Part shown: piece by piece, positions 1-64,000 of the stretch | How positions within the stretch are numbered: position 1 is the stretch's first letter | Layout of the letters: every line of letters starts with the position of its first letter | DNA from: an uncultured Myxococcales bacterium | GTDB lineage: Bacteria > Myxococcota_A > UBA9042 > DTJE01 | Direction of reading: 5' to 3' | Length of the DNA: 64,000 bases | NCBI GenBank assembly: GCA_937975765.1 | Contig: CALJUR010000108.1 | Span: 1,574-65,573, forward strand | Program-made: the position numbers and the translations under genes | The notes under the pieces: model-generated | What the model saw: only the letters and a program-made list of their open reading frames with translations | Told to the model about the DNA's origin: nothing | Database searches by the model: none

Positions 1-219
1 TTACAAGCGAATCGAGGAAGAGACATGACAACGGATCTGCCGGATGACGACCGCATGACCGTCCGGTGTCTCGCCATCCTGGAAACAGTTCCAGAAGCCG
101 ACGGCAAGCGGGACGGTACGCGCAACGACCCGTCGCCACGCCCGGCATCCGTCCAGCCTCCTCGACGCCCGGCCCTGCATTCCGGTATCCTCGCGGCCGG
201 TGGGTTCCGGAGGGACGCG

Positions 220-1488
220 ATGCGGCGCGATGGCGGGTTCCTGGCGGCGTTCCTGGCGATGGCGATCGGGGGGATGGCGGCCCTTGCAGGCTGCGGCGGC
301 GACGGCGGGTCGGGGCCGGCGAACGATGCCGTCGTCGACACGCCCGATGCCGCGGCCGAGGTCGCGACCGACGCCCTCCCCGACGCGGCCGAGGAGGTCG
401 CCTCCGACGTCCCGCACGAGCTCCCCCCGGCGGGCCCGGTGTTCGAGAAGGGGCTGGTCCTGCCGCTGGACTCGATCCCCTGCACCGCGAAGGACGGCCT
501 GCCCACGAACGCCTGCAACCACCATGGCTCGTCGGTGGCGGTGCAGGCCGACGGCACGGTGCTGGTCGCCTGGTACACCGGCCTGGGCGAGTACTCGATG
601 GACTCCCGCATCGTGTGGGCCCGCAAGGCGCCCGGCGAGGAGGCGTTCGGGGAATGGAGCGTGCTGTACGACGAACAGACCGTTCCCGAGGGCAACCCCG
701 TGCTGCACGTGGACGACCGCACCGGCGACCTGTGGCTGTTCTATGTCAAGGTGGATGGCACCAGCTGGAACGACGGCCTGATCCGCCTGATTCGCAGCAC
801 CGACGGCGGCGCGCACTGGAGCCCGCCGCAGACCCTGCGGTCGGAAAGGAACTGGATGACCCGGAACCACCCGATCCGGCTGCCCTCGGGCGAGATGCTG
901 CTGCCCTGCTACAACGAGACGTTCTATGTCCCGACGTTCCTGATCAGCCAGGACGACTTCCAGTCGCGGTGGGAGGAGGTGTCGCCGCCCGAGGAGACGC
1001 TGCTGCTGTACCTCGGCCAGATCCAGCCGACCGTGATCCTGCGCGACGACGACAGCCTGTTCGCGCTGATGCGCAACAGCGACGGCCCGCACCCTGGCCA
1101 CGCGATCCAGTCGATCTCGACCGACGACGGGCGTACCTGGACCGAGGGCGCCGCCAATCCCCTGCCCAACCCCGGCGCGGCGATGGAGATGGTCCGGATG
1201 CCGTCGGGCGCGGTGATGGCCACGTTCAACAACCACCCGGAGGCCCGGCTGCCGCTGGCGGTGGCGCTGTCCGACGACCAGGGCGCCACCTGGAGCGCCG
1301 TCGCGAACGTCGTGGAGGCCTGCGAGTCCGGCGAGTGCTCGTACCCGTCGATCGCGGTGGACCCGACCGACGGCACCGCCTGGGTCACCTACACGCACGC
1401 GCGGCGCTCGATCGGCTGGGTGCACGTCAGCGAGGCGTGGGTGCGCGCCAAGGGGGACGCGCTGGCCGCGATCCCGAACTCGTTCTGA
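220..1488 (+). CDS. BNR/Asp-box repeat glycosyl hydrolase-like (sialidase-like) lipoprotein
   Basis: ATG at 220 preceded by GGAGGGA. Lipobox in MRRDGGFLAAFLAMAIGGMAALAGCGG. Three SxDxGxTW Asp-box motifs (STDGGAHWS, STDDGRTWT, SDDQGATWS). The ORF track's earlier start at 25 lacks a signal peptide. Confidence 0.6.
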   Translation: MRRDGGFLAAFLAMAIGGMAALAGCGGDGGSGPANDAVVDTPDAAAEVATDALPDAAEEVASDVPHELPPAGPVFEKGLVLPLDSIPCTAKDGLPTNACNHHGSSVAVQADGTVLVAWYTGLGEYSMDSRIVWARKAPGEEAFGEWSVLYDEQTVPEGNPVLHVDDRTGDLWLFYVKVDGTSWNDGLIRLIRSTDGGAHWSPPQTLRSERNWMTRNHPIRLPSGEMLLPCYNETFYVPTFLISQDDFQSRWEEVSPPEETLLLYLGQIQPTVILRDDDSLFALMRNSDGPHPGHAIQSISTDDGRTWTEGAANPLPNPGAAMEMVRMPSGAVMATFNNHPEARLPLAVALSDDQGATWSAVANVVEACESGECSYPSIAVDPTDGTAWVTYTHARRSIGWVHVSEAWVRAKGDALAAIPNSF

Positions 1489-1525
1489 CACGCCGCCGGC
1501 GGGGTCCTTCGGGTCCGTCCCGGTC

Positions 1526-2029
1526 CTACCGGCTGCCGCGCTGCACCATCAGGTCCAGATCCTCGCGCAGGCTCTGCAGATCCTCCTCGTGCTCGACTTC
1601 CTGTTCGAGGATCGTCAGCGCCAGGTTGTACGTCACCATGTCCTTGCCCTGGGTGAAGTCCATCAAGGCCTTGTAGGTGTCGATGGCGCACTGCTCGCCG
1701 GCGATGTTCTGGTCCAGCAGCACCGCGACGTACGGGTCCTCCGGGGCGTCGTACGCGCACGGGCTCTGCGCCAGCCACCCGGTGGGGGTCAGGACCGGCG
1801 TGCCGCCCAGCTGGATGATGCGGCCGGCCAGCAGCACCGCGTGGTTCATCTCCTCGGTGGCGTGCAGGGTCAGTTCGGCCGCCACGGCATCCTTCATCGG
1901 CCCCTTGATGACCCTCGCCCCCAGCCAGTACTGGTAGTGGGCCAGCCACTCGCTGGCATACGCCGCGTTCAGCCGCTTCAGCAGTTCGTCCACGTCGATC
2001 CCGACGATCTCCCTTCCGCGCGTTCCCAT
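1526..2029 (-). CDS. bacterioferritin/ferritin-like diiron protein (167 aa)
   Basis: Ferritin-like helices: YQYWLGARV in the N-terminal part and TEEMNHAVLLAGRIIQLGG as the EExxH iron-site helix. Start codon at 2027-2029 with GGGAGGA 5 nt upstream. The upstream 1526..3526 ORF extension is an artefact. Confidence 0.6.
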   Translation of the reverse strand: MGTRGREIVGIDVDELLKRLNAAYASEWLAHYQYWLGARVIKGPMKDAVAAELTLHATEEMNHAVLLAGRIIQLGGTPVLTPTGWLAQSPCAYDAPEDPYVAVLLDQNIAGEQCAIDTYKALMDFTQGKDMVTYNLALTILEQEVEHEEDLQSLREDLDLMVQRGSR

Positions 2030-2043
2030 GGCATCCTCCCGTT

Positions 2044-3477
2044 TCAGCGCCCCGTGGCCGCCTTCCCCTTCCGTCCCGTCTTCGGGTCGGACCCGTATCC
2101 TAGCGCCTTCCAGTCCATCCGGATCCCCCCGTCGTGGCAGTCGGCACATTTCAGCGCATTCTCCTTCGGCACCACGCCGTGGAAGATGCCCATCATCCGC
2201 TCGGTCTCGACCCAGCCGATGTCCTGCACCTCGTGACCGGTCCATTCCTTCGCACCCGCCCGGACCGCCGCCATCGCATCGCCGGTCTTGAATGCCATGC
2301 CCACCTTGATGGGCAGCAGCTTCCGGGTGGCCGGGTCGAAGGGCAGGCGAGCCGTGTGGCGCTTGAAGGGGAAGATCCGCGCCGCGGGGTCCTTCCGGCT
2401 GCCCTCGGGGGTGTAAAGACGGACCCGCTCCCCGGGCCCGGTGTCCGGCAGGGGCTCGTCCAGCAGCACGATGCGGCCCCGACCGTTCCACCACGCGTAG
2501 GCCGGGGTCACGTCCTTCGCGAAGGTGATGGCAGGCTCGAAGCGGCCCTCGCCCTCGACGGGCTCGGTGCGGCTCCAGTCGCGATGCATGCCGGTAGCGT
2601 CCTTCCTCGCGAAGGTCGGAACGTGGCAGGTGGTGCAGTCGATGCGCCGGGCGTGCCGATCCAGATCCTCCCGGGCATGGATGGCCCCCCGGTGGCACCC
2701 CTCGCAGGCGGGCCGCTTCCCCTCCGGACGGTCGCTGCCGGCCATCTGGGTCCCGCTGCCCAGCACCTGGTGCCGTTCGAACTTGTGGCACTGGGTGCAG
2801 CTCATTCCGCTGCCCAGGTGCACATCGAAGTCCCTGCGGGCGCGGAAGAGCCCCGTTTCCAGGTCGCCCCGCTTGAAGTTCAGGCCGCCGCCGGCCCCCA
2901 CGTGGCACCGCAGACACGCCGCGTTCCCCGGCGAGACGGGGTGCTGGGCGATGTTCCGCATGGCCTCGGGGTTCTGCAGGGCAACGGGCTCCCAGCGCAG
3001 GGAACCGTCCTCCCGCTTCACCACGTGGCGGCGGTAGTTGTCGCTGTGGCAGACCAGGCAGTCGATGTTCTCCAGCTGCTCGCGGCTCTCCTGGGCGGCG
3101 GGCTTCAGGCCCAGTCCCGCGTGGCATTTCGAACAGCCGTTGGCGATGACCTTCCCCTCGTCGTTCTTGAGGATGGCGATCCAGGAGATCGACGGGTTGG
3201 TGCAGAAGTCGTTGGTGGAGTTGATCTTCCCGATCTTCCGCCCCCCGGCGTTGGTCACGTCGGGGGCGTCGCCGCTCCACTGGTAGTGCAGGGATCGAAA
3301 GACGTCCCGGGCCTCGTCCTCGTGGCACTCCAGGCACGTCCGGGTCCCCTCGAACTTCGGCACGTACTCCCGGTGGGGGTCTTCCCACAGCACCCCCTCG
3401 CCCCCCGACTGGGCAAGGGCCAGGACAGGCAACCACACGATGGTCCAGGCAAGGACCGGCAGGATGCGGGGCTTCAT
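2044..3477 (-). CDS. octaheme c-type cytochrome (8 CXXCH; tetrathionate/nitrite-reductase-like octaheme family), secreted
   Basis: Signal peptide MKPRILPVLAWTIVWLPVLALAQS. Eight CXXCH motifs: CLECH, CSKCH, CLVCH, CLRCH, CTQCH, CEGCH, CTTCH, CADCH. AAGGAGG RBS. 477 aa. Confidence 0.8.
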   Translation of the reverse strand: MKPRILPVLAWTIVWLPVLALAQSGGEGVLWEDPHREYVPKFEGTRTCLECHEDEARDVFRSLHYQWSGDAPDVTNAGGRKIGKINSTNDFCTNPSISWIAILKNDEGKVIANGCSKCHAGLGLKPAAQESREQLENIDCLVCHSDNYRRHVVKREDGSLRWEPVALQNPEAMRNIAQHPVSPGNAACLRCHVGAGGGLNFKRGDLETGLFRARRDFDVHLGSGMSCTQCHKFERHQVLGSGTQMAGSDRPEGKRPACEGCHRGAIHAREDLDRHARRIDCTTCHVPTFARKDATGMHRDWSRTEPVEGEGRFEPAITFAKDVTPAYAWWNGRGRIVLLDEPLPDTGPGERVRLYTPEGSRKDPAARIFPFKRHTARLPFDPATRKLLPIKVGMAFKTGDAMAAVRAGAKEWTGHEVQDIGWVETERMMGIFHGVVPKENALKCADCHDGGIRMDWKALGYGSDPKTGRKGKAATGR

Positions 3478-3566
3478 GCGACCTCCTTCTTCGGACAACG
3501 GCGACCCGTGAGGTGCATGATAGCATATGCCCGGAATGCGGAGTCCCCCGTTGCGGGATCGGGGGG

Positions 3567-4961
3567 TCACTGCTGGGCGCGGGAGCGCCATGCCTCCAGG
3601 GCGGCCCGGTTGGATGCGCCGTCGGGGGAACTCCACGGGTCGAAGCCCTGGTCGGCGACCCCCAGCGCCGCCATCAGGGCGTGCAGCGCCTCGTCCCGGA
3701 ACAGGGGCGGCGTCGCCGGGTCGGACATCAGGCCCAGCAGCCGGGCCGTCCCGTCGGCCCGCGCCAGTTCCAGCAGGCGCTCGGCCGCGACGAACCGGAC
3801 CTCGACGTCGGTGGCGGCGTCGGCCAGCCGCGCCAGGTCCCCGGCCGATTCCACCCCCCGCATCGCCCGGCGCTTCTCCACCAGGTCCAGGCCCGACAGG
3901 CGCTCGGTCAGCCCTGCCAGGCCGCCGGCATCCCCGGATACGCCGGCCTCCCCGGGTGCGCCCCCCTCGACCGGCGCGGCATGCCCGCGGGCATGGGCTT
4001 CCGAATCCGCGGCCCGTTCGTGCTCGGGCCCCTGGGCCAGGGCCGGGACGCCCGCCATGAAGCGGCCCGCCCCGGCGAATGCCAGGCCCAGGACGACCAC
4101 GACGGCGGCGCCCGCCACCACGTGGCCCAGCGCGCGCAGCCTTTCGGGGGCGCGGATCACGTACACCGCCAGCGCCGCCAGCAGCAGGGCCAGGCCGTAG
4201 AAGGCCACGACCGTGGGCCCGCTGGGCAGGTCGCCCCAGTAGCTGAACGCCAGCCCGATCACCGAGACGGCGGTCCCGACGACCCATCCGATGGCCAGTT
4301 GCAGCCCCATCCGGTCCGTCAGCATCACGCCCAGGATGGCCGGGACCACCAGGAACACGAAGACCAGCAGGACGCCGGCCGTCTGGACCGAGTGGGTGAT
4401 GACCAGGCCGAACAGCAGGTAGAACAGGAAGTCCCACCATCGCACCCGCAGGCCCTGGCGGCGCGCCTCCTCCGGGTCCTCGGAGATCAGGCGGAACGGC
4501 TTGCGGAACAGGAAGTGCAGGGCCCCCACCACGGCGTATGCGGCCGCGGCCTTCCAGACGTCCTCGGCGGTCACCCACAGCAGCGAGCCCGTCGAGATGT
4601 TCTGGATGTGCTCGGCTCCGTGCGGAGCCCCGTACACCGCCAGGATCCCCACCGACGCCGCCAGCGCGTACGACAGGCCGATGACGGCCTCCTGGGGCAC
4701 CCGGTCCTTGCGCAGGCGGGTCAGCGAGAAGACCGCCGCCCCCAGGAACGTGAAGGCCAGCGAGAACAGGTAGGCGCCCGTCGAGTGGGGGTTCAGGCCG
4801 AACAGGAACGCCACCGTGGTGCCCAACGCCGCCACCTGGGCCAGGGCGAGGTCCACGAAGATCACCCGCCGCCGGATCACGTGGAGTCCCAGGTACGAGT
4901 GGATGCCCACCAGGACCAGGCACTCCAGGAACGGCAGCGCCATCAGGCTGACGGCGTTCAC
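3567..4961 (-). CDS. metal ABC transporter permease (ZnuB/MntB/TroD, ABC-3 family) fused to a ~190-aa C-terminal soluble helical extension
   Basis: Polytopic N-terminal 270 aa typical of ABC-3 permeases (LALAQVAALGTTVAF..., GLSYALAASVGIL). GTG start overlaps the binding-protein stop (GTGA). An alternative ATG at 4943 is possible. Confidence 0.7.
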   Translation of the reverse strand: MNAVSLMALPFLECLVLVGIHSYLGLHVIRRRVIFVDLALAQVAALGTTVAFLFGLNPHSTGAYLFSLAFTFLGAAVFSLTRLRKDRVPQEAVIGLSYALAASVGILAVYGAPHGAEHIQNISTGSLLWVTAEDVWKAAAAYAVVGALHFLFRKPFRLISEDPEEARRQGLRVRWWDFLFYLLFGLVITHSVQTAGVLLVFVFLVVPAILGVMLTDRMGLQLAIGWVVGTAVSVIGLAFSYWGDLPSGPTVVAFYGLALLLAALAVYVIRAPERLRALGHVVAGAAVVVVLGLAFAGAGRFMAGVPALAQGPEHERAADSEAHARGHAAPVEGGAPGEAGVSGDAGGLAGLTERLSGLDLVEKRRAMRGVESAGDLARLADAATDVEVRFVAAERLLELARADGTARLLGLMSDPATPPLFRDEALHALMAALGVADQGFDPWSSPDGASNRAALEAWRSRAQQ

Positions 4962-6040
4962 TGCGAAACCTCCTTCGCGGCCCGATCCGCCGCTGCGAAC
5001 CCGTCGGCCAGGTGGCGGATCCAGTAGTCCACCAGGGCGAAGTAGTCATCGACCCCCGGCACGCCGGCCACGGACATGGGAACGATGACCGGGGTCGCCC
5101 CGACGGCGGCCGCGATGTGGCGAACCTTGTCCTCGTCGAAGTAGTTGGCGGCCAGGATCACCGGGACGCGCCGCTCCTTCATCAGCCGGATCAGGTCCTC
5201 GACGTGCTTCGGCGAGGGCGGGATCCCGGGCTTGGGCTCGACCTCGCCCAGGACCTCGACGCCGAAGACCCGCGCGAAGTAGATCCAGTTCTTGTGGTAG
5301 GTGACCAGCGAGCGGCCCCGGAAGGCCAGCGCCTGCTTCATCCAGCCGCCCAGCAGGTCCAGCATCGGGCGCCCCTGCACCGTCCGCGACGACAGGAAGG
5401 AGACCAGGTTGCCCGACTCGGCCAGTCGCTCCAGGGTGTCGCTGCCCAGCAGCGGCAGCAGGTCCGGACCGAACATGCGGCGGTCGATCTCGGCGGCGAA
5501 GGCCCGGGCCCGCTCCCGGTAATCGGCGGCGTGCGCGGCGTCCACCTTCGACAGGCCGGTCGCCAGGTTCCGGGCAACGATCTTCATGTTCAGCGGGTTC
5601 GTGTGGATGTGGGGGTTGCCGTAGATGTGCACCCCCCCCTGCCCGCGGTCCTTGATCTCGGGAATCTCCAGCAGCCGTACCCCGGCCGACACGGACACGT
5701 ACCCCTCCTGGCCCTCCATCACCCTGGGATTGGCCGCCTTGTCCAGCACCGACGGCGCCCACATTTCCAGGTCCAGGCCGGTGGTCACGAACAGGTCCGC
5801 CCGGCTGACCCAGATGGCGAAACTGGGCTTGGGCTTCACGAAATGGGCGTCCTGGTCGCCCTCGCAGATGGCCTTCACGTCCACCCGGTCGCCCCCGACG
5901 GCCCGGGCCACGGCGGCGTAGTCGGTCAGGGTGGTCACGACCTGGATCCGGCGCCCCTCGGCGCGGGCGTCCCCGGGCCCCGCGGCCAGGAATCCGGCCA
6001 CGGCCAGCGCCGCGACCCCGATGACAGCGTGCATCCTCAT
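4958..6040 (-). CDS. metal (Zn/Mn) ABC transporter substrate-binding protein, ZnuA/TroA family
   Basis: Signal peptide MRMHAVIGVAALAVAGFLAAG. TroA-fold hallmarks (HIYGNPHIHTNP, VTYHKNWIYFARVFG, ANYFDEDKV). GGAGGGAG RBS. Confidence 0.8.
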   Translation of the reverse strand: MRMHAVIGVAALAVAGFLAAGPGDARAEGRRIQVVTTLTDYAAVARAVGGDRVDVKAICEGDQDAHFVKPKPSFAIWVSRADLFVTTGLDLEMWAPSVLDKAANPRVMEGQEGYVSVSAGVRLLEIPEIKDRGQGGVHIYGNPHIHTNPLNMKIVARNLATGLSKVDAAHAADYRERARAFAAEIDRRMFGPDLLPLLGSDTLERLAESGNLVSFLSSRTVQGRPMLDLLGGWMKQALAFRGRSLVTYHKNWIYFARVFGVEVLGEVEPKPGIPPSPKHVEDLIRLMKERRVPVILAANYFDEDKVRHIAAAVGATPVIVPMSVAGVPGVDDYFALVDYWIRHLADGFAAADRAAKEVSQ

Positions 6041-6089
6041 GGCTCCCTCCTTCGTGCGCGGCCGGGAGCGTCCCCGGCCCGCCCCGCGA

Positions 6090-7520
6090 TCAGTACCGGT
6101 CGTGCTTGTGCGGCCCGGCGGCGAACACCACCTGCAGCAGGACCCGGTGGTCCCGCGGCCTCAAGTCGCCGTCCAGCAGGTCGTACTCCAGGTGCAGGCG
6201 CACGAACTCGCTGGGCTTGTAGTTGACGTAGGGCGCCACCTGCCACAGGTAGTGGCCCTGGTTGTCGGTGTCGAAGGGCTGGGTCAGGTCGCCCTGGATG
6301 CCCAGCATCCACCCCTGCCACACCTTCACGTCCAGCGAGGTGTAGCCGCCCATCCAGTGGATCGGTGCCTTGTTCAGCACCTCCTTGTACCCGTAAAGGA
6401 ACTCGGTCCGCCAGGTGACGCCCGCGTAGTGCGATCGGTTCGCGGGCTCCCAGGACAGCGTCAGGTCGGCGCCCCCGAAGGCCGTGTAGCGCAGGGCCTG
6501 ATCGGCAGGGGTCGCGGCCGGCTTTGCCGTCACCTGGACCGGGTTGCCGTCCTTGTCGTAGAACTCGATCTTCTTCCCGGTCGAGTCGTACACGTCCATC
6601 ACCGCGGCCGTGGCGGTCCGGCCCCGGCCGTGGTTGAACCCCAGGACCCCGGTCAGGCCCAGGTCCAGGTAGGTGTCGCGGTTCAGGTCCCAGTAGTTGC
6701 GCAGGCGCAGCAGGAAGGTCGGGATGCTGAAGAAGCTGCCCGAGAAGGCCCGGGCGTTCTCGCCGTTGGTGACCTGCAGCGTGACGGTCTCCTCGTGGGC
6801 CCACAGCGGCGGCAGCAGGACGTCCAGGGCGACGCCGGTCTGGTTCAGCCCGCCGGCGCCGAAGGGCTCCTGCAGCATCAGCGGGAAGTCGAACTGGTCC
6901 AGCGCGTGCTTGTGCCACCGGTTGACCACGCCCAGCTGCTGCCGGAAGCGGCCGGCGGTCAGGTTCACGCGGGGCAGCACGCTGGTCCAGGTGATGTAGG
7001 CCTCCCCGAACGAGAAGCCCTCGGGGGACATCGAGACGGCCACCTTGAAGAACGAGAAGGGGTCCAGGTTGGCCTGCAGGTGGAGTCCCACCCCGCGGAA
7101 GAAGATCCCCGAGCGCGTCGCGCCGACGTAATCGGCGCCGCTGCGGGTCAGCGCCCGGGCGTACTCCTTCCCGTCGCGGTTCACGTACTGGGCATAGATG
7201 TCGCCCGTGATGCTCAACTCGGGGTTCAGGGCCTGCAGGGCCCGTTCGCCTCCCTGGAAGACCCGCGGGCCGGTGTCGCCCTGGGGGCCCTCCTGGCGGG
7301 CGGCCGCGGCGGCGGCCTGGCGAAGGTCCTCCAGTTCCCGGGCCTCCTTCCAGGCCTTCAGTTCGTCGATCTGCTGCTGCAGCGAACGCAGGACGTCGGT
7401 ATCCAGGGCCGGGGCCGCGGGGGCCGCCGGTGCGGACGGGGGATTCTGCTGGGCCAAGGCGGCGGAGGCCGCCAGCGTGGCGACGGCCAGGACCGTCGCG
7501 CGTGACAGGAACGCGTGCAT
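6090..7520 (-). CDS. outer-membrane beta-barrel / porin-like protein with N-terminal coiled coil
   Basis: Signal peptide MHAFLSRATVLAVATLAASAALAQQ. Alternating amphipathic strands and aromatic-rich segments. Sits directly upstream of znuA-like gene. GGGAGGTAG RBS. Confidence 0.5.
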   Translation of the reverse strand: MHAFLSRATVLAVATLAASAALAQQNPPSAPAAPAAPALDTDVLRSLQQQIDELKAWKEARELEDLRQAAAAAARQEGPQGDTGPRVFQGGERALQALNPELSITGDIYAQYVNRDGKEYARALTRSGADYVGATRSGIFFRGVGLHLQANLDPFSFFKVAVSMSPEGFSFGEAYITWTSVLPRVNLTAGRFRQQLGVVNRWHKHALDQFDFPLMLQEPFGAGGLNQTGVALDVLLPPLWAHEETVTLQVTNGENARAFSGSFFSIPTFLLRLRNYWDLNRDTYLDLGLTGVLGFNHGRGRTATAAVMDVYDSTGKKIEFYDKDGNPVQVTAKPAATPADQALRYTAFGGADLTLSWEPANRSHYAGVTWRTEFLYGYKEVLNKAPIHWMGGYTSLDVKVWQGWMLGIQGDLTQPFDTDNQGHYLWQVAPYVNYKPSEFVRLHLEYDLLDGDLRPRDHRVLLQVVFAAGPHKHDRY

Positions 7521-7605
7521 GTCGCTACCTCCCGGCAGGGATTCCTCGGGGGCCCGTGCCGGGTGCCCGGTCCTTCCGGCACCCGCGTCGCGAACCCGGA
7601 TCGTA

Positions 7606-8031
7606 TCAGGCAGGAACCGGCCGGGTGGGGGGCGAGGCCTTCGGAGCGAGGTGCAGCCCCGGAATGCCGGGCACGTCGAGGGAGCGGGGGAAGAACCGCG
7701 GCAGCAGGGCGACGCAACCCGCCACGATCAGCGGCGGCGGGGCCGTCACGACCTCGACCGGGGCCTGCGCGAAGGCCATGACCGGGCAGCGGTGGTGTTC
7801 GCCCCCCCGGGGGTCCGCGGGAACGCCGTCCGGTTCGCCGGGATGCCGGTGCCCCGCGGCGGGCGGGGGCCGGGCCGGGTCGTCGTCCCCCTCGAACGCG
7901 CCGTGCCGCGCGCAGTACCGGTGCGGGAAGACCGCCAGGTGGACGAAGGCCGAGACCTGGGACACCAGCAGGTTCGCGGCAAACGCGACCGCCAGCCAGC
8001 GCAGCGTCCTCGACCCGGAACGACCGCCCAC
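7606..8031 (-). CDS. possible small two-TM membrane protein (141 aa, GTG start); weak call
   Basis: GC3-rich frame with two hydrophobic helices (LRWLAVAFAANLLVSQVSAFVHLAVF; LIVAGCVALLPRFF). Lies just downstream (minus sense) of conserved-element copy 1. Start uncertain and no homology recognised. Confidence 0.2.
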   Translation of the reverse strand: MGGRSGSRTLRWLAVAFAANLLVSQVSAFVHLAVFPHRYCARHGAFEGDDDPARPPPAAGHRHPGEPDGVPADPRGGEHHRCPVMAFAQAPVEVVTAPPPLIVAGCVALLPRFFPRSLDVPGIPGLHLAPKASPPTRPVPA

Positions 8032-8044
8032 GTTCCCTCGCACC

Positions 8045-8094
8045 CCCGGGGGAATGGGGGAATATTGGGCAAATGCGCAGAATCCGTCAAGGAG
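8045..8094. promoter_or_regulatory. conserved ~50-nt non-coding element, copy 1 (CCCGGG-GAATGGGGGAAT-ATTGGGCAAATGCGCAGAATCCGTCAAGGAG)
   Basis: About 80% identical to 19359..19412, including the identical core TGGGCAAATGCRCAGAATCCGTCARGA. Intergenic. Confidence 0.35.
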
Positions 8095-8123
8095 AAAAGG
8101 CGGGTGCCCGCGGGCCGGACCGG

Positions 8124-11100
8124 TCACGTGGCCGTGGTGCCCGCAACGGCCAGCGTCCAGTTCTCGCAGGACGACCCGCTGACGAACCGCACCTCGATCT
8201 GGATCGTGAAACTGTCGTTGTCCAGCAGGCAGTCGTCGTTGCCGGTCACGGTGACCTGGTCCGTCGCGCCCTCGCCGTTGGTGGAGTGGGCCATCAGCGT
8301 GCCGCACGGCTGGTAGACGTACAGGTCGTAGTTGACGCCCGCCGGGACCGTCAGCGTGACCCGCGCGTGCAGGTCGGTGCAGCAGCCCGAGCACTCCTCG
8401 ATCGTGGCGCTGTACCAGTAGCCGCCGCGGCCGTTCCGGGTCGCCAGCGTGGACCAGGACGTGGACGGGCACAGGAAGCCGGACGTCATGTCGCCGCACT
8501 TCGAGCCCAGGTTCGTCGCGCTGCCGCACGCGTTGGCGTAGGTGGACAGGCTGGCCTCGCACCCGTTGACGGCGTTGCCGTCGCAGTTCGCCCAGCCGCT
8601 GTCGCACGCCCCCAGCACGCAGGTCCGCGTCGCGCAGGATTCGGCGGCGTGGTCGCGCGCGCACGAGGTGCTGCACGCGCCGCAATGCGCCAGCGTGTCC
8701 AGCGACTGCTCGCAGCCGTTGTTCACGTTGCCGTCGCAGGTGCCGTAGCCGGTGTTGCAGTTCGGGGTGCAGACGGACCCCACGCAGGCGTTCGTGCCGT
8801 TGACCTGCTGGCAGACCGTGCCGCACGCCCCGCAGTTGTCCGCATCGCTGGTCAGGTCGCGGCAGACGTTGCTGCAGCAGGCCCCGGTCGCGCACTCGGC
8901 GCCGCTGGTGCAGGCCTGCCCAGCGTCCTTGCGGCACGTGCCGCCGATGCAACTGTACCCGGTCTGGCAGTCCGACGGCTGGCTGCATGTCGTCCGGCAC
9001 AGGCCGGTCGCCGGGTTGCAGGCGTACCCGATGCATGCCTGCGATCCGCCGTCCGAGCAGGTGCCGGCGCCGTCGCAGGTGTCGGCCAGGTAGCTGGTGT
9101 TGCCCGTGCAGGAGGCCGCCTGGCAGGTGGTGCCCGCGTCGTACAGCGCGCACGACCGGGACCCGGAACACGCCCCGGTCCGGTCGCACGAGGACACCCC
9201 GTCCACCGGGCACTCGTTGTCCAGGTCCTGGCCCGCGGGCACCGGGTCGCACCAGCCGGCGCGTCCCGCCAGGTCGCAGGCCTCGCAGGTGCCGCCGCAG
9301 CGCGCCCGGCAGCAGACGCCGTCGGTGCAGAAGCCGGATGCGCACTCGGTGTCCGCCGAGCAGGCCACGCCGGCGGATCGCAGGCAGGCCGTCCCGACGC
9401 ACTCGTGATCCGCCGCGCAGTCCGCGTTGGCGCCGCAGGCGGCCAGGCAAAGGCCCGTGGCCGGCGAACAGACATACGGCGCGCAGGTCTTCGTTCCCGC
9501 GTCCAGGCACGACCCGCCACCGTCGCACAGGTCCGCCAGGATGGACGTCCCGGTGCCCAGGCAGGTCGCGGGGGCGCAGGTCGTGCCCACGGGGTACAGC
9601 GCGCAGGCGGACGCCCCCGAGCACATCCCGGTGCGGCCGCACGTCGAGGTCGGCTGGTCCGTGCACTCGTTGTCGTAGTCGCTGCCGGCCGGCACGGGCT
9701 CGCAGAAGCCCGCGGTGCCCGGCAGGTTGCAGCGCGCGCAGATCCCGTCGCACGCGGACTCGCAGCAGACGCCGTCGACGCAGAACCCGGTGGCGCACTC
9801 GGTTCCCGTCGAGCAGCCCTGGCCGGTCGACAGCAGGCAGGCACCGCCCACGCAGGTGCGGTTGGTGGTGCAGTCGCCGCTGCCGGTGCAGGTCGTGCGG
9901 CAGGCGCCCGTCGCCGCGTCGCACGTGTAGGGCTGGCAGTCCACGTTCGGCGAGTCCACGCACGTGCCGTTCCCGTCGCACGCGTCGGCCGGGTCCGACG
10001 ACACGCTGCTGGCGCAGACGGCCGCCGCGCAACCCGTGCCCTCCGGCAGCAGCGCGCAGGACCGCTGGCCCGAACACTCGCCCGTCCGGCCGCATGTCTT
10101 GATCGCGTCGGCGGGGCACTCGCCCGCGGGGTCCGTGCCCGCCGGCACCGGGTCGCAGAATCCCTCGCGACCCGCCTGGTTGCAGGACTCGCAGGTGCCG
10201 CTGCACCGCGTCCCGCAGCACGTCCCGTCCCAGCATTCGCCGCTGGCGCACTCGGTCCCCGAGGCGCAGGGCTGGCCCTCGTCCTTCTTGCAGGTGGTTC
10301 CGACGCACACGTACCCCGTCGTGCAGTCGTCGTCGATCGCACAGGTGGTGCGGCATGCCCCCGTCCCGGCGTCGCACCCGTACGACCCGCAGGGGACCGT
10401 CCGCGCGGCGAGGCAGGTCCCCAGCCCGTCGCACAGCGCGGCCAGGGCCATCGTCGCGTCGTCCACGCAGTACCCCGCGGCGCAGACCTTCCCGTCCGGG
10501 GCCAGCGCGCAGGACCGCAGGCCGCTGCACGCGCCCGTCGTGCCGCACGACAGGGCGCCGCTGTTCGCGCACTCCCCGTCCGGGTCCTCGCCGGACGGCA
10601 CCGCGGCGCAGCGCCCCTCCTGGCCGGCCAGCGCGCAGGACTCGCAGAGGCCGTGGCACCGTGCGTCGCAGCACACGCCGTCCGTGCAGAACCCGCGGGC
10701 GCACTCGGCGTCCGCGCCGCAGGGCTGGCCGTCGGCCTTCAGGCAGGCCGTGCCGGCGCATGCGTATCCCGCCTGGCAATCCGCGCTGGTGCCGCAGGTC
10801 GTCCGGCACCCCCCGGTCACCGGGTCGCAAAGGTACGGCAGGCACTGCACGATGCCCGCGTCGATGCACGCCCCGGCGCCGTCGCACGCGTCGACCGGAT
10901 ACGACGCGTACAGCGAGGCGCACGCCCGGACCGAGCACGGGGTGCCCTGCCCGAACAGCCGGCAGCCTCCCTGCCCGTCGCACGTGCCCTCCGTGCCGCA
11001 CGTCGAGGCCTCCCGGTTCGGGCACTCGGCGTCGGGGTCGGTCTGGTCCGGCATCCACGTGCACGTGCCCTCGCTGCCTCCCAGGTCGCACGCCTCGCAC

Positions 11101-13439
11101 AGCCCGTCGCACGCCCGGTCGCAGCAGCGCCCGTCCACGCACAGCAGCGTGGCGCACTCCATCCCGTCCGCGCACGAGGCGCCCTCGACCTTCCGGCAGG
11201 CCCCCTGCGAGCACCGCGTGCCGGCCTGGCACTGGTCGTCCTGCACGCAGGCCGTCAGGCAGGTGCCGGTCGTGGTGTCGCAGACGTACGGGTGGCAGGC
11301 GGTGGTGCCGCCGTCGATGCACGCCCCCTTCCCGTCGCACTCGTCGGTGTTGGCGGAGGTCCCCGCGTCCAGGCACTCGGCCGGGTGGCACGTGGACCCG
11401 ACGGCCCACAGCGAGCAGGACCGGAAGCCCGAACAAGTCCCGGTCAGCCCGCAGCCCTCCGCACCCGAGGCCTCGCACTCGTCGCCCGGGTCCTGCCCCT
11501 CCGGCACGGCCAGGCACTCGCCGACGGCGCCCTCCAGGTCGCACACCTCGCAGGTCCCGTCGCAGCGCGACCCGCAGCACACGCCGTCGGTGCAGAAGCC
11601 GGACGCGCACTCGGCGTCCGCGCTGCACCCCTGGCCCTCGTCCCGCAGGCAGTACCCGTCGGCGCAGGCGAAGCCGGGCCCGCAGTCCCGGTCGAAGAAG
11701 CACGACTGCCGGCACAGGCCGGTCGCGGCGTCGCACGTGAACGGGGCGCAGTCGATCGTCCCCCGGTCCAGGCAGGCGCCCAGGCCGTCGCAGGTGGACG
11801 AGGCGTGCGCCACCGTCGCCGCGTCGCACGCGGAAGGCGCGCAGACCGTCCCCGCGGGCCACAGCGTGCAGGCGGACAGCCCCGAGCACTCGCCGGTCGT
11901 GCCGCACGTCGCCGGGTCGGCAGCCGCGCATTCCGCGTCCGGGTCGGTGCCGACAGGCAGCGGCGTGCAGGTCCCCTTCGTCTGGGCCAGGTCGCACCGC
12001 TCGCACGTGCCGTCGCAGCGGGAATCGCAGCAGACACCGTCGACGCACAGGCCCCGGACGCACTCGTCGTCCCCGCCGCACGGCTGGCCGGGGACCTTAC
12101 GGCACACGCCATCGTCGCACGTCCAGGGGGCCTGGCAGTCCTCCGGCCCGGTGCAGGACGCCAGGCACCCCTTCTGCGCCGTCGAGCACACCGTCGGGAA
12201 GCACTCGGCCAGCGTGTCCTCGTCGGTGGTGCCGTCGCAGTCGTCGTCCACGCCGTTGCACCGCTCGGTGGCCGTGGGCTTCACCGCGCCGTCGCCGTCG
12301 TCGCAATCGCCGCCCGTCGTCACGTCGTAGGGCGCCTCGCCCTGGCACAGGCACTTCGAGTCGCCGTCCACGCCGTAGCGATCCCGGTCCTCGTCCTTCA
12401 GGAAGTTCGTGCAGCCCGCGGCACCCTCCTCGTCCACCTCGCGGTCGCAGTCCTCGTCCAGCCCGTTGCCGCACACCTCCGGGGCCGCGGCCGTGCCCTC
12501 GCACAGCGGCTTGCCCCCCACGCACCGGGACGTGCCGGGGCACTCGCCATACGCGTTGACGATCGTGCAGGCCTGGCCGTCCAGCCCCTGGTCGGTGGCG
12601 CCGTCGCAGTCGTTGTCCGCCCCGTCGCAGGTCTCGGCGACCGGCGTCGCCGCGGTGCACGGCGCGTCGCAGGTGCGCTCGGCCGTGCAGGTCCAGTCGC
12701 CCACGGTCACCCGGCAGACCGTCAGCGCCCCCTCGTCCCGGTACCGGTCGGTGCACGGGCACGGTTCGCCTTCCGCCGGCCGGCACTGCTTCGCCGACAC
12801 GCGCCCGGAGGTCGCGTCGACGCAGTCGTACCCGTCCGGGCAGTCCCCGGCGACCTCGCACCCCGACCCGCAGAAGCTCCCCTCGGGACCCTGCTCGAGG
12901 CACAGGAACCGCCGGTTGCCCCCTCCGAGGATCTGGCAGTCCGCCGCAGTCCGGCAAGGGCGGCACAGGTTCGCGTGGCGGTCGATGCACCCGAAGACCG
13001 GCTCGTCGCCCACGCTGCTGATCTGCTCGCAGCCCCAGCCCGGCGGGCAGTCGATGCCCAGGCCGCACAGCTTCGAGCAGACCGATCCATCCCGGGTCAT
13101 CGTGCAGAAGCCGGACAGGCAGTCCGCGTTGTCCGAACAGGCACAGCCGAAGCCGTGGCAGTCCGCCGCGGAGTCGGCCTCGGCGTCCAGCGGTGCATCG
13201 CCGTCCGGCAGCGTGTCCCCGGGGGGCAGTTCGCCGCCCGGATCCGCGGGGATGCCGTCCTCCTCGGCCAGGTCGCACCGCTCGCAGCCGGGGTCGGCCA
13301 GGTCGGGCAACTCGCCGGTCCCGGGGTCCGCCACGGGGGTGTCGGGCTGGCCGGCGCCGTCGTCCAGCGCCACCTTCCCGTTCCCCTCGCACGCCGCCAT
13401 CGCCAGCACCAGGCCCAGCGCCAGGATCCCGCGTCGCAT
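8124..13439 (-). CDS. giant (1771 aa) cysteine-rich repeat lipoprotein; N-terminal MopE-like CxGxDDDCDG motifs followed by ~16 tandem ~100-aa Cys-rich modules (myxobacterial Cys-rich repeat type)
   Basis: Lipobox in MRRGILALGLVLAMAAC. Reiterated module ...CxxGxCxxGxCCxxxCxGxCExCxLxGxxGxCxxVPxGxDPxxEC.... GGGGAGG RBS. The opposite-strand 1491-aa and 1830-aa ORFs are artefacts. Confidence 0.85.
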   Translation of the reverse strand: MRRGILALGLVLAMAACEGNGKVALDDGAGQPDTPVADPGTGELPDLADPGCERCDLAEEDGIPADPGGELPPGDTLPDGDAPLDAEADSAADCHGFGCACSDNADCLSGFCTMTRDGSVCSKLCGLGIDCPPGWGCEQISSVGDEPVFGCIDRHANLCRPCRTAADCQILGGGNRRFLCLEQGPEGSFCGSGCEVAGDCPDGYDCVDATSGRVSAKQCRPAEGEPCPCTDRYRDEGALTVCRVTVGDWTCTAERTCDAPCTAATPVAETCDGADNDCDGATDQGLDGQACTIVNAYGECPGTSRCVGGKPLCEGTAAAPEVCGNGLDEDCDREVDEEGAAGCTNFLKDEDRDRYGVDGDSKCLCQGEAPYDVTTGGDCDDGDGAVKPTATERCNGVDDDCDGTTDEDTLAECFPTVCSTAQKGCLASCTGPEDCQAPWTCDDGVCRKVPGQPCGGDDECVRGLCVDGVCCDSRCDGTCERCDLAQTKGTCTPLPVGTDPDAECAAADPATCGTTGECSGLSACTLWPAGTVCAPSACDAATVAHASSTCDGLGACLDRGTIDCAPFTCDAATGLCRQSCFFDRDCGPGFACADGYCLRDEGQGCSADAECASGFCTDGVCCGSRCDGTCEVCDLEGAVGECLAVPEGQDPGDECEASGAEGCGLTGTCSGFRSCSLWAVGSTCHPAECLDAGTSANTDECDGKGACIDGGTTACHPYVCDTTTGTCLTACVQDDQCQAGTRCSQGACRKVEGASCADGMECATLLCVDGRCCDRACDGLCEACDLGGSEGTCTWMPDQTDPDAECPNREASTCGTEGTCDGQGGCRLFGQGTPCSVRACASLYASYPVDACDGAGACIDAGIVQCLPYLCDPVTGGCRTTCGTSADCQAGYACAGTACLKADGQPCGADAECARGFCTDGVCCDARCHGLCESCALAGQEGRCAAVPSGEDPDGECANSGALSCGTTGACSGLRSCALAPDGKVCAAGYCVDDATMALAALCDGLGTCLAARTVPCGSYGCDAGTGACRTTCAIDDDCTTGYVCVGTTCKKDEGQPCASGTECASGECWDGTCCGTRCSGTCESCNQAGREGFCDPVPAGTDPAGECPADAIKTCGRTGECSGQRSCALLPEGTGCAAAVCASSVSSDPADACDGNGTCVDSPNVDCQPYTCDAATGACRTTCTGSGDCTTNRTCVGGACLLSTGQGCSTGTECATGFCVDGVCCESACDGICARCNLPGTAGFCEPVPAGSDYDNECTDQPTSTCGRTGMCSGASACALYPVGTTCAPATCLGTGTSILADLCDGGGSCLDAGTKTCAPYVCSPATGLCLAACGANADCAADHECVGTACLRSAGVACSADTECASGFCTDGVCCRARCGGTCEACDLAGRAGWCDPVPAGQDLDNECPVDGVSSCDRTGACSGSRSCALYDAGTTCQAASCTGNTSYLADTCDGAGTCSDGGSQACIGYACNPATGLCRTTCSQPSDCQTGYSCIGGTCRKDAGQACTSGAECATGACCSNVCRDLTSDADNCGACGTVCQQVNGTNACVGSVCTPNCNTGYGTCDGNVNNGCEQSLDTLAHCGACSTSCARDHAAESCATRTCVLGACDSGWANCDGNAVNGCEASLSTYANACGSATNLGSKCGDMTSGFLCPSTSWSTLATRNGRGGYWYSATIEECSGCCTDLHARVTLTVPAGVNYDLYVYQPCGTLMAHSTNGEGATDQVTVTGNDDCLLDNDSFTIQIEVRFVSGSSCENWTLAVAGTTAT

Positions 13440-13593
13440 CGGATGCCTCCCCGCACCCCGGGCCGGGGCGCGTCCTGGACGGTCAACACTGCCGCATCGA
13501 GGCCATTCTACCGGCGAGGGGGCGAAAGTTCGACCGGGATCGCGCCGGGGTGCAGGCGCACGTAAGCACGGCGACGTCCGTCGGCCGGGGGGT

Positions 13594-14973
13594 TCAGAAC
13601 GTGTACGCCAGCGCCCAGCACAGCAGCATCACCAGCGGCGCGTGCACCAGCAACTGCAGGATCGAGAAGCCGGCCAGTTCGCGGGCCCTCGCGTTCAGCA
13701 GGCCCATCAGCGGCAGCATCCAGAAGGGGTTGACCAGGTTCGGCAGGGCCTCCGCGGCGTTGTAGATCTGCACCACCCAGCCGGCATCCGTGCCGTGCGC
13801 GCCGGCCGCGGCCAGCAGGTAGGGCGCCTCGATTACCCACTTGCCGCCGCCGGACGGCACGAACAGGCCCAGCACGGCCGAGTACGCCGCCGTGAACAGC
13901 GGGAAGGTGTGCGGCGTGGTCACCGACGTGAACGCATCGGCCAGCAGCGCCGACAGCGCGGTGCCGGTCAGGATCCCGAAGATGCCGCCGTAGAACGGGA
14001 ACTGCACCAGCACGCCGCCGGTCGCCGGGACCGCGCCCGACACGGCCTTCAGGAAGGACCGCGGCCGGCCGTGCAGCACCATCCCCAGCATCAGGAAGGC
14101 CAGGTTGTAGGTGTTCAGGTCCAGCGCCGCCAGGCCGCCCTTCTCGGCGAAGACGATCGCGAGGTAGGCGATGCCCAGCGCCGCGACGGACAGCGACAGC
14201 ACGCGGCTGTGCTCCAGGCGCTCGCCGGGCGTGGCGGGCGCGTCCACGGTGACGACCGGGGGCTGCAGGCGCACGTCCAGGTCCTCGGCGGTGCGGACGC
14301 GGTCCTCGGCGGGGTACGAGAACCAGGCGACGACGACCGACACGGCCACCAGCGCCACGACCAGGACGAGGTTCTGCCACAGGAACAGGGTGCGGGACAG
14401 CGGCAGCACGCCGGTGACGTCCTTCAGCGCGGCGGGCAGCGCGTCGGGCGTGGCCATCATCAGCGCGGCCGACGACGACAGGCCCAGCGCCCAGATGCTG
14501 CCCAGGCCCAGGTAGGCCGCGGCGCCCAGGGCGCGGAAGTCCACGCGGCGGTGCCGGGTCGCCAGTTCGCGGACCAGCAGGCCGCTGAAGATGAGGCTGA
14601 AGCCCCACGACAGCAGCGAGGCCAGCATGGCGAACAGGGCGGTGAAGGCGACGGCGCCGCGCGGCGTGCGCGGGATGCGGGCGATCCGGCGGATCAGGCC
14701 GTGCACGGGCGGCGACACGGCCACCACGTAGCCGCCCAGGATGACCATGGCCATCTGCATCGTGAACGGGACCAGCGACCAGAAGCCCTTGCCGAAGGCG
14801 CGGGCCATCTCCAGCGGGCCGGCGCCGGCGAGGAGGCCGCCGCAGAAGACGATCGCCACGGCCAGCAGGGCGAAGACGAAGGCGTCCGGGAAGTACCGTT
14901 CGGACCAGTCCGCCAGGCCCGCGCCCCACCGGGACAACCAGCCACCACCACCGGGATTCGTTCGCGTTTCCAT
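13594..14973 (-). CDS. short-chain fatty acid transporter, AtoE family
   Basis: N-terminus SERYFPDAFVFALLAVAIVF matches the AtoE family start. Polytopic, 459 aa. Confidence 0.7.
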   Translation of the reverse strand: METRTNPGGGGWLSRWGAGLADWSERYFPDAFVFALLAVAIVFCGGLLAGAGPLEMARAFGKGFWSLVPFTMQMAMVILGGYVVAVSPPVHGLIRRIARIPRTPRGAVAFTALFAMLASLLSWGFSLIFSGLLVRELATRHRRVDFRALGAAAYLGLGSIWALGLSSSAALMMATPDALPAALKDVTGVLPLSRTLFLWQNLVLVVALVAVSVVVAWFSYPAEDRVRTAEDLDVRLQPPVVTVDAPATPGERLEHSRVLSLSVAALGIAYLAIVFAEKGGLAALDLNTYNLAFLMLGMVLHGRPRSFLKAVSGAVPATGGVLVQFPFYGGIFGILTGTALSALLADAFTSVTTPHTFPLFTAAYSAVLGLFVPSGGGKWVIEAPYLLAAAGAHGTDAGWVVQIYNAAEALPNLVNPFWMLPLMGLLNARARELAGFSILQLLVHAPLVMLLCWALAYTF

Positions 14974-15275
14974 GCGGCGGTTCTACCACGAGGCCGGGCC
15001 GGGGGGCCAGGGCGGGCGAGGTCGGGATGTCGATGCCGCGGCGCCGTGCGGCGGCGACGGCACCGTGGAGATCCCGGACACCGGATGCGCCGACCACATG
15101 GCCACCTGCGCGGCCTCCCACTCCGACGCGGTCCAGCCGTTCCGAGGCGCGTCCGGTCGCGTTTTACGCCGAAGGTCCTGGCCCGCCTGCACGCTCGGGA
15201 ACTCGCACCCACCCCGGGGGGAGGGCAGCATCGGGGGCACAATGTTCCTGCCGGTCGTCGGTGCCTCGCGGGCGA

Positions 15276-15914
15276 TCACCGGACGGCCGCGATCTCCACG
15301 AGCACACTGCGCAGCTTGCCGAAGCTCCGGGAGGTGTTCCGAGCGGGCTCCATGCGTGCCGCGATTGCCCGGGCAGCTTCGATCTTGCGCAATCCGCCCC
15401 TGAAGTAGCCAGCCCTTTGCAGTTCGCGCTCGAATGCCTCCCAGGTGCCGCCCGCAACGGCATCGGGGTCGCGGAACCCCGCGCGCGAAGGGATCGTTGC
15501 CGGAACGTTCGGATAGGCGGCCCGAACCGCCGCCCAGTCCCCGAAATACCAGGCCTCAAGTTCCTCGATGGCAAGGCGGTTGACCACGGTCCATCTGGAG
15601 TTGGAACCGGGAGATCGGGGCACAAGGCCGACGTCCTTCACCATCCTGTCCAGTCGCTGCTTCAGCGCGACGCACTGGTCGTTGTCGCGATCGACCACGA
15701 CCACCACGCGAACGTGATCGCGGAACCAAGGGTCGCTCCGCATCCGGTTGGCATACCCCTGCATGCGCTGGGGCAGGCGCTCCAGGAGTTCGTCCTTGCA
15801 CTGGAAGGGGAAGACCTCGTGGGGCAGGTTTCCCAGGATCCTGGGCAGCAACAGGCGCAGCGCCGCCTCCATGGAGGGTTCTTCGACCAGGACCTCGACA
15901 TGATCGACGCTCAT
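15276..15914 (-). CDS. DUF4276-family protein (212 aa), putative TOPRIM-like effector partner of the upstream ATPase
   Basis: Length and pattern of DUF4276: N-terminal [23 protein letters not shown], central [11 protein letters not shown] (DxD), [13 protein letters not shown] 15912-15914 overlaps the ATPase TGA (ATGA). The track's longer start is in-frame upstream read-through. Confidence 0.65.
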
Positions 15915-17149
15915 CGCCCCTTCCCCGTCCCGGAAGGGGCTCCCAGACGCACCAGCGGATCGCCGACGCCGAATCGGCCCTCCATCCACAAATGGCCCAG
16001 CGTGGCGCCCGCCTCCACATGCTCCCGCACACCAGCGATGTCTCCTGCCTTAAGCGTCTGCGAGTATCCTTCCGGGTCTCGCCACAGGACCCGGACCTCG
16101 TCCGGCCGCAGAGCGTTCAGGAAGAACGGCGAGTGCGTCGTGACCAGCATCTGCGTCCGCTCGCTGGCCGCGCGACACTCCTCGGCCAGTTCCGGCAGCA
16201 GTCTCGGGTGCAGGAAGTTCTCGGGTTCCTCGATTCCGATGAATGGCGGAGGATTGGGGTCGTACAGCAGCACCAGGTATGCCAGCATCTTCAGCGTGCC
16301 GTCGGAAGCGAACCGGGCCAGGACCGGATTGTTGAACGGCGCGTCCTTGATCTGGAGAAGCAGCCGGCCGTCCGGCATGGTTTCGGACAGGACCTTCTCG
16401 ATCCGGGGCACCCGTCGACGAAGCACCTCGAAAATCCGCTCCAGGCGTTCCGGATGGCGTTCCGCGAGGAACTGGATCACGTTCGCAAGGTTGTCCCCGG
16501 TCTTCGCCAGGCGCTCCTGGGGTCCCGCCTCGGGCTGGCCGCGCATGCTCTCGGCAGCAAGGTAGGACACGTACCATCCCGTGATGAAATCCCGTAATGC
16601 CGCCACGCGGGGGTGTTCTGCGAACTGGCCAAGGGCATTCACTGCCAGCAGGTCCGGGGACTTCAGAGGGACCTCCGCGCGGTGGTCCTGCTCGTCGGGC
16701 AGTTCCCCGCTGACCGCCCTCCCCTGGCCCTCGCGATAGTCCAGGAACTTGAACGGCCGGCCGTGGGCACCCCGCTTCCACTGCAACCACTCCTCGACGA
16801 CGACAGGCGTCCCTGTACCGCGCTCGTCGATGGCGAGGTGGTACGTGATCAGGGGGAACCCGTGTTCGCGATACTTCAACTCGATCGATACGGGGCCTGT
16901 CGATCCCCGGCTCCGCAGTTCCTTCGCGCGTCCCCGCTTGTCCCAGGCGCGCCGAAGTCCCATTTCGAAGCACTCGGCCATGAATGCGAACACGTCAAAG
17001 ACCGTGGACTTGCCGCCGCCATTCGGGCCCAGGAGGACCGTCATCGGCGTCATCGTCTTGAACTCGACCTCGCGCAGGGCGCGGAAGTTCCGGACCTTCA
17101 GGTACTCGATCCGCGCCAGCGCCCGCGGTCGATCCGTGGCCGGTTTCAT
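15911..17149 (-). CDS. AAA_21-type ABC ATPase (OLD/AbiEii-like N-terminal ATPase), 412 aa
   Basis: Walker [13 protein letters not shown] signature, Walker B and D-loop [23 protein letters not shown]-loop TTHSP. GGAGGTGG RBS 5 nt before ATG 17149. Confidence 0.85.
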
Positions 17150-17609
17150 GGAACCACCTCCGGGAATCTCATCGAGTCATCGGCCTCCCACTCGTCCGAT
17201 GCAAGTCTCGGAACCGGCGAACAGCGCATCCACACGAACACCTCGGCGCTGCCTGGCCGCGTTGCGTCCGGGTTCAATGGCGAGTCTTACTTCAGAACGA
17301 TGACAGCGGTTTGATGATGACGGGTCACTGGGTGGGCCCCGATGGGCGCAGACAAAAGGGTTCGGCCCGACGGGTTCGAAGGCGGCGGCGACGCCCTGTC
17401 CACGGTCTGCCGGCCTGGCCGGAGCAATCGTCGCCACGGCTGCGGGAACCGGGACATGGTGTCACCACGGACCCCGGGATCGCGGCCACTCGCCGGAAGT
17501 TTCAGGTGCCCCTGAGCCATCACGCCGCAAGAGGTGATCCGGCAGGACGCGCGCTACGGGGCGGCCTCCGCGGGATGGTACGATGCGGCATCCCTGCATG
17601 GAGCCCGGC

Positions 17610-19241
17610 ATGCACCTTCGACCCGTGACCCTGGCAACCCAGGCGGCCGTCCTGATGCTGGCCGCGGCGTGCGGCGGCGGCGGCGACCCGTCGGGCCTCG
17701 TGCCGGCGGGGAAGGGACCGTTCGTGGAGGCGGCGCCGACGGCGGCCGAGGTGCAGGCCCGGCTGCAGGTGCTGGCGGCCGAGGGCGAGACGGCCGTGCC
17801 CGCGGACACGAGGGCCGCCCTCGCCGCGCACGTGCAGGACCCCGGGGAGATCACGCCGCCGATCGGGACCGAGCACCGCATCCCGGCCGACGCCGCCGGG
17901 TACTGGCACGGGCTGGGCGTGAAGGCCTTCGTGAAGGGGTCGGGGGCCACCGCGCTGTGGTGCTTCGCGCAGGCCGCGATGGCGAGGCCCGGCGACGGCT
18001 TCCTGCTGTCGCAGGCCGGTTTCGCGCTGGCGTACCAGGACCGGGCGGACGAGGCGCTGCCGCTGCTGCGGTACGCCGCGACGCGCGCCCCGGACGACGC
18101 GATCGTCCTGCAGAACGTCGCCTTCGCGTACCGGAAGGCCGGCGACCTGCCCCGGGCGACGTACTGGACGGCGAAGGCCCTGGCGGCGAACCCGGACGAC
18201 CCGCGGCTGCACCTGAAACTGGCGCGGCTGCTAAAAGAACGCGGCCAGCCCCAGGCGGCCCGGGCGCTGCTGGACGTGGCGGTCCGGCGCGCGCCGCGCG
18301 ACGAGGAGATCCAGGCGGCGCGCGAGGCGCTGCCGGCGGTGACGGGGGCGCTGGAGGCCGTGCCGCGGTCGTACGGCCGGGCGACGCGGGCGCTGGAGGG
18401 CGACGAAGGCGGTCCCGAGACGCTGCGCGAGGACGTCGCCGCCGCCGTCGCGGAAGCCGACGCGGACTACGAGGCGCAGTCGAAGCTGGCCGAGGACGAG
18501 ATCCAGCGCGAGACCGCCGCGCGACAAGCGGAGCACTACGACCACGTCGCCGACGCCGGGGCCTGCATGAACGGCTGCGGGGGCGGGGAGGGCTGCAGCG
18601 CGCAGTGCCAGGCGGCGTTCTGCAGCGCCGAGGAGGCGTCGCACGCCGCGTTCGCGGGCCTGGTGCCGAGGTATGCGCCGCGGCTGCAAGGCCTGGCCGT
18701 CGCGCACGCCGCGGCGGTCGAGGCCGCGACCTGGGACGCGGTGGCGCGCTGGCACGGCAAGGCGTCCGACGAGGCGCTGGCCGACGAGATCGACCAGATG
18801 GAGCGCAATGTCGCCGGGATGCACCAGGCGTCGACGATGTACTACCCGATGGTCGAGGGGTCGATCGCCGCGGACCGCGCGACGTTCGAGGCGTCCTGCC
18901 AGTTGGGCGTGCTGGACCTGGGGGGGCTCTGGGACGCCGAGGACGAGGACCCGCTGCAGTATGACGTCTGCTTCGACGGCTTCCTGTGCCTGGGCGTCAA
19001 CGACAGCACCGTCACGGTCGAGGGCGGCTTCGGGCCGCTGCAGGGCGAGGTCGGGTTCGACCTGGGCACCGGCGACTTCTCGCTGGGGATCGGGCTGGGC
19101 GCGCGGGACCCGACCGGCATGATCCGCGGGACGGCCCTGGTGAAGTTCCACACCGACAAGGGCGTCGGCGTCGGCGTGGACGTGAAGGTGGGCCCGGCGC
19201 TGGCGATCAAGGCGTCCCGCGACGTCTGGCTGACGGACTGA
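17610..19241 (+). CDS. TPR-repeat lipoprotein with C-terminal Cys cluster
   Basis: Lipobox in MHLRPVTLATQAAVLMLAAACGG. TPR-like helices (ALWCFAQAAMARPGDGFLLSQAGFALAYQDRADEALPLL...). Alternative ATG at 17598. Confidence 0.55.
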   Translation: MHLRPVTLATQAAVLMLAAACGGGGDPSGLVPAGKGPFVEAAPTAAEVQARLQVLAAEGETAVPADTRAALAAHVQDPGEITPPIGTEHRIPADAAGYWHGLGVKAFVKGSGATALWCFAQAAMARPGDGFLLSQAGFALAYQDRADEALPLLRYAATRAPDDAIVLQNVAFAYRKAGDLPRATYWTAKALAANPDDPRLHLKLARLLKERGQPQAARALLDVAVRRAPRDEEIQAAREALPAVTGALEAVPRSYGRATRALEGDEGGPETLREDVAAAVAEADADYEAQSKLAEDEIQRETAARQAEHYDHVADAGACMNGCGGGEGCSAQCQAAFCSAEEASHAAFAGLVPRYAPRLQGLAVAHAAAVEAATWDAVARWHGKASDEALADEIDQMERNVAGMHQASTMYYPMVEGSIAADRATFEASCQLGVLDLGGLWDAEDEDPLQYDVCFDGFLCLGVNDSTVTVEGGFGPLQGEVGFDLGTGDFSLGIGLGARDPTGMIRGTALVKFHTDKGVGVGVDVKVGPALAIKASRDVWLTD

Positions 19242-19358
19242 CCGTGGCGGGGGCCCCGTCCCCTGGCGGCGCCCACGATGGGCGCCGTACCTGTGCGGGA
19301 AGACCGCCAGGCAACGCAACGCCCGCCTGCCCGAACCCCCGGCCATGGCTTCCACGCC

Positions 19359-19412
19359 GGCCCGGGAAATGGCAGGATCGCTGGGCAAATGCACAGAATC
19401 CGTCAGGACGGA
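19359..19412 (+). promoter_or_regulatory. conserved ~50-nt non-coding element, copy 2, immediately upstream of a small secreted-protein gene
   Basis: CCCGGG-AAATGGCAGGATCGC-TGGGCAAATGCACAGAATCCGTCAGGACGG is followed by GGAAGGAGG-N5-ATG. Homologous to 8045..8094. Confidence 0.35.
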
Positions 19413-19423
19413 AGGAGGTCATC

Positions 19424-19720
19424 ATGCGCGCGCTCGTGACAGGGGCTGCATTCCTGCTGTTGTCGGGCGTCGCGAACGCCGACTCGCTTCACGGGAACTG
19501 CTTCCAGGAGAAGGGCGCCCCTTGTACCCCGAACCGGAAGATCACGACCGACGCGGGCACCGGAACGGCCCGGATCGATCCCCGCTATGGGAACTACGAA
19601 CTGGACCTGGGGGACATGGAGGATCGCATCGTGACCGTGTTCTGCGACGGAAGGAAGGTCGGTTCGCTGCGGGTGCAAGGACGGACGCTGTTCGTGGTCC
19701 GCTGCGACCCGTACCGCTGA
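19424..19720 (+). CDS. small secreted protein (98 aa)
   Basis: Perfect SD GGAAGGAGG 5 nt upstream. Signal peptide MRALVTGAAFLLLSGVANA. Four Cys. Confidence 0.5.
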   Translation: MRALVTGAAFLLLSGVANADSLHGNCFQEKGAPCTPNRKITTDAGTGTARIDPRYGNYELDLGDMEDRIVTVFCDGRKVGSLRVQGRTLFVVRCDPYR

Positions 19721-20008
19721 ACCGCGCCCTGTCCCTGGTCGGGACGTGCCGTGCAGGTGGGTCCCGCACGGAAGAACAAGGTGTCCCGGGACTCGTCCGT
19801 TTCGAACCGGCGAAGGGCCCTGCGGTTCTCGCCGCCTCGATGACCGTCCCGTCGCCGGCCAGCGCGCCGGCCATCGAGCCCAGCCGATTCCCGTCGCCGC
19901 GAGGAACCGATCCAGCCGCTGCGTGCCAGTGAACCGGACTTCATCCGCAATCCCGCAAGAAACCAGGACAGCGGTGCCCATTCGCGACACCTTCCGGGGC
20001 CCCCGACC

Positions 20009-21106
20009 TTACATCGGCGGCAGCGGCATCCGGTAGATCCCGCCGTCGTGCCAGTCGGCGTAGCCTTCCGTCACCCAGTACACCCAGCCGGGCGCGGCCG
20101 CGACCGCCGTCGGCTGCTCCTGCCCGCCGGCCAGCACCCGCGCGACGCCGGTACCGGGGACCATTCCGAGGATCGCGCCGCACTGGTAGGTGCCCGGGTC
20201 GTCGTCGGTCGTCCCGACCCACTCGCCCCAGTCCGCCAGAAGCAGGGTCCCGCCCTGCACCGCCAGGTCCGCGATCGATCGCGCCTGCGGGTCGCCCAGA
20301 TCCTCGACCGCCCCGCCTGCCGCCGGCACGCGATGCACCCGGCCCCAGGCGACGAAGTACAGGTACCCGCCGGACAGCGCCAGGTACCCGGGCCGCGCCC
20401 CGCCTGCCCCGCCGTTGTCCAGCAGCGTCGAGACCGTCCCGTCGGCCCGGGACATCGCCTGCACGTATGCGCGACGGCCCGCGTCGTCACCCGACGTGGC
20501 CACGGACCAGTACACCCGGTCGTCGTCCGCCAGCACCTCCCGCAGGTGCGTCAGCCCCGACCGCAGTACCACGGACGCGCCCCCGGTCGCCGGCATCCGG
20601 CGCACCTCGCCGTCCGGCGCGCCCTCCTGCAGGCCCCACTCGTCCGACAGCGTGAAGAACAGGTCGTCCCCGTGCACCGCGAACGCGAAGACCCGGCCCT
20701 GCACCAGCACGGTCGGCGTCCCGCCCGCGACGGGCACCGATACGATTCGCGCGCAGGTCGGCGCCGGCGTGGGGCAGGGGTCCAGCCAGAACGCCGTCCC
20801 GCCCGACACGACCAGGTGGTTTCGCAGCAGTGCTTCCGGGGCGTCCGAGGCCGCCAGCCGCTGCGCCGCACCGCCTTCCGCCGGGACGCGCATCAGCACG
20901 CCGCGCACGCTGCTGTCCGTGACGCGTTCGGGGTCCAGCCAGTAGACCCAGCGGTCCGACACCGCCAGGTCCCGGACCGGGTACGACACCCGCGCCAGCC
21001 GCGTCCCCTCGGGGTCGCAGGGGCCGCCCGCCCCGGAGCAGTCAGACAGGAATGAAAGTCCCGCCGCCGCCAGCAGCGGCGCGAAGCGGAGGATCCCCTT
21101 GTCCAC
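20009..21106 (-). CDS. lipoprotein, probable beta-propeller (repeated YWxD/YWV blades)
   Basis: GTG start with GGGGAGG 6 nt upstream gives VDKGILRFAPLLAAAGLSFLSDC (lipobox). Repeats RWVYWLD, TAFWLD, RVYWSV, YLYFVAW, WVYWVTEG. The track's TTG start at 21166 is less likely. Confidence 0.55.
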   Translation of the reverse strand: MDKGILRFAPLLAAAGLSFLSDCSGAGGPCDPEGTRLARVSYPVRDLAVSDRWVYWLDPERVTDSSVRGVLMRVPAEGGAAQRLAASDAPEALLRNHLVVSGGTAFWLDPCPTPAPTCARIVSVPVAGGTPTVLVQGRVFAFAVHGDDLFFTLSDEWGLQEGAPDGEVRRMPATGGASVVLRSGLTHLREVLADDDRVYWSVATSGDDAGRRAYVQAMSRADGTVSTLLDNGGAGGARPGYLALSGGYLYFVAWGRVHRVPAAGGAVEDLGDPQARSIADLAVQGGTLLLADWGEWVGTTDDDPGTYQCGAILGMVPGTGVARVLAGGQEQPTAVAAAPGWVYWVTEGYADWHDGGIYRMPLPPM

Positions 21107-21137
21107 GATCGGCCTCCCCGGACGTCTCCGACCGGAT

Positions 21138-21164
21138 TGTAGGGCGGGGGCCCTGTTTCCCGCC
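21138..21164. repeat. REP-like GC-rich palindromic element (TGTAGGGCGGGGGCCC...CCCGCC), variant copy
   Basis: Shares TGTAGGGCGGGGGCCC and the CCCGCC arm with the elements at 45205, 46625 and 58302. Confidence 0.4.
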
Positions 21165-21185
21165 AACGATCATCGCGTTTACGTG

Positions 21186-21222
21186 GAGTTGCATCATCAA
21201 TAATGGTGACTGTCCCTGAATT
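21186..21222. repeat. 35-bp inverted-repeat arm A (GAGTTGCATCATCAATAATGGTGACTGTCCCTGAATT) in a local AT-rich island
   Basis: Reverse complement matches 29265..29296 at about 30 of 35 positions. Its 3' 20 nt also match 29368..29386 in direct orientation. Confidence 0.55.
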
Positions 21223-21229
21223 GGGGGCG

Positions 21230-22459
21230 TCAGTCCAGGGAGCGGGGGCGGCCGGCGTCCTCCTCGTCGCGGGTGATGCAGCGGACGCCGCCCAGGTCCA
21301 TCGCGGCGACGCAGCGGTTGCAGTGGTCGCAGTCGGACCCGTCGGACTGGCCCCGGGCCATCCGGGACGGCAGGCCGGGGTCGCGGATCAGCGCCCGTCC
21401 CATCACCACGAACCCGAAGCCCGCCTCGCGGGCCCTCTCGATGTCCGCCCGGTCGCAGACGCCGCCGACCAGCGCCGCCGGAACCTTCAGCGCCTTCGCC
21501 ACCGGCGCGCCGTCGCGCAGGAAGAACGTGCGGTCGAACGGGTACTCGCGGACCACCAGCCGCCCGAAACAGGCCAGCCCCAGCCGGCGCAGCGGGTCCG
21601 CCTCGTTGCGCACCATGCGGCGCACCGGGACCTCGCCGCGCAGCATGTAGAACGGCGTGCGGCTGGTGAAGCCGCCGCTGGTCACGATCGCGTCCGCCCC
21701 GGCCGCCTCGAACCGCGTCGCGACCCCGACCGCCTCCGCCGGCGTCAGCCCGCCCCGGAAGCCGTCGTCCACGTTGGCCTTCACCAGCACGGCCATGCCC
21801 GGCCCCGCCGACTCGCGCACCCGCGTCACGACCTCGGCCGGCCAGCGGCACCGCGCGTCCAGGTCCCCGCCCAGCGCGTCGCGCCGCCGGTTCGTGTGCG
21901 GCGACAGGAACTGGCTCAGCAGGTACCCGTGCCCGGCGTGCACCTCGACCGCGTCGAAGCCCGCCTCGCGCGCCAGCCGCGTCGTCCGTACGAAGTCCCC
22001 CGCCACGCGTTCCAGGTCCCCCGCGCCCATCGCCCGCGGCCACGACAGCCGGAACAGGCAGAAGACCGCCGACGGCGCCACCGCCCGCCCCCCGATGACC
22101 CGCGGGTCCGAGAACCGCCCGCAGTGGCCGATCTGCAGGCTGGCCGCGCACCCCTCGGCATGCACCGCGTCGGTCAGCCGGCGCAGGTCCGGCACGATCT
22201 CGGGGCGCATCCACATCTCGGTGCCGTAGGAACGCCCGTCCGCGCTGACCGAGCAGTACGCGACCGTGGTCATCGCCGCGCCGCCCGCCGCCACCTCGCG
22301 GTGGTGTTCCCGCAGCGCCTCGGACGGCGCGCCGCCCGGGCACATCCCCTCGAAGCAGCCCGACCGCAGCACCCGGTTCCTCAGGCGCAGCGGCCCCAGC
22401 GCGGCCGGTTCGAACGCCCAGCCAGCCGCGGAGGTCCCGTCCGTCCCGCCCCCGCTCAT
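21230..22459 (-). CDS. NADH:flavin oxidoreductase, Old Yellow Enzyme family
   Basis: OYE signature HAGHGYLLSQFLSP. TIM-barrel motifs. ATG 22457-22459 overlaps the SDR gene's TGA. Confidence 0.8.
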   Translation of the reverse strand: MSGGGTDGTSAAGWAFEPAALGPLRLRNRVLRSGCFEGMCPGGAPSEALREHHREVAAGGAAMTTVAYCSVSADGRSYGTEMWMRPEIVPDLRRLTDAVHAEGCAASLQIGHCGRFSDPRVIGGRAVAPSAVFCLFRLSWPRAMGAGDLERVAGDFVRTTRLAREAGFDAVEVHAGHGYLLSQFLSPHTNRRRDALGGDLDARCRWPAEVVTRVRESAGPGMAVLVKANVDDGFRGGLTPAEAVGVATRFEAAGADAIVTSGGFTSRTPFYMLRGEVPVRRMVRNEADPLRRLGLACFGRLVVREYPFDRTFFLRDGAPVAKALKVPAALVGGVCDRADIERAREAGFGFVVMGRALIRDPGLPSRMARGQSDGSDCDHCNRCVAAMDLGGVRCITRDEEDAGRPRSLD

Positions 22460-23313
22460 CGCGCCGCCTCCCGGCCCATGCCCCCCCCGCCGTCCCGCCA
22501 GGCCCGCATCGGCGCCGCGAACAGCCAGCCCAGCACCCGCACGTACAGCCGGAACGACAGCCGCCGCAGGATCCACAGCGGCCACAGTTCGCCGGGCATC
22601 AGCACGTGCCGCCGGTTCCAGCGCACCGCCCGCACCACCTTGCGGGCCGCACGTTCGGGCGACGCCGAGTGGCGCGCCATCAGCCCCACCAGCCGGTCCC
22701 GCAGCCCCCCCGGCAGCGCCAGCCGCCCGTCGGACAGCACCCGCGTCCGCAGCGACCCCGGGCACACCACCGTCACCCCGACCCCGACCGGCGCGACCTC
22801 ACACGCCAGCGACTCGGACATCGCGACCACCGCGGCCTTCGTCGCGCAGTACGGCACCACGCCGGGCAGCGGCACCAGCCCCGCCATCGACGCGACGTTG
22901 ACGACGTGCCCGGACCGGCGTTCCACCATGCCGGGCAGGAAGGCCCGCACCCCGTGTACCGTCGCCCACCAGTTCACGTCCGTGATCCACCGCCAGTCGT
23001 CGAAGGGGATCGCCTCGGCCCGGCCCGCCACGCAGACCCCGGCGCTGTTGACCAGCACGTCCACGCGCCCCTCGTCGGCCAGGATGCGCCCGGCCAGCGC
23101 CTGGACCGCCTCCCCGTCCGCGCAGTCCGCGGCGTACCCCGCAATCGCCAGGCCCGCCGCGCGCCCCTCGGCCTCCAGGGCCCGCGCCCGGTCCACCTGC
23201 ACGTCCACGCCGTGCACCCGCGCCCCGGCCCGAGCGAATTCCAGCGCCAGGCAGCGGCCCAGCCCGGACCCCGCCCCCGTCACGACCACCACGCGCCCCT
23301 TCAGGTCCCTCAT
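22456..23313 (-). CDS. short-chain dehydrogenase/reductase (SDR)
   Basis: TGAGSGLG cofactor motif, NSAG, and YxxxK in VPYCATKAA. Confidence 0.8.
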   Translation of the reverse strand: MRDLKGRVVVVTGAGSGLGRCLALEFARAGARVHGVDVQVDRARALEAEGRAAGLAIAGYAADCADGEAVQALAGRILADEGRVDVLVNSAGVCVAGRAEAIPFDDWRWITDVNWWATVHGVRAFLPGMVERRSGHVVNVASMAGLVPLPGVVPYCATKAAVVAMSESLACEVAPVGVGVTVVCPGSLRTRVLSDGRLALPGGLRDRLVGLMARHSASPERAARKVVRAVRWNRRHVLMPGELWPLWILRRLSFRLYVRVLGWLFAAPMRAWRDGGGGMGREAAR

Positions 23314-23323
23314 CGGGTTCCCC

Positions 23324-24007
23324 TTACAGCCGGAACAGCAGGCCCAGGTTCAGCGCGAATTCGTGCGCCCAGAACTTCTGGGTGTCCTCGGCCGTCAGGA
23401 GCGGGAAGTCCGGATCCTTGTACTTGCCCTCGTGCTTCATCCAGTGGAAGGAGTAGCCGAACTCCAGGAAGATCCCGTACCGCTTCAGGAACGTCCACGA
23501 CGCGCCGGCCAGCACCCCGACGTTGGCACCTACCCCGGTGCGCCCCTCGGTGACGCCTCTCAGTTCCTCGACCACCGACACGGTCAGGCCCACCGGCACC
23601 TTGCCGTAGACCTCCAACCGGTCGTCCAGAAGCCGGTACTTGCCCTTGAACAGCGCGTCGATATCCACCAGCGTCCCGTGGTCCGCCATCGGCGTGCCCT
23701 TGGGCCAGGCCTCGTCCGCCTGCCACCACAGCGCCGCCACGCGCCCGCCCACGTCCAGGTACGGCAGCACCTCGTACAGCGCGTGCACGCCGAAGCCGCC
23801 CGTCGGGTCCAGTTCCGGGTCGTCCTCGGTATCGAAGAACTCGCTGGTGTAGGTCCCCTCGTCGCCGACGCCCAGCATGCCGGCGATGCCGATCTCGACC
23901 TTCGCGGGCGAGTCGGCCCGCGCGGGCAGGGCGGCCAGCAGCAGGGGCAGCAGCAGCGCCGGCAACGCGATCCGCGGCGCGAGGAAAAGGGGTTCATGAC
24001 GCATCAC
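23324..24007 (-). CDS. small outer-membrane beta-barrel protein (OmpW/OmpA-like)
   Basis: Signal peptide MMRHEPLFLAPRIALPALLLPLLLAALPARA. Alternating beta-strand pattern, C-terminal ...NLGLLFRL. Confidence 0.5.
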   Translation of the reverse strand: MMRHEPLFLAPRIALPALLLPLLLAALPARADSPAKVEIGIAGMLGVGDEGTYTSEFFDTEDDPELDPTGGFGVHALYEVLPYLDVGGRVAALWWQADEAWPKGTPMADHGTLVDIDALFKGKYRLLDDRLEVYGKVPVGLTVSVVEELRGVTEGRTGVGANVGVLAGASWTFLKRYGIFLEFGYSFHWMKHEGKYKDPDFPLLTAEDTQKFWAHEFALNLGLLFRL

Positions 24008-24140
24008 CAGGGCCTCCCGGGTCCAAGTTGGACGCGTATCCTAGCAGTCCGGATGCCCTCCCGGCAACGCATCGAGGTTGACTCAGCGCGTCATCCGGTT
24101 TACTGGAAACCCGGCCCCCCTCATGGAGGAAGTCACGCCC

Positions 24141-25916
24141 ATGACCGATCATCGCAACCCCCGCCGGGCCTTCGCGGCATGCGCCTTGCTTGCAGCAACC
24201 TGCCTGCTGGCGGCCGCGTGCTCCAGCGTCAGCCTCGAGGAATCCCCTCCCTACGACTACGCGACGAAGCCGATCGCGATCGCGAACCCGGACTGGGGCG
24301 TGATCCCGCTGCCGAACGACTTCCTGAACCCGGTGAAGCAGGCGTCCATCGTCCGCATCCCCGGCGTCGAGGCCCCAGCGGCGGCGCCGACCACGATGGC
24401 GATCCCGATCCTCGACAGGGCGGCGGCGGACAAGGCCCAGGACCTGGGCTACCCGATCGCCGAGGACGACCCGCTGTCGAAGGCCCTGCTGGCGGGCCAG
24501 AACCGGCTGGACGGCTTCATGGCCTCGTTCGCGCCGTCCATCCCGTTCTCGCGCAAGGTGGACATGGCATCGCTGGTGCCCTACCAGGGCGACAACGCGG
24601 CCGACGCCAACCTCTTCTTCCTGGACGTGACGGACCCGGCCCAGCCGGTCCCGATCGGCGCGGACGGCTATGCCCGCCTGTTCGACTGGCAGATGGCCGG
24701 GCAGATGCCCTACTCGCTCAGCCTGCGCCTGACCGATCCCGAGGCGTATCCCCCGACGAAGGACTTCACGCCCGGCCACTCGTACCTGGTCGTGGCGACC
24801 GGCTGGACCGACAAGGGCCTGAAGGCGCTGCCCGACGTCGAGGGCCAGCCCTCCGTGCCGTTCGTGTCCGACTCGCCGTTCCAGTTGTTCGCGGCGCCGG
24901 TCACGTTCCCCGACGACGCCGTGCCGGTCGGCGGGACCACCTACATCGGCCCCGACGGCGGCCCCCGCAGCGGCGTCGTGTCGGGCCTGGACGCCGCGCG
25001 CGAACTGGAGGGCGGCCGCCAGTTGACCGACTGGGCGCTGCAGGTCTGGGAGGCGCTGCCGGGCGTGAAGGACGCCTGGACCCGCGACCAGGTCGTGGTG
25101 GCGTACTCGTTCACGGTCGCCACCAACCCGATGCCGGACTACTTCGACCCGGTGGCCGCCTTCCTGGGCGGCAACGCCGTGCGGCCCCAGCCCTCCGACG
25201 CGGTGGACGGCAGCGGTGCGCTCCTGGCGGCCGACGCATCCTGCGACACGACGCTGGACTTCACGCTGGACAAGGAGATCGCGGTCGCGTCCGCGAACGG
25301 CGCGACGGTCCGGCTGTTCCGGTACGACGCGGCCGCGGCGAAGAAGTACACCCAGGTGCCCCTGGACGTCGTCGCGACGAACGCGCAGGGCACGGCGTCG
25401 GTCACCGCGACCCCGAAGGCGCCCCTGGCCGCCGACAGCCTGTACGTGGCGGCCATCACGAACGGCATCACGAACCCGGCCGGCACCCGCACCGCCGTGG
25501 ACCAGACCTATTTCGGCCTGACCCGCGCGGCGTACCTGCAGGCGGACGCGGTCACCGGCGCCGTGACCTTCCTGGACACGCCGCTGGTCGGGCAGGACAT
25601 CGAGTTCCCCGAGGATCCGACGAAGCTGACCTGGAAGTCGAAGTACCTGGACAGCCGGCTGGACACGCTGATCCTGAACGGGGTCACGGACACGGTGACG
25701 AAGGAAGACCGCGATGCGGCCGGCGCGACGCTGGTGCAGATCCTTTCCTACCTCGAACGGATGAGGGCGATCTACAAGCCGCACATCGACTGGCTGGTCC
25801 TGGGCGACGACGGCCGGCCCGGCCAGCCCGGCGAACCGGACGTCGACAACGTGGTCGCCCAGCGCGAGGACCTCGTGCTGGTCTGGACCTTCACCACCGG
25901 CGCCTGCGCGCAGTAG
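24141..25916 (+). CDS. lipoprotein of unknown function (591 aa)
   Basis: GGAGGAAG RBS. Lipobox in MTDHRNPRRAFAACALLAATCLLAAACSS. Confidence 0.55.
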   Translation: MTDHRNPRRAFAACALLAATCLLAAACSSVSLEESPPYDYATKPIAIANPDWGVIPLPNDFLNPVKQASIVRIPGVEAPAAAPTTMAIPILDRAAADKAQDLGYPIAEDDPLSKALLAGQNRLDGFMASFAPSIPFSRKVDMASLVPYQGDNAADANLFFLDVTDPAQPVPIGADGYARLFDWQMAGQMPYSLSLRLTDPEAYPPTKDFTPGHSYLVVATGWTDKGLKALPDVEGQPSVPFVSDSPFQLFAAPVTFPDDAVPVGGTTYIGPDGGPRSGVVSGLDAARELEGGRQLTDWALQVWEALPGVKDAWTRDQVVVAYSFTVATNPMPDYFDPVAAFLGGNAVRPQPSDAVDGSGALLAADASCDTTLDFTLDKEIAVASANGATVRLFRYDAAAAKKYTQVPLDVVATNAQGTASVTATPKAPLAADSLYVAAITNGITNPAGTRTAVDQTYFGLTRAAYLQADAVTGAVTFLDTPLVGQDIEFPEDPTKLTWKSKYLDSRLDTLILNGVTDTVTKEDRDAAGATLVQILSYLERMRAIYKPHIDWLVLGDDGRPGQPGEPDVDNVVAQREDLVLVWTFTTGACAQ

Positions 25917-25934
25917 GAAAGGAGGAACGTCGCC

Positions 25935-27233
25935 ATGCGGAAGCACGCAATCATCCTGGGCATCGCGGCGGCGGTCGGCCTCCTGCTGGAGGCGTCCGCG
26001 GCGCGGGCCAACGGGTTCTACATCCAGGAGATGTCCGCGGCGGGCATGGGCCAGGGCATGGCCATCGTGGCCGGCAACGGCCGCCCGACCGCCCAGTACC
26101 ACAACGCGTCCGCCCTGTCGTTCCTGAAGGGCGGCTACCTGGAGTTCAGCGGCACGACCTACCTGTTCACCGGCGGGTACGAGAACCCGCAGGGGCAGAA
26201 GACGTCGCCCACGACCGCCCCGATCTTCGTGCCGTCCTTCTTCGCGTCCTACAAGGTCAACGACTGGCTGGCGGTCGGCCTGTCCGAGTTCACCAACTTC
26301 GGCCTGAAGATCCGCTGGCCGAAGGACTGGGAAGGACGCACCATCGCCATCGAGTCCGGCATGGAAACCTTCACGATCAACCCGAACGTCAGTTTCGGGC
26401 CGTTCAAGGGCTTCGCGGTCGGCGTCGGCTTCAACGCCATGCACGGCTCGTTCCGGATCCTGCGCGCGCTGGCGCTGGGCCAGAACCCTACCGGCGAGGC
26501 GGACGTGCCGAACACCGTGGACATCCAGGGCGCGGCGTGGGGCTACGGGGTGAACGTCGGCCTGATGTACCAGCCGCTGGACTGGATGCGCATCGGCCTG
26601 GGCTACCGCTCGGGCATCAAGATCCAGGCCGACGAGGGCACGATGGACTTCGACGTGTCCTCGCCGTTCGCGTCGCGCTTCCCGGACCAGCGCTTCAAGG
26701 CGTCGATCCAGTTGCCGCACCTGGTGTTCGGCGGCATCCGGTTCTGGCCGAGGAAGAACCTGTCCCTGGAACTGGACGCCCAGTGGGTGCAGTGGTCGTC
26801 CTACGACAAGCTGCGCTTCGAACTTCAGAAGGGCCTGGTCGTCGGCCCGAACAAGAAGCAGATGGTGCTGGAGGAGGTCAAGGACTACCAGGACGCCGTG
26901 CAACTGCGCGTCGGCATGGACTGGGCGATCCTGGACGAGCACCTGTCCCTGCGCCTGGGCTTCCTGTGGGACCAGAACCCCGTGCCGGACAAGTCCGTGG
27001 ACCCGACGCTGCCGGATACCCAGCGCGTGATGCCGTGCATCAGCCTGGGCACCCAGTGGTCGGGCTTCTTCGTGGACGTCGCGTACATGCCGGTCATCGG
27101 CCTGGACCGCAAGGTCACGCTGAAGGACGGCGCCCCGATGGAAGGCACGTACACCAGTGTGACCCACGACTTCACGTTCACGGTCGGATACCATTGGGAC
27201 ACGGTCAAGTCGAAGCCGGTCGAGTCCCCGTAG
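25935..27233 (+). CDS. outer-membrane long-chain fatty acid / hydrophobic compound transporter, FadL/TodX/OmpP1 family
   Basis: Signal peptide followed by N-terminal hatch NGFYIQEMSAAGMGQGMAIVAG. AGGAAAGGAGGAA RBS. Confidence 0.8.
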   Translation: MRKHAIILGIAAAVGLLLEASAARANGFYIQEMSAAGMGQGMAIVAGNGRPTAQYHNASALSFLKGGYLEFSGTTYLFTGGYENPQGQKTSPTTAPIFVPSFFASYKVNDWLAVGLSEFTNFGLKIRWPKDWEGRTIAIESGMETFTINPNVSFGPFKGFAVGVGFNAMHGSFRILRALALGQNPTGEADVPNTVDIQGAAWGYGVNVGLMYQPLDWMRIGLGYRSGIKIQADEGTMDFDVSSPFASRFPDQRFKASIQLPHLVFGGIRFWPRKNLSLELDAQWVQWSSYDKLRFELQKGLVVGPNKKQMVLEEVKDYQDAVQLRVGMDWAILDEHLSLRLGFLWDQNPVPDKSVDPTLPDTQRVMPCISLGTQWSGFFVDVAYMPVIGLDRKVTLKDGAPMEGTYTSVTHDFTFTVGYHWDTVKSKPVESP

Positions 27234-27266
27234 CCTGGCCGGCGCCCGCGTCGAAAGGAGGAGAAC

Positions 27267-29261
27267 ATGCGCATCCAGAGACTGCGTCCGTTCCTGGCCC
27301 TGGCGGCCTTCGCGTGCCTGGCACTGCCGGCCTGCGGAGGCGACGACGACGACGGCAAGCCCGACGCCGCCGACGCGATCGGCGACGTCCCCGCCGAGGA
27401 GGCCCCGGAAGTCGTGTCGGAGACGGGAGCCGAGACCGTCACCGATGCCGTCACCGACACCCTCGCACCCATCGACTGGGACGCGTTCTTCGCGCCGCGC
27501 GGCTGGACCGACGACGGCAAGAAGCGGGTGGTGCTGCTGCACACGAACGACCTGCACTCGCACCTGGACGGCCTGGGCCCGCTGGCGGACTTCTCGCCGG
27601 ACGCGCTGGACTCCGACGGCACGCTGGGCGGCCTGGCGCGGCTGGCGGCGCTGGTCGAGAAGGAGCGCCGGGACCCGCGGCCCGGTGCGGCGGTACTGGC
27701 GGTGGACGGCGGCGACTTCACGTTCGGGTCGGCCTTCTCGGCGCTGTCGCGCAACCTGGGCATCGAACTGAAACTGATGGACGCGATGGGCTTCCTGGGC
27801 ACGACGCTGGGCAACCACGAGATGGACTGGACGCCCAACGGCACCGCGATGGTGGTCGACGCGGGCATCGGCACCGGCGACGGGCTGAAGGTGCTGGCGT
27901 CGAACCTGGTGATCCCGGACGACAAGGCGGCGGCGGACCTGAAGGCCCTGGTGGGCACGAAGATCCTGCCGTGGCGCGTGGTGACCCTCGACAACGGGCT
28001 GAAGGTGGGCCTGTTCGGGCTGCTGGGCACGGGGGCGTGGAAGCTGTCCCCGCACGCCGCGCCGGTCACGGTGCGCCCGCTGGCCGAGGCGGCGAACGAG
28101 GCGATCACGGCGCTGAAGGCCGAGGGCGTGGACCTGATCGTCGCGCTGTCGCACTCGGGCGTCACCGAGGGGGACGGCCCGACCGGCGAGGACGAGACGC
28201 TGGCCGGCGCGGTGGAGGGCATCGACGTCATCGTCAGCGGGCACACGCACACGCTGCTGCCGCAGCCGACCGTGGTCGGGAAGACGCTGATCGTGCAGGC
28301 GGGCTGCTACGGCCAGTACCTGGGCCGGCTGACGCTGGTGAAGGGCGCCGACGGGTTCGAACTGGAGTCCTGGGACACGCTGCCGATCGACGACGCGACG
28401 CCCGGCTTGCCGGACATCACGACGCTGATCGAGGCCGCCGAGGCCCACCTGGACACGACGATGTTCGCTGGGTCGGACTACGGGTACCAGACGCCGGTCG
28501 CGACGACGGGCTTCGACATGATGCCGCTGCAGTTCGCCGAGTCCAACCTGGGCGACTTCGTGGCGGACGCGGTGCGCTGGACGACGTCGAAGTACGACCC
28601 CGAGGGGCCGGTCGAGGTCGTCTTCGAGGCGAACGGCGTCATCCGGGACGGCATCCCGATGGGCCGCACCGGCGAGGTGCGCGTGGGCGACCTGGTGCGG
28701 GTGCTGCCGCTGGGCATCGGGCCGGACGAGGCGCTGGGCTACCCGATGCTGGCGTTCTACCTGTCCGCGGCGGAACTGGCCCAGGCGGCGGAGGTCATCG
28801 TGGGCCTGGCGCCGATCGTGGCCGACAGCTTCTGGCTGCAGGTGTCCGGCCTGAAGTTCGAGTTCGACCCGAACGGCGACCTGCTGTTCATGGTCAACAA
28901 CATCTGGCTGGGCGACGAGGTGGACGGGTACTCGGCCCAGCCGCTGGACTACTCGGCGGCCAACACGCGCCTGTACCGGGTGGCCGCGAACCTGTACATC
29001 GCCCAGATGCTGGGTGTGCTGGAGGACCAGACGGGCGGCATGGTCGCGATCGACATCAAGGACAAGGACGGCAACGTCATCGCGAACCCCGAGGACGCCA
29101 TCATCGACATCGACCCGGACACCGCCGGCGTGCAGGAACTGAAGCTGTGGCGGACCATGATCGAGTATGCCGCGTCGTTCCCCGTGGACTCCGCCACCGG
29201 CCTCCCGAAGATCCCCGACCGCTACGCCACCTCCCTCCAGCGCCTGAAGGCCGCGCCGTAA
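27267..29261 (+). CDS. bifunctional metallophosphatase / 5'-nucleotidase (UshA-like) lipoprotein
   Basis: Lipobox LALPAC. Metallophosphoesterase motifs LHTNDLHSHLDG, DGGDFTFGS, GNHEMD, SGHTH. AAAGGAGGAG RBS. Confidence 0.8.
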   Translation: MRIQRLRPFLALAAFACLALPACGGDDDDGKPDAADAIGDVPAEEAPEVVSETGAETVTDAVTDTLAPIDWDAFFAPRGWTDDGKKRVVLLHTNDLHSHLDGLGPLADFSPDALDSDGTLGGLARLAALVEKERRDPRPGAAVLAVDGGDFTFGSAFSALSRNLGIELKLMDAMGFLGTTLGNHEMDWTPNGTAMVVDAGIGTGDGLKVLASNLVIPDDKAAADLKALVGTKILPWRVVTLDNGLKVGLFGLLGTGAWKLSPHAAPVTVRPLAEAANEAITALKAEGVDLIVALSHSGVTEGDGPTGEDETLAGAVEGIDVIVSGHTHTLLPQPTVVGKTLIVQAGCYGQYLGRLTLVKGADGFELESWDTLPIDDATPGLPDITTLIEAAEAHLDTTMFAGSDYGYQTPVATTGFDMMPLQFAESNLGDFVADAVRWTTSKYDPEGPVEVVFEANGVIRDGIPMGRTGEVRVGDLVRVLPLGIGPDEALGYPMLAFYLSAAELAQAAEVIVGLAPIVADSFWLQVSGLKFEFDPNGDLLFMVNNIWLGDEVDGYSAQPLDYSAANTRLYRVAANLYIAQMLGVLEDQTGGMVAIDIKDKDGNVIANPEDAIIDIDPDTAGVQELKLWRTMIEYAASFPVDSATGLPKIPDRYATSLQRLKAAP

Positions 29262-29264
29262 ATA

Positions 29265-29386
29265 GGGGACAGTCACCATTATTCATTACGCAACTGCTCG
29301 ATTTCATGGAATATCCTGAAGCATTCATAATGAATCGTGGAAATACGAGGTGTTATCTCGCCAACCAGGGTGACTATCCCTGAATT
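29265..29386. repeat. MITE-like AT-rich element: 12-bp terminal inverted repeats GGGGACAGTCACC / GGTGACTATCCC enclosing ~95 nt of ~40% GC sequence with internal palindrome ATTCATAATGAAT
   Basis: Extreme GC drop in a 72% GC genome. Arm B1 (29265..29296) is the inverted partner of 21186..21222. Arm B2 (29368..29386) is a direct partial copy. Confidence 0.5.
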
Positions 29387-32300
29387 TCAGTCGGGCAGCG
29401 CCACGGCGCACGCCATCGGGTGGTGGTCGAAGTAGACGATGTCGGTGACGGCGGGATGGCCGTCGGTGACGCCGGCGGACCAGCACGACCCGGTCAGCAC
29501 GTCCGACAGCACGTGGTCGATGTTGAAGAAGCCGGCGTAGGTGGGCATGGCCTCGGGGCCGACCTCGTCCAGGAAGTGGAAGGCCTTGCCCGGCCCCGCG
29601 AAGTCGTTCAGCCGCGCCGCGCTGGGGTCCGCCTCGGCCATCCGCCCGGGGTCGGTGTTGAAGTCGCCCATCACCAGGTTCGTCGCGCCGTTCGCACCCG
29701 GCTGGCCGTCCCCCAGGCCCAGGTCCACGAAGACCCTTTCGAACTGCCGCACCCGGCACTGCTGGTCGGACGCCTCGATGCCCGACGAGCCGTGCACGTT
29801 GACCAGCGTCAGCGGGCCGGCCCCGTCCCACCGGTCGATCACGCCGCGGCCGATCCGCGTGCCGCTGCCGCAGCCCTCGATCGTCCCGCCTTCCATCCCC
29901 TCCAGGCACAGGTCCGAGTCGCAGCCCCGGAAGCGCCCGAACCGCCGGTGCACGCCCGCGCACTTGTCCGTCTTGGCCCGGTGGCACATCACCTGGTAGT
30001 CCCCGCCCAGGATCGTCTGCGCCACGATCGGCATGCCCGCCGCCCAGCCGTCGCAGACGAAGCCCGCCTGCGCCTCGACCGGGATCCCCGCGCACTCGTT
30101 CGGGTCGAAGATCTCCTGGAACGCCACCACGTCCGGGTCGGTCGCGGCCAGCCACGCCCGCGCCGCGTCGATGGACGGCACCCAGGACAGCCCGTTGCCG
30201 TACCACTGGTCCGTCCACTCGGCCTGCTGCGGCCCGTACCCCCCGGGGGGCGCCGACGGATCGACCGTGCCCGACGTGCCGGTGTTGAACGTGACCGCCG
30301 TCATCGTGCGCGCCGGCGCCGCCGTCGCCAGCCGCGCCCCGGTCGCGAAGTCCAGGTACAGCCGGTGCCCGTCCGCCTGCACGTCGTAGCGCGCCTCGTC
30401 GAACCGGGCAGCCACGAACGGGTTGTCGAAGCGCCCGTCCCAGCGCAGCGGGATCTCCTGCCCGGCCACCACCAGCGGGTCGTGCCACCCGAACGTCACC
30501 GTGCCGCGCCCGGGCGCCTCCCAGGTCACGCGGTACCCGTCGTCGAACCCGTCCGCGTCCACGTCGGGCACCGGTTCCGCCGCAATGGCCGACGCCGCCA
30601 GCGCCGTCGTGAAGGCCTCGAACGACCCCCACTCCCCCGCGTCGCCCACCTGCACCACCCAGGCGTTCCGCGCGCCGTCCGCCACCAGGTCGAACGGCAG
30701 CCCCGCGTTCTCGAAGACCTCGGGCTGGCCCGTCCGCCAGTGCGTCGGCTGGAAGGACCACAGCCCCACGTAGGCCGCGCCCTTGCGCCCGAACGTCCAC
30801 TTCCCGTCCTGCACCACCTGGTCGAAGTGCGCGTGCGGGAAGTACGCGTGCGTCTCGTCCCGGTAGTCGAACTGCGACAGGCCCAGCGGCTTCGCCTCGA
30901 ACTGCGGCGCGTACAGGATCACCGCCAGGTCCCGGTGCTGGCCGATCCGCGGCAGCGACGAGTCGCCCGTCCAGTAGCCCGCCCCGTGCTCGTCGCTCGA
31001 CTGCCAGTCCCACGTCGCGGGCACCGGCTCGCCCTCCTTCAGGGGCAGCGCGCCCGGATGCTGCGTGAAGACCACCGCCGTTTCGTCCAGCGTCGCCTGC
31101 CACGCGTGCACCTGCATCGCGTTGCTGCCCTTCCGGTAGTCCTGCACGCTGGACAGCATCGCGTGGGCCGTCCGGTACGTCTTCGTGTGGACCTCCTGCA
31201 GCAGGCCCGAGTTGAAGATGCGCCAGAACAGCTGGTACAGCGGGAAGATGTCCTGCATCAGCACGTCCACCGGCTGGGTCAGGTCCAGCAGGCCCGCCAC
31301 GATCGAGATGGACTCGAACTGGCCCTCCCACAGCCCGTACCGGGTCGCCACGTCCAGCGTCAGCGGCAGCAGCGGCCACGACGTGAACGCCCCCATCGAC
31401 CACCACAGCCCCAGGTTCGCCTCGTCGTAGGCCAGCCCGTACGGCGGCGGCGGCACCGGGTCGTCGTACGCCGCGGGCGGCTCCTCGGGCACCGGCAGGT
31501 TCATGCGCTCGCGGTCCTCCATCGGCCCGTCGTGCCGCGCCACGGCCCGGATCGCGTACGGCATCGCGTACTTCTCGGACCGCGCGAACAGCACCGTCGC
31601 CATCGGCGCGGCGTCCTTCCACGGCAGCACCGTGTCGTCGAAGAAGAACTTCGTCGCGTTGAACGTGTCCTCCTTCACCGCGGCCGGCTTGTCCTTGATG
31701 TACGACCGCCCGTGCGTGACGCCGAAGTTGCCGCGATGCACGTGCAGCGCGACGTCCAGCCAGAACAGGTCCAGCACCATCGCGGCCTTCTGCCGGACCT
31801 CGTCGTCGTCGGCCCACTCGACCAGCGTGATCAGCGGGTTCATGTCCCAGTTGTAGTAGACGTCCGAATGCCACTCGGTGAAGCCCCATCGGGCCCGTTC
31901 CTCCAGCCAGCGCAGGATCTCGACGCGCGCCCGGTCCCGGTGCCACGCGCCGGTCTGCCCGGTGACCTCGAAGGTGCGATCCGGAAATCGCTGGCCCATC
32001 AGGAACTCGACCGTCCGGAAGATCAGCTGGTGGTTCTCGGACCAGTACCACATGCCGTCCACGACGGGCTGGCCGCCGGACTCGCGCGCCGGCGTCGGGT
32101 CGGAGAACCAGTACTTGAAGGCCAGCAGGGCGTCCTCCAGGCGCGTCCGCAGCGCGGCGGGCAGCGCCGGGTGGCCGTCGGTCGCGTACAGCAGGTTGAC
32201 CAGCCGGCACGCGTCGAAGTCGCTGGTGTCCCGCAGCCGGTACATCTTGTCCAGCACGCCGTCGAAGGCGTCCAGGGGCACGACGTCGGCCGGCACCTCC

Positions 32301-32665
32301 GGGAAGCCCATCCGGTTCGCGCAGGCGAGGTGCGCCAGCAGGTGCATCGGGTCGCGGCCGTTCAGCGGCACGCTGCAGGAATGCGCCAGGAAGTCCTGCT
32401 GCCGGGCGCGCTGCCACGCGGGGATCCCGTCGGGCATCGCGGGCAGGTCCGGCGGGCCGGCGTCGGCGTCGGTCGCCTCTTCCAGGGTCTCCCCCGGGGC
32501 GTCCTCCCATTCCGCGGCATCGAAGGCGTCCTGCACCGCCTCCTCCGCCGCGTCCGCCCCGTCCCCCGAGGGGTCGGTCGCGGCATCCCGCGCGTCCTGC
32601 GAGCCGCCCCCGCAGCCCGCCAGCACGACCACCATCCCCAGCCACATCCCGACGCCACGTCTCAT
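29387..32665 (-). CDS. large lipoprotein (1092 aa) with C-terminal endonuclease/exonuclease/phosphatase (EEP) domain; N-terminal ~800 aa unassigned
   Basis: Lipobox in MRRGVGMWLGMVVVLAGCGGG. C-terminal EEP motifs VVAFQEI, LVNVHGSSG, GDFNTD, NIDHVLSD. Confidence 0.7.
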   Translation of the reverse strand: MRRGVGMWLGMVVVLAGCGGGSQDARDAATDPSGDGADAAEEAVQDAFDAAEWEDAPGETLEEATDADAGPPDLPAMPDGIPAWQRARQQDFLAHSCSVPLNGRDPMHLLAHLACANRMGFPEVPADVVPLDAFDGVLDKMYRLRDTSDFDACRLVNLLYATDGHPALPAALRTRLEDALLAFKYWFSDPTPARESGGQPVVDGMWYWSENHQLIFRTVEFLMGQRFPDRTFEVTGQTGAWHRDRARVEILRWLEERARWGFTEWHSDVYYNWDMNPLITLVEWADDDEVRQKAAMVLDLFWLDVALHVHRGNFGVTHGRSYIKDKPAAVKEDTFNATKFFFDDTVLPWKDAAPMATVLFARSEKYAMPYAIRAVARHDGPMEDRERMNLPVPEEPPAAYDDPVPPPPYGLAYDEANLGLWWSMGAFTSWPLLPLTLDVATRYGLWEGQFESISIVAGLLDLTQPVDVLMQDIFPLYQLFWRIFNSGLLQEVHTKTYRTAHAMLSSVQDYRKGSNAMQVHAWQATLDETAVVFTQHPGALPLKEGEPVPATWDWQSSDEHGAGYWTGDSSLPRIGQHRDLAVILYAPQFEAKPLGLSQFDYRDETHAYFPHAHFDQVVQDGKWTFGRKGAAYVGLWSFQPTHWRTGQPEVFENAGLPFDLVADGARNAWVVQVGDAGEWGSFEAFTTALAASAIAAEPVPDVDADGFDDGYRVTWEAPGRGTVTFGWHDPLVVAGQEIPLRWDGRFDNPFVAARFDEARYDVQADGHRLYLDFATGARLATAAPARTMTAVTFNTGTSGTVDPSAPPGGYGPQQAEWTDQWYGNGLSWVPSIDAARAWLAATDPDVVAFQEIFDPNECAGIPVEAQAGFVCDGWAAGMPIVAQTILGGDYQVMCHRAKTDKCAGVHRRFGRFRGCDSDLCLEGMEGGTIEGCGSGTRIGRGVIDRWDGAGPLTLVNVHGSSGIEASDQQCRVRQFERVFVDLGLGDGQPGANGATNLVMGDFNTDPGRMAEADPSAARLNDFAGPGKAFHFLDEVGPEAMPTYAGFFNIDHVLSDVLTGSCWSAGVTDGHPAVTDIVYFDHHPMACAVALPD

Positions 32666-32810
32666 GCCCCACCTCGCCCTGGAACGGTACGAACCCCGGC
32701 CGGAAGCATACCATCGGCCGGCCCTGCCCCGACGGCCCCGTGAAGCCCCGGACCCGCCACCCCGGCCGCTCGTGTGCTATCTTCCTCCAGGAACCAGGAG
32801 GTTCCCCGGA

Positions 32811-34442
32811 TTGCGCAAGCCTCACCTGCGGTTCTGGTCCATCCCGCTGGTCGTCCTGGCCCTGGCCGGGCCGCTGGCGATCACGACGCATGCCGAGCAG
32901 GAGCGCCAGTACGAGTCGCTGCGGGCCCTGTTCGAGGCCCACGCCCGCTTCGTCGGGAACCTGGTCCGGGAGGCCTCCCAGGAGGCCGCCTGGTCCACCA
33001 GCCAGGCCTACGAGATGTCCGCCGACAACGCCGCCCGGTGCCTGGGGTTGCTGGGGATTCCCGGCGCCGTCGAGGATTGCGCCGCGATCCGGTCCCGGAT
33101 CCCCGACCTGGTCGTGTGGGCGGCCGTCGATGGCACCGGGGTTCGCGGTTGCACGGGTCCCCTGGCCGCCCCGGAACGGGTCGCGTTCGTGGAAGGCGTC
33201 CTGGCCGCGCCCGACCCGGGTTTCGTGGACGACGACCGCACCCGGGCGGCCGGGGTGTTCTGCGTGGCGGATCCGTCGCCCGGCGTCGCCACGGTCCTGT
33301 GCCTGGACCGCCGCCCGCTGGACGAGACCCGGCGGGAGGTGGGCCTGGGCCCCCTGCTGGCCGGCCTGAAGGACCCGGGCCTGGACTACGTCGTGGTGCA
33401 GGACGCCGGCGGGCTGCTGGCGGCCTCCCCGGATCCCGGGCAGGTCTCGACCTTCGCGGAGGACCCGCTGCTGGAACAGGTCCTTTCGGGCCCCGACGAC
33501 GGCGTGCAGGGACGGCTGCTGGTCCGGGACGGGCGCACCACCTACGAAATCGTCGGGCCGCTGGACCTGGCGGACGGCACGCGGGCGCTGGTTCGGGCGG
33601 CGCTGGACGCAGGCGAACTGGATCGCCTGCGGGACCGGATCGCGCGCCGCATGACGCTGATGGCGGGGGTACTGGGGACCGCGGTGCTGCTGGGCGCAGC
33701 GCTGGCGTGGGTGCTGTCGTTCGCGTCGCGACGGAGGCGGGAGTTCGAGGCTGCCCTGCAGCAGCGCGAGGAGGAGTCCCGCCACTGGCAGTCCCTGGGG
33801 CAGATGGCGGCGACGGTCGCCCACGAAGTCCGCAACCCCCTGAACACGATCGGGATGGCCCTGCAGCGGCTGGCCCGGGAGGTCCGGGTGACCCCGGAGG
33901 ACGAGGCCGGCTTCCGGGAGCTGCTGGAACTGTCCGGCGGCGCCGCCGACCGGGTCGAACGGGTGGTGGGGGACTTCCTGGAACTGGGCAAGCCGCTGGA
34001 TCTGGACCTGCGGCGGCACCCGGCCGGGCCGCTGGTGTCGGAGACCCTGGCCCCGCTGGCGATGCGCGCCCGGTCCGAGTCCCGGAACCTGGTGGTCGAG
34101 TGCGATTGCCCCGGCGAGGTTCGCGTGGACCGGCGGCGGTTCCAGCAGGTGGTCGCGAACCTGGTGGCAAACGCGCTGGATGCCGTCGGGCCGGGCGGGA
34201 CCGTCCGGGTGTTCGCGTCCTGCGGCGACGAGGGCTTCCGGATGACCGTCGAGGACGACGGGCCGGGGATGGACGCGGCCACGCTGGACCGGGTGCAGGC
34301 CCCGTTCGTCACCACCAAGGCGCACGGGACTGGCCTGGGGCTGCCGCTGGCGAAGCGGCTGGTGGAGGCGCACGGCGGGCGGCTGGTCCTGGAATCGGCG
34401 CCGGGACGCGGCACGCGGGCCACCGTGACGCTGCCCCGGTGA
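32811..34442 (+). CDS. sensor histidine kinase (two TM, HisKA + HATPase_c)
   Basis: TTG start 9 nt after AGGAGG. H-box ATVAHEVRNPL. N, G1 and G2 boxes (VANLVANALDA, EDDGPGM, GTGLGL). Confidence 0.75.
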   Translation: MRKPHLRFWSIPLVVLALAGPLAITTHAEQERQYESLRALFEAHARFVGNLVREASQEAAWSTSQAYEMSADNAARCLGLLGIPGAVEDCAAIRSRIPDLVVWAAVDGTGVRGCTGPLAAPERVAFVEGVLAAPDPGFVDDDRTRAAGVFCVADPSPGVATVLCLDRRPLDETRREVGLGPLLAGLKDPGLDYVVVQDAGGLLAASPDPGQVSTFAEDPLLEQVLSGPDDGVQGRLLVRDGRTTYEIVGPLDLADGTRALVRAALDAGELDRLRDRIARRMTLMAGVLGTAVLLGAALAWVLSFASRRRREFEAALQQREEESRHWQSLGQMAATVAHEVRNPLNTIGMALQRLAREVRVTPEDEAGFRELLELSGGAADRVERVVGDFLELGKPLDLDLRRHPAGPLVSETLAPLAMRARSESRNLVVECDCPGEVRVDRRRFQQVVANLVANALDAVGPGGTVRVFASCGDEGFRMTVEDDGPGMDAATLDRVQAPFVTTKAHGTGLGLPLAKRLVEAHGGRLVLESAPGRGTRATVTLPR

Positions 34443-34488
34443 GTCACGCAGCCCGGCCCCGACCCGGGCCGGCGGAAGGAAGGACGCG

Positions 34489-35856
34489 ATGGAACGCCCG
34501 GACAAGCCGACCCTGCTGCTGGTCGAGGACGACGACGCCCAGCGGCGCATGCTGTCGGGATTCCTGAAGAAGGCCGGCCATGCCGTGCTGGAGGCGGGCT
34601 CGGCGTCGCAGGCACGCGCGGCGGCACGGGACCAGCCGATCGACCTGCTGATCACTGACCTGCGGCTGGGCGGTCCCGACGGCATCGAACTGCTTCACGA
34701 CCTCCGCGGCGATCACCCCGACGTGCAGGCCATCGTGGTCACCGCCTTCGGGACCGTCGAGGACGCGGTGCGCGCCATGCGCGCCGGGGCGTACGACTTC
34801 GTCGCGAAGCCGGTCGACCTGGAGCGGCTGGAGACGCTGGTCGCCAAGGCGCTGGAGAAGGTGGCGCTGGCCCGCGAGAACCGGACGCTGCGCCGGGCGG
34901 TCGAGGTCGCGGACGCCTTCTCCGACTGGGTGGGAGACAGCCCGGCGATCCGGCAGGTCAAGGAACTGGCGATCAAGGTGGCGCCCAGCCGGGCGTCCGT
35001 GCTGATCCTGGGGGAGTCCGGGACCGGCAAGGAGGTCGTGGCCCGCGCGATCCACCGGATGTCGCCCCGGCGGGACGGCCCGTTCGTCACGCTGAACTGC
35101 GCGGTGTTCAGCGAGACGCTGGTCGAGTCGGAACTGTTCGGCCACGAGCGCGGGTCGTTCACCGGGGCCTCGTCGCAGAAGATCGGGCGGTTCGAACTGG
35201 CCAAGGGCGGCACGCTGTTCCTGGACGAGGTCGGCGACATCCCCCCCGCGGTCCAGGTGAAACTGCTGAACGTGCTGCAGACAGGGACCTTCGAGCGCGT
35301 CGGGGGCACGAAGCCGCTGACGACGGACGCCCGGGTCGTCGCGGCGACGCACCGGGACCTGGCGGCCCGCATCGCGACGGGCGAGTTCCGGGCCGACCTG
35401 TTCTACCGGCTGAACGTCGTGTCGCTGCACGTGCCGGCCCTGCGGGACCGCCCCGGGGACATCCCGTCCCTGGCGGCCCACTTCCTGCGCAAGCACGCCG
35501 ACCTGTCCGCGAAGGGGGTGGCCGGCGTGTCGCGCGAGGCGCTGGAGAACCTGGCCCGACACCCGTTCCCGGGCAACATCCGCGAACTGGAGAACCTGGT
35601 CGAGCGGGCCCTCGTGCTGGCGGACGGGCCGATCCTGGAGGCGAGAGACTTCCCGCTGGCCGCGGCCGGATCACCCGGGCCCGCGGGGGACGCGATGGCC
35701 GGGGACGGTCTGGAGGCGCAGGTGGCGCGCCTGGAACGCAACCTGATCGCGCGGGCGCTGGCCCGCCACGGCGGCAACCAGAGTGCCGCCGCCCGCGACC
35801 TGGGCCTGACCGAGCGCGCGGTCCGGTACAAGATGCAGAAGCTGGGGCTGTCGTGA
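34489..35856 (+). CDS. sigma-54-dependent response regulator, NtrC/AtoC family
   Basis: Receiver domain with LITDLRLGGPDG. AAA+ domain with GESGTGKE, the sigma-54 contact motif ESELFGHERGSFTGA, and arginine finger. C-terminal HTH QSAAARDLGLTERAVRYKMQKLG. Confidence 0.9.
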   Translation: MERPDKPTLLLVEDDDAQRRMLSGFLKKAGHAVLEAGSASQARAAARDQPIDLLITDLRLGGPDGIELLHDLRGDHPDVQAIVVTAFGTVEDAVRAMRAGAYDFVAKPVDLERLETLVAKALEKVALARENRTLRRAVEVADAFSDWVGDSPAIRQVKELAIKVAPSRASVLILGESGTGKEVVARAIHRMSPRRDGPFVTLNCAVFSETLVESELFGHERGSFTGASSQKIGRFELAKGGTLFLDEVGDIPPAVQVKLLNVLQTGTFERVGGTKPLTTDARVVAATHRDLAARIATGEFRADLFYRLNVVSLHVPALRDRPGDIPSLAAHFLRKHADLSAKGVAGVSREALENLARHPFPGNIRELENLVERALVLADGPILEARDFPLAAAGSPGPAGDAMAGDGLEAQVARLERNLIARALARHGGNQSAAARDLGLTERAVRYKMQKLGLS

Positions 35857-35990
35857 CGACCCGGCGGATCGACGCGCGGGTCGAACGGTTCGACGAAAAC
35901 GTCGAAGCCCGGACGCCGACCCGCAACGGTGGTTGGTATTCTTCTTGTGTTCACCGCGGGTTGCAACCAGGCACAAGCCGGCAACCCCCG

Positions 35991-36005
35991 TGGCACGCCC
36001 CTTGC
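35991..36005 (+). promoter_or_regulatory. sigma-54 promoter (-24/-12): TGGCAC-GCCCC-TTGC
   Basis: Exact match to the TGGCAC-N5-TTGC consensus, 135 bp downstream of the NtrC-type regulator and about 60 bp upstream of ATG 36066. Confidence 0.7.
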
Positions 36006-36065
36006 GAAACGTCCTTCTCGTCGGCCCGATGGCGGGCCGCGACTCTTTCCTCGGGAGGTTCGATC

Positions 36066-36458
36066 ATGAAGAGGACGCTGAAGAACCTGATGCTGGCCGC
36101 CGCCATCGCGGCGATTCCTGCCGCGGCGTTCGCGCAGGACACCGGCACGGAGAAGGGCAAGGGCGTTGCGGCCCAGGACCAGGCCGGGGACCAGGTCGGG
36201 GACCAGCTCCGGGGCCGGGACCGCGACCGGCTGAAGGACGGCACGGGCCCGGGCTTCGTCGATGCCGACGGCGACGGCATCTGCGACAACCAGGCGACCG
36301 GCGGCCAGAAGCTGGGCCAGGGCAAGGGCAAGGGCAAGGGGCTGGGGAAGGGCCAGGGGGCCGGCAAGGGCAAGGGCCTCCACGGCGCCGGCTTCGTCGA
36401 TGCCGACGGAGACGGGGTCTGCGACAACGCCCGGAACCGCAAGGGCCAGGCCCGCTAG
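36066..36458 (+). CDS. small secreted Gly/Lys-rich protein with two Excalibur-like Ca-binding motifs (FVDADGDGICDN, FVDADGDGVCDN)
   Basis: GGGAGG RBS. Signal peptide MKRTLKNLMLAAAIAAIPAAAFA. DxDxDGxxCD motifs. Confidence 0.6.
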   Translation: MKRTLKNLMLAAAIAAIPAAAFAQDTGTEKGKGVAAQDQAGDQVGDQLRGRDRDRLKDGTGPGFVDADGDGICDNQATGGQKLGQGKGKGKGLGKGQGAGKGKGLHGAGFVDADGDGVCDNARNRKGQAR

Positions 36459-36479
36459 TCCGAACGTCCCTGGCGACGG

Positions 36480-36504
36480 CCCGGGGGAGCGAGTCTCCCC
36501 CGGG
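36480..36504 (+). terminator. perfect 10-bp GC stem hairpin CCCGGGGGAG-cgagt-CTCCCCCGGG between the two paralogous small genes (attenuator/terminator-like, no U-tract)
   Basis: Perfect inverted repeat seen directly in sequence. Lies 22 nt after the stop at 36458 and 14 nt before ATG 36519. Confidence 0.3.
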
Positions 36505-36518
36505 CATCGGGAGCGATC

Positions 36519-36872
36519 ATGAACGCCCGGATGACATTGCTGGTCCTGGCAGCCTCGGTGCTGATGCCCAGGCTTTCGGCAGCGGCCGACGAACCCCAGG
36601 CCCCGCCCCCGGCGGCCCCCGCGCCCCCGCCTGCCGAGGCGGTTCCTCCGACGAACCTGCCCCCGCAGGCCCACGCACCGCAGGACGCGGGGGTGTTCGT
36701 CGATCGCGACGGCGACGGCATCCAGGACGGCCAGGAGCACCGCTTCCGGAAGCGCGGCAAGGGCGCCCTGGGCAAGGGCGCGGACGGGTCGGGCGCGGGC
36801 TCCGGTTCCGGCGCCATGCGCCGGCTGCGGCTGGGCGCGGGCGGCGGCTCGCGGCAGGGTGGCGGGCAATGA
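36519..36872 (+). CDS. small secreted Pro/Gly-rich protein, paralog of the upstream gene (FVDRDGDGIQDG motif)
   Basis: Signal peptide MNARMTLLVLAASVLMPRLSAAA. Single Ca-binding-like DxDGDG motif. Stop overlaps the next ATG (ATGA). Confidence 0.55.
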   Translation: MNARMTLLVLAASVLMPRLSAAADEPQAPPPAAPAPPPAEAVPPTNLPPQAHAPQDAGVFVDRDGDGIQDGQEHRFRKRGKGALGKGADGSGAGSGSGAMRRLRLGAGGGSRQGGGQ

Positions 36873-37993
36873 ATCCCCGGAAACAACTTGCATCCAGGCA
36901 CGGCCTGCGCCGGGCGCTCGCGGCGTGCATCCTGCTGGCGGGGCTCTGGGCGTTCCCGGCGCATGCGCAGGAACTCTCGGTCGCCGGCTCGGTCGGCACG
37001 ACCTGGACCGACAACGTGTTCGTGATGAGCGCGCCGGAATGGGACGCGTCGATCCTGCCCGCCCTGCGCGCCGGCGTGGACTTCGCCACCTTCTGGACGC
37101 TGCGGTACGAGGGCGCGGCCGAGATCTACACGAACCACACGGACCTGACCTCGCACGACCACGCGCTGCGGCTGCAGGTCAACCCGGCCTTCGGTCCCGA
37201 CGACGCGAACGAGTTCCTCGTCGGGCTGGAGGTCGAGACGCTGCGCAACCTGGACACCTACGCGGCGCTGAACTACGTGGGCGGGCAGGCGGATGCCGCG
37301 ATCCGCCTCGAACCGACGCCCTGGTTCGCCTGGCAGGCCGGCGCGGACCTGCGGTACCGCCGCTTCTACGACGACCCCCAGGCCGACACGCTGGACGTGC
37401 TGGCCTCGACCGAGGCCCGGTTCACGCTGCAGTCCCGGACCACGATCACGCCGCGCCTCGGATACGGCTTCCGGTACAACCCCGGCCTGAAGGGGCAGGG
37501 GGAGGGACGGCCCGACCGCGACGACCACCAACTGGACGTCGGCCTGCACTTCAGCCAGGGTCTCTGGGAGAACGCGGGCCTGCAGGCGGACTACTCGTAC
37601 CGGCACCTGTTCTCGTCCAGCCAGGCGCTGGCCCGCAAGCTGACCCAGACGCAGTTCGCCTTCCTGACCGCCGACTTCCTGGCCGGGGGGCACCGGGCGT
37701 ACCTGAAACTGAAGCAGGTGCTGCCGCGGGGCTGGTCGCTGCTGGCGGGCGTCGAGTTCCGGGCCCTGCGCTTCCCCGGCTGGCCGGCCACGGAAGCCGA
37801 CGGGACCGCCACCGGCGAGGACCGCGAAGACCGGCGGCTGATCCCCTCCGCGACCCTGGGGTACGACCACCGCTTCGGCAGCCTGGGGCTGCAGGCGAGA
37901 CTGTCCTACTCGTACCTGCGCCAGTGGTCGAACACCGCCGACTACGACACGCAGGCCCACCAGGTCGCGCTCTCGATCGCCCTGGAGTACTGA
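36869..37993 (+). CDS. outer-membrane beta-barrel protein
   Basis: Signal peptide MNPRKQLASRHGLRRALAACILLAGLWAFPAHA. Amphipathic strands. C-terminal ...LSIALEY. Confidence 0.55.
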   Translation: MNPRKQLASRHGLRRALAACILLAGLWAFPAHAQELSVAGSVGTTWTDNVFVMSAPEWDASILPALRAGVDFATFWTLRYEGAAEIYTNHTDLTSHDHALRLQVNPAFGPDDANEFLVGLEVETLRNLDTYAALNYVGGQADAAIRLEPTPWFAWQAGADLRYRRFYDDPQADTLDVLASTEARFTLQSRTTITPRLGYGFRYNPGLKGQGEGRPDRDDHQLDVGLHFSQGLWENAGLQADYSYRHLFSSSQALARKLTQTQFAFLTADFLAGGHRAYLKLKQVLPRGWSLLAGVEFRALRFPGWPATEADGTATGEDREDRRLIPSATLGYDHRFGSLGLQARLSYSYLRQWSNTADYDTQAHQVALSIALEY

Positions 37994-38092
37994 CCGGGAA
38001 CCCGCGCCCGGCTCCTTCCCGAAACCCGCCCCGCGTCTCCCCGGGAGCGCCCCCGGAGGTATCATGGAGTCGAGAAGTCCAGGAGGTGCCCC

Positions 38093-38293
38093 ATGGAAAC
38101 GGCCATCGCGTCGCAGCCCGCCCTCACCCGGGACGAGTGGACGCAGATCGCCCTCCTGCTGAAGGAGGAACTGGACGGCCTGCAGACCGAGATCCACCAC
38201 ACCGATTCGCAGGCCTACCGGGACGACCTGCAGGCGCGCCGCCAGACGCTGGCCGGCACGCTGCAGAAGGTGGAGGCGGCGCTGAAGGGCTGA
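38093..38293 (+). CDS. small helical protein (66 aa), unknown function
   Basis: CAGGAGG RBS 7 nt upstream. GC3-rich frame. Confidence 0.4.
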   Translation: METAIASQPALTRDEWTQIALLLKEELDGLQTEIHHTDSQAYRDDLQARRQTLAGTLQKVEAALKG

Positions 38294-38467
38294 TGCCCGG
38301 GCACGCCGGCCGGGAGGCACCCCCGCCCCGGGCACGGGTTTCCCCGGCCCCCCGTCGCACGCCCCGGGCCCTGGATCCGCGACTTCCCCCCGCCCACCCG
38401 CGGGATTCCACGCCCCCGCGCCTTCGTGGTACGGTACCGCGTTCCCGTTCCCTCACCGGAGGCAGGC

Positions 38468-39841
38468 ATGGCGTCGCAGCGCGGCCACTGGGGCTCCCGT
38501 CTGGGCTTCATCCTCGCGGCGGCGGGTTCCGCGGTCGGCCTGGGCAACCTGTGGAAGTTCCCCTACCTGGCCTGGGAGAACGGCGGCGGGGCCTTCCTGC
38601 TGGTCTACCTGGTCGCGGTGGTGCTGCTGGGCCTGCCCATCATGATGGCCGAGATCCTGGTCGGGCGCCGGGCCCAGGCCAGCGCGGTGCCCGCCTTCAC
38701 GGCGCTGGGCGGGCGCGGCTGGTCGGTGGTCGGCTGGCTGGGCGTCCTGTCGGGCGCCGTGATCCTGTCGTACTACACCGTCATCGCCGGCTGGTCGCTG
38801 CGCTCGTTCTTCCAGTGCGTCCAGTGGTCCCTGGGCAGCTACCCGCCCGATGCCGGCGCGCGCTTCGGCGCCTTCCTGGCCGACGGGACCCAGCAGGTGC
38901 TGCTGACCACCGGCTTCACGCTCCTGACCGCCTTCATCGTCTACCGCGGCATCGGGTCCGGCATCGAGCGGGCCAGCAAGGTCATGATGCCCGTCCTGCT
39001 GTCCATCCTCCTCTACCTGGTCGTCACGACCCTGACCCTGCCCGGCCGCACCGCCGGCCTGTCGCACCTGTGGCTGCCCCGCCTCGACGCCCTGCCTCCG
39101 CAGGGGGCGCTGCTGGCCGTCGGGCAGGCCTTCTTCAGCCTGTCCCTGGGCCTGGGAGCCATGATCGCCTACGGTTCCTACCTGTCCCGCAAGGAGTCCC
39201 TGGCCGGATCGGCCGCGTGGGTGGTCGTCTGCGACACGATGGTCGCGCTGCTGGCCGGGACGGCCATGTTCATCATCATCCACTCCATCCCCGGCCTGGA
39301 CCAGCGGGTCTCCGGCTCGACCGTCGGGATGCTGTTCATCACCCTGCCGGAGCTGTTCTACACGCAGATGCCGGGCGGGGTCGTGCTGGCGCCGCTGTTC
39401 TTCGTCCTGGTCGCCTTCGCGGCGCTGACCTCGACCATCAGCCTGGGCGAGGTGGTCGCCTCGCTGCTGATCGACCGGAAGGGCTGGTCCCGGCCCCGGG
39501 CGACGCTGGCCAGCACCGTCGTCGTGTATGCCGGTTCGCTGCTGTGCGCCCTGTCGCTGGGGGCCCAGCCGGCGCTGTCCACCTTCGAGGTCTTCGCCGG
39601 CAAGGCGGGGCTCCTGTCCACCCTGGACCACCTGGCCGCCAACTGGCTGCTCCCGCTGGGCGGCCTGGGCACCACGATCTTCGTGGGCTGGCGGCTGGCC
39701 CGCAAGGACCTGCTGGAGGAACTGGGTCTGCGGCGCCCGACCTGGCTGTTCCACGCCTGGGTCTGGCTGCTGCGGGTGGTGGCCCCGCTGGCCATCGTGG
39801 CGCTGCTGGCGATGGTCGTCGCCGGGAAGGACTTGAGCTGA
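38468..39841 (+). CDS. sodium-dependent transporter, neurotransmitter:sodium symporter (NSS/SNF) family
   Basis: NSS signature GLGNLWKFPYLAWENGGGAFLLVYL. Twelve TM segments. GGAGG RBS. Confidence 0.85.
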   Translation: MASQRGHWGSRLGFILAAAGSAVGLGNLWKFPYLAWENGGGAFLLVYLVAVVLLGLPIMMAEILVGRRAQASAVPAFTALGGRGWSVVGWLGVLSGAVILSYYTVIAGWSLRSFFQCVQWSLGSYPPDAGARFGAFLADGTQQVLLTTGFTLLTAFIVYRGIGSGIERASKVMMPVLLSILLYLVVTTLTLPGRTAGLSHLWLPRLDALPPQGALLAVGQAFFSLSLGLGAMIAYGSYLSRKESLAGSAAWVVVCDTMVALLAGTAMFIIIHSIPGLDQRVSGSTVGMLFITLPELFYTQMPGGVVLAPLFFVLVAFAALTSTISLGEVVASLLIDRKGWSRPRATLASTVVVYAGSLLCALSLGAQPALSTFEVFAGKAGLLSTLDHLAANWLLPLGGLGTTIFVGWRLARKDLLEELGLRRPTWLFHAWVWLLRVVAPLAIVALLAMVVAGKDLS

Positions 39842-39842
39842 C

Positions 39843-41282
39843 ATGGACACCTTCAGCCAGGCGATCGGGTCCGTGCTGGACGCCTACAACACCTACGTGG
39901 GCACCTACGCGCTGATGTTCCTGCTGCTGCCCGTGGGCCTGCTGTTCACCGTGTGGCTGCGGGGCATCCAGGTCTGGGGCCTGAAACACTCGGCCCAGTT
40001 GGTCATGGGGAAGTTCGACCGCCCCGGGGACCACGGCGACGTCAACCACTTCCAGGCCCTGTGCACGGCCCTGTCGGCCACCGTCGGCACCGGCAACATC
40101 GCGGGCGTCGCGCTGGCCATCTACTTCGGCGGCCCCGGCGCGGTGTTCTGGCTGTGGATGACCGGCTTCCTGGGCATGGCGACCAAGTTCGCGGAATGCA
40201 CCCTGGCCCAGAAGTACCGCGAGATCCACGAGGACGGCAGCGTGTCCGGCGGCCCGATGTACTACATCGAGCACGCCACGAAGCACGTGCTGGGCCCGTT
40301 CGCGAAGCCCCTGGCGATCGTCTTCGCCGTCGGCACCATCCTGTGCAGCCTGGGCACCGGCAACATGGCCCAGTCCAACAGCATGGCCGACGCGGTGCAC
40401 GCCTTCACCCTGCCCATCGGCGACGGCTTCCACATCCCCACCTGGGCCACCGGCCTGCTGCTGGCCGTGCTGGTGGGCAGCGTCATCCTGGGCGGCATCC
40501 GGCGCATCGCGAACGTCGCGGAACGGCTGGTGCCGTTCATGGCCTTCTTCTACGTCACAGCCGCCATCGCGGTCATCGGCTTCGAGTACGACCGCGTCCC
40601 GGGGATGTTCCGGCTGATCCTCGAGGGCGCTTTCACCGGCACCGCGGCCACGGGCGGCTTCGTCGGGTCCACCTTCATCCTGACCGCCCGTTACGGCATC
40701 GCGCGCGGCCTGTTCAGCAACGAGGCCGGCCAGGGGTCGGCGCCGATCGCCCACGCGGCGGCAAGGACCGAGTACCCGGTGCGCGAGGGCCTGGTGGCGC
40801 TGATGGAGCCGATGGTCGACACCCTGGTCATCTGCACGATGACCGCCATCGTGATCCTGCTGTCGGGCGCGTGGGACGACGGCCTGATGGGCGCGGCCAT
40901 GACCTACGACGCCTTCCGCATCGGCCTGGACGTGACCGTGGGCGGCGTGCAACTGGGCGGCGCGGTGGTGTCGGTCTCGCTGCTGCTGTTCGCGTTCACG
41001 ACCGCAATCTCGTGGTCCTACTATGGTGACCGCGCGGTGGGCTACCTGTTCGGGCGGAAGTGGGTGACGCCCTACCGGTACATGTACTGCGTCTTCGTCG
41101 TCATCGGCGCCGTCTGGGCGCAGGAACTGGTCTGGAAGTTCGTGGACGCCGTCATCACGGTGATGGCGGTGCCGAACCTGGTCGCGCTGGTGATCCTGTC
41201 GCCGATGGTGGCCCGCATGACGCGCGAGTACTTCGCGATCGACCACCGGCCCACCGCCCCCCGCAAGGCCGCCGCCCTGTAG
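39843..41282 (+). CDS. alanine/glycine:cation symporter (AGCS) family transporter
   Basis: AGCS signature ALSATVGTGNIAGVALAIYFGGPGAVFWLWMTGFLGMATKFAE. Confidence 0.85.
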   Translation: MDTFSQAIGSVLDAYNTYVGTYALMFLLLPVGLLFTVWLRGIQVWGLKHSAQLVMGKFDRPGDHGDVNHFQALCTALSATVGTGNIAGVALAIYFGGPGAVFWLWMTGFLGMATKFAECTLAQKYREIHEDGSVSGGPMYYIEHATKHVLGPFAKPLAIVFAVGTILCSLGTGNMAQSNSMADAVHAFTLPIGDGFHIPTWATGLLLAVLVGSVILGGIRRIANVAERLVPFMAFFYVTAAIAVIGFEYDRVPGMFRLILEGAFTGTAATGGFVGSTFILTARYGIARGLFSNEAGQGSAPIAHAAARTEYPVREGLVALMEPMVDTLVICTMTAIVILLSGAWDDGLMGAAMTYDAFRIGLDVTVGGVQLGGAVVSVSLLLFAFTTAISWSYYGDRAVGYLFGRKWVTPYRYMYCVFVVIGAVWAQELVWKFVDAVITVMAVPNLVALVILSPMVARMTREYFAIDHRPTAPRKAAAL

Positions 41283-41374
41283 CCCGCCCGGGCCCCTACC
41301 GCAAACGCCCGATTTCCTGTACAGTCCGGCCCGCCGGGGCGCGGACCCCGGCTGCGAATTCGAGGGAGGCTGCG

Positions 41375-42400
41375 ATGCCCATCCGCGTGATCGTGACCCG
41401 CGATTTCGACCACCTCAGCGAGGTCGCCGCGGACGAGGTCGCCGGCGAGATCGATCGCCGGCAGGCCCACGGGCGGGACTGCGTGCTGGGGCTGGCCACC
41501 GGCGCCTCGCCGACCGGCATGTACCGGCACCTGGCCAAGGCGATGAACCAGGGCCGTCCCGACGCCACCCGCGTCCGGACCTTCAACCTGGACGAGTACG
41601 TCGGGCTGCCGGGGCGCGACCCGGTCCAGCGGGCGCTGCACCCGGAGTCCTACGCCTTCTTCATGGTCCAGGAACTGTTCGGCCTGCTGAACCGCAAGTT
41701 CCGGTCCACGCGGGTGCCCGGCGGCACGCTGGTGGACCAGGCGGCGTTGATCCGGGCGCTGGCCGAACACCCCGGCGACTGGACCGAGCGGGGCACCGAC
41801 GCCGGGCGCGCGATCGAGATCCGGCCCGACGCCGCGTCCGGGGTGCTGCAGGCGGTGCGCAACGACGTGCTGCTGGCCTACGAGGCCGACATCCGGGCCG
41901 CGGGCGGCATCGACCTGCAGATCCTCGGCGTGGGAGGCCGGGGCCACGTCGCGTTCCACGAGGCGGGGATCCCGTTTCCGGGCAGCCGCGTGATGCTGGT
42001 GCGCCTGGACGGCGTCACCATGAAGCACGCGGTGGCCGACGGCCACTTCCCGTCCGAGGACGACTGCCCGCGCTACGCCGTGTCGATGGGCGCCGAACTG
42101 GTCTTCGAGGCGCGCCGGGTGGTGGTGCTGGCCAGCGGGTCCCGCAAGGTCGGCCCGGTGACGCGGTCGCTGATGGACGACGTCACGCCCGCGCTGCCGA
42201 TCTCCTATGGGCAGGCCTATGCCGCGAAGGGCGGCGACCTGCTGTACATCGTCGATGCGGTCGCCGGCGCCGGCATCCTGGAACACCGCGCCCGCCTGCA
42301 CGCCCGGGGCGTCGAGATCGAGGACCGGTCCGGCGGGCGGGCCTCCATCGCCGTGCGCGACCTCCGGTTCTACCGGGACGCGCTGGGCACGCTGAACTGA
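41375..42400 (+). CDS. nagB: glucosamine-6-phosphate deaminase/isomerase
   Basis: GLATGASPTGMY, FNLDEYVGLP and ILGVGGRGHVAFHEAG motifs. GAGGGAGG RBS. Confidence 0.75.
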   Translation: MPIRVIVTRDFDHLSEVAADEVAGEIDRRQAHGRDCVLGLATGASPTGMYRHLAKAMNQGRPDATRVRTFNLDEYVGLPGRDPVQRALHPESYAFFMVQELFGLLNRKFRSTRVPGGTLVDQAALIRALAEHPGDWTERGTDAGRAIEIRPDAASGVLQAVRNDVLLAYEADIRAAGGIDLQILGVGGRGHVAFHEAGIPFPGSRVMLVRLDGVTMKHAVADGHFPSEDDCPRYAVSMGAELVFEARRVVVLASGSRKVGPVTRSLMDDVTPALPISYGQAYAAKGGDLLYIVDAVAGAGILEHRARLHARGVEIEDRSGGRASIAVRDLRFYRDALGTLN

Positions 42401-42499
42401 CACCCGTTCACGCGGCGCCATGCCGGCCGGGACGGTTTGCCGGGTCCCCGGGACGCGGCGCGGCGCGACAATGAGACATCCACCCGGCAGGAGGACGCC

Positions 42500-43456
42500 A
42501 TGTCGTTCGCACACCGGCACGAGGCCGAGGCAGGGCTGGACATCGTCGAGGGGGAGGGCCTGTCGATGCAGGTCCGGCGGCGCGGGGCCGAACTGATCTC
42601 GCTGGCGTGGAACGACGCGCAGCACGGGAAGGTCGGCCTGCTGTGGCGGGACGGCGAGAGGGACGACCCGCCGCGCTTCTGGAAGAGCCACGCCCCGATC
42701 CTGTTCCCGATCGTCGGGGGGCTGCACGAGAACGCCTCCCGCACCACCACCGGCGAGGAGGTGCGCTTTGGCGGTCTGCACGGCTTCGTGCGCCACCAGG
42801 CCCTGGCGCTGGTCGAGGCCGGCCCGGTGGAGGACGGTTTCGCCCTGCGCTACCGGCTGCTGCCGGACGAGGCCACCCGCGGGATGTACCCCTGGGAGTT
42901 CGCGTTCGAGGCCGCGTACTTCCTGCGCCGCACCCGGCTGGACGTGACGTTCCGGGTCGAGAACCGCGACGCCCGGCCGATGCCGTACCAGGTCGGCTGG
43001 CACCCCGGCTTCGCGACGCCGTTGCGGCCCGGGTCGGGCGACAAGGCGGGCTGCCACGTGCGCCTGCCCGCGTGCGGGTTCGACCGGCTGCTGAACGACG
43101 ACCGCTGCTTCCTGACCGGCCAGCGGGTGCCCACGGACGGCACCGGCGACTTCCCGTTCACCGAGAAGGGCCTGGACCTCACCTACATGTTCGACCTGTC
43201 GAGGGTGCCCGCGCGCGACCGCGCCGTCACGCTGCTGGACCCAGACGAATCGTTCGGCGTGCGCGTCGCGTTCCCGGACTTCCCGCACCTGGGGCTGTGG
43301 TCGGACGCCGGGGCGCCCTTCGTCTGCATCGAGCCGTGGCAGGGCATGGACGACCACGTCTCGCAGGAGCCCTTCGACCGCAAGCTGGGGATCGTGCTGC
43401 TTCCCCCCGGCGGCAGCGACACCCGGCATGCCTCGATCGATGTGCTGGCAGGCTGA
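42500..43456 (+). CDS. aldose 1-epimerase (mutarotase) family protein
   Basis: Beta-sandwich mutarotase pattern (ILFPIVGGL, YPWEF, GWHPGF, CIEPW). GGCAGGAGG RBS. Confidence 0.65.
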   Translation: MSFAHRHEAEAGLDIVEGEGLSMQVRRRGAELISLAWNDAQHGKVGLLWRDGERDDPPRFWKSHAPILFPIVGGLHENASRTTTGEEVRFGGLHGFVRHQALALVEAGPVEDGFALRYRLLPDEATRGMYPWEFAFEAAYFLRRTRLDVTFRVENRDARPMPYQVGWHPGFATPLRPGSGDKAGCHVRLPACGFDRLLNDDRCFLTGQRVPTDGTGDFPFTEKGLDLTYMFDLSRVPARDRAVTLLDPDESFGVRVAFPDFPHLGLWSDAGAPFVCIEPWQGMDDHVSQEPFDRKLGIVLLPPGGSDTRHASIDVLAG

Positions 43457-43554
43457 TCCCCGCCCGGACGGGCTTCATTCCTTCCGGGTCTGCTCGGCGG
43501 CGAACGCAGCGGGATGGAGGCCGATGGCAGGCCGTGGAATGCGTCGTCGCGACG

Positions 43555-45090
43555 CTATGCCACGAACAGCTTGTCGGACTCGAACGACGGCGCGGAGGTG
43601 AGGTTCATGCCCAGGCGCCGCAGCGCCTTCTGGTCGTTGGGCGACGCGATGTGCGTCAGGTGCACCTCGCAGCCGGACAGCCGGGGCAGGCTCTCCAGCG
43701 CCAGCCGCGCGGTGGGGTTCGCGTTGGACGAGATGCCCAGCGCGATCAGCGACTCGTCCACGTCCAGGGACGGGAACTCGCGCCCGTAGGCGATCCGCTT
43801 CACGTCCGCGATCGCGTCGAAGACGGCCGGGCTCAGCAGGTCCAGCGGCGCCGGGATCCCCGCCAGCCGCTTGATCGCGTTCAGCACCAGCGCCGCCGCC
43901 GCGTGCATCTGCGGCGAGTTGCAGGCCGTGACCATCTCGCCCGAGGGCAGTTGCAGCGCCGCGCCCACATAGACCCCGCGGTGGCCCTTCCCGGGCCGCT
44001 CCAGCGCGGCGGCGGCGGCCTCGCGGGCCGGGCGCACCACCGGGCGGTCCTCGGGCCCCGCGTCCAGTTCCTCCATCAGGATCTCGATGCGCCGCACCGA
44101 CTCGGCGTCCACCTGGCCCAGCGCCTGCTCGCACGCGTACCGGTAGTACCGGCGCACGATCTCCTGCCGCGCTGCCTGCCGCGCCGCCTCGTCGTCCACG
44201 ATCGCGAACCCGGCGCGGTTGACGCCCATGTCGGTCGGCGACCGGTACAGGTCCTTGTCGCCGCTGATGCGCGTCAGGATGCGCCGCAGCAGCGGGAACG
44301 CCTCGACGTCGCGGTTGTAATTGACGGACGTGATCCCGTAGGCCTCCAGGTGGAACGGGTCGATCAGGTTCACGTCGCGCAGTTCCGCCGTGGCCGCCTC
44401 GTAGGCCACGTTGACCGGGTGCCGCAGCGGCAGGCTCCAGATCGGGAAGGTCTCGAACTTCGCGTAGCCCGCGCGCACCCCCCTCCGGTGCTCGTGGTAG
44501 ACCTGCGACAGGCAGGTGGCCAGCTTGCCGCTGTTCGGCCCCGGTGCCGTCACGACCACCAGTGGCCGGCTGGTCTCGACGTAGGGATTCGACCCGTAGC
44601 CCGCGTCGCTGACCGTGCGGTCCACGTCCACGGCGTAGTTCGGGATGGCGCGGTGCAGGTACACGTGGACGTTGCGCCGCTCCAGCTGGTTCCGGAAGGT
44701 GTTCGCCGCGGGCTGGTCCGCGAACCGGGTGATCACCACCGCCCGGACCGGCAGGTCGCGCTCGCGCAGGTCGTCGATCAGCTTCAGAACGTCCGAGTCG
44801 TACGGGATGCCGAAGTCGGCGCGGACCTTGCGCCTTTCGATGTCGCCCGCGTGGATGCAGACGATGATCTCCGTCTTGTCCTTCAGCCGCTGCAGCAGCC
44901 GCATCTTCACGTTCGGGTCGAAGCCCGGCAGCACGCGGGCGGCGTGGAAGTCGAAGATCAGCTTGCCGCCGAACTCCAGGTACAACTTGTTGTCGAAGCG
45001 CTGCACCCGTTCGAGGATCGCGGCGGACTGCTCCTCCAGGTACTTCTCGTTGTCGAAGGCGATCGGGCCGTGGACGACCGGGCCGGGCAT
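43555..45090 (-). CDS. DUF1846 (UPF0371) family protein
   Basis: N-terminus IAFDNEKYLEEQSAAILERVQRFDNKLYLEFGGKLIFDFHAARVLPGFDP is characteristic of UPF0371. 511 aa. GGAGG RBS. Confidence 0.7.
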   Translation of the reverse strand: MPGPVVHGPIAFDNEKYLEEQSAAILERVQRFDNKLYLEFGGKLIFDFHAARVLPGFDPNVKMRLLQRLKDKTEIIVCIHAGDIERRKVRADFGIPYDSDVLKLIDDLRERDLPVRAVVITRFADQPAANTFRNQLERRNVHVYLHRAIPNYAVDVDRTVSDAGYGSNPYVETSRPLVVVTAPGPNSGKLATCLSQVYHEHRRGVRAGYAKFETFPIWSLPLRHPVNVAYEAATAELRDVNLIDPFHLEAYGITSVNYNRDVEAFPLLRRILTRISGDKDLYRSPTDMGVNRAGFAIVDDEAARQAARQEIVRRYYRYACEQALGQVDAESVRRIEILMEELDAGPEDRPVVRPAREAAAAALERPGKGHRGVYVGAALQLPSGEMVTACNSPQMHAAAALVLNAIKRLAGIPAPLDLLSPAVFDAIADVKRIAYGREFPSLDVDESLIALGISSNANPTARLALESLPRLSGCEVHLTHIASPNDQKALRRLGMNLTSAPSFESDKLFVA

Positions 45091-45204
45091 GGAAGGATCC
45101 TCCGGGTACGCTGGAAGGGTTCTACACGCCCCGGCGGACCGGCACAAGGGCGGCGTCCAGGATACAGGCGTTTCAGAGGGTTTGGCGTTGGTCCCGTCCC
45201 CCAA

Positions 45205-45262
45205 TGTAGGGCGGGGGCCCCGTCCCCCGCCATCGCAGTCGTGGGGCCCCGTCCCCCGCCAT
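45205..45262. repeat. REP-like GC-rich palindromic element, tandem copy (TGTAGGGCGGGGGCCCCGTCCCCCGCCAT + GGGGCCCCGTCCCCCGCCAT)
   Basis: Near-identical to 58302..58356. Lies in a divergent intergenic region. Confidence 0.45.
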
Positions 45263-45353
45263 GGGATCGCCAGGAACCGCCCTGCCCACCGGATCCGGTC
45301 GTTGACACCTCCCCGGGAAACGGGGGATACCTCGGACACCAGAGGAGGACGCC

Positions 45354-46406
45354 ATGCGCCAGATCCAGCAGACGCCGGACAGGATGGTCCAGGACGGCCG
45401 CGTGGTGCGCTGGGGCCTGTTCGCGACGCCTTTCCGGGACATCGACCTGGAAGGGCTGGACCTTCGGGTGGCCGGGATGAAGATCCCGCGGTGCCTGCGG
45501 AAGTTCCGGCTGAAGGAGTGGCAGCACGTCGCGATCGCGGGCGCGGACGTGATGATGGGCCTGGCGCTGGTGGACGCGCACTACCTGGGCAATTCCTGGT
45601 GCTGGATCGCGGACCGCGGCACGGGGACGTTCGTGGAGCACGCCCGGGAAGGGGCGGCGACGGCGGTGCGGACGGCCCGGACGCTGTGGGACGACGGGTG
45701 CACCTTCCGGGTGAAGGGCTACGAGGCCCGCATCGACAACCGGCTGTCGCAGGGGCGGCACCACGTGGAGGTGCGGATCGCGGCGCGGGGCGGGCGGCCG
45801 GCGATCGAGGCGGTGCTGGACCTGGACGCGGAGCCGGCCCGCATGCAGCCGCTGGAACTGGTGGAGCCCGTGGCCCCGGAACGGCCGCTGTACACGCACA
45901 AGTCGGCGTCGCCGGTCTCGGGCTTCATCCGGGTGGGCGAACGGCGGTACGACCTGGACCCCGCGCGGGACGCGGCGCTGCTGGACGTCCAGAAGACCTA
46001 CTACCCGTACCGGACCTTCTGGAAGTGGGCGACGTTCGCGGGGCGGGCGGCCGACGGGCGCCTGGTCGGGCTGAACCTGTGCCAGAACCTGATCGCGGAC
46101 GACGAGGCGTTCAACGAGAACGTGCTGTGGGACGGCGGCCGGATGACGCCCCTGTCCGCGGCGCGCTTCGAGTTCGACCCCGCGGACACGATGAAGCCGT
46201 GGAGGACGCGGACCACCGACGGGAAGGTCGACCTGGTCTTCACGCCGACCGGGAGGCGGGTCGGCCACATCAACGCGGGGATCCTGCTGTCCGACTACCA
46301 GCTGGGCTACGGGACCTTCGCCGGGACGCTGGTGCTGGACGACGGCAGCCGCTTCGAGGTGCAGGGCTTCCCCGGCGTCGTCGAGAACCACGTCGCGCGG
46401 TTCTAG
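45354..46406 (+). CDS. DUF2804-like protein (350 aa)
   Basis: GGAGGA RBS. Size and composition consistent with DUF2804. Family assignment made from memory only. Confidence 0.5.
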   Translation: MRQIQQTPDRMVQDGRVVRWGLFATPFRDIDLEGLDLRVAGMKIPRCLRKFRLKEWQHVAIAGADVMMGLALVDAHYLGNSWCWIADRGTGTFVEHAREGAATAVRTARTLWDDGCTFRVKGYEARIDNRLSQGRHHVEVRIAARGGRPAIEAVLDLDAEPARMQPLELVEPVAPERPLYTHKSASPVSGFIRVGERRYDLDPARDAALLDVQKTYYPYRTFWKWATFAGRAADGRLVGLNLCQNLIADDEAFNENVLWDGGRMTPLSAARFEFDPADTMKPWRTRTTDGKVDLVFTPTGRRVGHINAGILLSDYQLGYGTFAGTLVLDDGSRFEVQGFPGVVENHVARF

Positions 46407-46624
46407 GAAGTCCGGCGGGGGACGGGGCCCCCGCCCTGCATTTCGGCCCCGGCCGACCCGGAGTCCGGTCGCGAACCGAGACCCGTCGTCCGCGTTCCGC
46501 CACCCATGACGATCGTTGATCGCTGCCTGGGTTTGCAGGGCGCGGCCCCCGGGCACGCAGGCGGAGTCGACGGGTTTCCGCAGGAAACTCTCGACGCAGC
46601 CGGAGTCGCCTCGGGCGCGCCTGA

Positions 46625-46652
46625 TGTAGGGCGGGGCCCCCGTGCCCCGCCT
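46625..46652. repeat. REP-like GC-rich palindromic element (TGTAGGGCGGGGCCCCCGTGCCCCGCC)
   Basis: Same family as the elements at 21138, 45205 and 58302. Confidence 0.4.
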
Positions 46653-46729
46653 CCGGATCTCCGCGACCTGTCGGGCCCACGCGATCCCGCCCCGTTGACC
46701 CCGCCCGGTCGCGCGGGCAGAATCCGGCC

Positions 46730-47857
46730 ATGCTCGCGTCCATCCTCGCGCTGCTGCTGGCCCTTTCGTCCGTCGCGCTGGCCGTGCCCGTCGTCGCGGG
46801 CTGGCGGCGCGGCGGCCGGGTCGCGGCGCGCACGGTGACCGGGCGGTCCGCGCTGGTGGCGGTGCCGATCCCGCGCGGGGACGAACCGGGGCGGGCGCTG
46901 GCCCGGTCGATCGCGGCGACCGCGCACGACGGGCCGCTGTCGCTGCGGGTGGCGATCCCGGCGGGCGAGGAGGCGGGCGTCCGGTGGGCCGAGGAGGCGC
47001 TCAAGGCGGCGCCGGCCCTGGAGGCGCGGGTGCTGGGCGCGGCCCCGAGCGGGCGCAGCGTGCCGCGGGCCTGCCTGGCCGCGGACGCAGTGGAGGATCC
47101 CGCGGCGGACGTGATCGCGGTGATCGACCCGAGGTCCTGCCCGGCGTCCCGGGACCTGGCCCGGATGCTGGCCTGCCCGCGGGACGGGGACGGTGCCCTG
47201 GCGACGGCGGTGCCGGTGCCGGGCGGGGAGGCGCGGGCCCTCGGGGCGGCCGCGGCGCTGGCGGCGTCGGACCTGGCCCCGCTGGCGGCGGCCGCGTGCG
47301 GCCCGGCGGGCGCGTCCGGCCTGCTGGCGTCAGGCACCCGGACGGCGTGGGAGGCGGCCTCCCGGGACTCGCTCGCCCCGAACCGTCCTTCGCTGGTCCT
47401 GGCGGCGGCGCTGCAGGCGGGGCGGGACGCGGTGCTGGTGCCGGTCCCGGCGGCGGTCGCGGCGGGGCGCGAGGGCCGGGTGCTGGCCGAGTTCGGCAGC
47501 ATGCTGTGGCGGACGGTCCCGGCCCGGACAGCCTGGGTCGCGGCGGCGCTGGCGGCGCTGCCGGGGGCGCTGGCGGTCGCGATCCTCGCGCAGGGGACGG
47601 CGCGCACCGTCGCCTGGGTCGCGGTGCTGCTGGCCTGGACGGCCCGGGTCGCGGCGGCGCTGACGTGGTCCCGACGGGTGCGGGGCGCGGCCGCGGGCTG
47701 GGTGTCCGCGGCGGCGGCCCCGGTGCGCGACGCGGTCGCGCTGGCGCTGCTGCTGGCGTCTCTGGCGGTGCGGCGGGTGGAGTGCGGCGGCCAGCGGTTC
47801 GAGGTGCGCGGCGGCGGTGTGTGGGTGCCCTTCTCGGGCCGGCGCGGCGAGGGTTGA
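46730..47857 (+). CDS. hypothetical Ala-rich membrane-associated protein
   Basis: Best GC3 frame in this interval. N-terminal TM MLASILALLLALSSVALAVPVVAG. No recognisable domain. The competing minus-strand 684-aa ORF is low-complexity junk. Confidence 0.35.
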   Translation: MLASILALLLALSSVALAVPVVAGWRRGGRVAARTVTGRSALVAVPIPRGDEPGRALARSIAATAHDGPLSLRVAIPAGEEAGVRWAEEALKAAPALEARVLGAAPSGRSVPRACLAADAVEDPAADVIAVIDPRSCPASRDLARMLACPRDGDGALATAVPVPGGEARALGAAAALAASDLAPLAAAACGPAGASGLLASGTRTAWEAASRDSLAPNRPSLVLAAALQAGRDAVLVPVPAAVAAGREGRVLAEFGSMLWRTVPARTAWVAAALAALPGALAVAILAQGTARTVAWVAVLLAWTARVAAALTWSRRVRGAAAGWVSAAAAPVRDAVALALLLASLAVRRVECGGQRFEVRGGGVWVPFSGRRGEG

Positions 47858-47890
47858 CGGGGCGTTCCTTCGGACGGAACGGGAGGCGGC

Positions 47891-48970
47891 ATGGACGCGA
47901 CGCGGCAGGCGGTCATCGGGATCGACGGCGGCAATACCAAGACGGCGGCGGTGCTGGTGACGCGGGACGGGCGCCTGGCGGCGCACGCGCGCACCGGGTC
48001 GTCGAACTGGCAGACCTTCGGCGAACAGGGCGCCCGGGACGCGCTGCTGCGGGTGGCGCTGCCGCTGGCCCAGGCGGCCCGGGACCAGGGGCTGACGGTC
48101 GCGGGCTTCGGTTTCGGGCTGACCGGCCATGACCGGCCGCGGGACTTCGAGGTGCTGGAGCGGGTGACCGCGAGCATCGTCGAGCGGGTCGGCGAGGTGG
48201 TCCCGACGCTGCCGCAGGCGCCCCGCACCGTGCTGAACGACGCCTTCCTGGTGCTGCGGGCGGGCACGGACGACGGCGTCGGGCTGGCGGTGTCCTCGGG
48301 CACCGGCGGCAACACCGTGGGCATGGGCCGGGACGGTCGGCGGCTGCAACTGGGCGGCTACACCTACGAACTGGGCGACGGGGGCGGCGCGGGCGAGATC
48401 GCGCTGATGGGGCTGCGGGCCGCGGGGCTGGCCCGGGACGGCCGCGGCTGGCGCACCCTGATCACCGACCTCGTGCTGGCGGCGACCGGCCTGTCCGCGA
48501 TCGAGGACGTGATGGACTTCGCGATCCCCGGCGCGCTGCCGCCGCCGGAAGACCCCGAAGCACATCCGCCGCGCCTGGCGGACATGGCGCCGCTGGTCTT
48601 CGAGGCGGCCCGGCAGGGCGACATCGTGGCCCGCCGCGTGCTGGAGGACGTCGGGGCCAGCCTGGGCCGGCAGGCGGTCGCGGCCGCGCACCGGCTGTTC
48701 GCGCGGGACGACGCCTTCCCTCTGGTGCTGGGCGGAACGGTACTGATGAAGGCGGCCGTGGACAACTTCGCCCGGGCCATCGTGCTGGAGGTGCAGGCCT
48801 CGTTCCCGAACGCGGCCCCGACGATGCTGGAGTTCCACCCGGCGCTGGGCGCGGCGCTGCTGGCCCTGGACGGCGTGGCCGCGCGGCCCGACGGCGAGAA
48901 CCTGCACCGCGCCCTGGCCGACGGCACGCTGCGACGTGCGATGGGGCCCCAGGTCAACGACCGGTTCTGA
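47891..48970 (+). CDS. BadF/BadG/BcrA/BcrD-type ATPase (N-acetylglucosamine kinase-like)
   Basis: N-terminal IGIDGGNTKT phosphate-1 motif. ASKHA fold. GGGAGG RBS. Confidence 0.7.
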   Translation: MDATRQAVIGIDGGNTKTAAVLVTRDGRLAAHARTGSSNWQTFGEQGARDALLRVALPLAQAARDQGLTVAGFGFGLTGHDRPRDFEVLERVTASIVERVGEVVPTLPQAPRTVLNDAFLVLRAGTDDGVGLAVSSGTGGNTVGMGRDGRRLQLGGYTYELGDGGGAGEIALMGLRAAGLARDGRGWRTLITDLVLAATGLSAIEDVMDFAIPGALPPPEDPEAHPPRLADMAPLVFEAARQGDIVARRVLEDVGASLGRQAVAAAHRLFARDDAFPLVLGGTVLMKAAVDNFARAIVLEVQASFPNAAPTMLEFHPALGAALLALDGVAARPDGENLHRALADGTLRRAMGPQVNDRF

Positions 48971-49076
48971 CGGGGAACGGCCAGGCACGCCCGGGGGTCG
49001 AGGTCCGGTCGCCGGCAGGTGCGGCCCGTTGCCCCCGGACACGCCCCTCTGCGACGCATCCCCCGGTGCCTCTCGC

Positions 49077-50786
49077 CTACGGCGCCTCCCCCTTCCACCG
49101 AGCCAGCGTCGCGGCGTCGTGGCAGCGCATCGGCAGCGTCAGCTCCGCGCCCAGGATCGCGGCCGGCAGGTCCAGGTCGCCTTCGGCCTCGCCGTCGCCG
49201 GTCCGGCAGGCCATCGCCACCTGCAGCGCGAACGCGGGGTTCGTCGAGATGGCGTAGCCGTCCGCCTTCGCCTGCGCCAGCAGTTCCAGCCGGGGCGACC
49301 GCTGCACGGCCATCCACGCGGGCATGAAGACCGCCGCGTCCACGCGCGGCCCCGGGTCCCCGCCGTCGCCGGGACGCGGGGTGTTCAGCCCCATCAGGTC
49401 CACGGTGTGCCGCCGCCCGAAGTACCGGACCGCACCCGCGTCGGTGGACGCGACCACGCCGTCCGGCGGCAGGCTCCGGTCCAGCAGGCGCCCCAGCCGC
49501 ACCTGCACGTCGCTGATGTTCCGGCACCAGGCCGCGTGCCGCAGCGCCCACCCCGGCAGCCCGGCCGCCGCCATCGCCCCCGTGAACGCGGCCAGCGCGC
49601 CCGCCAGCACCACGGGAACCCAGGGCGGCATCCGGCGGCGCGACGGGACGCGGGGCTTCCCCGCGAGCCCGGTCGCCTCGCCGTCCTGCCGGGCTCCCGG
49701 CGGAACCGGCGACGCGTCGCTCGCACCCGGAGGCGCCCCCGCCACCCACACCGCCACCGGCAGCACCGCGCCCACCCACAGCAGCGGCACCGCCGGCAGC
49801 AGGTATCGCAGGAAGTAGAACGACTCGGCGTCCAGCGGCGCCACCATCGCCACGCTGGCCGCGGCGTGCGCGCCCCCCGCCGCCAGTGCCAGGCCCGTGC
49901 CCCGCGGCAGCCGCCGGCGCGCGACGACCCCCGCCGCCAGCGCCAGCACGAAGGCGGCCGGCAGCAGCGGCGGCTCGGCCAGCAGCATGCCCGCCCCGGT
50001 CGCCAGCCGGTCCAGCAGCGGCAGGATCTCGCCCGCGTTGACCTTGCGGTAGAAGGTCGCCGTCAGCGGCCTTCCCGTGGCCCACAGGTTCCACTCGACG
50101 AACGCGCCGCCCAGCAGGACCATCGGCAGCAGCATCCGCAGCACGTCGCCGGCCCGCCCCTTCCCGCGCGCGGCGCGCACCCCGGCGTCCGCCACGAACA
50201 GCGCGCCCGCCAGGCCCAGTTCCGGCCGCGCCAGCCCCGCCAGCCCCAGGAACAGCCCCGTCGTCCACGCGCGGTCGGCCAGGTGCCGATCCAGCGCCGC
50301 CGCCAGCAGCGCGCAGGCCAGCGGCACCTCCATCCCCGACACCGCCGCGACCGCCAGCGGCGGGCATGCGCCCAGCAGCAGCCCCGCGACCCCCGCGACC
50401 GCCCTCGACCCCGACGCCCGCAGCACGATCCGCGCGACCAGCGCCGCGGCCAGCGCGTGCAGCAGCAGGCCCAGGCCGCGCGTCCACGCCAGCACGGCCC
50501 CGCTCCCGGACGCCAGCAGGTGGATCCCCCCCAGCAGGTACGCCCACAGCGGCGACGTGGCGCCGGTGGACGGGACGCCGTCGTTGAACGCCAGCATCCC
50601 GCCCGCGGCCACGGCCCGCCCGTATACCTGGTGGATCCACGCGTCGTCCAGCGGCAGCCCGCCCCGCGCGTCCGCCCCCCCGGCCAGCAGCACGAACCAC
50701 CCGCAGGCCGCCGCGCCCAGGCCGACGCCCAGGCACGGCAACCACGCCCCGCCCCACGCTCGCCCCGGTCGATCCCGCCCCCGCAT
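49077..50786 (-). CDS. polytopic membrane protein, possibly GT-C type glycosyltransferase (ArnT/PMT-like)
   Basis: More than 10 predicted TM helices across 569 aa. GGAGGCGAGG RBS. Confidence 0.45.
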   Translation of the reverse strand: MRGRDRPGRAWGGAWLPCLGVGLGAAACGWFVLLAGGADARGGLPLDDAWIHQVYGRAVAAGGMLAFNDGVPSTGATSPLWAYLLGGIHLLASGSGAVLAWTRGLGLLLHALAAALVARIVLRASGSRAVAGVAGLLLGACPPLAVAAVSGMEVPLACALLAAALDRHLADRAWTTGLFLGLAGLARPELGLAGALFVADAGVRAARGKGRAGDVLRMLLPMVLLGGAFVEWNLWATGRPLTATFYRKVNAGEILPLLDRLATGAGMLLAEPPLLPAAFVLALAAGVVARRRLPRGTGLALAAGGAHAAASVAMVAPLDAESFYFLRYLLPAVPLLWVGAVLPVAVWVAGAPPGASDASPVPPGARQDGEATGLAGKPRVPSRRRMPPWVPVVLAGALAAFTGAMAAAGLPGWALRHAAWCRNISDVQVRLGRLLDRSLPPDGVVASTDAGAVRYFGRRHTVDLMGLNTPRPGDGGDPGPRVDAAVFMPAWMAVQRSPRLELLAQAKADGYAISTNPAFALQVAMACRTGDGEAEGDLDLPAAILGAELTLPMRCHDAATLARWKGEAP

Positions 50787-50853
50787 CCTCGCCTCCGGAC
50801 TCCCTCGGGAAGCCGCCAGGCCGCATTATCGGTCGTCCGGGCGAATCCTCTCC

Positions 50854-52677
50854 CTACCGCGCCAGGCATCCACCCGCCGCGATCCGCGTCGCCAGTTCCC
50901 TCGCATCCGGGAAGGCGCGCGCGGCGTCGGCGGCCACCTTCGCCTCGTCGCAGCGGCCCAGGCAGGCCAGCGCGACCGCGTGGAAGTACCCGAACATCGG
51001 CACGTCCGGACGCGATGCCGAAAGGTCCCCCAGCGCCGTCGCCGCGCCCGTGCACGCCGCCGGGTCGGACGGCCGCCGCAACGCGTCCGCCGGCGCCCAG
51101 GATAGCCCCGCCCGCCGCAGGCCCAGCAGCCCCGCCACCAGCCCCGTCGTCTCGGCGCCCCGGCCCGTCGCCCGCACCCGATCCGCCTCGACCGCCGCCT
51201 TCCCCGCGCCCTCTTCGTCCAGGTCGAACAGGTACCTCGGGTCCGTCCCCGCCCGCAGCACGTCGAACGCCGCGAGGTCCGGCCGCGCCGCCGCCGGTAC
51301 CCACACCGCGTACCGGTCGTCCAGCCACGCCATCCGGAACGCCGGGTCCTTGCGCAGCCCCTCGATCAGCCCCGGGAACGACGCGTCCTGCCGGTCCGCC
51401 ATCACGGTCGCGAACCCGTACCGCGCATGCAGCGCCAGGAACCCCTCGTACGTCTCCAGCGCCTTCAGGTACGCGTCCAGCGCCCCCGCGTCGTGGATGT
51501 AGATCCGCCCGTCGATGAACGGCTGGGCCACCGGCAGGCCCGCGAACGCCACGTACCCGCCCGCGTTGAACGGGTGGAACATCCGCCCGGCGAGGCCCGC
51601 CTCCCGCACGAACGCGACCGCCTCCTGCGGCTCCTCGGCGTAGGACACGCCGCCCCACCCGGACACCCCCGGCGGCACCACCGCCACCGCGGCCAGCAGC
51701 GCCGCCCCCGCGCCGCCCGCCAGCAGCGGCCGCCGCAGCGCGCCGACGCCGCGAAGGTGCGCCGCCAGCACCGGCACCGCCCCGACCATCAGCCCCGGCA
51801 CGAACTTCTCGGCCGACAGCGCCGGCGCCAGGAACGCCAGCAGCAGCACCATCTCGTCCACCGCCGCGCGACGCCCCCGCGCCAGGAACCCGGCCACCGC
51901 CCCGCCCGCCAGCAGCACGAAGCACGCGTCCCGGGCCAGGTCCTGCCCGAACGGCCACGGCGCCCACTCGCTCAACACGCGGTACACCGGCGCCCGGTGG
52001 TGCGCGACGGTCAGGTACAGCACCGGCCCCCACGGGTTCAGCAGCGTCGATGCCGCCACGATCCCCGCCGCGATCGCCCAGCCCGCCCGGTCCCGCCGCG
52101 TCTCGCCCGTCCCGGGCCGCAGCACCCGCAACCCCGCCAGCACCGGCGCCATCGGGAACGACCCGTGCACGTTCGCCCACAGCGCCGCCACCGCCCCCAT
52201 CGCCAGCATCCGGGCCCAGCCCGGCCGCCCCCGCGCCCACAGCAGGTGCACGAAGACCAGCGCCAGCACGTACGCCGGCACGTGCGGCCGCACGTCCAGC
52301 CACGGCCGCACCACCGGCAGCGCCAGCATCACCGCCAGCACCGCCGGCACCGCGCCCGCCCCCAGCCGCATCGCCAGCGCCGCCGACAACCCCGCCAGCA
52401 GCGCCGCCAGCAGCATCCGCAACCCCGTCCAACCCGCCGTGCCCGCCGCCTGGTGCAGTTCCCACAGCCCCAGGTCGTACAGCCACTCGTGGTTCGTGAA
52501 CGGCCGGCCCTCCGACACCGCGCAGACCGATTCCGTCGCCGGGATCCCTCCCAGTTCCTCCATCTGCCGGCCCAGCGCCAGGTGGAACCACACGTCCGGG
52601 TCCGCCGACGGGTACGCCGCCGCCGCGCCTCCCAGCAGCGCCGACACCCCGATCGCAACCGCCCATCGCCGGTCCAT
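50854..52677 (-). CDS. polytopic membrane protein with C-terminal soluble (TPR-like) domain
   Basis: ATG 52675-52677 (MDRRWAVAIGVSALLGGAAAAYP) with GGAGGGGG RBS. The track's 84-aa upstream extension is unlikely. Confidence 0.45.
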   Translation of the reverse strand: MDRRWAVAIGVSALLGGAAAAYPSADPDVWFHLALGRQMEELGGIPATESVCAVSEGRPFTNHEWLYDLGLWELHQAAGTAGWTGLRMLLAALLAGLSAALAMRLGAGAVPAVLAVMLALPVVRPWLDVRPHVPAYVLALVFVHLLWARGRPGWARMLAMGAVAALWANVHGSFPMAPVLAGLRVLRPGTGETRRDRAGWAIAAGIVAASTLLNPWGPVLYLTVAHHRAPVYRVLSEWAPWPFGQDLARDACFVLLAGGAVAGFLARGRRAAVDEMVLLLAFLAPALSAEKFVPGLMVGAVPVLAAHLRGVGALRRPLLAGGAGAALLAAVAVVPPGVSGWGGVSYAEEPQEAVAFVREAGLAGRMFHPFNAGGYVAFAGLPVAQPFIDGRIYIHDAGALDAYLKALETYEGFLALHARYGFATVMADRQDASFPGLIEGLRKDPAFRMAWLDDRYAVWVPAAARPDLAAFDVLRAGTDPRYLFDLDEEGAGKAAVEADRVRATGRGAETTGLVAGLLGLRRAGLSWAPADALRRPSDPAACTGAATALGDLSASRPDVPMFGYFHAVALACLGRCDEAKVAADAARAFPDARELATRIAAGGCLAR

Positions 52678-52777
52678 TCCCCCTCCGGAAATCCCCGTCC
52701 GCAAAGCCCGTACTGGCCGCGAGGTATGATACCATCCTCCCCGCGCCGGCACGCCGCCGGCACGGGATGACAGGACG

Positions 52778-53767
52778 ATGTCGACGACCCGGCTGGCCGA
52801 GAAAAGTCCCCTGGTGCGATATGTGTTCCCCTGGGTGCGCTCCGCCCGGGCGTTGCTGACCACCGCGATCCTGCTGGCGGTCGTCGCGGTCGGGTGGTTC
52901 GCCACCCGCGCCGGCTTCGTCGCCGTCACCTACGCCGCGCTGAACCCCGTTCGCGACGCCGGCCTGTGGCAGCGCATCGGCGAGGGCACCGCCACGCCGC
53001 AGGAACTGGAATCCTCCCGCGCGCTGGGCTCGCCGCTGGCCGCCGAGACGCTGTACCTGCCGCCCCCCGTCGTGCTGCGGTTCTTCTCGCTGGGGCACCC
53101 CGCCGCCCTGGCCGACCTGCTGTTCGTGCGGGCGCACGCCTACTTCCTGTCGCACTTCTTCGTGGACCGGCGCTTCGAGTGGCTGGACGTCTACATGGAC
53201 TCCATCACCGCGCTGGACCCCGACAACCCCCGCGTGTACCAGTGGGCCGCCCAGACGCTGCGGCTGGGCCAGATGATCAACGACGAGGTCGTCGCGCACG
53301 CCAACCGCTTCCTGGAGGCCGGCCTGGCCCGCTTCCCGGACGACTGGCGCCTGAACATGGACCTGGGCTTCAACCTGTACTTCGAGATGAAGGGCCAGGA
53401 CGACGCCGAGAAGGCCGCCTACCAGTTGAAGGCGCGCGACTGCTTCGTGAAGGCCGCGGGCCAGCCCGGGTCCCCGATCGACCCGAACTTCCTGGCCCAG
53501 TTGTTCGACGACCGGGACCAGGGCGCGCTGGCCATCCACTACGCGCTGCAGAAGTACTACGAGTCCAACGCCGAGCAGCGCACGCAGCTGCTGCGGCGCA
53601 TCGGCGTGCTGTCCGAGGTGATGGCGAACGGGCTGAAGGACGAGGAAGCACGCTGGCGGGCCGACTGGTCCTTCGTGCCGGTGTCGCTGTTCTCGCTGCT
53701 GGACGAGGGCAGCCGCCGCGAGGCGTCCCTCGCGAAGCCCCAGGCGAAGGCGGGAGGGACCCCTTGA
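52778..53767 (+). CDS. hypothetical protein with N-terminal TM and helical-repeat (TPR-like) domain
   Basis: GC3-rich frame. First gene of a plus-strand operon. Confidence 0.5.
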   Translation: MSTTRLAEKSPLVRYVFPWVRSARALLTTAILLAVVAVGWFATRAGFVAVTYAALNPVRDAGLWQRIGEGTATPQELESSRALGSPLAAETLYLPPPVVLRFFSLGHPAALADLLFVRAHAYFLSHFFVDRRFEWLDVYMDSITALDPDNPRVYQWAAQTLRLGQMINDEVVAHANRFLEAGLARFPDDWRLNMDLGFNLYFEMKGQDDAEKAAYQLKARDCFVKAAGQPGSPIDPNFLAQLFDDRDQGALAIHYALQKYYESNAEQRTQLLRRIGVLSEVMANGLKDEEARWRADWSFVPVSLFSLLDEGSRREASLAKPQAKAGGTP

Positions 53768-54723
53768 GCGGAAGCGGACGGATCCTGGTCACGGGCGGCG
53801 CGGGCTTCATCGGGTCGTCGCTGGCGGCGCGGCTGCTGGAAACGCGCGACTGCGAGATCGTGCTGCTGGACAACCTGCACCGGAACGCGCTGGCCGGCAG
53901 CCCGCTGCTGGATTCGCCGCGCGTGCGCCTGGTGCAGTGCGACGTGCTGGACCGCGAGGCCGTCCGGCAGGCCGTGAAGGGGGCGACCGAGGTCGTGCAC
54001 ATGGCCGCCATCGCCGGCGTGGACACCGTGATGCGGTCGCCGGTGCTGACGATGCAGGTCGCGCTGCACGGCACGCTGAACGTGCTGGAGGCGGCCTTCG
54101 AGGAAGGGAAGTGCCGGCGATTCGTGGACTTCTCGACGTCGGAGGTCTTCGGCCGATACGCCTACAAGGTCAGCGAGGGCGACGCGAACCAGCTGGGCGC
54201 GGTCGGCGAGGCGCGCTGGACCTACGCGGTCAGCAAGCTGGCCACCGAGCACCTGGCGCTGTCCTACCACCGGCAGCACGGCTTTCCGGCGTGCTCGATC
54301 CGGCCGTTCAACATCTACGGCGCGAACCAGGTCGGCGAGGGCGCCATCCACCACTTCATCGTGAAGGCGCTGGCCGGCGACGTGCTGCGCGTGCACAACG
54401 ACGGGGCGCAGATCCGGTCGTGGTGCTACATCGACGACATCGTGGACGGCATCCTGCTGGTGCTGGACAGGGACCAGGCGGTGGGCGAGGCCTTCAACAT
54501 CGGCAACCCCCGCAGCACGCTGACCATCTACAACCTGGCCCGCGAGGTCGTCCGGCTGGCGCAGTCGCCGTCGCGCATCGAGATGATCGAGTGGCCCTTC
54601 GCGGACGTCGAGCTGCGCATCCCGGACATCGGCAAGGCGCGGCGCCTGCTGGGGTACGAACCGAAGATCGACCTGGAGGAGGGCCTGCAAAGGACCATCG
54701 CCGGGTACCGGAGCCGCCTGTGA
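53764..54723 (+). CDS. NAD-dependent epimerase/dehydratase (UDP-sugar 4-epimerase/dehydratase-like)
   Basis: ILVTGGAGFIGS Rossmann motif and YAVSK catalytic YxxxK. TTG start overlapping the previous stop (TTGA). Start uncertain. Confidence 0.7.
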   Translation: MSGSGRILVTGGAGFIGSSLAARLLETRDCEIVLLDNLHRNALAGSPLLDSPRVRLVQCDVLDREAVRQAVKGATEVVHMAAIAGVDTVMRSPVLTMQVALHGTLNVLEAAFEEGKCRRFVDFSTSEVFGRYAYKVSEGDANQLGAVGEARWTYAVSKLATEHLALSYHRQHGFPACSIRPFNIYGANQVGEGAIHHFIVKALAGDVLRVHNDGAQIRSWCYIDDIVDGILLVLDRDQAVGEAFNIGNPRSTLTIYNLAREVVRLAQSPSRIEMIEWPFADVELRIPDIGKARRLLGYEPKIDLEEGLQRTIAGYRSRL

Positions 54724-55835
54724 TGGAAGACGACCGGACGATCCCGCTGGCACGCCCGTATGTCGGGTCCGAGGAACTGGACGCCGTGCGCCGCGTGCTG
54801 GCGTCGCGGCACCTGGCGCAGGGTCCGGAAACGGCCGCGCTGGAGGCCGAGGTGTCCGCGATGCTGGACGGGACGGGCGTGATCGCCGTCTCTTCCGGCG
54901 GGGCGGCCCTGCTGCTGGCGATGGAGGCGCTGGACGTCGGGCCGGGCCGCGAGGTCGTGGTGCCGTCCTTCGCCTTCCCGGCGGCGGCGCAAGCGGCGTT
55001 CTTCCTGGGGGCCGTGGCGGTGCCGGCCGACGTGGACGAGGCGACGATGGCCGTGACGCCGGAAACGGTCGCGCGGGCGCTGTCGGAGCGCACGCGGGCG
55101 GTCGTCGTCGTGCACCCGTTCGGGATCCCCGCGGACATCGAGGGGATCGTCGCGCTGTGCCGGGCCCGCGGCGTCGCGACGATCGAGGACGCGGCCTGCT
55201 CGCTGGGCGGGCGGACCTGGACGGGCTCGCCTTCCGGCACGGTGGGCGACATCGGCTGCTACTCGATGCACCCGCGCAAGCCCGCCACGGCGGGCGAGGG
55301 CGGGCTGCTGGCGACCCGGGACCCGGACGTCGGCATGCAGCTGAAGCGGCTGCGCGACTACGGTCGCACCGGGGCAGGGGCCGGCGACGTCTTCGGCGAG
55401 GTCGGCCTGAACTTCCGGATGGGCGACGTGCCCGCGGCGATCGGGCGGGTGCAGGTGGGACGGCTGGCGGCGTCGATCCGCGTGCGATCCATGCTGGCGG
55501 AGCGCTACCGCAAGCGCCTGGCGGGGAAGAACGGCGTGCGGATCCCGGGGGGGTACGACCGGCCCGGGCAGACGTGGCAGTCGATGGTGGTGCGACTGGA
55601 CCGGCCCGCGGACCCGGTGCGGCGGGCGCTTCTCGACGACGGCGTCCAGGCGGGCGTGACGGCCCACGCGCTGACGCAGCAGGCCTTCTGGCGGCAGCGG
55701 TGCCCGGACGGGCCCTCCTGCCCCGTCGGCGAGGCGCTGGCGGCGACAACGCTGGCCCTGCCCCTCTTCGACGAGATGACCGGCTCGCAGGTGGACCGGG
55801 TCGCTGATCGCCTGGCCGCGCGGCTGGCCGGGTGA
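54723..55835 (+). CDS. DegT/DnrJ/EryC1/StrS family PLP-dependent sugar aminotransferase
   Basis: Fold-type I aminotransferase with an ArnB-like N-terminus PLARPYVGSEELDAVRRVLASRHLAQGPE. ATG overlaps the previous TGA. Confidence 0.8.
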   Translation: MEDDRTIPLARPYVGSEELDAVRRVLASRHLAQGPETAALEAEVSAMLDGTGVIAVSSGGAALLLAMEALDVGPGREVVVPSFAFPAAAQAAFFLGAVAVPADVDEATMAVTPETVARALSERTRAVVVVHPFGIPADIEGIVALCRARGVATIEDAACSLGGRTWTGSPSGTVGDIGCYSMHPRKPATAGEGGLLATRDPDVGMQLKRLRDYGRTGAGAGDVFGEVGLNFRMGDVPAAIGRVQVGRLAASIRVRSMLAERYRKRLAGKNGVRIPGGYDRPGQTWQSMVVRLDRPADPVRRALLDDGVQAGVTAHALTQQAFWRQRCPDGPSCPVGEALAATTLALPLFDEMTGSQVDRVADRLAARLAG

Positions 55836-55872
55836 AGACGCGTTCGGGGCGGGGACGCCCCGGGGAGGCTCC

Positions 55873-56820
55873 ATGGACGACGTGATCGCCGTGGAGGGCC
55901 TGAGGAAGGTCTTCCGCACCCCCTTCCGGCGGCGCCGGGTCGAGGCCGTCAAGGGCGTCACCTTCCAGGTGCGCCGCGGCGAGATCTTCGGCTTCCTGGG
56001 CCCCAACGGCGCCGGCAAGACCACCACGCTGAAGATGCTGGTGGGCCTGATCCGCCCGACGTCGGGCCGCGCGCGGGTGCTGGGCGGCGATCCCGGCACG
56101 CTGGAGGTGATGGCCCGGGTCGGCTTCCTGCCGGAACAGCCCTACTTCTACGACTACCTGACGCCCGGCGAGCTGCTGGACGTGTTCGGGCAGGTGTTCG
56201 GGCTGCCGCGCGCGCTGCGGCGCCAGCGCATCGACAGCCTGCTGGACCTGGTGGGCCTGGGGGATGCCAAGGGGCGCGTGCTGCGCAAGTTCAGCAAGGG
56301 CATGCTGCAGCGCGTCGGCATCGCGCAGGCGCTGCTGAACGACCCCGAACTGGTCCTGCTGGACGAGCCGATGTCCGGCCTGGACCCGGTCGGGCGCAAG
56401 GAGATCATCGACCTGATGGCGCGGCTGAAGGACCAGGGCAAGACGGTCTTCTTCAGCAGCCACATCCTGGCCGACATCGAGCGCCTGTGCGACCGCGTGG
56501 TCATCCTGCACAAGGGCGAGGTGAAGCACGCGGGAACGCTGAAGGAACTGCTGACCCAGGGCGAGCGCAAGGAGATCCTGGTGGCCGGCGAGCTGCCCGA
56601 CGGGCTGTCGGGGCGTCCGGGCCTGCTGGCCACGGACCGGGTCGGGCCGGGCGTGACCCGGCTGGCGGTGGAATCGGCCGCGGCGGACGCGATGCTGCGG
56701 GCGTTGCTGGACGCGCGGCTGGAGGTGCTGCAGGTCGCGGATCGCGGCATCACGCTGGAGGAACTGTTCGTGAAGACGGCCGGCAGCGGGCCGGTGGGCG
56801 CGCGGGAGGTGGCGGGATGA
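55873..56820 (+). CDS. ABC transporter ATP-binding protein
   Basis: Walker A GPNGAGKTT. Signature FSKGMLQRVGIA. Walker B LVLLDEPMSGLD. Confidence 0.85.
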   Translation: MDDVIAVEGLRKVFRTPFRRRRVEAVKGVTFQVRRGEIFGFLGPNGAGKTTTLKMLVGLIRPTSGRARVLGGDPGTLEVMARVGFLPEQPYFYDYLTPGELLDVFGQVFGLPRALRRQRIDSLLDLVGLGDAKGRVLRKFSKGMLQRVGIAQALLNDPELVLLDEPMSGLDPVGRKEIIDLMARLKDQGKTVFFSSHILADIERLCDRVVILHKGEVKHAGTLKELLTQGERKEILVAGELPDGLSGRPGLLATDRVGPGVTRLAVESAAADAMLRALLDARLEVLQVADRGITLEELFVKTAGSGPVGAREVAG

Positions 56821-57623
56821 AGGGCCTCTTCGGATCCCCGCGTCGCGTGGCGGCCATCGCCCGCAACACGTTCATCGAGGCGGGACGCAACCGCGCCTTC
56901 ATCGGCCTGGGCATCGCGGCGATCGGCCTGGTCGCGTCGTCGATGGCGGTGTCGGGCCTGGCGATCGCGGACCAGATGGCGCGCGTGCTGGTGGACTTCG
57001 GCCTGTTCGCGATCTCCCTGCTGGAGGTCGTGATCGCCGTCACGATGGGCGTCATCCTGGTCTTCAAGGAGATCGACCGGAAGACGTTCTACGTGGTGCT
57101 GACCAAGCCGATCCGCCGGTCCGAGGTGCTGGCGGGCAAGTTCTTCGGGCTGGCCGCGATCCTGGCCATCGCGCTGGTGCTGATGGCGGCCGCGTGGGTC
57201 GGGTCGCTGCTGCTGCGGGACGTGCCGCTGCGCCACGACATGGTGCAGGCCCTGGTGCTGACGTGGATGCAGGCGCTGTTGATCACGTCGGTGGCGCTGT
57301 TCTTCAGTTCGTTCGCCAGCCCGGTGCTGTCCGGCGTCTTCACCCTGGGGGTGTACCTGGCGGGGACGTCGATCTACGTTCTGGAGGACCTGCTGGCGGG
57401 CCGCAAGGGCATGCTGGCGACCAACGAGGCGGCCCGCGCCGTGGCCAAGGCCGCGGTGGTGGGGCTGCCCGACCTGTCCGTCTTCAACCTGGGCAAGGAA
57501 CTGATCCTGGGCATCCCGATCGGCTGGGACTACGTCGCCGCCGCCGGGGCCTACTGCGCGGGCTGGATCGTGCTGTTCTGGGCGCTGGCCGCGCTGATCT
57601 TCGAGCGGAGGGACTTCGCGTGA
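56817..57623 (+). CDS. ABC-2 type transporter permease
   Basis: Six TM helices. ATGA overlap with the ATPase gene. Confidence 0.65.
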   Translation: MKGLFGSPRRVAAIARNTFIEAGRNRAFIGLGIAAIGLVASSMAVSGLAIADQMARVLVDFGLFAISLLEVVIAVTMGVILVFKEIDRKTFYVVLTKPIRRSEVLAGKFFGLAAILAIALVLMAAAWVGSLLLRDVPLRHDMVQALVLTWMQALLITSVALFFSSFASPVLSGVFTLGVYLAGTSIYVLEDLLAGRKGMLATNEAARAVAKAAVVGLPDLSVFNLGKELILGIPIGWDYVAAAGAYCAGWIVLFWALAALIFERRDFA

Positions 57624-58264
57624 CCCCGCGCCTGCTGCGCGCCGGGATGGGGGTGCTGGCGGCCGTGCTGGTGCTCGGCTGCGTGGCCGGGCTGCGCGTG
57701 GCGTTCTCGGGGCGGTCCGACCTGGCGACGGCACGGGAATGCCGGGACGCGGGGCTGCCCTCGACGGCGATCGACTTCGCGGCGCGGGCGGCGCGGTGGT
57801 ACCTGCCGGTCGGCGGGGTGTCGCGCGAGGGCCGAGAACTGCTGGCGACGCTGGCGGACGAGGCGGCGCGGACCGGCGACGCGGCGCTTTCCCTGCGGGC
57901 GTGGCAGGAACTGCGGGGCGCGATCCGGGCGACCCGCTGGCTGGCCCGGCCCGACGAGGATCTGCTGGACCGCGCCGACCACGCCATCGCGAAGGGGATG
58001 GCCGCGATCGACCGGCTGCCCGACGGGCGTCCCGGCCTGGACGAGGCCGGCCACCTGGAGTTCCTGCGGCGCGACTCGATGCCCCGCACCTTGCCCGCCG
58101 CGCTGGCCTCGCTGCTGTTCCTGGCATGGGTCGCCGTGACCGGCGTCGGCGCGTGGAGGTCGCTGACCCCCGAGGGCCGCCTGCGGGGCCGCGCCGCCCT
58201 CTCCTTCGGCCTCGCCTCCGCCGCCCTGCTGGGCGGCTGGCTGCTGTGCCTGTCGCTGGCCTGA
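57620..58264 (+). CDS. membrane-anchored hypothetical protein (GTG start)
   Basis: GTGA overlap with the permease gene. TM VLAAVLVLGCVAGL. Confidence 0.4.
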   Translation: MTPRLLRAGMGVLAAVLVLGCVAGLRVAFSGRSDLATARECRDAGLPSTAIDFAARAARWYLPVGGVSREGRELLATLADEAARTGDAALSLRAWQELRGAIRATRWLARPDEDLLDRADHAIAKGMAAIDRLPDGRPGLDEAGHLEFLRRDSMPRTLPAALASLLFLAWVAVTGVGAWRSLTPEGRLRGRAALSFGLASAALLGGWLLCLSLA

Positions 58265-58301
58265 CCCCCTCCGCCTCGCCGCTCCGCCTTCCCCTGCGCC
58301 C

Positions 58302-58356
58302 TGTAGGGCGGGGGCCCCGCCCCCCGCCATCGTATTGCCGGGCCCCGCCCCCCGCC
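58302..58356. repeat. REP-like GC-rich palindromic element, tandem copy
   Basis: TGTAGGGCGGGGGCCCCGCCCCCGCCATCGTATTGCCGGGCCCCGCCCCCCGCC. About 90% identical to 45205..45262. Confidence 0.45.
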
Positions 58357-58603
58357 TCCTCGAACCCGCCATCCCTGCCGTGCGCCGGCTGTCCCTGGCG
58401 GGGCACAAGGCCCCGCCCTGCATCGGGTCAGCCGTCGCCGAAGCAGCCCTTCGGGGCGACCTCGGCAAACGCCTCTTCAGGCCGCTTTCGATGGCCGCCG
58501 AGGGTCCATGCCCGGCTTCAGGGGCGCACCGGCCTTCCCGGACCTGCCGGGGGCCTTTCCGGGCGTCTCGTGGAATCGGGTGCAGGATGCGGTCGAAACG
58601 ACG

Positions 58604-58625
58604 GGTGCGGGACCGGTCCCGGGGG
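58604..58625 (-). terminator. palindrome CGGGACCGGTCCCG immediately 3' of parB, followed (minus sense) by GTCGTTTCG: candidate intrinsic terminator
   Basis: A 14-bp perfect palindrome seen in the sequence. The T-tract is weak. Confidence 0.3.
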
Positions 58626-59495
58626 TCAGCCCTCGCCCTTCTCCGCCAGCAGCCGCTCGCGCAGCCGCTTGAAGTCGGACAGGCTTCCGAACGACAGGTT
58701 CACGTGGCCGCGGTTGCCGCGGAAGGTCACCGTGACCGGCACGCCCAGCGCCGCCTCGATCTCGTCGCGGGACGACCGGAAGTATCCCGCCAGGGCCGGT
58801 TCGCCGGCGCGCGCCCGCTTCGACGTGCCCTTGCGCTGGCGCCGGACCTGCGACTCCACCTGCCGGACGCTCCAGCCCTCGGCGATCGCCTGCCGCAGCA
58901 GCGCCTCCTGGCCCGCCGCGTCCAGCGGCAGAAGCGCCCGCGCCAGCCCCTCCGACACCTGGCCGGCCTCCAGGGCCTTCAGCACGGCCACGCTGCACTT
59001 CAGCAGCCGCAGGCTGTTGGTGACCGTGGTCCGGTCCTTGCCGACGCGCTTCGCCACGTCCTCCTGGCTCATCGCGTGGTCGCGCACCAGCCGGTCGAAC
59101 GCGCGCGCCTGCTCCACCGGGTCCAGGTCCTCGCGCTGCAGGTTCTCCACCAGCGCCAGCACGAAGGCGTCCTTCGACGTCGCCTGCCGCACCACGACCG
59201 GCACCGCCGACAGGCCCGCCAGCCGCGCCGCCCGCAGCCGGCGTTCGCCCGCGATCAGCCGGTACCGGTCGCCGTCCTTCGACACCAGCAGCGGTTGCAG
59301 CACGCCCGCCTCGCGGATCGACGCCGCCAGTTCGGCCAGCGCCTCGTCCCGGAACCGGCGCCGCGGCTGGTCCGGCAGCGCCTCGATGCGGTCCACCGGG
59401 CACTCCAGCACCACGGGCCGATCGCCCGGCGGCGGGGCCGACACCGGGAACAGGGCCGCCAGGCCCTTGCCCAGGGCAGGGCGCTTGTCCTTCAT
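58626..59495 (-). CDS. parB: chromosome partitioning protein ParB (Spo0J)
   Basis: KGLAALFP N-terminus, GERRLRAARLAG ParB box, and HTH. ATG overlaps parA's TGA. Confidence 0.9.
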   Translation of the reverse strand: MKDKRPALGKGLAALFPVSAPPPGDRPVVLECPVDRIEALPDQPRRRFRDEALAELAASIREAGVLQPLLVSKDGDRYRLIAGERRLRAARLAGLSAVPVVVRQATSKDAFVLALVENLQREDLDPVEQARAFDRLVRDHAMSQEDVAKRVGKDRTTVTNSLRLLKCSVAVLKALEAGQVSEGLARALLPLDAAGQEALLRQAIAEGWSVRQVESQVRRQRKGTSKRARAGEPALAGYFRSSRDEIEAALGVPVTVTFRGNRGHVNLSFGSLSDFKRLRERLLAEKGEG

Positions 59496-60295
59496 TCTCG
59501 GCCCTCCATCGCCGGCAGGCGCGCCAGCACCTCCTCCGCCAGTTCCAGGTGCGCCCTGGCGCCCGGGGACTGCACGTCGAACAGGATCGCCGGCTTCCCG
59601 TGGGACGGGCTCTCGGCCAGCCGCACGTTGCGCGGGATCCGGGTCTGCAGCAGCAGGTCCGGGAAGTGCCGCTGGACCTCCTCGGCTACCTGGAACGACA
59701 GCCGGTTGCGCTTGTCGAACATCGTCAGCACTAACCCAAGGATCGCGAGGTCCGGGTTGTACGACCCCTGCGTCAGCCCGATGGTGTGCATCAGCCGGGC
59801 CAGACCGTCCAGCGCGTAGAACTCGCACTGCAGCGGGACCAGCACCCAGCGCGATGCCACCAGCGCGTTCAGCGTCAGGAAGCCCAGCGCGGGCGGGCAG
59901 TCGATCACGATGACGGGCGGGGGGTCCTTCTCCCGCGCGATCGCCTGCCGCAGCAGCACCGCGCGGTCCTCCTGGTCCACCAGTTCGACCTCGGCCGCCA
60001 CCAGGTCGGGGTGCGCCGGCACCACGGAGAGGTGGGGCAGGTCGGTCGGCCGGGCCAGGTCCGACAGGCTCCTCCGGCCCAGCATCGCCTCGTAGACGTG
60101 GGGCCCGTCGGCGCGGTGGTCGATCCCGAACGCCAGGCTGGCGTTGGCCTGCGGGTCCAGGTCCACCAGCAGCGTGGGGACCTCCAGGACCGCCAGCGAC
60201 GACGCGAGGTTGACGGCGGTGGTGGTCTTGCCGACCCCGCCCTTCTGGTTGGCGATGGCGAGGACCCGGGGAACCGAGGCGGGCGAACGTTTCAC
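59492..60295 (-). CDS. parA: chromosome partitioning ATPase ParA (Soj)
   Basis: Deviant Walker A ANQKGGVGKTT. GTG start lying inside parS. Confidence 0.9.
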   Translation of the reverse strand: MKRSPASVPRVLAIANQKGGVGKTTTAVNLASSLAVLEVPTLLVDLDPQANASLAFGIDHRADGPHVYEAMLGRRSLSDLARPTDLPHLSVVPAHPDLVAAEVELVDQEDRAVLLRQAIAREKDPPPVIVIDCPPALGFLTLNALVASRWVLVPLQCEFYALDGLARLMHTIGLTQGSYNPDLAILGLVLTMFDKRNRLSFQVAEEVQRHFPDLLLQTRIPRNVRLAESPSHGKPAILFDVQSPGARAHLELAEEVLARLPAMEGRE

Positions 60296-60302
60296 GTGAA
60301 AC
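60289..60302. promoter_or_regulatory. parS centromere site GTTTCACGTGAAAC
   Basis: Perfect 14-bp core of the conserved parS palindrome, overlapping the parA start. Confidence 0.8.
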
Positions 60303-60314
60303 CGTGGGTCGGGG

Positions 60315-60629
60315 TCACTCCCCCGACGGCTGGGCAGGCGCGCTGACCGGCGCGGGCGCCTCCTCGGGAGTATCGCTGGTGACGCTGCGCTCGGACCCGG
60401 TCAGGGCGATGGCCACCGACAGGATCATGAAGATCCCGGCCAGCACCCCGGTCGCCTTGCTGAGGAAGGTCGTCGCGCCCCGGCCGCCGAACACCGACGT
60501 CGAGGACCCGCCACCGAACACCGCGCCCATCCCGCCGCCGCCGCGCCCCGGCTGCAGCAGGATGATCACGATCAGCAGCACCGACACCAGGATGTGGAAC
60601 GCGATCATCAGGCCGAACAGGACTTCCAT
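60315..60629 (-). CDS. secG: preprotein translocase subunit SecG
   Basis: MEVLFGLMIAFHILVSVLLIVIILLQPGRGGG and a Gly-rich FGG region. Confidence 0.8.
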   Translation of the reverse strand: MEVLFGLMIAFHILVSVLLIVIILLQPGRGGGGMGAVFGGGSSTSVFGGRGATTFLSKATGVLAGIFMILSVAIALTGSERSVTSDTPEEAPAPVSAPAQPSGE

Positions 60630-60633
60630 GGCA

Positions 60634-61398
60634 TCACCCCGCGCATTCGACGATGCCCGCGAACGACTCCGCGGACAGGCTCGCACCCCCCACCAACGCC
60701 CCGTCCACGTCCTTCTGGGACAGCAGTTCGCGGGCGTTGCCCGGCTTCACGCTGCCACCGTACAGGATTCGCGTCCGCGCGGCGATCGTCTCGCCGAACA
60801 TCCCGGCGAGCAATTTCCTAATATATTCATGCACTTCTTCGGCCTGCTCCGGCGTCGCCGTCCGGCCCGTCCCGATGGCCCAGACCGGCTCGTAGGCGAC
60901 AACCACCCGGGCCATCTCCTCGGCCGTCAGCCCGTTCAGGCCCACCGTGACCTGCCTTTCGATCCGCCGGAAGGTGTCACCCGAGTCGCGCTCGGCCAGC
61001 TTCTCGCCCACGCAGACGATCGGGATCAGGCCCGCCTTCAGCGCCCGCCCGGTCTTCGCCCGCACCGACTCGTCCGTCTCCAGGTGGTACTCGCGCCGCT
61101 CGGAATGCCCGATGCACACGTACTGGCATCCCAGGCTCAGCAGCATCTTCGCGCTGACGTCGCCCGTGAACGCGCCCTCTTCCTCGGGGCTCAAGTCCTG
61201 GCCGCCGAATCCCACCGGGCTGCCCTCCAGCACCTTCGCGACCGTCCCGATCAACGGGGACGCCGGCAGCACGCAGACGTCCGCCGACCGCAGCCGCGAC
61301 GTCCTCTGCAGCACCTCCCGCGCCAGCGCGGCGGCGCCCGCCACGTCCAGGTTCATCTTCCAGTTGCCTGCGATCAGCGGTTTCCGGTTCGGATTCAT
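60634..61398 (-). CDS. tpiA: triosephosphate isomerase
   Basis: IAGNWKMN, AYEPVWAIGTG and ILYGGSV motifs. Confidence 0.9.
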   Translation of the reverse strand: MNPNRKPLIAGNWKMNLDVAGAAALAREVLQRTSRLRSADVCVLPASPLIGTVAKVLEGSPVGFGGQDLSPEEEGAFTGDVSAKMLLSLGCQYVCIGHSERREYHLETDESVRAKTGRALKAGLIPIVCVGEKLAERDSGDTFRRIERQVTVGLNGLTAEEMARVVVAYEPVWAIGTGRTATPEQAEEVHEYIRKLLAGMFGETIAARTRILYGGSVKPGNARELLSQKDVDGALVGGASLSAESFAGIVECAG

Positions 61399-61403
61399 CG
61401 CCC

Positions 61404-62606
61404 TCAATCCAGGTCCCGGAGCGCTTCCACCCCGGGCACGTCCCGTCCTTCCACCAGCGCCAGGGCCGCGTCCCCGCCCCCCGACACGTGCGTCAGGAAG
61501 GGCGTCAGGACCAGCCGCGTCACCGCCGCGACGGTGTCGGTGCCGGCTACGATGCTGGTCGCGCGCGAGCGCGCCAGCGCCTTGGCCACCTTCTCGGTCC
61601 CCTCGCGGAAGGCCGCCTGCTCGAACGCCCCCAGCGGGCCGTTCCAGAAGACCGTCCGCGACGCAGCCAGGACCTTCGAGAACGCCGCGACCGTTTCCGG
61701 CCCGACGTCCAGGATCTCCGCGTCCGACGGCACCTCGGCCACCGGCACCAGCGACGTCTCGATGACGCCGTCCTTCCCGGTGCCGACCACGACGTCCGTC
61801 GGCAGGATCACCTCGACGCCCCGCAGCCGTGCCCGCGACAGGAACTGCGTCGCGGCCTCGAACCGCTCCTTCTCCACGGGCGTCTTCCCCACCTTCATCT
61901 TCCGGGCCGCCAGGAACGTGGCCGCCGTGGCCCCGCCCACCAGCACGTTCTTCACCTTGCCCAGCAGGGTGTTCATCAGGCCGATCTTGTCGGACAGGCG
62001 CGCCCCGCCCACCAGCAGCGTGAACGGTGCCTCGGGCGTGCCCGCGATCCGGTTCAGGCAGGTCAGTTCGCGGTGCAGCAGCAGCCCGGCCGCCTTCTGG
62101 TTCACGTGCTTCGCGACCGACCGCGTGGACGCCAGACGACGCCCCGACGCCAGCAGGGCGTCGTTGACGTACACGTCGCACAGCATCGCCAGCCGCTGCC
62201 CGAAGACGTCGTCGTCCGCGTCCTCCTCGGGCTGGAAGGCCAGGTTCTCCAGCAGCACGACCTCGCCGTCCACGCGCTCCATCACGACCTTGCGCGGGCC
62301 GTCCCCGACGGTGTCCTCGGGCAGGAACACGTCCTGGTCCAGCATCTCGGCCAGGCGCTCGCCCACCGGGGCCATCGTCAGATCGGGCACGCGACGCCCG
62401 CCGGGCTGGCCCAGCGAGCCCGCCAGCACGACCTTCCCCCCCTGCGCGACGATGTGCCGCACGGTCGGCAGGATCGCCTGCAACCGGCTGTCATCCGCCA
62501 GCCGTCCCTCGGGCGTCAGCGGGCAGTCCAGATCCGCCCGGACCAGCACCCGGCGACCCTCCAGGGGCATCGATTCCAGCTTCGTGATTCCGCGCAGCAG
62601 GTCCAT
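61404..62606 (-). CDS. pgk: phosphoglycerate kinase
   Basis: PGK N-terminal RADLDCP, FWNGPLGAFE, and the C-terminal hinge. Confidence 0.9.
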   Translation of the reverse strand: MDLLRGITKLESMPLEGRRVLVRADLDCPLTPEGRLADDSRLQAILPTVRHIVAQGGKVVLAGSLGQPGGRRVPDLTMAPVGERLAEMLDQDVFLPEDTVGDGPRKVVMERVDGEVVLLENLAFQPEEDADDDVFGQRLAMLCDVYVNDALLASGRRLASTRSVAKHVNQKAAGLLLHRELTCLNRIAGTPEAPFTLLVGGARLSDKIGLMNTLLGKVKNVLVGGATAATFLAARKMKVGKTPVEKERFEAATQFLSRARLRGVEVILPTDVVVGTGKDGVIETSLVPVAEVPSDAEILDVGPETVAAFSKVLAASRTVFWNGPLGAFEQAAFREGTEKVAKALARSRATSIVAGTDTVAAVTRLVLTPFLTHVSGGGDAALALVEGRDVPGVEALRDLD

Positions 62607-62723
62607 CGAAGGCGCACCTCGCGCACGCAGGCATAGGGCCGGCGCGTTCGCGCAAGGTTACCAGAATCGCGCCCCGTGTCAATCCGCGGCCTTGCACGGC
62701 AGCCCGGGAGGATCGCGGGACGA

Positions 62724-63203
62724 TCAGTCCTTCAGCAGCGCGGCCCGGACCGCCACGACCAGGATGCCTCCCTCGTGCTTGCGGCCGGCCTGGAAGAAGA
62801 CGCCCCCGTCGTGGATGCGGACCTTGGTCCGGAAGTCGTCCATCTCGACGTTGATCCGCAGCAGGCCCTTCTCGGGCGTGACCCCGTTGTAGATCGCCGC
62901 GAACCGCTGGCCGTTCGGCAGCCGGACCTCCACCGGGCTGCCGGCGTCCACCTGCCGGGACGCCGTGTCCAGCACCTCGAAGTACGAGAACTTGTCCCCG
63001 AACGACTGCCGCAGCGTGTCCCACATCGGCTTCAGCGCGTCGTGCAGGTGCGGCGGCCCCTTCTTCGCGTGGATGACCGTCACCGACACCTTCGCCCTCG
63101 GTTCCGCCGCCGAGGTCGCCGGGAGGGCCGGCACCGCGACGAACGCGGCCGCCACCAGCCCGGCCATCATCGTCCGGATCGCCCGCGTGCCCGCGTTCCG
63201 CAT
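62724..63203 (-). CDS. secreted hypothetical protein (159 aa), last gene of ECF sigma operon
   Basis: Signal peptide MMAGLVAAAFVAVPALPATSAA. Only 3 nt separate the anti-sigma stop from this start. Confidence 0.45.
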   Translation of the reverse strand: MRNAGTRAIRTMMAGLVAAAFVAVPALPATSAAEPRAKVSVTVIHAKKGPPHLHDALKPMWDTLRQSFGDKFSYFEVLDTASRQVDAGSPVEVRLPNGQRFAAIYNGVTPEKGLLRINVEMDDFRTKVRIHDGGVFFQAGRKHEGGILVVAVRAALLKD

Positions 63204-63206
63204 GGC

Positions 63207-63683
63207 TCAGCCCTCCTCCTCGTCGACCACCCAGATCACGGTCGCCTGCGTCGGGTCGTCCAGGTCCTGGTCGACCAGGATTGTCCCCTTGTCGGCATCG
63301 TACGAGTCCACGAAACAGGTGTTGTCCGGCGCGGCCTCGCCGCCCGACAGCAGCGCCCAGCCCAGCGCCAGGGCCATGACCATCGCTCCCGCCGGCGCCA
63401 GCACCCACAACGGCCGGCTGCCCAGCAGGCCCGGCAGCCAGCCCCTCGCGCCCGCCTCGGCCGCCTCGCGCCGCAGCACCTCGACGCGCGCCTCGACTCC
63501 CGCGAACATCGCGTCGAAGTCCGGCATCCCCGCCGCCTGCGCCCGGGCGCCCTCCGCCTCCCGCACCTGCGCCGACAGCGCCTCGAACCGCCCGGCCTCG
63601 GCCTTCCCGGCCGCGTCCAGCGCGTCCCGGGGCAGCACGCCGTCGGCCGCCAGCATGGCCTTCCTCTTCCGCATCCCGAACAT
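63207..63683 (-). CDS. putative membrane anti-sigma factor
   Basis: Position directly after an ECF sigma gene. Single TM LWVLAPAGAMVMALALGWALL. GGGGAGGGG RBS. Confidence 0.5.
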   Translation of the reverse strand: MFGMRKRKAMLAADGVLPRDALDAAGKAEAGRFEALSAQVREAEGARAQAAGMPDFDAMFAGVEARVEVLRREAAEAGARGWLPGLLGSRPLWVLAPAGAMVMALALGWALLSGGEAAPDNTCFVDSYDADKGTILVDQDLDDPTQATVIWVVDEEEG

Positions 63684-63699
63684 GGCGCCCCTCCCCGTT

Positions 63700-64000
63700 T
63701 CAGCCTTTCCGCCCCAGCCGCTGCTCCAGGATCTCCCGGAGCCGCATGCGGGCGGCGAAGAGCCGGGACATGACCGTCCCGATCTTCAGTCCGAGGGTCG
63801 CGGCGATCTCCTCGTACGACTGGTCCTCGATCTCGCGCAGCACCAGGATCTCCCGGTGCTCCGGCCTCAGTTGTTCCATCGCCTCCGACACGATGACCAG
63901 CCGCTCCTGCGCCTCGACGGCCCGCGAAGGCTCCATCGGCCGGCCGATCGCCGCGCCCTCGGCCACCGACGCCTTCACGCCGTCGTCGAACTCCTTCTGG
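63700..64000 (-). CDS. ECF-type RNA polymerase sigma factor, C-terminal part (N-terminus beyond window)
   Basis: Sigma region 4 HTH ILVLREIEDQSYEEIAATLGLKIGTVMSRLFAARMRLRE. The ORF is open to the window edge. Confidence 0.7.
   Translation of the reverse strand, partial: QKEFDDGVKASVAEGAAIGRPMEPSRAVEAQERLVIVSEAMEQLRPEHREILVLREIEDQSYEEIAATLGLKIGTVMSRLFAARMRLREILEQRLGRKG

Follow-up and report, generated by a model that had tools for sequence, protein, structure and literature searches.

Within the window, i.e., the whole 64-kb stretch of DNA that was analysed, five genes on the plus strand encode a sensor histidine kinase (543 aa, 32811-34442), an NtrC-type sigma-54 enhancer-binding response regulator (455 aa, 34489-35856), two small proteins, sp1 (130 aa, 36066-36458) and sp2 (117 aa, 36519-36872), and an outer-membrane beta-barrel (374 aa, 36869-37993). 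A sigma-54 promoter precedes the sp1 gene, and a GC-rich stem-loop separates it from the sp2 gene. All sequence features listed in an earlier note on this DNA were found where it had placed them. Its view of the locus as a self-contained kinase/activator unit with a sigma-54 promoter ahead of sp1, sp2, and barrel appears to hold on comparison of sequences, as the same gene order recurs with the -24/-12 element kept.

The kinase gene starts with TTG, preceded at a distance of 8 nt by AGGAGG as ribosome-binding site. Its product is composed of TM1, a periplasmic double-Cache-like sensor of approximately 250 aa with four invariant cysteines, TM2, HisKA (Pfam, 1.8e-11), and HATPase_c (Pfam, 1.5e-26). 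In an AF2 model of residues 1-330 (pLDDT 87), the order of secondary structures matches that of dCache, i.e., a long helix at the N-terminus and behind it two alpha/beta modules of the PDC type, all enclosed by two TM helices. The top Foldseek matches of the sensor are the dCache ligand-binding domains 5wbf, 3lif, and 5ltv, with TM scores of only 0.34-0.48, and Pfam sCache_3_2 is matched with an E-value of only 0.074. The usual ligands of the dCache fold are small organic molecules rather than metals. Among the NCBIfam models ZraS ranks on top with 170 bits, below its cutoff of 479.

The response regulator, whose stop codon is located at 35854-35856, contains REC, AAA+, and C-terminal Fis-type HTH domains (Pfam Response_reg 1.3e-25, Sigma54_activat 3.1e-69, HTH_8 3.1e-12). 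The AAA+ domain has Walker A and, in the form GSFTGA, a loop of the GAFTGA type, and the former assignment to the NtrC family by the motifs GESGTGKE and GSFTGA, both of which are present, is borne out. Scores for the NCBIfam models AtoC (449 vs 714), NtrC (412 vs 559), and ZraR (405 vs 760) are below the cutoffs.

The sigma-54 promoter TGGCACGCCCCTTGC spans positions 35991-36005 of the plus strand, with GG at 35992-35993 and GC at 36004-36005, and a transcription start is predicted near 36016-36017. It was rightly called a textbook promoter, being an exact match to TGGCAC-N5-TTGC that is conserved in relatives; GG and GC are exactly 10 nt apart in a TGGCAC-N5-TTGCW context on the coding strand ahead of the genes. 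The element is situated 134 nt past the activator stop (previously given as 135 bp) and 60 nt before the sp1 ATG at 36066. It is the sole exact TGGCAC-N5-TTGC on either strand of the 64 kb, but shuffled windows contained 0.19 exact matches on average and at least one in 17 of 100 cases, so that the count by itself is weak evidence and the case rests on position, orientation, and conservation. The -24/-12 element is present in all seven syntenic relatives, and in 8 aligned copies of the module TGGCA-G and GC are invariant while the surrounding intergenic sequence diverges. Furthermore, among 76 loci searched for TGGCAC-N5-TTG (at least 8 of 9 positions, in the 200 nt ahead of the first small-protein gene), the element was observed in all 18 loci of other phyla that are linked to an activator vs 4 of the 58 unlinked ones. 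These four are located on Calditrichota or KSB1 contigs, two of which are shorter than 4 kb or end in a kinase gene. Shuffled upstream regions yielded 0.2 positives per 26.

Two TCGAC-N6-GTCGA palindromes upstream of the promoter, which the earlier note had overlooked, are candidate activator sites. Palindrome 1 (TCGACGCGCGGGTCGA, 35869-35884) and palindrome 2 (TCGACGAAAACGTCGA, 35890-35905) are centred 114 and 93 nt upstream of the -24 TGG, respectively, and are set 21 bp (two helical turns) apart. No other exact match exists in the 64 kb (0.18 expected; two were reached in 0 of 100 shuffles), and both are kept in the 7 syntenic relatives; in the L004 site aligned to palindrome 2 the whole 17-nt block TCGACGAAAACGTCGAA is identical. 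Across phyla, besides the window, 12 of 18 related promoters tested bear the palindrome 69-130 nt upstream, at a background rate of 0.06 per 260 nt, with occurrences in groups including Myxococcales, Vicinamibacterales, Bacteroidota, Ignavibacteriales, Calditrichaceae, KSB1, and Geobacteraceae. The activators of palindrome-bearing loci have an HTH in common that ends in ER-x-[LV]R-[YS]-[KR], mostly ERxLRYK (...TERAVRYKMQK in the window). Activators of the Hydrogenedentes have SRRNxIYK at that place, and their loci are without palindrome. Judged by these patterns, the palindrome pair is likely to be the binding site of the activator. Between palindromes and promoter, an AT-rich island (35926-35951; 42% GC vs 72% in the window) coincides with AT-rich sequence at the same place in relatives, and may possibly serve as a DNA-bending or IHF region.

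sp1 has a Sec signal peptide (...AAFA, followed by QD). The mature protein consists of 27% Gly, has a pI of 8.6, and contains a GKGKG linker between two FVDADGDG[IV]CDN loops, FVDADGDGICDN and FVDADGDGVCDN. In sp2, a signal peptide and a Pro/Ala-rich spacer are followed by the loop FVDRDGDGIQDG and a basic tail, HRFRKR...MRRLR. All EF-hand ligand positions of this single loop (DRDGDGIQDGQE) are filled, with Glu at position 12; D-R-D-G-D-G-I, D9, G10, E12, and R-F-R are invariant in the alignment of sp2 orthologues, with variation at loop positions 8 and 11. That sp2 is a paralogue of sp1 is supported by hhalign (96.6%, E 6.6e-10). Homologues of sp1 number 850 at E<=1e-3, approximately one third of the top 120 carry PF27309 in their precomputed annotation, and sp1 aligns to PF27309-carrying proteins with E-values of 1e-10 to 2e-16. 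Both small proteins are members of a large, as yet uncharacterised family with signal peptides, repeated [FY]VDADGDG[VI]CDN loops, and Gly-X linkers.

The designation "Excalibur-like" could not be maintained for these proteins. Pfam Excalibur (PF05901) did not match sp1 or sp2 at E<=1, and the spacing of the cysteine differs: the motif formerly written as DxDxDGxxCD actually reads D-x-D-x-D-G-x-C-D with Cys at loop position 8, while that of Excalibur is DxDxDGxxCE. One relative matched PF05901, but only below cutoff (E 0.098). No Pfam model (CpxP, Spy, and ZraP among them) and no NCBIfam model matched sp1 or sp2 above cutoff; TSP3_bac (PF18884) gave 13.8 bits for sp2 (cutoff 25, E 0.052), EF-hand models (PF00036, PF13202) remained below gathering score on relatives (E 0.13-0.7), and a PDB sequence search retrieved only calmodulin loops without significance. 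The loop ligands are those of an EF-hand (D at 1, 3, 5, and 9, G at 6), but position 12 of sp1-type loops is usually G, A, or Q and they are thus not canonical EF-hands. Cys at loop position 8 is nearly invariant (403 of 424 motifs), and odd vs even cysteine counts in the family (63 vs 57) argue against simple disulfide pairing.

The barrel gene overlaps the sp2 gene by ATGA at 36869-36872, as reported before, and this overlap is kept in 6 of 8 compared module versions (the window and five relatives). A signal peptide (...AHA, followed by QE), an aromatic C-terminal residue (...LEY), and a closed antiparallel barrel of 16 strands in the AF2 model (pLDDT 88, pTM 0.79) characterize the product as a predicted outer-membrane barrel. 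At E<=1e-3, Foldseek matched 353 barrels in the PDB, which are generic (14-18 strands, TM 0.38-0.53, 8-13% identity over many unrelated barrels), and the named porin and exporter families considered (OprD/Occ, OmpG, AlgE, PgaA, TpsB) gave only generic TM and identity values and were not assigned. Neither Pfam nor NCBIfam matched above cutoff (Pfam OMP_b-brl, 20.8 bits vs 28.7). Among 1.84 billion proteins, the barrel family accounts for 259 representative clusters. In other phyla, the barrel encoded beside small-protein genes is of the same family as the window barrel (hhalign 99.7%, E 1.4e-26).

Two further segments of the predicted transcript are conserved. The leader block CGGCCCGATGGCGGGCCG (36022-36039, plus strand) is shared by the relatives and may form a 6-bp stem-loop near the transcript 5' end; RNAalifold predicts only 5 pairs with 0 compensatory changes, so that a structure is unproven, and the Rfam search of the block gave no family match. 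Between sp1 and sp2, a stem-loop on the plus strand, GCCCGGGGGAG-cgagt-CTCCCCCGGGC (36479-36505), starts 21 nt past the sp1 stop and ends 3 nt before the sp2 Shine-Dalgarno sequence GGGAG (36509-36513). Formerly described as a perfect 10-bp GC hairpin lacking a U-tract, it is indeed without U-tract, but its stem has 11 bp, enclosing a 5-nt loop. It is the sole perfect stem of at least 10 bp with a loop of 3-8 nt in the window; nevertheless, Markov-1 simulations contained approximately 2 such hairpins per 64 kb and it is therefore by itself not rare. Seven of 8 relatives retain the hairpin, and at 4 of 10 predicted pairs one or more sequences show a compensatory change.

The synteny in relatives that the earlier note had proposed as a check was observed: the five-gene order recurs amid unrelated flanking genes in L004, L084/L085, L086, L087, L088, L089, L090, and the P0125 contigs, and the unit was found in at least 6 bacterial phyla. 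The nearest relative bearing a name is a MAG of an uncultured Myxococcales bacterium, and a Myxococcota origin of the window is plausible. Probably the five genes constitute a conserved, portable envelope-signalling unit. Comparison of the flanking genes gave no consistent hint of the signal. In outer-membrane bacteria the small-protein family is accompanied by kinase and activator, which adjoin it in at least 18 loci of outer-membrane phyla, and by the Pfam-less 16-strand barrel. In single-membrane bacteria its companions are an ECF sigma factor and an RsgI-type anti-sigma factor (27-31 loci), in the order small-protein gene, ECF sigma gene (median gap 16 nt), and RsgI_M anti-sigma gene. The extracellular ends of these RsgI_M proteins are Gly-X tails (GQGQG, GNGNG, GHGHG) resembling the linkers of the small proteins.

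As deduced from the arrangement of these elements, kinase and sigma-54 activator would turn on the three-gene operon sp1-sp2-barrel. No sigma-70-like promoter was found in 32500-38500, and rpoN is not located within the 64-kb window. By analogy to its family, the kinase with the periplasmic double-Cache-type sensor would phosphorylate the NtrC-type activator, which, as conservation suggests, may bind both TCGAC-N6-GTCGA palindromes approximately 95 and 115 bp upstream and contact sigma-54 RNA polymerase at TGGCACG-N4-TTGC, probably over a putative AT-rich bend. One transcript is expected to span all three genes, with the stem-loop between sp1 and sp2. This hairpin most likely keeps sp2 and barrel at a lower level than sp1, either through partial termination or through stabilisation of a processed 3' end, and a role in setting the sp1:sp2 ratio is plausible. 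Because the ATGA overlap is conserved, sp2 and barrel are presumed to be translationally coupled. Expected as products are two proteins exported by Sec, Gly-rich and largely of low complexity, whose acidic DxDxDG loops are of the EF-hand type, together with a 16-strand channel of the outer membrane.

With regard to physiology, we tentatively favour, at somewhat less than even confidence, an inducible divalent-cation-binding envelope response analogous to ZraPSR. Abundant sp1 would bind or buffer cations, either periplasmically or on the cell surface, and sp2 and barrel would provide an outer-membrane component. The EF-hand-like ligand positions of the loops speak for this reading; the residues at position 12 of sp1-type loops, the subthreshold Ca-binding models, and the dCache-like fold of the sensor speak against it. 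Possible, albeit rather unlikely, is that the barrel serves as a dedicated translocon exporting the unfolded Gly-rich small proteins over the outer membrane, comparable to the export of curli subunits by CsgG; their site of action would then be the surface or the cell exterior, in matrix, adhesion, or mineral or cation capture. The barrel joins the small-protein gene solely in outer-membrane phyla, up to 600 nt downstream in 13 loci of other phyla and overlapping sp2 in the window, and single-membrane and archaeal loci have the small protein without barrel. Polymer-export barrels are among the best folds (AlgE with TM 0.53, PelB, PgaA, and the CdiB TpsB barrel), and the low complexity and Gly-richness of the small proteins make threading through a pore plausible. 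However, the Foldseek matches are generic, with OprD/Occ, OmpG, and CymA equal in score, an energy source and a periplasmic partner are not evident, and longer relatives of the barrel bear an unrelated N-terminal domain instead of a fused small protein.

CpxP acts on CpxA and ZraP on ZraS. It appears unlikely that the small proteins are, in the same manner, chiefly accessory regulators and not bulk effectors, tuning signalling by binding to the kinase's periplasmic sensor or, in single-membrane bacteria, to the anti-sigma factor. Their family almost always occurs beside a dedicated transmembrane signalling pair, and the likeness of the anti-sigma tails to the small-protein linkers fits such a role. 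Nevertheless, the target of a signalling system need not be its modulator, and both the conserved barrel and the placement of sp1 before the hairpin, a layout suggesting an excess of sp1, would be left unexplained.

Complete termination at the intercistronic hairpin, by which sp1 would be monocistronic and sp2 and barrel transcribed separately, is improbable. The 11-bp stem is stable (MFE of the 71-nt segment, -34.5 kcal/mol), lies shortly past the sp1 stop, and is conserved, but the U-tract is absent and only 13 nt lie between stem and sp2 start, into which no promoter-like element fits. A second -24/-12 element before sp2 was not found (best score 6/9), and in L086 an 8-nt spacer replaces the hairpin with the gene order being the same.

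The dyad GTTGC-N16-GCAAC approximately 30 bp upstream of the -24 element, to which the earlier note had drawn attention, is present and extends to 10-nt arms of 90% complementarity (CGCGGGTTGC-N16-GCAACCCCCG, 35955-35990; arms 35955-35964 and 35981-35990). As a regulator binding site it is very improbable: it is conserved in none of the seven syntenic relatives, in which the TCGAC palindromes are conserved, and it abuts the -24 element, unlike the sites of bacterial enhancer-binding proteins, which are normally located approximately 80-150 bp upstream. Hardly credible is a chance promoter match in GC-rich DNA, with the genes being expressed by read-through from kinase and activator or from an unrecognised sigma-70 promoter: exact matches do arise in shuffled windows and no terminator was found after the activator gene, but position, strand, and spacing all fit, the element is invariant amid diverging sequence, and it follows the presence of the activator over the 76 loci.

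Compared to known systems, the ECF sigma/RsgI modules of Firmicutes and Eggerthellaceae adjoin the same small-protein family and are the functional counterpart of kinase and activator, but these modules, absent from the window, use another signalling mechanism without sigma-54 and barrel. Dx[DN]xDG loops occur in several structural contexts (reviewed in PMC3123361). With EF-hand, thrombospondin type 3, dockerin, and Excalibur, the small proteins share D at 1, 3, 5, and 9 and G at 6, and in case of sp2 Glu at 12. They differ by the lack of detected flanking helices and of Pfam Ca-binding models above threshold, and by repeats linked through Gly-X low-complexity stretches instead of a folded domain; in Excalibur, Cys is at loop position 9 and followed by Glu, whereas it is at 8 in the loops of the small proteins. 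The activator resembles NtrC/AtoC-class regulators in its REC-AAA+-HTH_8 architecture, the GAFTGA-type loop, tandem dyads approximately two turns apart and 100 bp upstream, and a -24/-12 promoter, but is no equivalog of a named NCBIfam regulator and has uncharacterised families as targets.

The nearest known analogue is ZraPSR (ZraS-ZraR-ZraP), the zinc/envelope stress system of E. coli and Salmonella, in which ZraP is both effector and feedback regulator. Kinase and activator are far below the equivalog cutoffs (ZraS 170/479, ZraR 405/760 bits), sp1 and sp2 match none of the CpxP, Spy, or ZraP Pfam families, the sensor is dCache-like, the operon additionally contains the outer-membrane barrel and a second paralogue, and the putative operator is TCGAC-N6-GTCGA. 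Nevertheless, ZraS is the top NCBIfam match of the kinase and ZraR is among the top three of the activator, and in both systems, by prediction in the window, a sigma-54-dependent two-component pair adjoins a sigma-54-driven gene for a small periplasmic protein with signal peptide and Gly-rich segment.

The five genes that the earlier note had described for this region are all present on the + strand of the window, spanning positions 32811-37993. A histidine kinase gene (32811-34442, +; HisKA and HATPase_c domains), which begins with a TTG start after AGGAGG, is followed by a response regulator gene (34489-35856, +) encoding REC, a sigma-54 interaction domain and HTH_8, with the motifs GESGTGKE and GSFTGA. 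Further downstream, sp1 (36066-36458, +; 130 aa) and sp2 (36519-36872, +; 117 aa) encode small secreted proteins with DxDxDG loops, and the last gene (36869-37993, +; 374 aa), whose start overlaps the sp2 stop in ATGA, encodes a 16-strand outer-membrane barrel. About 20 close barrel homologues were detected, and the order kinase, regulator, small protein 1, small protein 2, barrel was found on every barrel-homologue contig read, which bears out the five genes as a conserved unit. Its flanks vary by contig and contain OsmC and GGDEF genes, hydrogenase maturation genes or DsbA-like genes. Furthermore, a metagenomic contig encodes an identical sp1 protein together with the same kinase and regulator. 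In case of the closest named relative, the uncultured Myxococcales MAG locus L004, identities to the window are 66% for the kinase, 78% for the regulator, 57% for sp1, 44% for sp2 and 71% for the barrel. Outside the conserved unit, a 1092-aa ORF (29387-32665, -) is located directly upstream of the module; its sole match is a faint Exo_endo_phos hit, on a matching contig.

The proposed sigma-54 promoter TGGCACGCCCCTTGC at 35991-36005 (+) is the single exact TGGCAC-N5-TTGC on both strands of the 64-kb window, situated 134 nt downstream of the regulator gene and 60 nt upstream of the sp1 ATG. Due to the fact that 17 of 100 shuffled windows contain at least one such match (mean 0.19), this count alone is weak and the case rests on position, strand and conservation. 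In a phylogenetic footprint, for which the regulator-sp1 spacer was aligned from eight module versions, strong intergenic divergence is interrupted by four conserved blocks: two palindromes, the -24/-12 element, a leader block and the Shine-Dalgarno sequence. TGGCA-G … GC is invariant in the -24/-12 element of all eight versions. Both palindromes read TCGAC-N6-GTCGA, are located at 35869-35884 and 35890-35905 (spaced 21 bp apart, with centres 114 nt and 93 nt ahead of the -24 TGG) and are the only exact matches in 64 kb, where 0.18 are expected and no shuffle has two. On sequence criteria, their spacing and distance form the geometry expected of an NtrC-type enhancer. An AT-rich island between palindromes and promoter (35926-35951; 42% GC compared to 72% for the window) may aid DNA bending. 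The GTTGC-N16-GCAAC dyad pointed out earlier is real and somewhat longer than claimed; it is absent from all aligned relatives and is not considered the site of the regulator. Among relatives, the leader block CGGCCCnAnGGnGGGC / CGGCCCGATGGCGGGCCG (36022-36039) retains its sequence; a potential 6-bp stem close to the transcript 5' end shows no covariation among these relatives. No Rfam family matches the leader block, and the sole Rfam match, an HBV element far below threshold, was discarded as spurious.

Association of promoter and activator extends across phyla. All 18 activator-linked loci have TGGCAC-N5-TTG, matched at 8 or more of its 9 positions, no further than 200 nt upstream of their first small-protein gene, compared to 4 out of 58 other loci and 0.2 of 26 shuffled upstream regions. 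These four unlinked loci belong to Calditrichota or KSB1; for at least two of them, one situated on a 3.8-kb contig and one ending in a kinase gene, the activator may lie beyond the fetched DNA. At 12 of 18 related promoters, as well as in the window, TCGAC-N6-GTCGA occurs 69-130 nt upstream of the promoter (background 0.06 per 260 nt), often in pairs approximately 21 bp apart. Activators of palindrome-bearing loci share the HTH end ER-x-[LV]R-[YS]-[KR], mostly ERxLRYK. In the activators of Hydrogenedentes, at whose loci the palindrome is missing, SRRNxIYK is found instead. Taken together, promoter and activator linkage, palindromes and matching HTH ends tie the sp1 operon to kinase and activator about as firmly as a comparison of sequences permits. 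The TTGC of the -12 element is replaced by TTGA or TTGT, e.g., TGGCACGACAATTGA, in loci of Bacteroidota, Ignavibacteria, Kapaibacteria, Calditrichota and KSB1 and in a single locus of Vicinamibacterales (small-protein loci L062:7946, L016:7913, L028:7907, L080:6804, L058:827 and 1768, L054:5148, L059:7912, and L030:7912). This systematic departure from the invariant GC may represent a lineage-specific variant of the sigma-54 promoter.

Between sp1 and sp2, the hairpin reported earlier as an attenuator or processing site was identified as the stem-loop GCCCGGGGGAG/CTCCCCCGGGC at 36479-36505, 21 nt downstream of the sp1 stop and 3 nt ahead of the Shine-Dalgarno sequence of sp2; it indeed lacks a U-tract, and its stem comprises 11 bp rather than 10. 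Since such a stem-loop is by itself not rarer than chance, the evidence for it is its conservation: it is kept in 7 of 8 relatives with varying loops, and 4 of 10 predicted pairs are compensatory in at least one sequence. The exception is given by the module relative L086 with a spacer of 8 nt. Partial termination or 3'-end stabilisation by the stem-loop, with a predicted excess of sp1 over sp2 and barrel, is the favoured interpretation. In 6 of the 8 module versions with coordinates compared (the window and five relatives), sp2 and barrel overlap by ATGA, which points to translational coupling and perhaps to both products acting as physical partners.

Among the scanned Pfam and NCBIfam models, which did not include the recent Pfam accession PF27309, none matches sp1. 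At least 850 homologues were retrieved at E<=1e-3, many of them flagged PF27309. Family members carry a signal peptide, replaced in some by a lipobox, and two to six copies of [FY]-V-D-A-D-G-D-G-[VI]-C-D-N joined by Gly-X linkers (X = K, R, Q or N). In 403 of 424 motifs, the residue at loop position 8 is a cysteine; the signature is D-x-D-x-D-G-x-C-D and not the DxDxDGxxCD of the earlier note. Its assignment to Excalibur did not hold either, as no Excalibur, TSP3 or EF-hand model reaches threshold. D1, D3, D5, G6 and D9 are arranged as in EF-hand-type DxDxDG sites, with Glu at position 12 usually absent. The sp2 orthologues form a distinct subfamily with the pattern F(V)DRDGDGI(Q)DG(Q)E(H)RFR, in which D-R-D-G-D-G-I, D9, G10, E12 and R-F-R are invariant and loop positions 8 and 11 vary. 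Here, all EF-hand ligand positions are filled, Glu-12 included, and the loop is flanked by a Pro/Ala-rich spacer and a basic tail. The relationship of sp2 to the sp1 family, assumed earlier from the sequence, is retained (hhalign 96.6%). From the ligand pattern of the loops, binding of calcium or another divalent cation is a reasonable inference. A search for solved structures related by sequence to the small protein returned non-significant calmodulin loops, FlgE and a phage hydrolase only. Disulfide pairing of the loop cysteines was rejected due to random family-wide cysteine parity. Where the second loop of sp1 has been lost in close relatives, the one loop left has His or Asn in place of its cysteine (module relatives L084:6016-6531, L087:4365-5108, and L089:4493-5281). 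In the literature, no paper was found that mentions the motif in bacteria, PF27309, the family operator or the module.

A scan of one genome per species yielded 207 confirmed small-protein loci, of which the best 80 were analysed by clustering of neighbouring genes. Among these 80, two mutually exclusive contexts were observed. The first was found in outer-membrane lineages, namely Myxococcales, Vicinamibacterales, Bacteroidota (including Ignavibacteria and Kapaibacteria), Calditrichota, Geobacteraceae, Hydrogenedentes and probably KSB1. Within the best 80, a kinase and a sigma-54 activator are located no more than 8 kb away in at least 17 loci, the activators being 40-78% identical to that of the window over the full length, and in 13 loci a Pfam-less barrel of approximately 385 aa is encoded no more than 600 nt downstream of the small-protein gene. 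This barrel belongs to the family of the window's barrel (hhalign 99.7%, E 1.4e-26, full length). The second context, found in Firmicutes and Eggerthellaceae, consists of the small-protein gene, an ECF-type sigma-70 gene (median gap 16 nt) and an RsgI_M-type anti-sigma gene, in this order in 27-31 of the best 80 loci. Approximately 27 RsgI_M anti-sigma factors beside a small-protein gene (within L005-L082) all end in extracellular Gly-X tails (GQGQG, GNGNG, GHGHG), which are often His-rich (GHGQGHGSGHG…HE; e.g., L046:2441-3532 and L049:8977-10017), resemble the small-protein linkers and are preceded by a conserved GLSxGKYRAxLEL…MTMREIRD.

No consistent partner was observed for the Chloroflexota and Methanosarcinales loci among the best 80. 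The family also occurs in Methanoperedens and Methanosarcinales MAGs (L024, L034, L043, L045, and L083), where neighbours include a VTT-domain membrane protein and ArsR-type regulators; neither sigma-54 nor ECF sigma factors nor an outer membrane are known from archaea. As functional clues, other conserved neighbours are sporadic only: DUF2202 ferritin-like (5 loci), ArsR (4 loci), ABC ATPase, VTT domain and housekeeping genes. The secreted, ferritin/rubrerythrin-like DUF2202 protein is encoded next to the small-protein gene at L058:857-1573, L080:6815-7546, L026:6472-7209, L041:9549-10283, and L079:8523-9239. In L058 and L080 its gene is equipped with a separate TGGCAC-N5-TTGA element and a separate intrinsic terminator, and it may belong to the same regulon as the small proteins, as it apparently does in Calditrichota. 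A single paper on DUF2202 was found, which deals with ferrosomes.

In the AlphaFold model, the barrel is predicted confidently with 16 strands (pLDDT 88). Foldseek returned generic 14-18-strand barrels only (TM 0.38-0.53; OccK/OprD, OmpG, CymA, AlgE, PelB, PgaA, CdiB), so that none of the named families fits, and Pfam and NCBIfam searches with six family members gave no match. Judged from the model, the class is clear and the family new, with 259 representative clusters in a profile search of 1.84 billion representative proteins. A fusion of small protein and barrel was dismissed: the additional N-terminal domain of longer barrel relatives, approximately 150-220 aa in size (…APCxDxTGxxLGRR…; barrel homologues P0165, P0168, P0171, P0183, and P0202), is unrelated to the small proteins. 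The periplasmic region of the kinase is predicted (pLDDT 87) as a long helix followed by two alpha/beta modules, with double-Cache ligand-binding domains as best matches. Since dCache domains usually bind small molecules, the signal of the kinase need not be a metal. Four cysteines of the periplasmic sensor (32811-33700) are invariant among 13 homologues and might pair as two disulfides or make up a site that senses redox state or metal.

Sequence comparison documents the gene content, the promoter and palindromes with their conservation, the family relationships and the two signalling contexts. By analogy to NtrC-class systems, the kinase would phosphorylate the activator, which would bind the palindromes and contact sigma-54 polymerase via DNA looping; the anatomy of the operon suggests that the hairpin would set the ratio of sp1 to sp2 and barrel, and that sp2 and barrel would be coupled. 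It is tempting to speculate, tentatively and with somewhat less than even confidence, that the unit represents an inducible, cation-binding envelope response similar to ZraPSR. Export of the small proteins to the surface by the barrel, an attractive reading given that the barrel occurs only where an outer membrane exists, is rated somewhat less likely, and a main role of the small proteins as feedback co-sensors slightly less likely still. Both are compatible with each other and with the cation-response model. A further reading, which we regard as improbable, would make the [FY]VDADGDG[VI]CDN family central to a so far unrecognised extracytoplasmic response to cation or metal stress, widespread in bacteria and extending to archaea. 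Its disordered loop protein would be both effector and ligand or co-sensor of its own signalling device, i.e., dCache kinase, sigma-54 activator and TCGAC-N6-GTCGA operator in bacteria with an outer membrane, where the protein would pass through a dedicated barrel of the new 16-strand family, and ECF sigma factor with an RsgI-type anti-sigma factor of mimicking Gly-X tail in single-membrane bacteria.

Sigma-54 two-component units are common, and for many of them targets, operator and signal are not known. Here, the comparative data provide an explicit operator with TCGAC-N6-GTCGA present twice, together with a promoter and three output genes; each of these is found again in at least six named phyla. 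Two uncharacterised families make up the output, the small proteins with at least 850 members and the Pfam-less barrel with about 259 representative clusters. Moreover, the same small protein is wired to wholly different signalling, ECF sigma and anti-sigma, in gut Firmicutes and Eggerthellaceae, which argues for a general extracytoplasmic role. Cultured carriers of this version include Slackia equolifaciens, Butyricicoccus pullicaecorum, and Clostridium methylpentosum. Because the regulatory architecture is conventional, the module is of value as an entry into a well-defined unknown system whose operator spans phyla, and not for a new regulatory principle.

Among known systems, NtrC-class sigma-54 units share the regulatory architecture of the module, which is standard in this respect. 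No TCGAC operator is contained in the list of the Desulfovibrio sigma-54 regulome paper, and the 2025 survey of sigma-54 regulons does not cover the module. ZraPSR is the closest functional analogue, yet all Zra equivalog tests fail for the module. We classify the module as conventional logic over an undescribed, widely distributed cargo.
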